A stretch of DNA of 35,656 nt from Malassezia furfur (lineage: Eukaryota). A program made the translations under genes and the position numbers. The notes under the pieces were generated by a model, which saw nothing but the letters and a program-made list of their open reading frames with translations, was not told where the DNA came from and did no database searches. Location of the stretch: the NCBI GenBank assembly GCA_052055015.1, contig JBQJIT010000072.1; one strand, given 5' to 3'. Below, in pieces: positions 1 through 35,656 of this stretch; within the stretch, counting starts at the first letter, position 1, and each line of letters opens with the position of its first letter.

Positions 1-1834
1 GGGGGAGGGCAGGAGGCTCGGTCGGCGGCGATGGCTTCGCCGGGTCGGGAGTAGGTGGCGACTCGTTCCGCTGAATTGTGGGCGCTTTGGCCGGCACGTC
101 TTCGTCGTCTTCACGCTTGCGCTTGGGCGCTGAGAAGAACGCATGGAGCTGTTTCTGGTCACGCGACTGGCGCTCAAGGCCCGCAAACGCCAGCGACAAG
201 ACACACACTCCAACACGGTCGTGTCCCACGGAATGATCCATGCGCTGCCCAATGTTTTGGTTCCAGAGCTTTTCGGCCTTGGCGTAAATCTCTTTTGCAA
301 GGTCTTGGTTGCGTACGAACCCAAAGGGGGTCTGCTGGCTCCGTATGCCGGCATTTCTGCTCAGGACGTAGCGCAGGACCAGGAAACGGGGGTACGACAG
401 CGGATACTCTTCGCGCTCTTCCTGCAGCCGTGTACTAAGCTCGGACGCCATGATCGAGAGCCACTGCAGGCCTTTCGTCTGTGACGACAGCGGCGGCTGA
501 AAATTCTTGGAGGACATCATGGAGCGATTCGCGGAGCGACGGTTCACCTCGGAAAGGTCAATTCCGCGAAACAACTCATGTAGCCAGCGCCCGTTCCCGC
601 CAAATCGCTGCTGCATCTCCTCCATAGGGACCGACCAGAGCTCGCCAACCGTCGACTGCCCCCACACGTCGGCGATTTCTGAGCCGAGCTTCCCGCCCAA
701 GAACCGAATTTTGCGGAACGGAAGCGGCGCGAGAAAGTCGAGGACATATCGCGGAAGCAACACCGTCTGGCTACATGGCTTTCGGTGCGATGAACAGAGT
801 TTCGCGAGGGCTTTGTTGCCTGCGACGCCGGCCGAAGTGGTGTAGCCGAGGTGGTCGTAAATGTGTTTGCGCACCGCGATCATACGCTCGGCGGCAATGG
901 CATGCGCAATGTCCGCCCAAGAAAGACCAGGAAATGCCTCGTTGTCGTCTGAGTCTTGCGACGCCTGCTGCGACGAAGCGCTACTGTCTTGGTCTGGCCA
1001 CCAGGCGCCAAGCAGCGTCCAAGACTTTTTGACGAGTTCTTGCTGGGCCGAGAGCGGCGGCGGCGGCAAAGGCATTTCCAGCCGCTGCATGCGCTCGTCA
1101 AGCGAGAGCTTCTCTAGTTCGGCTCGGATGTCGAGGAAAGGGAAGCGGCGGAGCAGCTGTTTGCGGACGTACAACGAGAGGTCAAAAAACGATTCGTCGA
1201 TCGACGCCTTTTCAAACAGGATGTCCTCGTCAATCTTGTCACCCTGCATCTCGAGAACCGTCGGTGCCCAGCCGTCGACGACGACCGGCGCCAAGTCGAA
1301 GCCGACGTGTGCACCCGACGTCGAATCGTTCTCGAGGCACCGTTGGAAGATGTCCATGATCTTGCGAGACTCGCGGCGGTATAAATCGAGCGAGATTTTG
1401 TGCGTACGCGGGCTCGGATTCTCGTAGTACTGCGGTGTCTCGTCCCCTGGTCCATACGAGGCGACGTGGATGAGCTGCAGGTCTGGGCACCGTTCTTTGG
1501 CCTGTTCGAGCGTGCAGTTGAAGCGGCCCACGCCGTAGGCACGCGCGACATAGTTGACCGCAATCAAAGCTGACCACTGCAACACGGCGATCGGATGCTT
1601 CGAGCAGTCAATACCTAGCCGCGCCGCCTCGAACTGCGCGTAGGCTGCATCGACGTCGCAGTGCGCAATGACGCGGAGTGGATTGTGCGCCTCGAAGGTG
1701 GTACTGAACAGGTGGTGGTAGGTGGCGACCGCCTCTTTATAGCATGGCCGGTGCGTCTGCGCGGCGTCCGATGCGCGTGGCGCGTGTGCCTCCGTGTCCG
1801 CGTACCGGAACCGGTGGGCTTCCGCGGCGCTCAT
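1..1834 (-). CDS. RAD30: DNA polymerase eta (Y-family translesion polymerase), 3'-partial
   Basis: Manual minus-strand translation from ATG 1834: MSAAEAHRF...PLRVIAHCDVDAAYAQFE...IAVLQWSALIAVNYVARAYGV...KISLDLYRRES...FEKASIDESFFD...GYTTSAGVAGNKALAKLCS...IRFLGGKLG, the IMS/pol eta motifs. The frame runs off the window edge, so it is not in the ORF track. Confidence 0.92.
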   Translation of the reverse strand, partial: MSAAEAHRFRYADTEAHAPRASDAAQTHRPCYKEAVATYHHLFSTTFEAHNPLRVIAHCDVDAAYAQFEAARLGIDCSKHPIAVLQWSALIAVNYVARAYGVGRFNCTLEQAKERCPDLQLIHVASYGPGDETPQYYENPSPRTHKISLDLYRRESRKIMDIFQRCLENDSTSGAHVGFDLAPVVVDGWAPTVLEMQGDKIDEDILFEKASIDESFFDLSLYVRKQLLRRFPFLDIRAELEKLSLDERMQRLEMPLPPPPLSAQQELVKKSWTLLGAWWPDQDSSASSQQASQDSDDNEAFPGLSWADIAHAIAAERMIAVRKHIYDHLGYTTSAGVAGNKALAKLCSSHRKPCSQTVLLPRYVLDFLAPLPFRKIRFLGGKLGSEIADVWGQSTVGELWSVPMEEMQQRFGGNGRWLHELFRGIDLSEVNRRSANRSMMSSKNFQPPLSSQTKGLQWLSIMASELSTRLQEEREEYPLSYPRFLVLRYVLSRNAGIRSQQTPFGFVRNQDLAKEIYAKAEKLWNQNIGQRMDHSVGHDRVGVCVLSLAFAGLERQSRDQKQLHAFFSAPKRKREDDEDVPAKAPTIQRNESPPTPDPAKPSPPTEPPALP

Positions 1835-1904
1835 GCGCCGCCATGCCCTGGTGGAGTGCGGTCACGTGCCAGTGGCGACGACGTGCGCCTCCTCCGCGGC
1901 GACG

Positions 1905-3371
1905 ATGACGGTAGGTGTGCTAGGCTGATTGCAGACTCCTGGTGGTGCGTTGACGTTGCACGTCGATGCCGACGGACAGGCGCGGTACGATGCTATCGTG
2001 CACCAGGGCCGACGTAGCGGCCAGCGTGTGCAGTCACAGTTTATGGACCTCGTGCCGCTTTCGGAGCGGGATGACCCCAAGGACCAGAAGCGCTCGCTAG
2101 AGCGCCCCTCCACGGAAGAGGTGCAGCAGACGACGGACCGCACGCGTGCGGCGCTTGAGCAGATTGTGCACGGCAAGATCAAGTCGTCACAGCCCAAGAA
2201 TGTGCCGACGACGAGCGGCAGCACCTCCTATCTACGCTATACGCCCGCCTCGCAGGGCCCCGATGGCACGAAGCAGCGCATCATTAAGATGACCGACGTC
2301 GTGGAGGACCCGCTGGAGCCGCCGCGCCACCGATTCAAAAAGGTGCCCGCCGGCCCGCCGAGTCCACCACCGCCGGTGCTGCGCAGTCCGCCGCGCAAAG
2401 TCACTGCGCAGGAGCAGAAGGAGTGGATGGTGCCCCCGTGCATCTCCAACTGGAAGAACAACAAGGGATACACCATCCCGCTCGACAAGCGCCTCGCGGC
2501 GGACGGGCGGGGCCTCAAGGACGTGTACATTAATGACAACTTTGCGCAATTCTCCGAGGCCCTGCACCTTGCGGACCGGCATGCACGCGAGGAGGTGCGC
2601 CAGCGCAACCAGATGCAGGAGAAGATCGCCGCAAAGGAAAAGGCGATGCGCGAAGAGAACCTGCGTATGCTCGCCCAGCGCGCGCGCGAGGAGCGCGCGG
2701 GGATGGCCCAGCCGAGCGGCAGTCGTCTGGCGGCGAGTGGGGGCGAAATGCCGGCGGCCATGGCCAACTACGGGAGCAGCGACAGCGAGGAAGAGGAGGA
2801 CGAGGCGGTTGCGGAGCGCAACCGGCTGCGCGAGGAGCGCCGGCGCGAGCGCGAGCGCGACCTGCGCATGAGCAACATGGGCAAGGAACAGCGTGCGCGT
2901 GTGTTTGCCAAGGAGCAGAACCGCGACATTTCCGAGAAGGTGGCGCTGGGGCTCGCGAAACCGACGATGAGCAAGGAGTCGATGACCGATGCGCGCCTGT
3001 TCAACCGCGAGTCGCTCTCGAGCACGTTTGGCGACGACGACTCGTACAACCTGTACGACAAGCCGCTCTTCCAGGGCTCTTCGGCGGCTGCGGCCATCTA
3101 CCGGCGGCCCGGCACGGGCGGCGGTGACGACATCTACGGCGGCGGCACCGAGGATGGGATCAGCGCGGCGCTGGAGAACGACCGGTTTGGGCTGGGCAAG
3201 ACCAAGGGCTTCGAAGGGGCGCAACACCAGGAGCGGCGCACAGGCCCCGTCCAATTTGAGAAGGACGCCAGTGATCCGTTTGCGATTGATCAGTTCCTGG
3301 ACGAGGCGAAGCGGGGTACGAAACGTGCGGGGTTGGAGGACCCTGCAGGGGCGAAACGTGCGCGTGAATAG
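1905..3371 (+). CDS. PRP45: Pre-mRNA splicing factor Prp45/SKIP (SNW domain), ~480 aa; exons 1905-1910, 1935-3371
   Basis: DPLEPPRHRFKKVP, PPCISNWKNNKGYTIPLDKRL, RDISEKVALG and GPVQFEKD motifs. The ATG is joined through a 24-nt GT-AG intron. Confidence 0.93.
1911..1934 (+). other. Spliceosomal intron, 24 nt (PRP45)
   Basis: GTAGGTGTGCTAGGCTGATTGCAG; contains an in-frame TGA. Confidence 0.75.
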
Positions 3372-3694
3372 ACGTCTACATGCCTAGAAGAAATCTTGGG
3401 GAGAAGTTTTTACCCCGCGTCTACACGCACTGGCCGCGTTCGTCAGGCGCGGCGCGCGGTCGTAGGCGCATTCTTTTACCCCACGTGACAGCGGCGTTGT
3501 GCGGACAGGTCAAGATTCCATCGGATCGAGCGCTGCAGGACCAATGGCCGTGCGTTTTTTTTTGGGCGAGAAGATCGGACAGAACGGAAAATTCGTGCTG
3601 GACGTACAGCTGGCTTCTGTGGAGAGCACAACAAATTGGTTTCGTTTGCGCTCCCCAAGTGTTAAGGAGCGGGCCCCTCTTTCCCTCAGCATCC

Positions 3695-5434
3695 ATGAGT
3701 ATTAGAAAGTTTTTCGACGGCTTTAAGCCTGCGGAAATCGAGGAATACGACATTGAATCGGATTCGAGACCGTCGGAGAAGAACGAGGCGAACATCGCCG
3801 CTGGGCTGACCGACGAAGAATCGCCATTGCGGCTCAAGGAGGAGGAGCCCCTGGTCACTGAAAAGAGCGACAATGGCGATGATCCAGGCCTTAAGCGCAA
3901 CATCCGGAGCCGTCACATCCAATTCATTGCGCTCGGGAGTGGCATCGGCACGGGTCTGTTCATCGGTTCAGGTTCAACACTAGCATCAGGCGGGCCTGGC
4001 AGTCTGATCATCGACTATAGCTTGGTCGGCCTCATGATTCTCACCACCCTGTTTGCACTTGGCGAAATGGCGACCCTTTTCCCTGTTCCGGGCGCCTTTG
4101 CCGAGTACACGGCGCGGTTCCTGGATCCCGGCTGGGGCTTCGCTATTGGTTATAACTACGTCATGCAATGGCTAGCGACCCTCCCACTGGAATTCACGGC
4201 GGCCTCCATTGTGATTACCTTCTGGGACTCGGATGAAAAGGTACCAAAGGGTGTTTGGATTGCCATCTTCATTGCGGCCATCTTCACCGTCAACATTTTT
4301 GGCGCCCGTGGGTACGCCGAGGTGGAATTCTCCGCAACCCTACTCAAAATGCTAACCATCATTGGCTTCATCATTTGCGCAATTGTGGTCGACTGTGGTG
4401 GTGCACCAGCAGGCGAGTACCTCGGTGCGCGCGGTTGGCATTCAGGAGAGGGCGCCTTCCTCAATGGCTTCAAGGGGTTCTGCAGTGTCCTTACTACCGC
4501 TGCTTTTGCTTTCACTGGTACGGAGCTGGTCGGGCTTGCGGCCGCGGAAACGTCTGAGCCGCGGAAGCTCATTCCCAAGGCTTGCAAGCGCGTTGTTTGG
4601 CGCGTCCTTCTCTTCTACTTCACGTCGCTGTTGATGATTACGCTGATTGTGTCGCCGACCGATCCCCGGCTCCACGGAGACAGCAGTTATGACCCCAACA
4701 CGTCGCCCTTTGTCTTGGTCATCCAGGACGGTGGAATCAAGGTCTTGTACCACATCGTCAACGCTGTCATTCTGGCATCGACGCTGTCTGTCGCGAATTC
4801 GTCCGTGTACGCCGCTAGTCGCACCATCAATGCACTGGCCATCCAGGGCCGTGCGCCGAAATTCTTCAGCTATGTGGACCGCGAGGGTCGGCCACTGTAC
4901 GCAGCTCTCTTCTCTCTTCTGTTTGGGCTGCTTGGGTTTTTGATCTACTCTTCGTCTCGTGGTGAAATCTTCAACTGGCTTCTGGGCATTTCGGGTCTGT
5001 CTGTCGTCATTACCTGGGGCTCCATCTGTGCTGCTCACATTCGTTTCCGGAAGGCGTGGGTTGTGCAGGGGTACCGTGTTGACCAGCTGCCATGGGTGTC
5101 TCCTCTCGGTGTGTACGGATCATGGGCGGGCATGATCTTCAACATGCTTCTGATCATGGCCCAGTTTTACCTCTCTGCCTTCCCGATTGACGAAGCAACC
5201 ATGTCGGGCAACAGGCGCGCATACAAATTCTTCCTTGGCTTCATCTCTGTGCCCATCTTCATTACATTCTATCTCAGCTACAAACTGATCATGCGGTCAT
5301 CCGTTCAACGTTTGGAAGAGATTGACCTGCTGACAGGTCGTCACGCCTTGGTTTCTGCCGAAGAGCGTGAAAAAATTAATGCAGAGAGTCGTGCACGGCC
5401 TCTGTGGAAAAAGATCGTGCAGGCCGTGATCTAG
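3695..5434 (+). CDS. Amino-acid permease (APC/YAT family, Gap1-like), 579 aa
   Basis: LKRNIRSRHIQFIALGSGIGTGLFIGSG, FAFTGTELVGLAAAE and many hydrophobic segments. Start placed at MSIRKF, after an AT-richer promoter-like stretch. Confidence 0.9.
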   Translation: MSIRKFFDGFKPAEIEEYDIESDSRPSEKNEANIAAGLTDEESPLRLKEEEPLVTEKSDNGDDPGLKRNIRSRHIQFIALGSGIGTGLFIGSGSTLASGGPGSLIIDYSLVGLMILTTLFALGEMATLFPVPGAFAEYTARFLDPGWGFAIGYNYVMQWLATLPLEFTAASIVITFWDSDEKVPKGVWIAIFIAAIFTVNIFGARGYAEVEFSATLLKMLTIIGFIICAIVVDCGGAPAGEYLGARGWHSGEGAFLNGFKGFCSVLTTAAFAFTGTELVGLAAAETSEPRKLIPKACKRVVWRVLLFYFTSLLMITLIVSPTDPRLHGDSSYDPNTSPFVLVIQDGGIKVLYHIVNAVILASTLSVANSSVYAASRTINALAIQGRAPKFFSYVDREGRPLYAALFSLLFGLLGFLIYSSSRGEIFNWLLGISGLSVVITWGSICAAHIRFRKAWVVQGYRVDQLPWVSPLGVYGSWAGMIFNMLLIMAQFYLSAFPIDEATMSGNRRAYKFFLGFISVPIFITFYLSYKLIMRSSVQRLEEIDLLTGRHALVSAEEREKINAESRARPLWKKIVQAVI

Positions 5435-5502
5435 ACTCTGCAATGATACCATTCTTTACGAAATTTGAGACTACTCGTCCTGTATGACATTGACAGCACT
5501 GG

Positions 5503-6668
5503 TTAGAGGAGCGTGTCAAGGACCTCGAGGACCTTGTCGCCCACCTCTTTCGTAGTGGCCTTGCCACCGAGATCGCCGGTGCGCAGTCCAAAGCCACCCA
5601 TGTCTGGCGTGTCGAGCACCTTCCGCACGGCCTGTTCGACGGCAGCGGCCTCCTTCTCGAGACCGAGCGACCACCGCAGCAGCAGGGCCGCAGACAGGAT
5701 CGTGCCGACCGGGTTTGCGATACCCTTGCCCGCAATGTCGGGCGCCGAGCCGTGGATCGGCTCATACAGACCCTTGCAGGGCTCCTTGCCAGTCGGGAGC
5801 TCCGAGAGCGAGGCGCTCGGGAGCAGACCCAGGGCACCGGGAATCACCGACGACTCGTCGGAGAGAATGTCGCCGAACATGTTCTCCGTCAGCACAATAC
5901 CATTGAGTTTCCGGGGGTTGGCCACCATGACCATCGCTGCAGAGTCAACGAGGTGGTGATCCAGCTCAATGTTCTTGTCCTTGAACTCGGTCTCAATCGT
6001 CTCGGTGACGACGCGGCGCCAGAGACGACTCGTGGCCAGCACGTTGGCCTTGTCGATCGAGATGATCTTTGCCGGCGGCGACTGCTGCATCGCAAGGAAT
6101 GCAGCAAGACGAGTAATCCGCTGAACATCTGCCTTGTTGTAGACCATCATATCGTACGCCTCGCCATCGCTGCCCGGCGTGTCCAGGTCGGCCTCCTTCC
6201 GGTCGCCATAGTAGAGGCCCTTGACGAGCTCACGGATGACGATGAAGTGAGTACCACGGGCAACCTCAGGGCGCAGGGGAGAGTGCTCCAGGAGCGACTC
6301 CGAAGGGAACAGCGCAGGACGGACGTTGGCATACAGGTCGAGTTCCTTGCGGATCTGAAGGAGACCCTGCTCCGGGCGCACCTTGCCAACGCCCCACTTG
6401 GGGCCACCAACTGCACCAAGTAGGATCGCATCAGCAGCCTTGCATGCCTTGCTGGTGCTCTCCGGCAGCGGCTCGCCCGTCGAATCGATGGCGGCACCAC
6501 CAAAGTCATACTGGGAATGAGTCATTCGTCACCTACCGACTTCAGCTCCAGCTTCACCGATGACGACTTTTCCGAGACGCGCTCCAGCACACGCGTGGCC
6601 TGCTCCACAACCTCGGGGCCAATGCCGTCGCCAGGGAGGACCGCAATCTGATACGTTTTAGAAGCCAT
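5503..6668 (-). CDS. LEU2: 3-isopropylmalate dehydrogenase, ~379 aa; exons 6668-6537, 6510-5503
   Basis: [13 protein letters not shown] in exon 1; [31 protein letters not shown] and [13 protein letters not shown] in exon 2. A 26-nt intron joins the frames. Confidence 0.96.
6511..6536 (-). other. Spliceosomal intron, 26 nt (LEU2)
   Basis: GTAGGTGACGAATGACTCATTCCCAG; restores LELKS|YDFGG. Confidence 0.9.
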
Positions 6669-6739
6669 GATTGATACGTAAGAAGAACCGGCTATGCGGG
6701 GAGAGCTCTTGGCGGAACCGGTCACGTGTCCGAACGCGA

Positions 6740-8521
6740 TTACCGCGCTGTCGATGCAGTGTGGAGACGTACACGCCAGGCCGACGGGGGGATTTTCTGG
6801 AGGCGGAGGCAGATAGGCAAGATCACCAACACGAGCGTCACGGCGCCGATTGCCACGCAGATGGTATTGGTCCAATAGTACCCATCGCGGATCACATTGC
6901 ATGTGCCTCCAATGGCGTGGCAATGGGCCCGCCCAGCGTCCGACAGACATTCGCCAAGCGTCATGCTGGCGTTCGCATGGCCAAAGATCTCTTCCACCCG
7001 CTTGATGTCCACATCAGGGGGGGGCAGGCATTCCGACTCACTGAAAAAGTCCACCATCTTCAACACAAAGTACCGCGGCCATGTACCACCCAGGTTGCTC
7101 ACCGTGTTGAGCAGCGTCATATAGGTTCCTCCAATCACCGGGTCGGCGATCTGGGTGTGGAACGCAGAAATGCCGACAAACTGGACCGTGTTGGCAAAGC
7201 TGTTCAACACCGTTGATGCAATAATCAACAAGAAGTAGGACGTGCTGATCGAATTGGGCGCAACGGGCATGCCATGGACGATTCCCATGCTTACCAGGGC
7301 CAGGGAGAGCCGTGCCACAAAGGCGACGGTCCAAGGGTATAGCGCCCGGTCGCCCTTAGACCACATTGCCGCTAGGTATCCAAAGATAATCTGAAAGGGG
7401 AAATCGATCAGGACAGCGAGCGCCAGGTCTTCCTTGCCCAGTCCGCGCTCCACGAGCTTAAGGCCGGTCACTGCTTCGTTGGGCTGGAACCCAATTTTGC
7501 CAATCAAGTGCACAAGCATGAGCAGTTGAACATGCTTCAAGCTGCAAATATCCCACATGATTGAGTACACTTGCCGCACACTCATCTCCGTCGAGTGGCG
7601 GCCCTCGGCCTGCTCTTTCTTGAAAAAGAGGAGCCAGAGCGTGACTAGGATGAAAGCGACACTGCAGAACTTGAGATACGTCTCCAGCGAGAGCATAGGA
7701 TAGTCGAGAGGCACGGAGCGGAAATACTTGTTGCCGAACTCGACACTGTTGAACGCCAGAAAGACAGTGAAACTCATGAAGTAGCCGATGTTGACACCAA
7801 TCGTCTGCGCAGTGCTTGCATAACCCACATTTTCTTCGGAAAGCAGAGTCAGCGCCCAACCATCGACAGCGATATCTTGCGTGGCAGCCATTGTAATCAA
7901 TGCAAAGAACAGGGCCGTAACGATATAGACGTTGGCTGACTCAGAAAGGATGAACTCATCGACGTGCACAGCTAGCACATACAATGAGACACCCGTCAGA
8001 AGCTGCACAGGGACAATCCAGGACTTGCGGCGACCGAGCGAAAGAGTGAGGGAGGTGAATGGGATTCTCCATTCCGTAACAGACAAGGTATCCACAATAG
8101 GGCTCCAAAGAAGCTTGAGGGAATACGGGTAGGTACAGAGCATAAAAATACCCACATCGGTATAGCTGAGATGCGCCTTAAGCAAGAAGGGCATAGTGCC
8201 AAACGCCAATCCCACTGGAATCCCCTGCAGCATATACAGGATGACCAGCAAAATCATGGCCTCCTTGTCCCCGTGTGATAGGTCCCGGAAGCTGTGACTC
8301 TCATGTGCATTTGCGACACCGGTCTGCTTTTTCAACTCCGCACGCGCGATCAATTCGCCGGGCTCACCAACGTCCACATCTAGAAGGCTAGGCGCTCCGG
8401 TTTTCGCACCCTCGCCCCCATGGCTTCGACGTGTTTTTTCAGCAGCGGCATGATGTATATTTACCGAACTGGCATGTATGGCGTCTCCGCCTTCGACCGG
8501 GGATCCCGTTTGTTTCGGCAT
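6740..8521 (-). CDS. Acetyl-CoA transporter 1-like (SLC33A1/AT-1 family), ~593 aa
   Basis: [40 protein letters not shown] and [23 protein letters not shown]. Start placed at MPKQTG because the upstream part of the ORF overlaps the opposite gene. Confidence 0.88.
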
Positions 8522-8623
8522 CCGTGCAGGAAGGAACGAGCGCCGTGCGCCGCGCGTTGAAAGCCACGGTGGAACATTGTGCTTAGTCATCAGGCGAACG
8601 TTCTTAAGCCACCCCGCTCCACC

Positions 8624-9574
8624 ATGAGTGTCATGCTCGGACGTGCGCTGATGCGGCGCTCGCACCAATGGAAGCCGATGCAGCCATCTATGCGCTCTTA
8701 TTCTACCCCTGCTCCTCTTCAGGGAAAGCCGGCGCGTACTGGTCGTGGAGCCCTTTTCTGGCTTAGTCTCGCGACCATTTCCGCGGGCGCCGGTTATCTC
8801 GGCGGCTCCAAGTACCCTCCTCCTGCCATTCCTTTTCTTTTTTCGCCTTATGTGACCAACTCTATGGGCCTCTCTACTCAAGAGAAGTTTGAAGCGACTC
8901 GGAAAATCGAGCAAGGTCTATACACGTTGCCCGGTGTCCAGCATCTCGCGGACCATGCATATGAAATGCCTTCGGCACGCCATGTTCGAGAGTCATTTGG
9001 CATTGCACCGATCACTAATCCGGGACTGAAGGAAGAAGAGGCAGACTATCTTCTCGTTCGCCCCTTTACCCATGTTCCGGAGGAGAAGTTGGCTCGCCAG
9101 TTCACTGCCGGTAGTCTGCGTGGCTTGGACATGTTTGCAACCACCCCGCTCGTCTTCTCCAAGACGAAACGCGGTGCGGAACATCGTGGCGGGAGGGAAG
9201 GTGATACAGTCGCCTTTGTTCACGTGGGCAAGAACATGAGCGGTTTCGAAGGCGTCGTGCACGGCGGCCTGATTGCAACCATGTTTGATGAAGTGCTGGC
9301 ACGTGCTGCCTTCTATGCCTTGCCTAGCATGGTGGGTGTTACCGCGAAGCTGGAAATCAACTACCGCAAGCCAACATACGCGGACCGCTACTTTGTGCTG
9401 GAATCCCATGTGACCGACAACGAAGGCCGCAAGTCGTTTGTGGCCGGAGAACTGCGTGAGCCCGGCTCGAGCAAGGTGTTGGCGACCGCCGATGCCGTTT
9501 TCGTTGAGCCTAAATTCGCCAAGTACCTGACTTGGTTTGGCGGTCTGAACATTCGCAAGCATATGGAGGGATAA
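8624..9574 (+). CDS. Hot-dog fold acyl-CoA thioesterase (PaaI/THEM4-like), probably mitochondrial, ~316 aa
   Basis: GVVHGGLIATMFDE and VTAKLEINYRKPT motifs. Arg/Ser-rich acid-free N-terminus followed by a hydrophobic segment. Confidence 0.8.
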   Translation: MSVMLGRALMRRSHQWKPMQPSMRSYSTPAPLQGKPARTGRGALFWLSLATISAGAGYLGGSKYPPPAIPFLFSPYVTNSMGLSTQEKFEATRKIEQGLYTLPGVQHLADHAYEMPSARHVRESFGIAPITNPGLKEEEADYLLVRPFTHVPEEKLARQFTAGSLRGLDMFATTPLVFSKTKRGAEHRGGREGDTVAFVHVGKNMSGFEGVVHGGLIATMFDEVLARAAFYALPSMVGVTAKLEINYRKPTYADRYFVLESHVTDNEGRKSFVAGELREPGSSKVLATADAVFVEPKFAKYLTWFGGLNIRKHMEG

Positions 9575-9971
9575 GTCGTTTGACCAAACTCTCCGGGAGT
9601 GTCTTAGGGTTTTCCTTATGCGGGCCTTAGCACATGGGGCATCTGCAAACCAAATAGGCATTACCACATGTCCCAATGTCTACGAAGTCCCCAAGTGCAA
9701 ATAGGCGACAAAGGCACAATGATGGTGAGAGGACCTCGCTCGGGCACATCTTGGATGTACATCTTCATTCGGAGAGAGGTAACTTAACAGCTTATTAAAA
9801 TTGGGGAGGTTATACTGAAGTGTCCTTCAATTTGAATTAGTATTTATACTAGTTGATGGACACCGACAGTTTTGTGTCCTCCTACAAGGCACCAGCCCGT
9901 GTTCCCATATTATGCGTGACATTCTCGGGTGACAGGGAGGATTGCGTTTTGTTTTTGAATCTGCGATGTCT

Positions 9972-11656
9972 TCACAGTTCCAGCTGGTATTCGGGGTGAT
10001 CATCACCACTGCTGTTAGAATGGCTTTCATCAGTCGACGTACAGGTAGGTGCGCATACGCTGGTTATCCCACTTGGTGTTGTGATAGAGGTTCAAAACTC
10101 GGTTGTCGCGCTTTCCAGCTTCGCGTTGGCGACGTTCATGAAGAATATACAGTTCAATCACAATCACGACGACGGCCCCAAGAGAACCGATAGCCAGATT
10201 CGTGGCCATGCCACGCTCGAATCGAGGCCCTTCATGGTCTGGGAAGAGGAAGGCCGAAGTCAAACCACCACAGTTGGTGAAGACAATTAGCATAGCAAGT
10301 GCCGTGGCACGCTTGTAGTGCCCATCTGAGTTATTGGCAACTGCGGTCAGCCATCATTTCCTGACAACGTACTCCAAGTAAACAGGGCCGGGGGAAGCGA
10401 GTATGCACCGCAAGACAACACAATAATACCACCATAACGGGTCATGGACTGGGTTAGTTGGGATGACGTACATGGTGGCTAGCATAGACCATGGCAAAAC
10501 CGACGACGGACAGAATCATACCCGGCAGAGCTGTAATAACACGAAGGCGGAAATAGTCCGAGGCAAGGGCGATGAGCACGCCATAGACAAAAGCACATGC
10601 AAACGGAGGGCAGGACATGAGCATAGCATGCGTGTTGGTCGGATTGTCCAAAACATTCTTGACAATAGTAGGGGAGAAATAGGACACCGAATACACGGAC
10701 AAGGCACAACAGAAGCCAGCCACACACAAAAGCATAAGCAAGGGGTCTGTGAAGGTCCGCAAGAAGTCACGAATCCAAGGCTTCTGCTTCGGTTCGTTAA
10801 TCGTAGTATCGTTGGTTTTTGCGTAGGTCAGCTCAGCCTGCTGAATTTTTTCCGTCAACGCCTGGCGGGGGGCGAAACGGACATTTTTTGCCTCAAGACG
10901 TTCCAAAGCCATGCGGCGCTCCTGGGGCGTGAGTCCCCAGCAGTCATGGGGGCTGTTGGGCAAAAGCACAATGCAGCAAAGACCCACGACGATTGTGAAA
11001 ACACCCTCAAGGATAAAGATCCAAGACCATCCATACAGGCCCCTCATACCGTCCATTTTCCCAATGGCAGCTGCTAGCAAGCCCGAGAAAGCACCGCCCA
11101 GCGCAGCACCAGTAAAGAAGAGTGCCTGACGAAGCTGCAGCTCCCGTGGTTTATAGAAGAACGTGAGATACACAGCAATCCCAGGGAGAATGCCGGCCTC
11201 CGTAGCACCCAAAAAGGCACGGTTAATATACAGACCCGTACGCGTGGTCACCTTTCCCTGGAGTGTCGAAACAACACCCCAGCAAACCACCAAAAGGGGA
11301 ATCCAGTACTTGGGACCAATGCGCTTCAGGACAAGGTTGGAAGGAACTTCAAGGACGATATAGGGTGGATAAAGTACAGCGAGTGCAATGGTGTAGTCCC
11401 AAGAGCTCAAATGGAGGTCTTGCATTAGACCGTTCAGTTTGGCCTGGCCGATGTTTGTACGATCAAGAAAAGACAAGAAATAGAGCATCAAGCACAGCGG
11501 TACGATCTGCAAGTCCATCTTAAGCCTGAGTCTTCTCTCCATCTTCTTGTACTCGATGGGGTCCATAGTTTGCGAAAGCGGCAGCTCATCGCCACCGAGT
11601 GGACTGGCGATACCCGCTTCTTCTTTTCCGCTCATTTCTTCGTGACTCGAATTCAT
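9972..11656 (-). CDS. MFS anion:cation symporter family transporter (Tna1/Dal5-like), ~531 aa; exons 11656-10472, 10448-10373, 10340-10043, 10008-9972
   Basis: FLDRTNIGQAKLNGL, EVPSNL, GWSWIFILEG, W|IANNSDGHYKRATA and terminal L|GDDHPEY. Three short introns give a continuous 1596-nt frame. Confidence 0.88.
10009..10042 (-). other. Spliceosomal intron, 34 nt (31 nt if the proximal AG is used) (MFS)
   Basis: GTACGTCGACTGATGAAAGCCATTCTAACAGCAG. Confidence 0.8.
10341..10372 (-). other. Spliceosomal intron, 32 nt (MFS)
   Basis: GTACGTTGTCAGGAAATGATGGCTGACCGCAG. Confidence 0.88.
10449..10471 (-). other. Spliceosomal intron, 23 nt (MFS)
   Basis: GTACGTCATCCCAACTAACCCAG. Confidence 0.88.
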
Positions 11657-11812
11657 ACAGAAGAGGGATGAGGGTGTCACCCCGTGTTTGCGCACATTCT
11701 GCCTGCAGAAGCTTTATCACCCCAACGTCCTATGATGTTAAAATCGCGAAATTGATTTTCATTTCTCTCTTTGCTTACCTCAGCACAACCGACTGCGCTT
11801 TGGGTTCACGAC

Positions 11813-13617
11813 ATGAGTGAAGGCGAGAGCACGGACGCTGGACGCGCAGCGAAGCGTGCGCGTACCTCCAAAGAGGACTACGAGACGGAGGAAAAGGAGG
11901 TCGAGCAACAAACAGTAGTACAAGATGAAAGCGATGACGATGCTCTCCCTGTGGCGGACATTGAAGCGGAAAAGGTGCCCGTCCGACACGACTTGTACCT
12001 TGACACGGTATGTTTTCTTCCTGACGCAGATCAACCGCAACCAACTCGACTTTGATTTTGAAAAAGTTTGCTCCGTGAGCTTGTCCAATGTCAACATTTA
12101 CGCATGCCTGGTGTGCGGGAAATACTACCAGGGGCGCGGCAAGCGGACCCACGCCTACTTTCATTCCATTGACGAAGAACACCACGTGTTCATGAACCTA
12201 TCGACGGGTCAAGTGTACATCTTGCCTGACAATTATGAAGTGCAAGACAAGTCGCTGTCCGACATCCAGTACCAGTTGTCGCTCACCTTTAGCGAGCGCG
12301 ACATTCGCCAGCTCGATGCACCAGACGCAACGACGTCGCGTACGCTGGACGCCAAGCCCTACCTTCCAGGATTCATGGGATTGAACAATATTGGCGCGAA
12401 TGATGCGATGAATGTTGTGATTCAAGCCTTGGTTCATGTTCCTCCGTTGCGCAACTACTTCCTGCGCGGAGGTATTCCGAAGGCCCGCCGCGGAGCTGTC
12501 GAAGCACCGAGCGGTCCTGTGACGCAGACCGAGGCCGCAGGTGCGCTTGTGCAAAGCACGGAGCTTGTGCAGCGCTTTGCAACGCTGGTACGGCGAATTT
12601 GGAACCCTCACAGCTTCAAGGCGCAGGTGTCTCCGCACGAATTCCTGCAGGAAGTCTCGCGCGCCAGCAACGGCCGGTTCAAACTCACCGAGCAGGCCGA
12701 CCCAGTCGAGTTTCTTGGCTGGCTTTTGAACCGTCTGCACTTCGACCTTGCCGGCAGTGCATCTGCGGCACGCAAGCGTCCGACGATCATTACGCAGTGT
12801 TTCCAAGGCGAGGTACGCGTTGAGTCGCAAAAGGTGATTGTGCGCACGGGCCTCGAAGACGACGAGGTGGTCGACAGCCTTGACCACGATGGTCGGCGCA
12901 GTGGTGGTCAGCAAGATGAGCATGGGCACGCCAAGTTCAACATAGACCAGGCCATCTCTGTCAACACCACGCCATTCCTGTTGCTGGCAATTGACCTCCC
13001 TCCTCCCCCGGTCTTCCAAGACACCGCGAAGGAGAATATTATTCCTCAGACGCCGATTTCCCACGTCCTGGCCAAGTACGACGGCGTGACTTTCCAGGAG
13101 TCGAACGGTACCATCCGTCGGTACCACCTCACAAAGCTGCCTCCGTACCTCATTCTACACTACCGGCGCTTCACCAAAAACCGTTTTGTCGAGGAGCGCA
13201 ACCCTACGATTGTCAATTTCCCTATCGTGGGTCTGGACATGCAGGACTGTACGTCTCTCTACTGACCCAGATGTCCAGCCGCCGGCGCCCGGCGAGCCGA
13301 CGATCGGCACCGTATACAATCTCTTGAGCAACATCACGCACGAGGCGACACCCGGTACGGTTCGTGAGAATAGTGTGTGGCGGTCACAGGTGCACACGCG
13401 CAGCGACGGTGCTGCGCACACCGCCGAACCTGCGCCGGAAGACCGCTGGTTCCAGATGCAGGACCTGATCATGGATGAGGTGAACAAGCAGATGCTCTTC
13501 TTGGGCGAGTCGTACATCCAGATCTGGGAGCGCAAAGATGCTGTGGCCGAGGTCGAGGCACAAGCAAACCGACTCGTCGTGCCCCGGCCGCACAGCAGCG
13601 CGGCCAAAAACGTCTAG
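11813..13617 (+). CDS. SAD1: U4/U6.U5 tri-snRNP protein Sad1/USP39, ~586 aa; exons 11813-12007, 12030-13248, 13271-13617
   Basis: Spliced YLDT|INRNQLDFDFEKVCSVSLSNVNIYACLVCGKY (ZnF-UBP), YLPGFMGLNNIGAND, FKAQVSPHEFLQ and ESYIQIWER. Confidence 0.94.
12008..12029 (+). other. Spliceosomal intron, 22 nt (SAD1)
   Basis: GTATGTTTTCTTCCTGACGCAG; restores YLDT|INR. Confidence 0.9.
13249..13270 (+). other. Spliceosomal intron, 22 nt (SAD1)
   Basis: GTACGTCTCTCTACTGACCCAG; restores LDMQD-Y-VQP. Confidence 0.88.
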
Positions 13618-13631
13618 TCTAGATACCCTAC

Positions 13632-15140
13632 TTAATCCACCGTGAGCTCCTCGTCCACCTGGCTGAACGAGCGGAAGAATTCGGCAAAGAGGCTAATCTT
13701 GCGCTCGACGTCGTGAGAGCCGCACATCTCACGGATCGAGTGCATGCTGAGCTGCGGGTTGCCGAGGTCGACCGTGCGCACCTGCTTGGAAAGCATCGGG
13801 CCGATGGTGCTGCCACACGCGCAGTCGTTGCGCACCTCGAATTCCTGCAGCGGCACATTGGCAAGCTTGGCGATGCGGCGAAGCAGGAAAGTTGTGACGG
13901 CCGTCGACGCGTAGCGCTGCTTGGCGTTGGTCTTGATGACAGGACCCGCATTAATCTTCGGACGAAGGTTTTGTTCGTGAATCGAGGCGTAGTTGGGGTG
14001 CACAGCATGCGCAGTATCCGAGGAGATCAGGAACGAGCGCGCAAGGCTTTGATCAAACAGCGCCTGGCTGTTCAGCGGACCGGAGGCGCTTTGCACTGCA
14101 AGCGCTGCAAGGCGATGGATCATGCTCCAAACCAGGTTGCTCTCGGCGCCCTGGTACGACACCGACCCGACCTCTTCGTTATCGAACAGCGCAATGGCAC
14201 GGATCGACGACGCATTCTCCAGAGCATCCTTCTGCTGGAGGCTGTCAATCAGGCCCTCGGTAGCACAGAAGCACGACATTTGGTTGTCGACGCGCGGGGC
14301 GAACAAGAATTCGTTCGCGATGCCGCCTGCGGCCGGCGCCTGCGTGTCGTAGAGGCTCAACTCAAAGTCCTGGATGTGCGACACCTTGCATCCCAGCTCC
14401 TCAGCAAGCAGCTGCAGAAGCACGGGGTGGTGCTTGCTCTCCATGGTCGGCGTGCCTACGCCGTGGTTGGCCTGTGCATTCAGCTTGTCGGCCGTCGCAT
14501 TGAGCGCGTCCTCAAGGCCCAGGATAGGCTGGAGGTTGTCCTCCTGGTTAAACTTGAACGCCTCGTTGGCCGTGCGGTTCAGGTGAATGGCCAACGTGGG
14601 GACACGCAGCAGCGGGCGGCGCACATGCACCAAGCGCGACTCAAACTTGTTCTGCTCGTCGGACGTCGCGACGATCACGCGACCAGCCAAGCTCAAATCG
14701 CGGTCAAACCAGGTCGCCCAGAGGCCGCCGCCGTATGTCTCAACTGAACACTGCAGGTAGCCCTCCTTGGTGCGCGTCGAGGTCGGGCGCACGCGCAGGT
14801 TGGGCGAGTCGGTGTGTGCGCCGACGATGTGCACACCGTTGCCCGGGCGGTACTTTTGGCCGATGGCAAAGGCCACAAGCGAAGATTGGTTGCGCTTATA
14901 GCTACGCGGTGAGCCGTGCACGTACTAGTATCGTCCACCCAGCTCGACCTGCTGGTCCCACGACTGCTTCTCGTGCAGCTGGACGAACCCCGCCTTTTCC
15001 AGCATCGCGACACTCGTCGCCACGACATGGAAGGGAGTCGGATTCGCCTCGACGTACTTGAGGAAGCGCAGTGCGGCCGCGGGAATGGCGGGTCCGGAAG
15101 CCATCTGCATCACGGTCTGGGTGAGCCAGGCACCTACCAT
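13632..15140 (-). CDS. APE4: Aspartyl aminopeptidase (M18), ~487 aa; exons 15140-15138, 15116-14926, 14901-13632
   Basis: NPTPFHVV, GAHTDSP, VETYGGGLWATWFDRDL, FDNEEVGS, AHAVHPNY, CGSTIGP and SMHSIRE. The start could instead be ATG 15110 or 15104. Confidence 0.93.
14902..14925 (-). other. Spliceosomal intron, 24 nt (APE4)
   Basis: GTACGTGCACGGCTCACCGCGTAG; restores GGRYYYKRN; retention gives a TAG stop. Confidence 0.88.
15117..15137 (-). other. Probable spliceosomal intron, 21 nt, directly after the ATG (APE4)
   Basis: ATG|GTAGGTGCCTGGCTCACCCAG|ACC. Signals match the other introns, but it is in frame and stop-free, so the frame does not require it. Confidence 0.6.
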
Positions 15141-15196
15141 GCTGCTAATCGCGTAGGAAGGTTACGTACAGATCGGGCCTATCGCCCGATGCGACA

Positions 15197-18032
15197 CTAC
15201 GGAGGCGCCGGTGCTGGCGTCGGCGATACGGGCGTCGCAACGCGGCGCACCGGCAAGGTATCATCCAGGATCGGAGGCGGGGGCACGTCCGGCACAACGA
15301 GGCGCCCAGCCTTCCACTTGGCACCACATGCATTGCACAGCTGCGACGGGCCCTTGGGGCCGCGACGCCACATGGGCGTCTTCGTTTTCCCACAGGCGCC
15401 GCAGCTCTTGAGACTGCCGTCGGGGTTGTGCGTTGCGACATGGCGCTTGCGCTTCGGCCGCGGCTCTCCGTCCAGGATCTCGGCCGCATAGTTCCGCGGC
15501 ACATGGTGGTCTACACGCGGCGCGCGTGGCTCGCGCGAGTCAGAGAGCGTCGCAACTTTGCGCTTTGGCTGCGGTCGTGTCGTGCTTGACTGAATCCGCA
15601 TCGCATAGCGATCAGTAATGTGTTCCTCGAGACTCGGCGGGATGTCCGCCAGAGCGACACTGCGAGGCAGCGTTTTGGGCGGGGGTATGGCGTCGAACCG
15701 TGCCGTGAACGACTGCTGCAGCTTGTCAAACAGTTCCTTGTCTGAATCATTCGCAAACATCCGCTCACGGTTCGGCTCCGAGGTGACGCACCCAGGCACA
15801 CGCCCGAGGCAGTCCCACAGCCGCTCGTCGATGCCCAAATCGGCGCGCAAAAACCACGTCGTGGGGTACAGCTCGTGCCCGCGCTCTGGTTTCGGTGGAG
15901 GCGCTTCTTTTTTGGGACGCGCGCGTTTGTTGCGGGCGTTGCGCTTGGCATCTGTGGTAGATTCAGGCTCCGTTTTAGGTGCGTCGGAAGACTCGGGTGC
16001 CGGTGCAGATGGCACTGGCCCAGCCTCGGGCGTGTCACTCTTGGGCGGCGGCGTCGGGGCTTTGGGCCACATCGACGCATCCAGCAACATGCCGTGGTCC
16101 ACGTGCTCGGCATCCTTGCGTCCGCTGTCTCCTGCCGCTTTGGAGCCGATGGCCGGGAGGAAGAAGCTGAGCAACACGCTGTGCCCACGCCGCGCACCAG
16201 TCATCCGCCGACGCTCGACGGCCGTATGCCATAGCGGAAGCACAAAGTTGATGCTGGGGTTCTCGGGGAACTCGACTAGCACCACGGGCGGTCCCTGCTC
16301 CTCAGGTTTGGGTGGCGGCGGCACCATCAAGGACGCAATGATGGCATTGAGTTGGGGAAGCGCCGACTCGGGCAGCTGGTTGGAACGCGCGAGCTGAAGC
16401 AGATTTTGCAGATGCTTGTCGTGTTCTGCACGTTGCTGCAAACGCGAGAGGAAACCAGCATCCAGAGGACGCGGCGCAGCACGAGGCGTTGCAGGGGAAG
16501 CGCTGGACATGCCAGGCCCCGGCGCTCCGCTGGGGGTAGTCTGTGGAGGCGGCGGTCGAACCGACGCGGACGTCGACGGCCCCGTTCCGGCTGGCGTCGA
16601 GCCCTGTGGAGGGGCATCGGTCTTGGGAGGCGCGCCACTTGTGGCGGGAGTCGCATTGTCTGTCGCCATTGGGCTGGTAGGTGGTTTCGCCGCCGGCGAG
16701 GGCGCGCTTCCTGCCGCCGAAGATGTTTCGGACCGGCCCTCATTTGCGGGAGCTTCGGACCGGGCCGCTGCCGCAGGCGCCCCTCCCGTACTTCCCGGGG
16801 CCGTCTGGGCCGGCCGTGGCGCATCTTGCTGCGGGACGCCACTGGGCCTTGCTTGCATGGGTGTGGATGGGGGACGGGGCGTATACGGTGTTCCTCCCCC
16901 CGGCGGCGGGGCTGGTCGGACATACCCATTCGGTGATCGTATGTAGCCTGCCGCACCAGGCGGAGGACGGACGCTGGCGGGATACTGCACGATTCCATGT
17001 GGTGTAGACGCCGTGGGCGGAGGGCGCGGTTTGGGGTACGTCGGCGGCAGACTCGGACGCACTTCCCAGAAGCGCACACCATAATACACCATAGGTCCAA
17101 CACGTACATCGGCGCGGCCCAGCGGCATGAGCGTGTGGGGTTTGTGTGGGTCGATATTCCGAATAAGCGCCCTAGGCACCACATCGAAATACTCCACGCC
17201 GGAGCGCTGGCGATGGCTAAAAGGGGGCAAGACTTGCAGCATATGCATCATGCGTGTTTGCCGTAATGCCTGGAGAAAGACGGAGCTGCATCAGTAGATC
17301 GACGTACCTCTCCTCTAGCGGTTCTGATGGCTGGTCAGGCGGTGCTTCGTGCGTCGGGAGCGGAAAAGGTAGGACCAGCTCTGGGATCACCTTGCGGCCC
17401 CCACCGCCCGCGGTCAGGAAGCCAGGCGGCGGTGTATCCTGGCTCGGCAGCCCAATCACACCTCCTGTCAATGCAGAGAGTGCCACGTTCTTGCTGCGGT
17501 TTGCGTGCGAAGAGGGCTTGGGCTTTCGCGGAGCCGTATTCTCTGCTGGGGGCCGAGCTGCTTGGGAGGTCGTTGGGCGCGGCGGAGCACCGTTCGTATA
17601 TGGTATAGATGGGCGCACGGTGGTTCCTGCACCCATAGAAGAAGGGTAAGCTGGTGCGCCTGCGCCCGGCACGTACGGACGCGCAACGCTCGTCACGCCA
17701 TTCGGTAGCGTGGTGTGTGGCATGGGTGGCCGCGGCGCATTCGAGGTCGTCGCGTGGGATCCCATAGGTATCGTTGTCATTGTAGGAGCCTGTGGACGCG
17801 GCATCTGTGTCGACGCAGCTGCGGGTACGCGTGGGACCGCATACACTTGGCTGGAGCCGCTCGACCCCGCCGTGGACCCTGGCGCGTCGGGCGCACTGGA
17901 CACGCCCGGCGCGCCATGATGTTGTTGCGGAGCAGATTCGGCGCCATTGCTTCCGTCTTGACCCGCCCCTGTCGCGGAGGACGGCGCAGGCCGCGCGTCT
18001 GACGGCGGCGAGGCCCCAGGCGGCACGTCCAT
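15197..18032 (-). CDS. Pro-rich nuclear protein with C-terminal GATA zinc finger (C-X2-C-X18-C-X2-C) and Swc3-like segments, ~937 aa; exons 18032-17308, 17285-15197
   Basis: CGACGKTKTPMWRRGPKGPSQLCNACG near the C-terminus. ORFs 17217..18236 and 15197..17251 are joined by the 22-nt intron GTACGTCGATCTACTGATGCAG. Confidence 0.82.
17286..17307 (-). other. Spliceosomal intron, 22 nt (GATA gene)
   Basis: GTACGTCGATCTACTGATGCAG; supplies the required +1 frame change. Confidence 0.85.
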
Positions 18033-18073
18033 GGTGGGAGGGAAGAAGCCCGATCGCCCGATCGCTGCTTCCC

Positions 18074-20317
18074 ATGGACCATGTACGCCGCGCGGCCGTG
18101 CAGCGGATCGCCGTAGCGCGGCCAACACTGCGGGCTTTAGCGCGCGGCAGTCCTGGATTGGGACGTAACTATGCAAGCACAGGGTCGGGGCGGACATATC
18201 TGTCGCCGCTCGAGTTTGAGCGGATCGCTGGCTCACTCAATACAAAACGCGACGCACAGGCATGCCATGCGCTCACGCTCTACCTGCGTACCTCGCGCGA
18301 CACTCGCAAGCGAAGCACGGCATCCCTCGCACTCGAGGCACTGGATGGTGAGCAGAACCTTGCTCCGCCGCTCATTTCGCTCGTGCTCGCGGCGCGACTG
18401 GCCGTCAGCGAGCGTCCCAGTCTGGCTACGTTGCAGGAAGTGCGCGCAGAACACCCCGACTGGGAACCTACGGATGCTGACTATACCCATCTCCTTCACA
18501 CACTGTGCCGGCAACGGCAAATGGATGCCCTGGAGGTCTGGCGCACGATGCAAGAGCGCTCAATCCATGTGTCGCCCACGGCTACGAACGCTGTACTGTC
18601 GACGGCGCTCATGAGGGCACCTATGGCCGACGTACATACCATTTTGCACCAAGTCGGTGGCATTGGTAAACTGGACCGAGTAGGCTTGACGACACTGCTG
18701 CAGGGCTACTGCAACCGAGTCGCCGATGCCGCTGCCTCTCCTGCAACGGAAGCGGACTTCCATGCACTTGACGCACCGCCCGAGGCCGACGTGCATGCAG
18801 CCGCGCAAAAACTTCGTCCGCTCTTACAAGATACCCCGGACGCACTTGGATGGCATGGCTACTTAACGTACAAGGGCCTGCTCTATGGCCCTGAGGCGGC
18901 GTTCGAATGCGCCCAATCCGCCCTTGCACGCGGAGCGTTTAAGCCAGACGCATGGACAATGACGACCCTGGCCATGTGTCAGATCCACCACCAGGCGCCC
19001 GAATCTTGCGACGAGGCCCTAGCCCTTTTGGACCGTCTTTCTACCCTAACCTCCTTGACGCCAGACCGCTACGTCACGGCATTGCTGCTCCAAGCACTTC
19101 TTGGGTATGCTGTTCGCATTGGATACCAGCGCCCCGCCCGACCAACCCCCGATCCGGGACGCACAGTCGAGGCGCAGGCCTTCCTGGAGGAGGTGTGTAC
19201 GTTGTACAAAGTACAGCCCGATGCAGCCCTTCTCCAGCCGCTCATCGAGGCGCATTGCTACGCGTTTGTTCCGGCGCTTGACGCGGCATACAGACTGCTT
19301 CGATACTTGCAGCCTATCCCACAACGCTCCTTATTTTTCCGGAAAAAAGAGGCGACTCCACGTACGGACCTCGGCACGTACTACCCGCTGTTGATGGCCT
19401 GCGTGAAGCTATATGAAGTGCCGCGCGCCCTCGAGCTGCTGAGCGAAATGAAGCATATTCAAGTGCCGGCGCATGCAGCTACGACGCTCATCACCCAGCT
19501 CTGGGGTGTGTGCCAGACCCATCAGGAAGCATGGCAAGTATACCAAGCGATGCGGCGTATAAGCGCGTTGGATGCAGCGTCGTATGCACACCTGCTTGCG
19601 GCATGCTGTCGTCTGCGTTTATACGAGGATCCCGGGGACGATACTGTCTCGCCCGTACCCGCGGCGCACCCCTTACAGCTGCTAGGAGACATGCGCGCGG
19701 CCGGATTCCATCCGTCGCCGGCAACATACACTATCCTGCTCGACTATTACGCCAAGTCGCCCCGCGCGAACCTGGCGGGCGTCCAGGCGACCCATGAACT
19801 CATCAAACGCGACGTGCACTTGGAGCCTGACCTGATCCTAGTGAATGCGCTGATGAATGCCTACAACCACGTCGATGCACCTGCGCATGTCCTGGGGATC
19901 TGGGATAGCCTTGTGGTGCTATGCAGCAATGCGGGGAGTTTGTCGTTTATCGACGAAGTGAGCTTGGTGGTGGTGCTTGATGCATGTGGGCGCTCTGGGC
20001 TGCTGAAGCCAGCACGCCGAGCACTCGAATCAGCACGACAGCTGGAGCAGCGGCTGGGAGGCCCGGTACTTGTGGGCAAAAACGCACGCGATGCGTGGAT
20101 GGAATGCCTTGCACGGTGTGGCCGCCTCGACGAGGCCATCGAGGTGCTCTTTTCCATGCAAGACACTGCTGACGTCAAGTCGGTGCAAACGGTCATGCGC
20201 TTTGCTGCTGCTGCACATGCGCGTGGTGCACTGTCGTCCAACGAGTGGGATGCGATGCGTTTGCGCGTACGCTCGACATTTGTGGACATGTGGGGCGAGG
20301 TAGCACAGATCGTTTAG
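18074..20317 (+). CDS. Pentatricopeptide-repeat (PPR) protein, probably mitochondrial, ~747 aa
   Basis: PPR-like units, e.g. DMRAAGFHPSPATYTILLDYYAK, EPDLILVNALMNAYNH, YTHLLHTLCRQRQMDALEVWRTMQERSIHVS. Arg-rich N-terminus. Confidence 0.78.
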   Translation: MDHVRRAAVQRIAVARPTLRALARGSPGLGRNYASTGSGRTYLSPLEFERIAGSLNTKRDAQACHALTLYLRTSRDTRKRSTASLALEALDGEQNLAPPLISLVLAARLAVSERPSLATLQEVRAEHPDWEPTDADYTHLLHTLCRQRQMDALEVWRTMQERSIHVSPTATNAVLSTALMRAPMADVHTILHQVGGIGKLDRVGLTTLLQGYCNRVADAAASPATEADFHALDAPPEADVHAAAQKLRPLLQDTPDALGWHGYLTYKGLLYGPEAAFECAQSALARGAFKPDAWTMTTLAMCQIHHQAPESCDEALALLDRLSTLTSLTPDRYVTALLLQALLGYAVRIGYQRPARPTPDPGRTVEAQAFLEEVCTLYKVQPDAALLQPLIEAHCYAFVPALDAAYRLLRYLQPIPQRSLFFRKKEATPRTDLGTYYPLLMACVKLYEVPRALELLSEMKHIQVPAHAATTLITQLWGVCQTHQEAWQVYQAMRRISALDAASYAHLLAACCRLRLYEDPGDDTVSPVPAAHPLQLLGDMRAAGFHPSPATYTILLDYYAKSPRANLAGVQATHELIKRDVHLEPDLILVNALMNAYNHVDAPAHVLGIWDSLVVLCSNAGSLSFIDEVSLVVVLDACGRSGLLKPARRALESARQLEQRLGGPVLVGKNARDAWMECLARCGRLDEAIEVLFSMQDTADVKSVQTVMRFAAAAHARGALSSNEWDAMRLRVRSTFVDMWGEVAQIV

Positions 20318-20328
20318 TGTACTATACA

Positions 20329-21024
20329 TTACACCCAGTCGGGCTTGGCCACCTTGCGTGGCTCGACCGTGCCAGTCACAGGGTCAACCATCTCCTTCCA
20401 GCTCACAGGCTGCATAGCACGCCCAACAGGAGCCCAGGCAGCATGCTCTTGACCCCCCATATCGCTACTCGTCGCGTGCAGCACGCCAAGGTGGTTGCCG
20501 GCCGTAGAAAGGTAATAGGAACGCGCATCTCCGAGCGAGATGACGGTCGCACGGATAATGTCACCGGGCCGGAAACACTCCTTAAGTACCACCGAGTCCT
20601 TGTCTGTGGTACGCACATCCTGTGCACGCACGACGCCCTGGAAATCGACGCCGTCGATACCCTCCCCTGCCGCGTGGTTGCCGCGCGCACCTGCACCTTG
20701 GCCCAATGCACCACCGCACGGAAGGCCGTCAACAACCAGGATTGACACAGTGGCCTGGCGCGGCGTCACGCGCGTCACACGGCCAATGACAGTACTCTCT
20801 GGGCCCGGGATCACGAGCGGGGGCTTGGTGCCGACGACCTTCGCGACGGCCTCACGCCCGGCACGACGACGCGCCGGATCGTTGATATCATCTTGTACGT
20901 GTCCCACACGGCTAGCAACGAGATACTCCCCGTGGCTATACGTGCCAGGCCCGGGCGTGACATTGGCACGCGCCGGTACCTGGAGCGGCTGCCCCGGCAG
21001 GACGAGCGGTGCGTCTTCGTTCAT
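20329..21024 (-). CDS. CSL4: Exosome cap subunit Csl4, ~231 aa
   Basis: LVLPGQPL...PGPGTY, VIGRVTRV, FQGVVRAQDVRTTDKD and FRPGDIIRATVISLGDARSYYLSTAGNHLGV...EPRKVAKP. Start at MNEDAP. Confidence 0.92.
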   Translation of the reverse strand: MNEDAPLVLPGQPLQVPARANVTPGPGTYSHGEYLVASRVGHVQDDINDPARRRAGREAVAKVVGTKPPLVIPGPESTVIGRVTRVTPRQATVSILVVDGLPCGGALGQGAGARGNHAAGEGIDGVDFQGVVRAQDVRTTDKDSVVLKECFRPGDIIRATVISLGDARSYYLSTAGNHLGVLHATSSDMGGQEHAAWAPVGRAMQPVSWKEMVDPVTGTVEPRKVAKPDWV

Positions 21025-21034
21025 GGTGGAGGAG

Positions 21035-21053
21035 CACGTGGCACAATTTTTTC
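21035..21053. promoter_or_regulatory. E-box (CACGTG) plus RRPE-like element (AATTTTTTC) in the CSL4/LTV1 divergent spacer
   Basis: CACGTG at 21035-21040 and AATTTTTTC at 21045-21053, between two rRNA-processing/ribosome-biogenesis genes. Confidence 0.4.
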
Positions 21054-21062
21054 TGTTCGACG

Positions 21063-23054
21063 ATGCCGCCCAAGAGCAAATGGCGCCAGCCGGACGCGGT
21101 GCACTTCCAGGTCGTGCATCGCTCGATGCGCGATGCTGATCCGGAGGCCGGCCCACATGTCCTGAAACCATACCAGCCAGCGAACCAGCAAAAGGGAAAG
21201 TCGCGCGCGGATCTTGTGCGTGAGGACCCCTCGCTGGAAGGCAAGGCGGGGCCGACGCGCTCCAATGTGGGCGAGGCCGCGCTGTATGGCGTGTACTATG
21301 ACGATACCGAGTATGACTATATGCAGCATCTGCGGCCGATGAACGACGGGGAAAACAGCCGTCGTGGTGGCGCAGAGGAGGAGGACGATACCGATGCGAT
21401 TTGGGTGCCCAGTGCCGTGCAGCCCAAGGACCGTGCCAAGAGCTTTGCGCTGAAAGAGGACGACGGAAAGACCGAAGCTGGACCGTCTCTGATGCTGCCT
21501 GCCTCGGCGTTTGCATCCAAGGAGCTTCCGCTCGAGTATAACGGAGAGAATGTGGACCCAGCGTTGCAGGGTCTTCAGCCAGACATGGATCCCCACTTGC
21601 GCCAGACGCTGGAGGCGCTTGATGACGAAGAGTTCGTGGATGACGCGCTTGAGGACGACTTCTTTGATGGGCTCATCCAAGGCGGCCAATGGGACGGCAA
21701 CCGCACCGAGCAGGATGCATGGCGCGACGAGGCTCCTGAGGGCGATACGATTTGGCTCGACCCTGTTCAGCGTGCGCTGCAAGAACAGCGGGAGGCTGCT
21801 GAAGAAGGGAAAGAGCTCAGTTTGGAGGCGCGTGTTGCGCTCTTCAAGCACCAGCAGAAGCAGAAACAGGCAGGGGCTGCGTCCGACGACAGTGACTCGG
21901 GCACTGAGACCGCAGAGGCGCGTGATGCCGTCGGTCAGCTGCCCGCGCGTGCAGCGATGCCCCGCACGGTGCGTGCACCGGGCTCGGTGTCATCAACGGG
22001 GTCGGCGCTCGGCAAGTCTGGTCGTCCTGGTGCCTTGGCGCGCCGTGCCGCCTCGACGCGGGCCGAAAGTGTAGGTGGTGGCTCGACGGTGTGGTCGATG
22101 AGCTCCTCGTCGATGTTCCGCAACACGGGTCTTACTGATCTGGACGACCGGTTTGACCGGGTGCTGCGCAAGTATGGTGTGGAGACGGGGGACGAAGCGC
22201 TCGACCAGCTTGCCGAGGAGGAAGACGAGGAAGAGGAGGTCGACTACGACAATGTCGAGCAGCTGACGCGCGAGGACTTTGATAACATCATGGATGAGTT
22301 CCTCGACAAGCACGAAGTGGTCGCCGGTAAGATGCGTCCGACGCTGGGCACACGCGATACGACCGCAAATGAGAAGCTCGAGATGATCCGCAAAGGCCTA
22401 GGCGAAGTCCGTCTGACCGACAATGACGAGGACGTCGGCACGCCTGCGTCCGAGAACCCCTTCTTGAACCCAGACATCATTGGCGCGGACCGTGAGAAAT
22501 GGGACGTGGAGACGATCCAGACGACCAAGACGAACCTCGAGAACCACCCGCGCACCATTACCGCCGCAGAGAGCGTGGCGCCGTCGGCCACGCATACGCC
22601 GTCGACGATCGCGGGGGGTGGTGCACGGACGCTCGGGGCAGGGGACGTGCGGATCCCGAAAATCCGCATCCACCCCCGCACCGGTGTGCCACAAGTTGTG
22701 GGCTACACTGTGGCGCAAAAGGACCGCAACGTGCGTAAGGAAGTGGCAGCGGCCGAGGAGCGCCAGCCTGCTACAGCAAAGGGGCCCGCGTCCGATGCGG
22801 CGTCGGACGACGAAGCGACTACGGAATCTTTGGCGTCGGAGGGCGTTCCTGCGCCGCCACACAAGCGGGACCGAAACGAGTCCAAGGAGGAGCGGCGCGC
22901 GCGAAAAGCGGCGGTCAAACTGGAGAAGCAGACCCGTCGGGCCGATAAGGCTGCGACCAAGCAGGCATTTGCGGACGAGCGCAAGCGGCAATTGCGCGCC
23001 GCGCAGCGGCAGCACGAGGCCACCGGTGGTCAGGCTGCAGCTCATCTGACGTAG
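21063..23054 (+). CDS. LTV1: 40S biogenesis factor Ltv1, ~663 aa
   Basis: HFQVVHRSMRD, GEAALYGVYYDDTEYDYMQHLR, MSSSSMFRN...LDDRFD, WDVETI...NLENHPRTI and a basic coiled-coil tail. Confidence 0.9.
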   Translation: MPPKSKWRQPDAVHFQVVHRSMRDADPEAGPHVLKPYQPANQQKGKSRADLVREDPSLEGKAGPTRSNVGEAALYGVYYDDTEYDYMQHLRPMNDGENSRRGGAEEEDDTDAIWVPSAVQPKDRAKSFALKEDDGKTEAGPSLMLPASAFASKELPLEYNGENVDPALQGLQPDMDPHLRQTLEALDDEEFVDDALEDDFFDGLIQGGQWDGNRTEQDAWRDEAPEGDTIWLDPVQRALQEQREAAEEGKELSLEARVALFKHQQKQKQAGAASDDSDSGTETAEARDAVGQLPARAAMPRTVRAPGSVSSTGSALGKSGRPGALARRAASTRAESVGGGSTVWSMSSSSMFRNTGLTDLDDRFDRVLRKYGVETGDEALDQLAEEEDEEEEVDYDNVEQLTREDFDNIMDEFLDKHEVVAGKMRPTLGTRDTTANEKLEMIRKGLGEVRLTDNDEDVGTPASENPFLNPDIIGADREKWDVETIQTTKTNLENHPRTITAAESVAPSATHTPSTIAGGGARTLGAGDVRIPKIRIHPRTGVPQVVGYTVAQKDRNVRKEVAAAEERQPATAKGPASDAASDDEATTESLASEGVPAPPHKRDRNESKEERRARKAAVKLEKQTRRADKAATKQAFADERKRQLRAAQRQHEATGGQAAAHLT

Positions 23055-23164
23055 AGCCAATTAATGGATTGGCATGTGATCGGGCGTAGATCGGGAGCTT
23101 CTGGGTCCGGCACCTGCCTAAATGGGCGGCGACGCGCGCGCGGAGACGTTAGTTGTCGACGAGC

Positions 23165-25519
23165 ATGTCCTACGAGCCGGAAGTGCGCCGCTCGGCGCGC
23201 CGCTCGCGTGCATCGCTCGGAGCTGCGTACGAAAAGGCTGGCGGCCATACGCCTCACCGCCACTCGCGTGCGTCGTCGCGCGCGGGCCATGCGGCAGTCG
23301 ACGGCGAGGACGACGTGGCCGACGCCGTCCCGCGTCGACCACGTTCGCACCGTGTATCGCAGCGCGATTGGGAGCGCCGCGAGCGCGAGCGCCTGGCGCA
23401 AGAGTTTGGTGAACCGGAAATGGTGAATGGATACAATGATGCGCCACGTCGCGAGCGCTCGCACCGTGCGAGCCAGCGGACGCGCGAGGTGCGCCGCAGC
23501 CAGCACCGCGAAAACGGCGGCCCAGTGCGGCGCATGCGTCCCAACTCATACGTCGGAGCCACGCGCGCTGCGGACGAGCGCGAGCGGAGCGCGTCGCGGC
23601 GAGCCTCGCGGCGTGCGTCGCGTGGCGACACGTTTGTGGATGCGCAGGAGGAGCTGGGCGAGGAGCGCAGGCGTTCGCGGCCTTCGTCGCGCCAGCTGCG
23701 CAGCCATGACTTTGCAGAGAATGGAGGCCGTGAGCCACGGGAGCGTGCGTCGCGTGCGTCGCTGCGTCAGAGCAAGGCAGGTGGCGCAAGCGTTGCGACG
23801 TTTGGAGCCGCAGAGCTGACGGACCGGATGGATGCGCCGCCGCCGTCGGCGCAGCAGGACGGCGAGCCGCAGGACGATATTGCTATGGCGGCGCGCGACC
23901 CGCCGCGGAGCAGCCGCAAGCGCCACCTTGCGCCTGTGCCGGGTGGCCAGGTGAACACCGTGCCCCAAGGGCGCATGTTCCCCTTTTCTGGCATCGACAA
24001 CCTGGGTCTGCTCATGGAGGACGACTCCTACCAGCCGGTGTGTTTCTCGATCTACATGTTCCGTACGACGCTGGACTACCGCACGGTGCGCGAATTCTTC
24101 GAGGTTTTGCTGCAGCTGTACCCCAAGTACCGCTACGTCGTCGACTTCCGTCCGTACTCGGCCAAGTCGCGCGACAAGGCGAAGCGCAAGGAGCAGGCGC
24201 GTCGTGCAAATGCCACTGAGGAGGAGAAGGAGGCCATGCACCGCGAGGAGCAGTCTGGGCGCAAGCCGTTCAACCACGGCCCCCGGACATGGTACTCCAA
24301 GAGCCTCAAGGCGGGCTCCTGGATGCGCCCTGCGCAGTGGCGCATCGACGACGACTTCCACGTCTCGGAGAACATCAATGTGATGTCGTGCGGCGGCACC
24401 GGCGACGACGCACAGCTGTACCGCATTGCAGGCCGCTTCCTGTCGCGTCACTTCGACTTCAACAAGCCCGTGTGGGAGGCGCTGCTAGTCCAGGGCCTCA
24501 ACACCGCCGAGGGCGCCAAAAGCGCACTGATGATCAAGATCCACCACAGCTTCTCGGATGGGCAGGGGATGATCCAGTCGTACCACGCCGCGCTCACTGC
24601 CCTGCACAAGGGCATGGGCATCAAAGAGGTGCAGCAGTGGGTCGACATTGCCAAGAGCAAGGAAAAAGCCGGCAAGGCCACCATCAAGCCGACCGTGGGC
24701 GGGACGGTGTCGCACTCGCTGCACACGATCCGCGAGCTGTATTTGCGCAAGCGCAAGTCGTTCGTGTACAAGCAGTCGCGCACGCCACGCTCGACGCAGC
24801 GCCTTTACTGCCACTCGGACGGGATCAGCATGGATCGCATCAAGAAGATCCGCGAGGCGTTCTCGACCGGCCCGACCCGCCTGACGCTCAACGATGTCGC
24901 GGTCGCGATTTTGGGCCGCGCGATGCGCACCGCCGCCGAGGAGCTCTTCCCGAACAACGGTGACAAACGCGCCGCGATCTTTGTGCCGATTTCGCGCCGG
25001 CCGCCCGGCAACTGGGAGCTGTTCAACTTCACGACGGGTGCGATTGCCTGGATCGAGTACCCGGACCCGCGCACGACGTCGGTCGAGGAGCAGCTGGCGC
25101 ACGTCCAGAAGGAGATGGTGCGCTTGAAGAAGTCGCACCTACCCACGATCTGGTTCAAGACGTTTGACGCCTTCTGCAAGCACCGCGCCTTCTACCTGCC
25201 CAACTTCCCGGGCTGGCACCAGTTCTTCTACCGCGCGTTCAGCGAGTACCATGTCGCGACGAACGTGCCTGGCCCGACGCAGCCCGTGGCGTTTGGCAAG
25301 CACGAGGCGTACAGCTACCATGTGCTCCCACCGAGCTCGCCGGGCAAGGCGACCATGGCGATCGGCATGATCAGCTACGCGTCCGACTTTTCGCTGGCTG
25401 TGTCGTGCGACGACGTGCCCGAGTTCCGCATGGTGCCTGAGACGCTGTGCCGTGCGTTTGAGGAAGCCGCCGCAGCCATGTCCGAGGCGGCCGAGCGCAA
25501 GCGTTCGACTTCTACGTGA
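23165..25519 (+). CDS. Wax ester synthase/diacylglycerol acyltransferase (WS/DGAT)-like protein with long Arg/Ser-rich N-terminal extension, ~784 aa
   Basis: FDFNKPVWE, KIHHSFSDGQG (HHxxxDG at 24542-24562), TLNDV, TNVPGP and ISYA motifs. Confidence 0.8.
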   Translation: MSYEPEVRRSARRSRASLGAAYEKAGGHTPHRHSRASSRAGHAAVDGEDDVADAVPRRPRSHRVSQRDWERRERERLAQEFGEPEMVNGYNDAPRRERSHRASQRTREVRRSQHRENGGPVRRMRPNSYVGATRAADERERSASRRASRRASRGDTFVDAQEELGEERRRSRPSSRQLRSHDFAENGGREPRERASRASLRQSKAGGASVATFGAAELTDRMDAPPPSAQQDGEPQDDIAMAARDPPRSSRKRHLAPVPGGQVNTVPQGRMFPFSGIDNLGLLMEDDSYQPVCFSIYMFRTTLDYRTVREFFEVLLQLYPKYRYVVDFRPYSAKSRDKAKRKEQARRANATEEEKEAMHREEQSGRKPFNHGPRTWYSKSLKAGSWMRPAQWRIDDDFHVSENINVMSCGGTGDDAQLYRIAGRFLSRHFDFNKPVWEALLVQGLNTAEGAKSALMIKIHHSFSDGQGMIQSYHAALTALHKGMGIKEVQQWVDIAKSKEKAGKATIKPTVGGTVSHSLHTIRELYLRKRKSFVYKQSRTPRSTQRLYCHSDGISMDRIKKIREAFSTGPTRLTLNDVAVAILGRAMRTAAEELFPNNGDKRAAIFVPISRRPPGNWELFNFTTGAIAWIEYPDPRTTSVEEQLAHVQKEMVRLKKSHLPTIWFKTFDAFCKHRAFYLPNFPGWHQFFYRAFSEYHVATNVPGPTQPVAFGKHEAYSYHVLPPSSPGKATMAIGMISYASDFSLAVSCDDVPEFRMVPETLCRAFEEAAAAMSEAAERKRSTST

Positions 25520-25535
25520 TAAGATAATAGTCTCG

Positions 25536-27085
25536 CTACAGCATGAACGACAGGGGGTTCTCGAGCGCTGCCTTGAAGGCCTGCATCCACCGCGCCGACG
25601 TCGCACCGTCCGACACACGGTGGTCGGACGAGATGGTCGCCTGCATGATGTTGGCCTTGCGCCAGCCACGCTCCGAGTCGTCCGGCACAATGCGCTCCTG
25701 CGTCATGCCAAGCGCCAGGATGGCACTCTGCGGCGGGTTGATGATCGCGGTAAAGTTGGTCGTGCCCATCATGCCCATGTTGGAGATACAGAACGTGCCG
25801 CCCTGGTACTCCTCGGGCTTCAGCTTGCCGTCCCGCGCCTTCTTGGCCAGGCGCTTGCTCTCCGACGAGATCTCAGCCAGGCCAATGGCACCCACGTTGC
25901 GCACGATCGGCGTGATGAGACCCGTCGGCGTCGACACCGCCATCGAGATGTCCTGCACGTGGTATTCGCGGATAAAGTCGCCGTGCCACGCCGAGTTCAC
26001 CGAGGGCACCTGCTTCAGCGCGAGCGCCGCCGCCTTCATGATAAAGTCGTTCACACTGAGCTTCGCGGCCTTGGCCTTCTCCGTGTCGCCCTTGGCCGCC
26101 TCTGCCGACGCGCGGTTGAACACCTCACGCAGCTGCAGCACCTTGTCCATCTCCACGTCCACCGACACAAAGTAGTGCGGCACGTTCTGCGTCGACTCGG
26201 TCAGGCGCGCAGCGATCGTGCGGCGCATGTTGGACAGCGGCGTGTCCGTGTAGGTCGCCTCGGCGCTCGGCGCAGCCGCGGGCGCAGACGGAGCGCCGCC
26301 CGCGCTCGCACCACCCGAGTACTTCTCGACGTCCTCACGCACAATGCGGCCGTTGGGGCCCGTGCCCTTGACCTTGGCCAGCGGCACGCCACGGTTCTGT
26401 GCGAGACGGCGCGCGAGCGGCGACGCAAACACGTGCGCCTCGTCGCCGAGGTCGAGCTCCTTGCCGCTCCCCTTGCCGCTCTCCTTGCCGCTCTCCTTGG
26501 GCTTCTTGTCCTCCGACGCAGGCTTGCTCTCAGACTTCGGCTTGCTCTCCTTTGCCGGCTTCTCCTCCTTTTTGCTCTCCTTCTTGTCACCGCCCTTGTC
26601 CGACGACGCCGACGCCGACTCCTGCTCGGCCTCCTTGGCGAGCGCGTCCGCACCGGACAGATCGTCACCCTCCTCACCGACGATCGCAATCACCGAGTTC
26701 ACTGGGACGTTCTTCGAACCCGCTTGCGCCTAGTGTCAGTGCAGCAACGTACGATAATCTTGGCCAGCACACCGTCGTCGGTCGCCTCGACCTCCATCGT
26801 GGCCTTGTCGGTTTCCTAGCGGTTAGCGTCCGATGCCATCCTACGCACAATATCCAGCAGCACATCGCCCGACGCAAAGCTCTCGCCCTCCTTCTTGCGC
26901 CAGCTGGCGATACCGCCGTCCTGCATCGTGGGGCTCATGGCCGGCATCGTGAACTTTTGCAGCTCCTCGGCGACCGCACTCGTGTGCAGCGACGAGGCCG
27001 CCATGCGCGCGCGCACGCTGGCCAGGCCAGGGGCAATCGACTGACGAGCTGCGGCTAGCAGGGAAACGCGAGCAGCAGAATACAT
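25536..27085 (-). CDS. LAT1: Pyruvate dehydrogenase E2 (dihydrolipoamide acetyltransferase), ~497 aa; exons 27085-26849, 26815-26753, 26729-25536
   Basis: Lipoyl domain MPAMSPTM...DI|ETDKATMEVE, E3-binding FASPLARRLA...GTGPNGRI and catalytic DHRVSDGA. Two introns (33 and 23 nt). Confidence 0.95.
26730..26752 (-). other. Spliceosomal intron, 23 nt (LAT1)
   Basis: GTACGTTGCTGCACTGACACTAG; restores LAKII|AQAGSKNVPV. Confidence 0.9.
26816..26848 (-). other. Spliceosomal intron, 33 nt (LAT1)
   Basis: GTGCGTAGGATGGCATCGGACGCTAACCGCTAG; restores LLDI|ETDKA. Confidence 0.92.
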
Positions 27086-27229
27086 CCTCCAAGTCAACGG
27101 GGTTGGACAAAAAGCACCGCGACCCGTGCGGCCTGGCCATGGGCCACGGGCGACGGGGAAATATGCTTGGGGTTCGATTGGCTGTTCCTGTGCGCCAATT
27201 TTTTGGGACGCGCGCTGGCACAGACCAGG

Positions 27230-28504
27230 ATGGAGGCGCGCATTCGTGCGGCGGCGCACGACGCACGCGCCGCGCTCAGCTCGGAGCTCGGCAAGGCGCC
27301 TATCAGCGAGCAATGGCTGTATGTGCAGGTCTGACGCAGCATGGAATGTATTCAGCATCTCTGGGCCCAGAGCGAGACCCTACGTGAGCCCCAGCGCTTG
27401 CATGCTGCCGTGCGTGCGCAATTTCTTGCGTCGCGTCTCGCCGACTCAATGGACCATGCCCAGGTCTGTGGGGATAATCTGCCTGCCTCCATGATACTTC
27501 AAGTGGGCTCCATCACGGACGTCGGTGTTTCGGCACAGACACTGCTCGACACACTCAACGCGCGTCGTACACAACAACCACCACCCGCATACCCCCGGCA
27601 GATGCTGTGCCTGCAGTTAGAGGACGGCTTCGGTGGTGTTGTTAGCGCGTACGAACATACCCGTATTCCTGGACTTCAGCTGGGTGAGACACCGCTCGGC
27701 TGTAAGGTCCGTGTGCAGCATGCGCGGCGCGAGAATGACGTGGTGTTTCTCGAGCCTCGCACGACGACCGTGCTTGGCGGCACAATTCCGGAACTGGCGC
27801 AGAGTATGGAGCGGCTGTTTGAGGAGCAGCTCTGTGCACAGCTCGGCATCGCACCAAGCAAACCAACTAATGCGCCACAAGCAGCGCCGAATGCGCATAT
27901 TAGTGTCAAGCAGGCTCCAGCGACTGTGCAGAAAACGACGCCAGCAGCTCTTTCTCGCCCTGCTGGTGCATCGGCTTCCGTGGCGCAACAGCTTGCGGAA
28001 GACCAGTCACCGCCCACGGACTCCTTCTCGGACGCATGGGACATTGACGCTGAAGAGGCACTGCTCGAAGCTGAAATGGCCATGGCCACCGCGTCACAAG
28101 CGCCCATGCCTGTACCAGATACCCACAAGATGGATACGCCAGCTTCTCCGCCTGCAACCGACATTGGCAGATCGTCTACGAAGGAGCCCATGTCATCCGG
28201 CACGCACTCGGAAGCAGGGGATGCTGCGCCTGCGCCGATGTCGTCCGGTACGCGGAAATCGCAACTACTTCAGCAGCTAGATGCGGCACCTATCGCGCAT
28301 ACCCCCCCTTCGCGGTCGGCGCTTGCGGTCCCGCCGTCATCGGGCGGGGCATCCGCGCGACTCAAGATTTTACCTAAATATGAGCGGCCACCTTCCACTT
28401 CGTCCCAGCACTCGGCCGGCCCAATTGTGCTCTCGTCCGACACTGAACCCGAGGCGAGTGTAGAATGCATTGTCCTGTCCGACTCTGACTCGGCCTCGAC
28501 ATGA
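27230..28504 (+). CDS. RMI1: RecQ-mediated genome instability protein 1 (N-terminal OB fold plus disordered tail), ~417 aa; exons 27230-27318, 27340-28504
   Basis: Spliced EQWL|MECIQHL; RQMLCLQLEDG...AYEHTRIPGLQLGETPLGCKV...FLEPRTTTVLGG. A 21-nt intron extends the tracked ORF upstream. Confidence 0.82.
27319..27339 (+). other. Spliceosomal intron, 21 nt (RMI1)
   Basis: GTATGTGCAGGTCTGACGCAG; in-frame TGA; removal gives EQWLMECI. Confidence 0.82.
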
Positions 28505-28618
28505 GCGATGCGTGTGTGACTAGCGTGTGACTGGGCGCGGCGCGCGCGCTGACTCGGCCGAGCCCCAAACCATTCTTTTTCCCCATCACCTAACGACCTG
28601 CGAACAGCCGACGTCAAC

Positions 28619-30026
28619 ATGCCGAGCCAAAAGCGTGGAGACAAGATGCGGAACGCAGCGACGCAGGAGGCCCTACGTAGCCCTATGCGCTATCGTCATG
28701 GCGCAATCGTCACCAAGGGCGGCAAAATTATTGCGCGGGGTCACAACCATATCCGGACGGGTTTCAGCGGACCCCTGTCGGCACATGAGACGATTGTCTT
28801 GCCGAAGCACGCACAGAACGACGCCCAATGCTGTGCGAATTGCGCAGATGAGGAGGCACCGGCGCCGCGGCCCGGTCTCGCGAGCTCCTACTTTAGCATG
28901 CATGCCGAAATGCATGCAATTCACACAGTTCTGCGCGGCGCGCGCCCCCACCTGGCGCGATCGAGCGTGCAGCTGTGCCCGAGTCAAGATAATGATGCAC
29001 ACGATGCGCTGACAGACGCGACTTCTGCGCTTGCGCTAGACGCGAGCCGCCCGGCGGCCGCGAATCAGGACTGCTCCCGCTTGAGCGACGCATCCCACCC
29101 CGCTGGTCGCGTGAATGCGGCCAACGTGAAGACCAAGTGCGACCGTGCGCTGGTCGAGGGTGCGAAGCGGGAGCAGCAACGCATCGCTTCTACCGCGCAG
29201 AATGAGTGGTGTCTTAAACCGCGCAATAAAAAACGAGCTGAAGAAAAACCAACGCCACGCCCGCGTCCCAGCCGTTGCGGGGCGTGGGTGTGGCCAGTGG
29301 GTTGGTAACCAAGAGGCGCAGCGTCTCCGACACGAGTTTCAGCAGCGCCGCGCCGAGCACCTTGCGCGCCGGAAGCAGGAGAAGCGCGAGCGCAAGGCAC
29401 GTGGCCTTCGCGCCACGAGCTCCAGTGGGAGCTGCTCGAGCGATTCGACAGCCGACTCCGATTCGTCCAACTCGGGCGCATCGTCGTCCGGCCCGTCAAC
29501 CCCACCGCTTTCTGCACAGGACAAGGGCGGCAAGCCACTGGACATGGCAGCTGTGCCACCGGCGCTGTTGTCGAGCACGCTGGCATACCGACGCGTGCGT
29601 GCCACGTCGCGACCACGAGAGGACGCGGGCGATTCGCGGCTTCGTGGTGCTGATCTGTATGTGGTTCGCCTTTTGCAGGACGTGGAGTCCAAGGCAAAGG
29701 CCAAGGAGCACCGGCGTCGGCATCAGCGCGCAGCGCCGGCCGTTGCGCCGCGTGCCGCGACGAATACGCCCGTGAATGTGGTGCCACGGTATGCCGACAG
29801 CCGGCCGTGCTGGCGGTGTCTCGAGTGGATGCTATGGGCTGGGATCAAGCGGGTCTATTGGACGAACGCCGAGGGCGAGTGGCACGGCGGCAAGGTGTCT
29901 GCGCTGCTCTTCGGCGAGGGCGTTTCGTCAGTATCCAGCTCCCAGTCGGTGCTGGTCCCCGTGCATTTGACGCAGTACGAGCATGCGGCCGCGTTACTGG
30001 GCGCACACCATCGCGTCGCGCGATAA
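28619..30026 (+). CDS. Zinc-dependent cytidine/dCMP deaminase-fold protein encoded in two overlapping frames (28619-29308 and ~29130-30026)
   Basis: Frame A: SPMRYRHGAIVTKGGKIIARGHN...SMHAEMHAI (HAE at 28901-28909). Frame B (+1): RLRGADLYVVRL...DSRPCWRCLEWMLWAGIKRVYWT (PCxxC at 29805-29819). Confidence 0.8.
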
Positions 30027-30199
30027 CAGAGCCACTCACCTTGTTTCTATAGCGTGTAGCGCACTGTTGTACAATAGTAGGGTCCCACAAGGCACCCCGA
30101 TCGTCCCTGGCAGACGCGTGACGTACCGGTCAGTGCGCTGCCCGACCGCTTCCGCATTATACCAACGACAGCCCCGAACAGCTGCAGGTCATGGTAAAT

Positions 30200-30209
30200 A
30201 TGACGTCAT
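30200..30209. promoter_or_regulatory. CRE/ATF-type palindrome ATGACGTCAT
   Basis: Perfect 10-bp palindrome about 270 nt upstream of ATG 30482; a second TGACGT half-site lies near 30119. Confidence 0.4.
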
Positions 30210-30481
30210 CTGGCAGAATCGCCGCGCGTGCGGGACGCGCGTGCCGCAGGTGGGGTGCAGCACTGCAGCCATTCCGATCGGCAAAAGGGCGCGTGCCGAA
30301 TCAACAAGGGACTAGCGAAGATGCACGGCTGCCGTCAACCGGATTGCTCCAGATTCCCCTGGTGGGATTTGCGCGGCAGAAATCGTCCGAGGTTAGCCAG
30401 TTCCTACCGCGTACCCGCGCGCACAGCACGGCTCGTGAGCAAGTGAGCTTGTAGCGCCGGACGTGTTGCACCACTGCAATC

Positions 30482-33400
30482 ATGTTAAGGCACGACCCAG
30501 AGACGGGTGCCCGTCGTGAAGATGCGCGGCAGACATACGATCCCGTGTACCCGAGCGCCTTCCCGGCGCAAACGCGACAGGATTCCAGCGTGTCGCTGCC
30601 CTTCGGCCGCAACGTATCTGGTCCAATTACCCTGGATGACTACAGCGCAGATGAGGACGACGTTCATGGTGCACCCATGTCGGCGCCCCTCTACAGCCAG
30701 AACGCGTCGCGGTCGCAATCGCGCCTCTACAGCCCTATGCGTGGCCGCCCGGCAACAAACCAGGCGGCGAGCTCGTCGCATTTCATTGTGATGGTGCCTC
30801 CCGCAGACCTACCGACCGAATCTCTCCCCTCACGCAGCGCTATCCTCGCATCGCACGCGCGCCGCGGCATTCTTTTGCCCCTGTACCCGACGCTTGGCGG
30901 GCAACTGTATGCGCTGGCGCGCGAATACGGCCTGCCCTCGGTGGGCGGCATCTCGCTCTACTTGCTGGACGATGGCAGCGGGAACCTGGGGCCGCGTGTC
31001 AGTGACACGACGTGGGCCTCGCTCTGGAGCGGCTTCTTTGAGGAAGACGATTTGGACGAGTCGATGGGGCCGGCACGCGGCAGCGACGCCGACCTTCCCT
31101 CGCGCCCGTCGCCACTGCCATATGCGCGTCGCTTTACGCCGACATCGCCGCGGCGCCGGCTGCCACGCGTGCCGAGCAACGCGAGCTTCTCGTCGATGCG
31201 CAGCACCTCGGCGGCTGCGTACACGCTTGAGACCGGTCGCCTGCCGATTGTTGGTCGCTTTGAGTGGGCCGTTGACCCGCAGCGCGCGCGCTGGTGGACG
31301 TCGTTCGTGACGCGCGGTGCCGACGAGGCCGCCCAGGAGCCGGTGGAGCCGGCTTCCGCACCGCTGCCGACGCAACAGGTGTCGGGCAGCGGTCCCCGCC
31401 CCCTTCGGCTGCATCAGCAGCTGAGCCCTCCCAATGCACGCCGCGGCACCGCACGCAATTTGCCACAGGCCCCTGACAATGTACCCAACGCATACACGCA
31501 GACTCGCGACGTGTTTGACAGTGTGCCTATGCCAACATCTGCCCCGACCAGCTTCAACGCACGGGGGCAGAGCACGCCACTGACGGACGTGCGTGCACCT
31601 GCTCCGAGCAGTGTAGACACCGACGTCAACCAGACGGTATTAATGCTCGGCACGCCATTTGAAGGCAGCGATCCCCGCAGTGCCACCGATGCATTGGCGC
31701 AGGCGCCCGCTACGTCCACGTCGCAGCCCAGCGATCCGTCGCCGTCGCTCTCGACCGAGGCGGCCAACCCGTGGTCCATCGAGGAGGGACGCGTGCGTGC
31801 CGTGACCGTGCCGCAGAGCATGCGCCCTGCGCCGACCAGTACTGCGGCACAGGACACTACGGAGGACCGTGCGGTGACGCCCGCCACAGAGCCAGAGTCG
31901 CAGCCGCAAGAGTCGCAGTCCGAGCAGGAGCAGCCCGAGGAGCCGCAGTCGACGCACCACCACTATACCATGAGCGCAACGGTCGCGAGTCTTTCGGCGG
32001 CGGCTTCGCGCTTCTTTGGTGGCCGTGGCCATGACGACAAGCAGCGCACGTCCGACACGGCGCCCGCAAAGCCCAAGATGCCAATCATGACTGAGGACAA
32101 GCCGCAGACGCCGACTTCGCCGGTGCACGACGTCGAGACGGCGCGTGAGCGCGTCACCGAAATGGAGCGCCACAGCGCCCAGGCGCGGCGGCATGTGCAC
32201 CGCGCCTCGGTCGAGGTGCCGCGCTCAGTGCGCCGTGCGTCGGCACGCATTAGCGAGGTGATCGGCAACACAAACCGGGGCGTGACGACGCCGACGTCGC
32301 CGACGCGCGGCAGCGACGATACGCTCGAGAGCGCGCTGATCGGTACCGATCGCAGTGATGCAAGCGGTGCGGTGGATGACGCAGCGTCGTCCTCTACGAC
32401 GTCGGCCGCGCGGTTCAGTCGCACAAAGCCCACGTCTACGGACAAGCCCACGGTCGGCCAGCACTCGGTCGCACGCAAGAGTATCACGCGCCCGCCACTG
32501 CGCACGGCAGATAACGACATTTTTGGCGCAGCGCCCAAGTCGGGCGACGCGCGCGAGATGGTGACGAACCTCGAGCAGGCACCTCCGCGCATGGGCCACC
32601 AGTCGCACCCTTCGCTGCGCAGCCCCATTGTCCTCGACACGCACCTGCCCGAGTCGAGCGAGCCGCGTGCGGCGGACCCCAAGCTGGATCCTGTGCAGCT
32701 GAGCAGGCAGAACAGCATCGAGTTCGACAACACGCTCGGCGACCTGCAACGTGCGCTCGAGCTGCTCAGCCCCCGGCAGCGCAGCCGCACAAGCCGTACG
32801 GCGTGGCGCGGGAGCGAATTGGCTCGCAACAACAGCCTGGACAGCATGCAGAGCAGCTTGGCGTCGTCGTCGCAGTCCAAGCCCATGTCGCGCCGGCTGT
32901 TTGAAGAAGACACGGTGCCTCCGCAGACGCAACCGAGCCCGTTGCGTGCTATGGCCGCGCGGACCGCCGCGTCGGCCGATACATCGCGTGCTACGACGGG
33001 CCAGACCGATGCGCCGCTCACGATGGGCGCAACCAGGGCGACGCTGGCGGAGGCGGCGCCGGTGCGCACCAACGAATCGTGGCCGCACACGCTGAAATAC
33101 AGCCAAGAGACATGGTCGGACGGCACATCGCGGACGTCGCTACAGATGCCGTCGATGAGCCAGGCGGACACCGACGCGCCGTCGAGTGCTTACACGGTCC
33201 CGGAAGTGCAGCCGCTGCGTACTGCCGATGCGCCGCAGACGTCGGCGCCGGCCTCGGCCTCGGCCGTGCAGCTCAACCGGCTCGGCGAGTTTGTGTTCCC
33301 CGACGAGACCCCGGACCGGGACGCCCCGCCGCCGCCGCCGCCCAAGGACACGCAGTCGGCACCGCAGGACACGACGCAGGTGCCGCGCAACCCTGCTGTG

Positions 33401-35656
33401 CGGGCCCACGATGGGTACGCGGCGCGGGCCGAGGACGACTGGGCGCAGTGGTCTGCTAATGCCGAGACGGTCGCTCCTAACCCGACCCGCGCGCCGCAGG
33501 CCGACACGCCGGCGCCGGCGCCGGCATTGCGCGTTGCGGAGGACACGGAGAACTATGTGCCCGAGTCGTCGATCCGTCATTCGGCAGACGCGAGCCAGTA
33601 CATTCGCGTGAGCGAGGGTCAATATCTGCGCATCAATGAGCAGGGCAACGTTATCGAGGAGGATGCCTGGCGCGAGAGCGTGCAGGGCACATTGCCGCGC
33701 AGCGATGCGGCAACGCAGCCCCAAGGCGTCACGCCGCAGCCCGACTCGGCGCAGCCCGGGCTCCCGCCGCTGAGCGCGTCGCAGCCAAGTCTCCCGCAGG
33801 ATCCTGCTCAGCCAAGCTTTGCTACGCAAGACTTTTCGCAGCAGGGCTTTGGGCAGGGCACGTCGCAGGGATTCCCGCAGAGCATGCCGCAGGGCACGTC
33901 TCAGGGAGTCCCGCAGGGCATGCCGCAGGGCCTGTCCCAGGACACGCCTCAGGGCCTGCCACAGAGCACGCCGCAGAGCATGCCTCAGGGCCTGTCCCAG
34001 GGCTTCTCCCAGGGCCTGTCCCAAAACCTCCCCCCCAACTCCGCACCATCTTTCCCGCAAGATGCACCACAGGGCTTTGCGCAGGGTATTCCCCAGGACT
34101 TCTCGGGTGGCCTCTCGCAAGGGCCCTCGCGTGACTTTTCGCAGCAGTCCCCGCTGCCTTCGTCGGGCTATGGTGTGCCCAACGCGCAGCCCAACCAGGC
34201 CATGGGCATCGCATCTCCGCCGGCCCTCTCTTATCCCTCCGATGAACGCAACCCCATTTCCCCCGATGCCATGCAGACCGGTATGGACCGCACGCCGCAG
34301 TCGTTCGCCGACTCGACACCGCAGTCGATGGCGACCGACTCGTTTGGCCGCACCGATGAGCAGCGTGTGAGTGACTTTGCCACCACGTCTGATGCGCGGC
34401 ACCTTGAGGCGCCCATGCCGAATCGCCCTGCGGGCCAGCAGGGATGGACGCCGAACGAGACGTCGCCCAACGTTGGTGGCTTGTCGAGCGACAACGACTA
34501 CGACTCGCTGATGCCCACGAGTCAGGCGCAGTTCTCGCCCAACAGCAATGAGCTGCCCCCGCCGCAGGGCCGCACCACGCCGCCGAACGAGCCGCGCGTG
34601 ATGTCGGCGATGAGCCCCATGAGCCCCAACGCGAGCAAGCCGACCTCGTCGGGCTTCTCGCTGTCTTCGCGCTCGCCCCGGCGCCTGCGGCACTCGGCGT
34701 CGTCTGACCGGTTGCAGTCGAGTCCGTCGGGCACGAGCGGCGCACGCAGCTTCTTGTCGAAGATGTCGCCCAAGCTCAAATGGGGCCGCAAGAAGAAGGG
34801 CGAGGAGCGCAAGGTGCCGAGCGTCTCGGCGCCGATCGCCGCGATGCCCCTGCCGCCATCCGACGACGCGATGGAGGCCAACACGGCGCGCCTATCGAAC
34901 ACGAGCGTGTCGTCCGTGAGCCGCGGCAACCTGCGCCGCTCGGGCGCGCCCTACTTTGACCCCACGACGCTGGTCAGCTCGCCGAATCTGGGCGGCGCCG
35001 AGGGCGAGCCGATCAACGCGCACGAGTTTGAGCAGCCGCATTCGGTGTTCCGCATGGGCGGTGCCAGTGCGTCTCTGCCCACGCTTGCACTGCACGACGG
35101 TACCATGGACACGAGCGCGAGCCAGCTGCGCTCGCCGTTCCCCGGCAGCCCCGCCGACGCGGAGAACACGGGTGTGTTTGTGCCGAACGCGCCGAACCTG
35201 CCGAGTCCCGAGCTGCACCAGAGTGCGCTCGGCGCCGCGCCGGGGAGCATCAGCGCCGGTGCCAGCGCCGGCACGTCGATTTACGCGACTGAGGCGCCGT
35301 CGATGCCCGCGTCGCAGTCGTTCTCGTTCGACGATCCGCAGAACAGCGTGTACACGGGCATGCCCAACGGCGCGCCCGACAACACACGCGACGCGCTGGT
35401 GCCTGGCATGACCAGCGCATCTTCGTACGGCACGCTGAACACCACGCAGCCGACCACGACGCTGCTCGACGACCAAGCGCCGCCGAAGCGCAGCACGGGC
35501 GGAATCGAGACGTTTGGACGCGGCGCACCCAACGATACGCTCTCGGACGCGCCGGACGCGCCGAGTTCGGACGTTGGCCGCGGTGCATATGTGCCGCAGG
35601 GTGCCCACCGCCTTGTCATGGTCGACGTACTTGCCAAACGACCACTCGTCGATCAC
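30482..35656 (+). CDS. Large (>1720 aa) Ser/Pro/Thr/Gln-rich protein of unknown function, 3'-partial
   Basis: Manual translation from ATG 30482 (MLRHDPETG...). The frame is open at all spot checks up to the window end, and its absence from the ORF track fits having no stop. Strong G/C third-position bias. Confidence 0.82.
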   Translation, partial: MLRHDPETGARREDARQTYDPVYPSAFPAQTRQDSSVSLPFGRNVSGPITLDDYSADEDDVHGAPMSAPLYSQNASRSQSRLYSPMRGRPATNQAASSSHFIVMVPPADLPTESLPSRSAILASHARRGILLPLYPTLGGQLYALAREYGLPSVGGISLYLLDDGSGNLGPRVSDTTWASLWSGFFEEDDLDESMGPARGSDADLPSRPSPLPYARRFTPTSPRRRLPRVPSNASFSSMRSTSAAAYTLETGRLPIVGRFEWAVDPQRARWWTSFVTRGADEAAQEPVEPASAPLPTQQVSGSGPRPLRLHQQLSPPNARRGTARNLPQAPDNVPNAYTQTRDVFDSVPMPTSAPTSFNARGQSTPLTDVRAPAPSSVDTDVNQTVLMLGTPFEGSDPRSATDALAQAPATSTSQPSDPSPSLSTEAANPWSIEEGRVRAVTVPQSMRPAPTSTAAQDTTEDRAVTPATEPESQPQESQSEQEQPEEPQSTHHHYTMSATVASLSAAASRFFGGRGHDDKQRTSDTAPAKPKMPIMTEDKPQTPTSPVHDVETARERVTEMERHSAQARRHVHRASVEVPRSVRRASARISEVIGNTNRGVTTPTSPTRGSDDTLESALIGTDRSDASGAVDDAASSSTTSAARFSRTKPTSTDKPTVGQHSVARKSITRPPLRTADNDIFGAAPKSGDAREMVTNLEQAPPRMGHQSHPSLRSPIVLDTHLPESSEPRAADPKLDPVQLSRQNSIEFDNTLGDLQRALELLSPRQRSRTSRTAWRGSELARNNSLDSMQSSLASSSQSKPMSRRLFEEDTVPPQTQPSPLRAMAARTAASADTSRATTGQTDAPLTMGATRATLAEAAPVRTNESWPHTLKYSQETWSDGTSRTSLQMPSMSQADTDAPSSAYTVPEVQPLRTADAPQTSAPASASAVQLNRLGEFVFPDETPDRDAPPPPPPKDTQSAPQDTTQVPRNPAVRAHDGYAARAEDDWAQWSANAETVAPNPTRAPQADTPAPAPALRVAEDTENYVPESSIRHSADASQYIRVSEGQYLRINEQGNVIEEDAWRESVQGTLPRSDAATQPQGVTPQPDSAQPGLPPLSASQPSLPQDPAQPSFATQDFSQQGFGQGTSQGFPQSMPQGTSQGVPQGMPQGLSQDTPQGLPQSTPQSMPQGLSQGFSQGLSQNLPPNSAPSFPQDAPQGFAQGIPQDFSGGLSQGPSRDFSQQSPLPSSGYGVPNAQPNQAMGIASPPALSYPSDERNPISPDAMQTGMDRTPQSFADSTPQSMATDSFGRTDEQRVSDFATTSDARHLEAPMPNRPAGQQGWTPNETSPNVGGLSSDNDYDSLMPTSQAQFSPNSNELPPPQGRTTPPNEPRVMSAMSPMSPNASKPTSSGFSLSSRSPRRLRHSASSDRLQSSPSGTSGARSFLSKMSPKLKWGRKKKGEERKVPSVSAPIAAMPLPPSDDAMEANTARLSNTSVSSVSRGNLRRSGAPYFDPTTLVSSPNLGGAEGEPINAHEFEQPHSVFRMGGASASLPTLALHDGTMDTSASQLRSPFPGSPADAENTGVFVPNAPNLPSPELHQSALGAAPGSISAGASAGTSIYATEAPSMPASQSFSFDDPQNSVYTGMPNGAPDNTRDALVPGMTSASSYGTLNTTQPTTTLLDDQAPPKRSTGGIETFGRGAPNDTLSDAPDAPSSDVGRGAYVPQGAHRLVMVDVLAKRPLVDH
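33842..34033 (+). repeat. Coding 12-nt tandem repeat, 16 degenerate units encoding Q-[GSDN]-x-[PSG]
   Basis: QGFG QGTS QGFP QSMP QGTS QGVP QGMP QGLS QDTP QGLP QSTP QSMP QGLS QGFS QGLS QNLP. Confidence 0.85.

Follow-up and report, generated by a model that had tools for sequence, protein, structure and literature searches.

The window analysed here, a 35,656-nt stretch of DNA from Malassezia furfur, contains a deaminase gene whose coding capacity is divided between two overlapping reading frames (Table 1). The zero frame (frame A, ORF1) carries the H-A-E motif, and the +1 frame (frame B, ORF2), which is open from 29130 to the stop codon at 30024–30026 (297 aa, P0002), carries the GADLYV strand and the PCWRC motif; this arrangement, pointed out in a preliminary description of the sequence, is what we find on reading the coordinates directly. 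Orthologues of ORF1 begin with MPSQKR.DKMRNAATQEAL, and ORF2 carries a conserved NRAIKNELKKN segment and a basic helix (RKQEKRERKARG). The frame-A TAA sits within the conserved frame-B codons GGT AAC (Gly-Asn); the frame-A stop lies at the same GGTAA in three related lineages known from metagenomes (L001, L002 and L006), and the ORF tails end there in most lineages. As in Ty1, the ORFs overlap and the downstream one, in the +1 frame, has no usable conserved start codon. The sequence CTTA occurs in frame only once in the gene, at the proposed shift site, where the A-site codon would be AAA and from which the first frame-A stop is 31 codons distant in the 3' direction.

Table 1. Features of the deaminase gene and of its frame junction (positions in the window)
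Feature	Position	Strand	Description or basis
ORF1, zero frame (frame A)	28619..29215	+	ATG to CUU Leu codon; helix 1, strands 1–2, H-A-E
H-A-E zinc/catalytic motif	28901–28909	+	Frame A
GAG TGG TGT CTT AAA	29204–29218	+	Read directly
Conserved block TGGTGTCTTAAACCGC	29207..29222	+	DNA comparison with relatives
Candidate intron, 61 nt (GTCTTA...CCCAG)	29211–29271	+	
Proposed +1 shift heptamer CUU_AAA_C	29213..29219	+	Conservation in relatives; yeast reporter described in PMC4627075
ORF2, +1 frame (frame B)	29217..30026	+	AAC through stop at 30024–30026
A6 run	29228–29233	+	Read directly
Hairpin	29248..29306	+	Strong local folding, this lineage
Candidate intron, 25 nt (GTGGGT...GCGCAG)	29297–29321	+	
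Frame-A stop TAA	29306–29308	+	Terminates the non-shifted 229-aa product (P0001)
GADLYVVRL strand	29646–	+	Frame B
PCWRC zinc motif	29805–29819	+	Frame B

The preliminary description had proposed that the two halves belong to one polypeptide, and this is borne out by the Pfam family PF00383 (dCMP_cyt_deam_1; gathering cut-off 25): the N half alone scores 17.8, below the cut-off, and the joined trans-frame product (P0052) scores 25.4, above it, with values of 37.1 and 29.1 for the orthologues P0006 and P0007. In phmmer alignments, the N half and the PCxxC half match residues 19–53 and 83–118, respectively, of the dCMP deaminase 4p9c; the best sequence match is a phage dCMP deaminase, at an E-value of 0.026 only. 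The fold was assessed on an AF2 model of the orthologue P0007, not on the M. furfur protein itself. The core of this model has a pLDDT of 82–94, and the five-strand β-sheet and the two zinc-binding helices are predicted to be present. Using VIA-align (residues 1–377), we found that the model superimposes on 3dmo with a Z of 12.9 (113 residues aligned, rmsd 2.5), that the 23 chains with Z ≥ 8 are whole CDA-fold enzymes, and that Z reaches 10–11 for TadA, dCMP deaminase and guanine deaminase; Foldseek searches of the PDB returned weak matches only (best E-value 0.057), all of them deaminases. Together, these comparisons show that the two frames encode the halves of one CDA-fold deaminase domain. 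The H-A-E and P-C-x-x-C motifs and the five-strand core are common to this protein and to the CDA-fold deaminases (PF00383; 3dmo, 4p9c, TadA), from which it differs by an extra, largely disordered insert of ~200 residues located between the HAE helix and strand 3; both the shift site and the conserved basic helix belong to this insert. Deaminases acting on cytidine, dCMP, guanine and tRNA are not told apart by the structural Z values, and the family, which comprises 300 cluster representatives at E ≤ 1e-10, yielded no characterised member; the protein is thus a putative nucleotide or nucleic-acid deaminase.

The two-frame layout of the gene is confirmed by its relatives. The same break is present in every related lineage for which there is DNA or a pair of ORF calls to compare, and because it recurs in this way it is beyond chance. 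The independent ORF calls that show it number at least 20, and four further DNA lineages have it too. More specifically, 19 of 22 related N-half ORFs (46–71% identity) display a W-x-[L/F]-K-P motif, with a stop 25–50 codons further on, and G-[V/G]-L-N is present in all six C-half ORFs that reach the site, out of 17 fetched; since L-K is encoded in frame A and L-N in frame B, the site must read CTT AAA Y. At the DNA level, an identical GTGGTGTCTTAAACCG and the same +1 switch are found in three further Malassezia-like metagenome lineages (L001/L007, L002/L003 and L006), and the segment 29206–29221, which includes the G preceding the conserved block, is nucleotide-identical in M. furfur, L001, L002/L003, L006 and L007. 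A Tilletia-like contig (L008) reads TGG TGG CTT AAA C. The comparison with relatives recommended in the preliminary description, which looked for a conserved motif at the +1 break, has thus yielded one: the heptamer CTT AAA C is kept in the Malassezia-like and Tilletia-like lineages (M. furfur, L001–L003, L006, L007 and L008). Uninterrupted single-ORF orthologues, which it had named as evidence against recoding, were not found among Malassezia-like sequences, where there are only gene models joined at differing places. Indeed, at least six solutions to the break are found among public gene models (P0003, P0004, P0005, P0007, P0049 and P0053), the annotation of M. sympodialis MSYG_0455 (P0011) covers the C half only, and each public model examined is cut short or contains an invented intron that bridges the frames.

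A +1 switch also occurs in two fungal groups that are more distant, at in-phase UUU AAA G or YUU GAA C sites. In the first one (L009), there is a single in-phase TTT AAA G and the switch takes place there, dN/dS favouring the N frame (0.22 vs 2.18) and then the +1 frame (0.37 vs 0.72), with the change at TTT AAA G. In the second one (L014), all indels are multiples of 3, and between two look-alike sites dN/dS is 0.75 vs 0.83, which does not separate the frames. Note that the ESM Atlas gives a weak lead to 'Basidiomycota' for the L009 group.

Substitution patterns show that both halves of the gene are under purifying selection: pairwise pN/pS ranges from 0.21 to 0.40 for the N half and from 0.35 to 0.45 for the whole C half, with pS saturated in both cases, and the gene contains no other stop or shift. 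Outside the conserved block of Table 1, the synonymous p-distance between pairs of sequences amounts to 0.63–0.79. The retention of the break and of CTT AAA C in lineages with saturated synonymous sites supports the programmed +1 shift that the preliminary description had placed near 29210–29235, with CUU_A as its first candidate; its second slip candidate, AAA_AAA_CGA, is not conserved. Synonymous third-position changes in frame B begin with the first four codons after AAC, which vary as CGC/CGA, GCA/GCT/GCG, ATA/ATC and AAA/AAG, all synonymous in that frame, and over positions +7 to +46 dN/dS is 0.29 in frame B and 0.88 in frame A. As already noticed in the preliminary description, codon endings change at the same place, frame A becoming A/T-ending (G/C in 3 of the 13 codons after AAA, vs, by our count, 8 of 13 in frame B). 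On the upstream side, dN/dS in frame A is 0.08 over positions −75 to −33, where frame B is devoid of any synonymous change. Over the eight variable codons just upstream of the site (−33 to −9), dN/dS is 0.44 in frame B and 1.31 in frame A, so the switch could be located up to ~33 nt upstream of CUU. Three sequence comparisons favour frame A in the region just upstream of CUU: an ACG to ACT change within the close pair L001/L007, synonymous in A and Arg to Leu in B; an AAT/AAC difference between M. furfur and P0008, synonymous in A and Met to Thr in B; and the frame-A peptide FASTGQAEW of Violaceomyces, equal at six of nine positions to IASTAQNEW here. One change, Q to K in P0038/P0040, opposes frame A in this region.

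Considering the sequence evidence, the gene is probably expressed by Ty1-like programmed +1 ribosomal frameshifting at CUU_AAA_C, yielding a 468-aa protein. We infer a ribosomal switch that occurs on the heptamer by P-site slippage, has CUU as its exact slip point and is driven by slow decoding of AAA, or of GAA in a few of the distant relatives. Translation would initiate at 28619 and proceed in frame A until CUU (29213–15) occupies the P site, with AAA (Lys) as the A-site codon. Some ribosomes would then slip one base forward, the peptidyl-tRNA-Leu re-pairing from CUU to UUA, so that AAC (Asn) would be decoded in place of AAA and translation would continue as AAC-CGC-GCA... in frame B up to the stop at 30024–26. 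The complete 468-aa CDA-fold deaminase would hence require a +1 shift ~200 codons into the message, and the non-slipping ribosomes would end at 29306, releasing a 229-aa fragment with half a catalytic domain. Slippage of tRNA-Leu on CUU predicts the tryptic junction peptide IASTAQNEWCLNR, and the unshifted product would give the tryptic peptide IASTAQNEWCLKPR. The shift likely keeps the full enzyme scarce, and the amount made may depend on how much tRNA-Lys(UUU) is available or on how this tRNA is modified. In yeast, AAA and GAA codons are decoded by mcm5s2U34 tRNAs.

Several features of the site and of its surroundings bear on this mechanism, and two of them, the frequency of AAA and the outcome of the search for RNA structure, count against it. 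Among the 9,535 codons of a crude set of ORFs from the window, AAA is only moderately rare (88 AAA vs 271 AAG); there is no other in-frame YTTAAA in this set, vs ~2 expected, which is uninformative. We found no tRNA gene in the window, hence no quadruplet-reading tRNA nearby. No conserved RNA stimulator was found beside the site by RNAalifold on five sequences (covariation term 0.08), which returned only an invariant 5-bp stem around the shift site. The M. furfur sequence does fold locally into the hairpin listed in Table 1 (z −3.26, 0/200 shuffles); in the lineage comparison, the z value of this region is −2.97 for M. furfur vs 0.66 for L001, −0.02 for L002, 0.45 for L006 and 0.19 for L008, and the hairpin is probably lineage-specific and not part of the conserved signal. 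Finally, UUAAAC matches the Mmi1 DSR motif known from fission yeast, a resemblance that we regard as a coincidence and that cannot account for a frame change.

Other explanations of the two-frame layout have to be weighed against ribosomal frameshifting. A change of frame made in the RNA, through slippage of the polymerase or insertion/deletion editing, would be indistinguishable from ribosomal slippage by sequence alone, and the window does contain an A6 run. This run, however, is not conserved (L006 has ATC AAG AAC and L002 ATA AAG AAC), the conserved block contains no homopolymer longer than 3, and indel editing of nuclear mRNAs is not known to occur in fungi, all of which make such a change very unlikely. 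A 1-nt sequence error in the A6 run, considered in the preliminary description, fails in the same way, the break being conserved where the run is not. It is also very improbable that an active deaminase is assembled from two separately made halves, the second of them being produced by internal initiation or by reinitiation after the frame-A stop. There is a frame-B ATG at 29202, with another one in the matching region of L002, and the annotation of MSYG_0455 as a C-half protein would agree with this view, but no start codon is conserved: at 29202, P0008 (95% identical) has ACG (Thr) and neither L001 nor L006 has ATG, and the next frame-B ATG (29544), not conserved either, lies 3' of the conserved and selected segment 29217–29400. 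Moreover, ~580 nt of translated ORF1 stand upstream of any such start.

The frames would also be joined by the splicing of a spliceosomal intron of 3n+1 nt, very short or non-canonical, such as the 25-nt or the 61-nt candidate of Table 1. The introns of the window are 21–33 nt long with GTRNGT donors, so a size of 25 nt is not absurd; GTGGGT serves elsewhere in the window as a donor-like hexamer, and annotators of related genomes put introns here. Yet the published models disagree on the position of the join, and none of the candidates combines a GTRNGT donor, a CTVAY branch near the AG, a length of 3n+1 and conservation in relatives. In the M. furfur overlap, the only GTRNGT donors for 3n+1 candidates are GTGGGT at +71 and +84, and none of the 15 candidates has a CTVAY branch at 14 nt or less from the AG; the overlaps of L001, L002, L006 and L007 contain no candidate with a length of 3n+1 and a GTRNGT donor. 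The 25-nt intron, raised as an alternative in the preliminary description, is not conserved, having no counterpart in these four lineages, and its removal would take out W-[AV]-G-N-Q, a conserved motif of frame B; that of the 61-nt candidate would take out NRAIKNELKKNQRHAR, which evolves with the frame-B synonymous pattern. We consequently rate the intron as highly unlikely. As to a decaying pseudogene or an assembly error in this record, usually hinted at by a lone frame break in a single record, it has a negligible probability given the recurrence of the break in the independent ORF calls and DNA lineages mentioned above and the pN/pS of 0.21–0.45 of both halves at saturated pS, without other stop or shift; that several assemblies made independently share one error is itself very unlikely.

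The proposed programmed frameshifting at CUU_AAA_C closely resembles that of Ty1 and of the S. cerevisiae genes ABP140/TRM140 and YFS1 (YPL034W), which takes place at CUU-AGG-C according to PMC12719033. In both cases, the heptamer has a CUU-RNN-C layout, with a P-site CUU that re-pairs, or here would re-pair, with UUA; the +1-frame ORF2 has no start of its own; and the heptamer is conserved across species, the synonymous pattern changing frame at or, in the present gene, near the site. The A-site codon differs, being AAA (Lys) here and the rare AGG (Arg) in the yeast systems, as do the gene family, which is unrelated, and the position of the shift, which lies here in the middle of the catalytic domain, ~200 codons into the gene, vs codon 4–5 in YFS1 as reported. 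In addition, we are dealing with a basidiomycete host, in which the tRNA-Leu and tRNA-Arg sets do not necessarily have the peculiarities of those of budding yeasts.

The heptamer CUU-AAA-C is otherwise known only as a synthetic yeast reporter, identical in sequence but artificial, whereas it is natural and conserved here. In this Ty1-derived reporter, as described by Tukenmez et al. 2015 (PMC4627075), +1 shifting occurs at only 0.19% in wild-type S. cerevisiae and at 1.9% in elp3. The low wild-type value, which counts against the model, was obtained in an organism with another tRNA-Leu set than the one to be expected in basidiomycetes. Tukenmez et al. attribute the shift to slippage of peptidyl-tRNA-Leu upon slow entry of tRNA-Lys(mcm5s2UUU), with a tenfold increase in the absence of the mcm5 wobble modification and a decrease when extra tRNA-Lys(UUU) is supplied (PMC4627075). 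Antizyme (OAZ1, including the basidiomycete gene) is, as presented in PMC5009743 (see also PMC1874602 and PMC4505036), a conserved chromosomal fungal +1 frameshift that yields the only functional product, and the nucleotides just 5' of its site are conserved in both frames, as here (PMC5009743). Antizyme relies, however, on a stop codon in the A site and on polyamine sensing, whereas CUU_AAA_C has a sense codon in the A site and no stop within 30 codons. Finally, the +1 slip of influenza A PA-X at UCC_UUU_CGU involves a P-site codon of the UUU type next to an A-site codon that is read slowly (PMC3498833) and resembles the UUU_AAA_G and UUU_GAA_C variants of the distant fungal groups; PA-X is viral, as described there, is a minor accessory product and has a different A-site codon from the deaminase gene.

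Conserved chromosomal +1 frameshift genes are very rare: S. cerevisiae has four accepted ones, the fourth added in 2025 (PMC12719033), and antizyme alone was found outside budding yeasts in the fungal literature examined. No description of a frameshift in this deaminase gene was found in the openly accessible literature, supplements excepted, covered by our search; term searches of the first 300,000 of the 449,034 characters of the Atkins 2016 review and of Iyer 2011 retrieved no mention of it. If the frameshift is true, the deaminase adds a basidiomycete, possibly Dikarya-wide, case with a natural CUU-AAA-C site, which would make it possible to ask if natural frameshifting is tuned by the modification of wobble uridines. 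A bolder and only tentative possibility is that the frameshift is ancient, extending across higher fungi (Malassezia and Tilletia at one end, agaricomycete-like and Pezizomycotina-like lineages at the other) at Y-UU-RAA-S sites (CUU AAA C, UUU AAA G, YUU GAA C), and that the gene acts as a natural sensor, the complete nucleic-acid or nucleotide deaminase being made only when wobble-uridine modification or tRNA-Lys/Glu supply falls. If so, the synthetic CUU-AAA-C reporter would have its first counterpart in nature, with recoding sited in the middle of a catalytic domain. The expression of this deaminase family seems to be deliberately throttled, which would suit an enzyme capable of mutating or editing nucleic acids.

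The deaminase gene is divided between two overlapping frames, with the N half in the zero frame (frame A) and the C half in the +1 frame (frame B). Re-reading of the sequence confirmed the coordinates of the preliminary description, together with its A6 run (29228–29233) and codon-ending counts. Read with a single +1 step at CTTA, which has no other in-frame copy in the gene, the two frames yield a 468-residue product (P0052). The zero-frame stop TAA lies inside conserved frame-B Gly-Asn codons (GGT AAY; window 29304–29309, matching GGTAA in the metagenome loci L001, L002 and L006), so that the non-shifted product ends at the same place in most lineages, 31–33 codons past the candidate shift site, the heptamer CUU_AAA_C (29213–29219).

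Features of the split deaminase gene in the window, and paired heptamer look-alikes in the distant L014 group of loci
Feature	Position	Strand	Remarks
Frame A ORF (P0001, 229 aa)	ATG 28619 to TAA 29306–29308	+	read from sequence
H-A-E motif	28901–28909	+	in frame A
Frame B ORF (P0002)	open 29130 to stop 30024–30026	+	frame A +1; read from sequence
GADLYVVRL	from 29646	+	in frame B
PCWRC	29805–29819	+	in frame B
L014-group look-alike pairs	L014:2547, 2730; L015:397, 601; L016:2532, 2724; L017:417, 618; L018:2553, 2748		

The break is conserved in related proteins. A 'longer' protein search gave five annotated matches (Malassezia vespertilionis, M. nana, M. caprae, Malassezia sp. CBS 17886 and Violaceomyces), and the four Malassezia models join the halves at four different places. 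The C half retrieved 26 proteins, mostly C-half-only ORF calls, M. sympodialis MSYG_0455 among them. Besides the window's own protein, the N half retrieved 22 relatives. In 19, the sequence reads W-[C/G/Y]-L-K-P (C-C-F-K-P in one) and a stop comes 25–50 codons further on; the remaining three are a diverged fragment (P0047), an M. cuniculi gene model in which the site is skipped (P0049) and a distant model from Acaromyces (P0051). Among the 17 C-half ORFs fetched, all six that extend upstream through the site read G-[V/G]-L-N. At the DNA level, only CTT AAA Y can encode Leu-Lys in frame A together with an overlapping Leu-Asn in frame B.

A metagenome scan supplied 19 loci of related DNA. In the Malassezia-like loci L001/L007, L002/L003 and L006, 52–56% identical to the window's C half, the N half occupies frame 3 and the C half frame 1, i.e. 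+1, and GTGGTGTCTTAAACCG is identical in all of them and in the window; L004 and L005 start downstream of the site. The N-terminus of L008 is that of the Tilletia proteins P0024 and P0029; this locus carries TGG TGG CTT AAA CCC, with a +1 switch as well, and the Tilletia gene models contain the frame-B reading LRGGLNP, reached via an invented join.

Four sequences, those of the window and of L001, L002 and L006, were compared for substitution patterns. Their synonymous sites are saturated (p-distances 0.63–0.79), and pN/pS amounts to 0.21–0.40 in the N half read in frame A and to 0.35–0.45 in the C half read in frame B, which argues that the gene is not decaying and makes 16 invariant nucleotides stand out. 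Relative to the shift site, positions −75 to −33 (KCDRALVEGAKREQQR) have a dN/dS of 0.08 in frame A and no synonymous change in frame B, and positions +7 to +46 a dN/dS of 0.29 in frame B versus 0.88 in frame A; in the first four codons after AAC, variation is confined to frame-B third positions. The eight codons from −33 to −9 are ambiguous, and at face value their dN/dS favours frame B (0.44 versus 1.31 in frame A). We nevertheless place the switch at the heptamer because (i) in the close pairs L001/L007 and window/P0008, the differences in these codons are silent when read in frame A and radical when read in frame B; (ii) six of nine frame-A positions are shared between the window (IASTAQNEW) and Violaceomyces (FASTGQAEW); (iii) distant relatives (P0157, P0105 and the L014 group) again have E-W-x-[L/F/I]-[K/E] in their N frame; and (iv) in both distant groups of loci (L009, L014) clear coding in the N frame extends as far as a slippery site that is in phase with it. 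One close-pair change in this stretch, Q to K in P0038/P0040, points the other way, so that the exact slip point is one that we infer.

Could a short spliceosomal intron join the frames instead? The introns of the window are remarkably short (21–33 nt by pattern), so this explanation has to be taken seriously. However, in the overlap of L001, L002, L006 and L007 no GT..AG stretch combines a length of 3n+1 with a GTRNGT donor, and in that of the window the only such donors are GTGGGT at +71 and +84, neither with a branch close by. The 25-nt intron considered earlier (29297–29321) is unconserved and would remove the conserved frame-B W-[AV]-G-N-Q. A change of frame at the RNA level, or a 1-nt error in the A6 run as first envisaged, is disfavoured too: the run is unconserved, so slippage or error there does not account for a conserved break. 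Synthesis of the halves as separate polypeptides is disfavoured by the lack of a conserved start codon in frame B. Elsewhere in the window, GTRNGT...CTVAY...AG patterns of only 21–24 nt adjoin ORF boundaries (1911, 12008, 13249 and 27319 on the plus strand; 17307, 15137, 14925, 10471 and 26752 on the minus strand), and by these patterns the spliceosomal introns of this genome appear to be among the shortest known.

Comparison of the window with its relatives revealed no conserved RNA structure next to the shift site. The window has a strong hairpin at 29248–29306 that overlaps the end of frame A and has a stem of some 21 bp (z about −3; in two runs, 0 and 1 of 200 shuffles); it is lineage-specific, being absent from L001, L002, L006 and L008. 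UUAAAC at 29214–29219 is also the core sequence of the determinant of selective removal to which the YTH protein Mmi1 binds in fission yeast, probably a coincidence.

The N half alone scores below the Pfam PF00383 cut-off (17.8 versus 25), and joined P0052 above it (25.4). With phmmer, the halves of P0052 align to residues 19–53 and 83–118 of the dCMP deaminase 4p9c, with a whole-sequence E of only 0.026. For the annotated orthologue P0007, an AlphaFold2 model made from a 31-sequence alignment has a mean pLDDT of 64 (core 82–94, inserts <50). Over model residues 1–377, it superposes on complete CDA-fold enzymes, namely 3dmo (Z 12.9, rmsd 2.5, 113 residues) and TadA, dCMP, guanine and cytidine deaminases (Z 10–11), which indicates that the two halves build one catalytic domain; Foldseek alone gave weak matches (best E 0.057). 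A long basic helix (RKQEKRERKARG region; model residues 186–223, window about 29320–29420 in frame B) is predicted with pLDDT >90 within an otherwise disordered insert. Several of its residues are invariant among Malassezia-like C halves, and this conserved element possibly serves in nucleic-acid binding or as a coiled coil.

Beyond close relatives, the data are less secure and provide leads. In the four loci of the L009 group, the only YTTRAAN in the stretch separating the halves is CCA TTT AAA GGG, which is in phase with the N frame, and dN/dS switches at TTT AAA G (N frame 0.22 versus 2.18 before; +1 frame 0.37 versus 0.72 after). The 48 nt after TTT AAA G are invariant (L009:555–610; also L010:1440, L011:610 and L013:778) and include a perfect 7-bp hairpin with a 9-nt loop, beginning 7 nt past the heptamer, which could be a 3′ stimulator; the hairpin shows no covariation. 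In the five loci of the L014 group, an intron follows HAEMHAIFNAC, and the N frame is coding (0.17) as far as CGT TTT AAA GCG, part of an invariant stretch of 40 nt. Another look-alike that is in phase, TGG CGT YTT GAA CCG, follows 183–204 nt downstream. Both frames are open between the two sites, with nearly equal dN/dS (0.75 and 0.83), and the shift may fall at either site; all indels have lengths divisible by 3, and the C domain is read in the +1 frame (0.17). The pair may offer two successive chances to shift, or enclose a dual-coding linker. A profile search of 1.84 billion cluster representatives gave 1,146 relatives at E ≤ 0.001 (300 at E ≤ 1e-10). Among the best 150 of the 1,146, 19 had been fetched before; the other 131 comprise 48 with both motifs, mostly Pezizomycotina-like gene models, 73 with the C half only, five with the N half only and five with neither. 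Of the C-half ORFs, 38 extend as far as the region, and x-L-[N/K]..H-[L/I]-[N/D] occurs in 18 of these; N-frame readings in distant relatives include SSEWRFEGG (P0157) and AEWEIKPR (P0105). Lineages known from protein only may be either frameshifted or merely intron-split.

In yeast, AAA and GAA are both read by mcm5s2U34 tRNAs, a property that might be relevant here; within the window, AAA is no more than moderately rare. The Ty1 site CUU-AGG-C has CUU-A as its P-site element and also serves ABP140 and the recently described YFS1, a gene unrelated to this deaminase (PMC12719033). Tukenmez et al. constructed a reporter with the exact heptamer of the window gene, CUU-AAA-C; their paper gives +1 shifting of 0.19% in wild type and 1.9% in elp3, lowered by extra tRNA-Lys(UUU), and attributes it to slippage of tRNA-Leu while the A site awaits hypomodified tRNA-Lys (PMC4627075). 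In the literature searched, no report was found of CUU-AAA-C as a natural site or of a fungal deaminase with a frameshift. Altogether, the retention of the break and of CTT AAA C in relatives, with the rival explanations disfavoured, supports the programmed +1 frameshift originally proposed; we infer both site and mechanism, and programmed +1 ribosomal frameshifting at CUU_AAA_C is the best explanation and quite probably the correct one. Public models of the gene in Malassezia and Tilletia (P0003, P0004, P0005, P0007, P0011, P0049, P0053, P0024 and P0029) disagree with one another, showing differing invented joins, the C half only, or a fused model of 2,119 aa. It seems that all of them require re-annotation as a single frameshifted gene.
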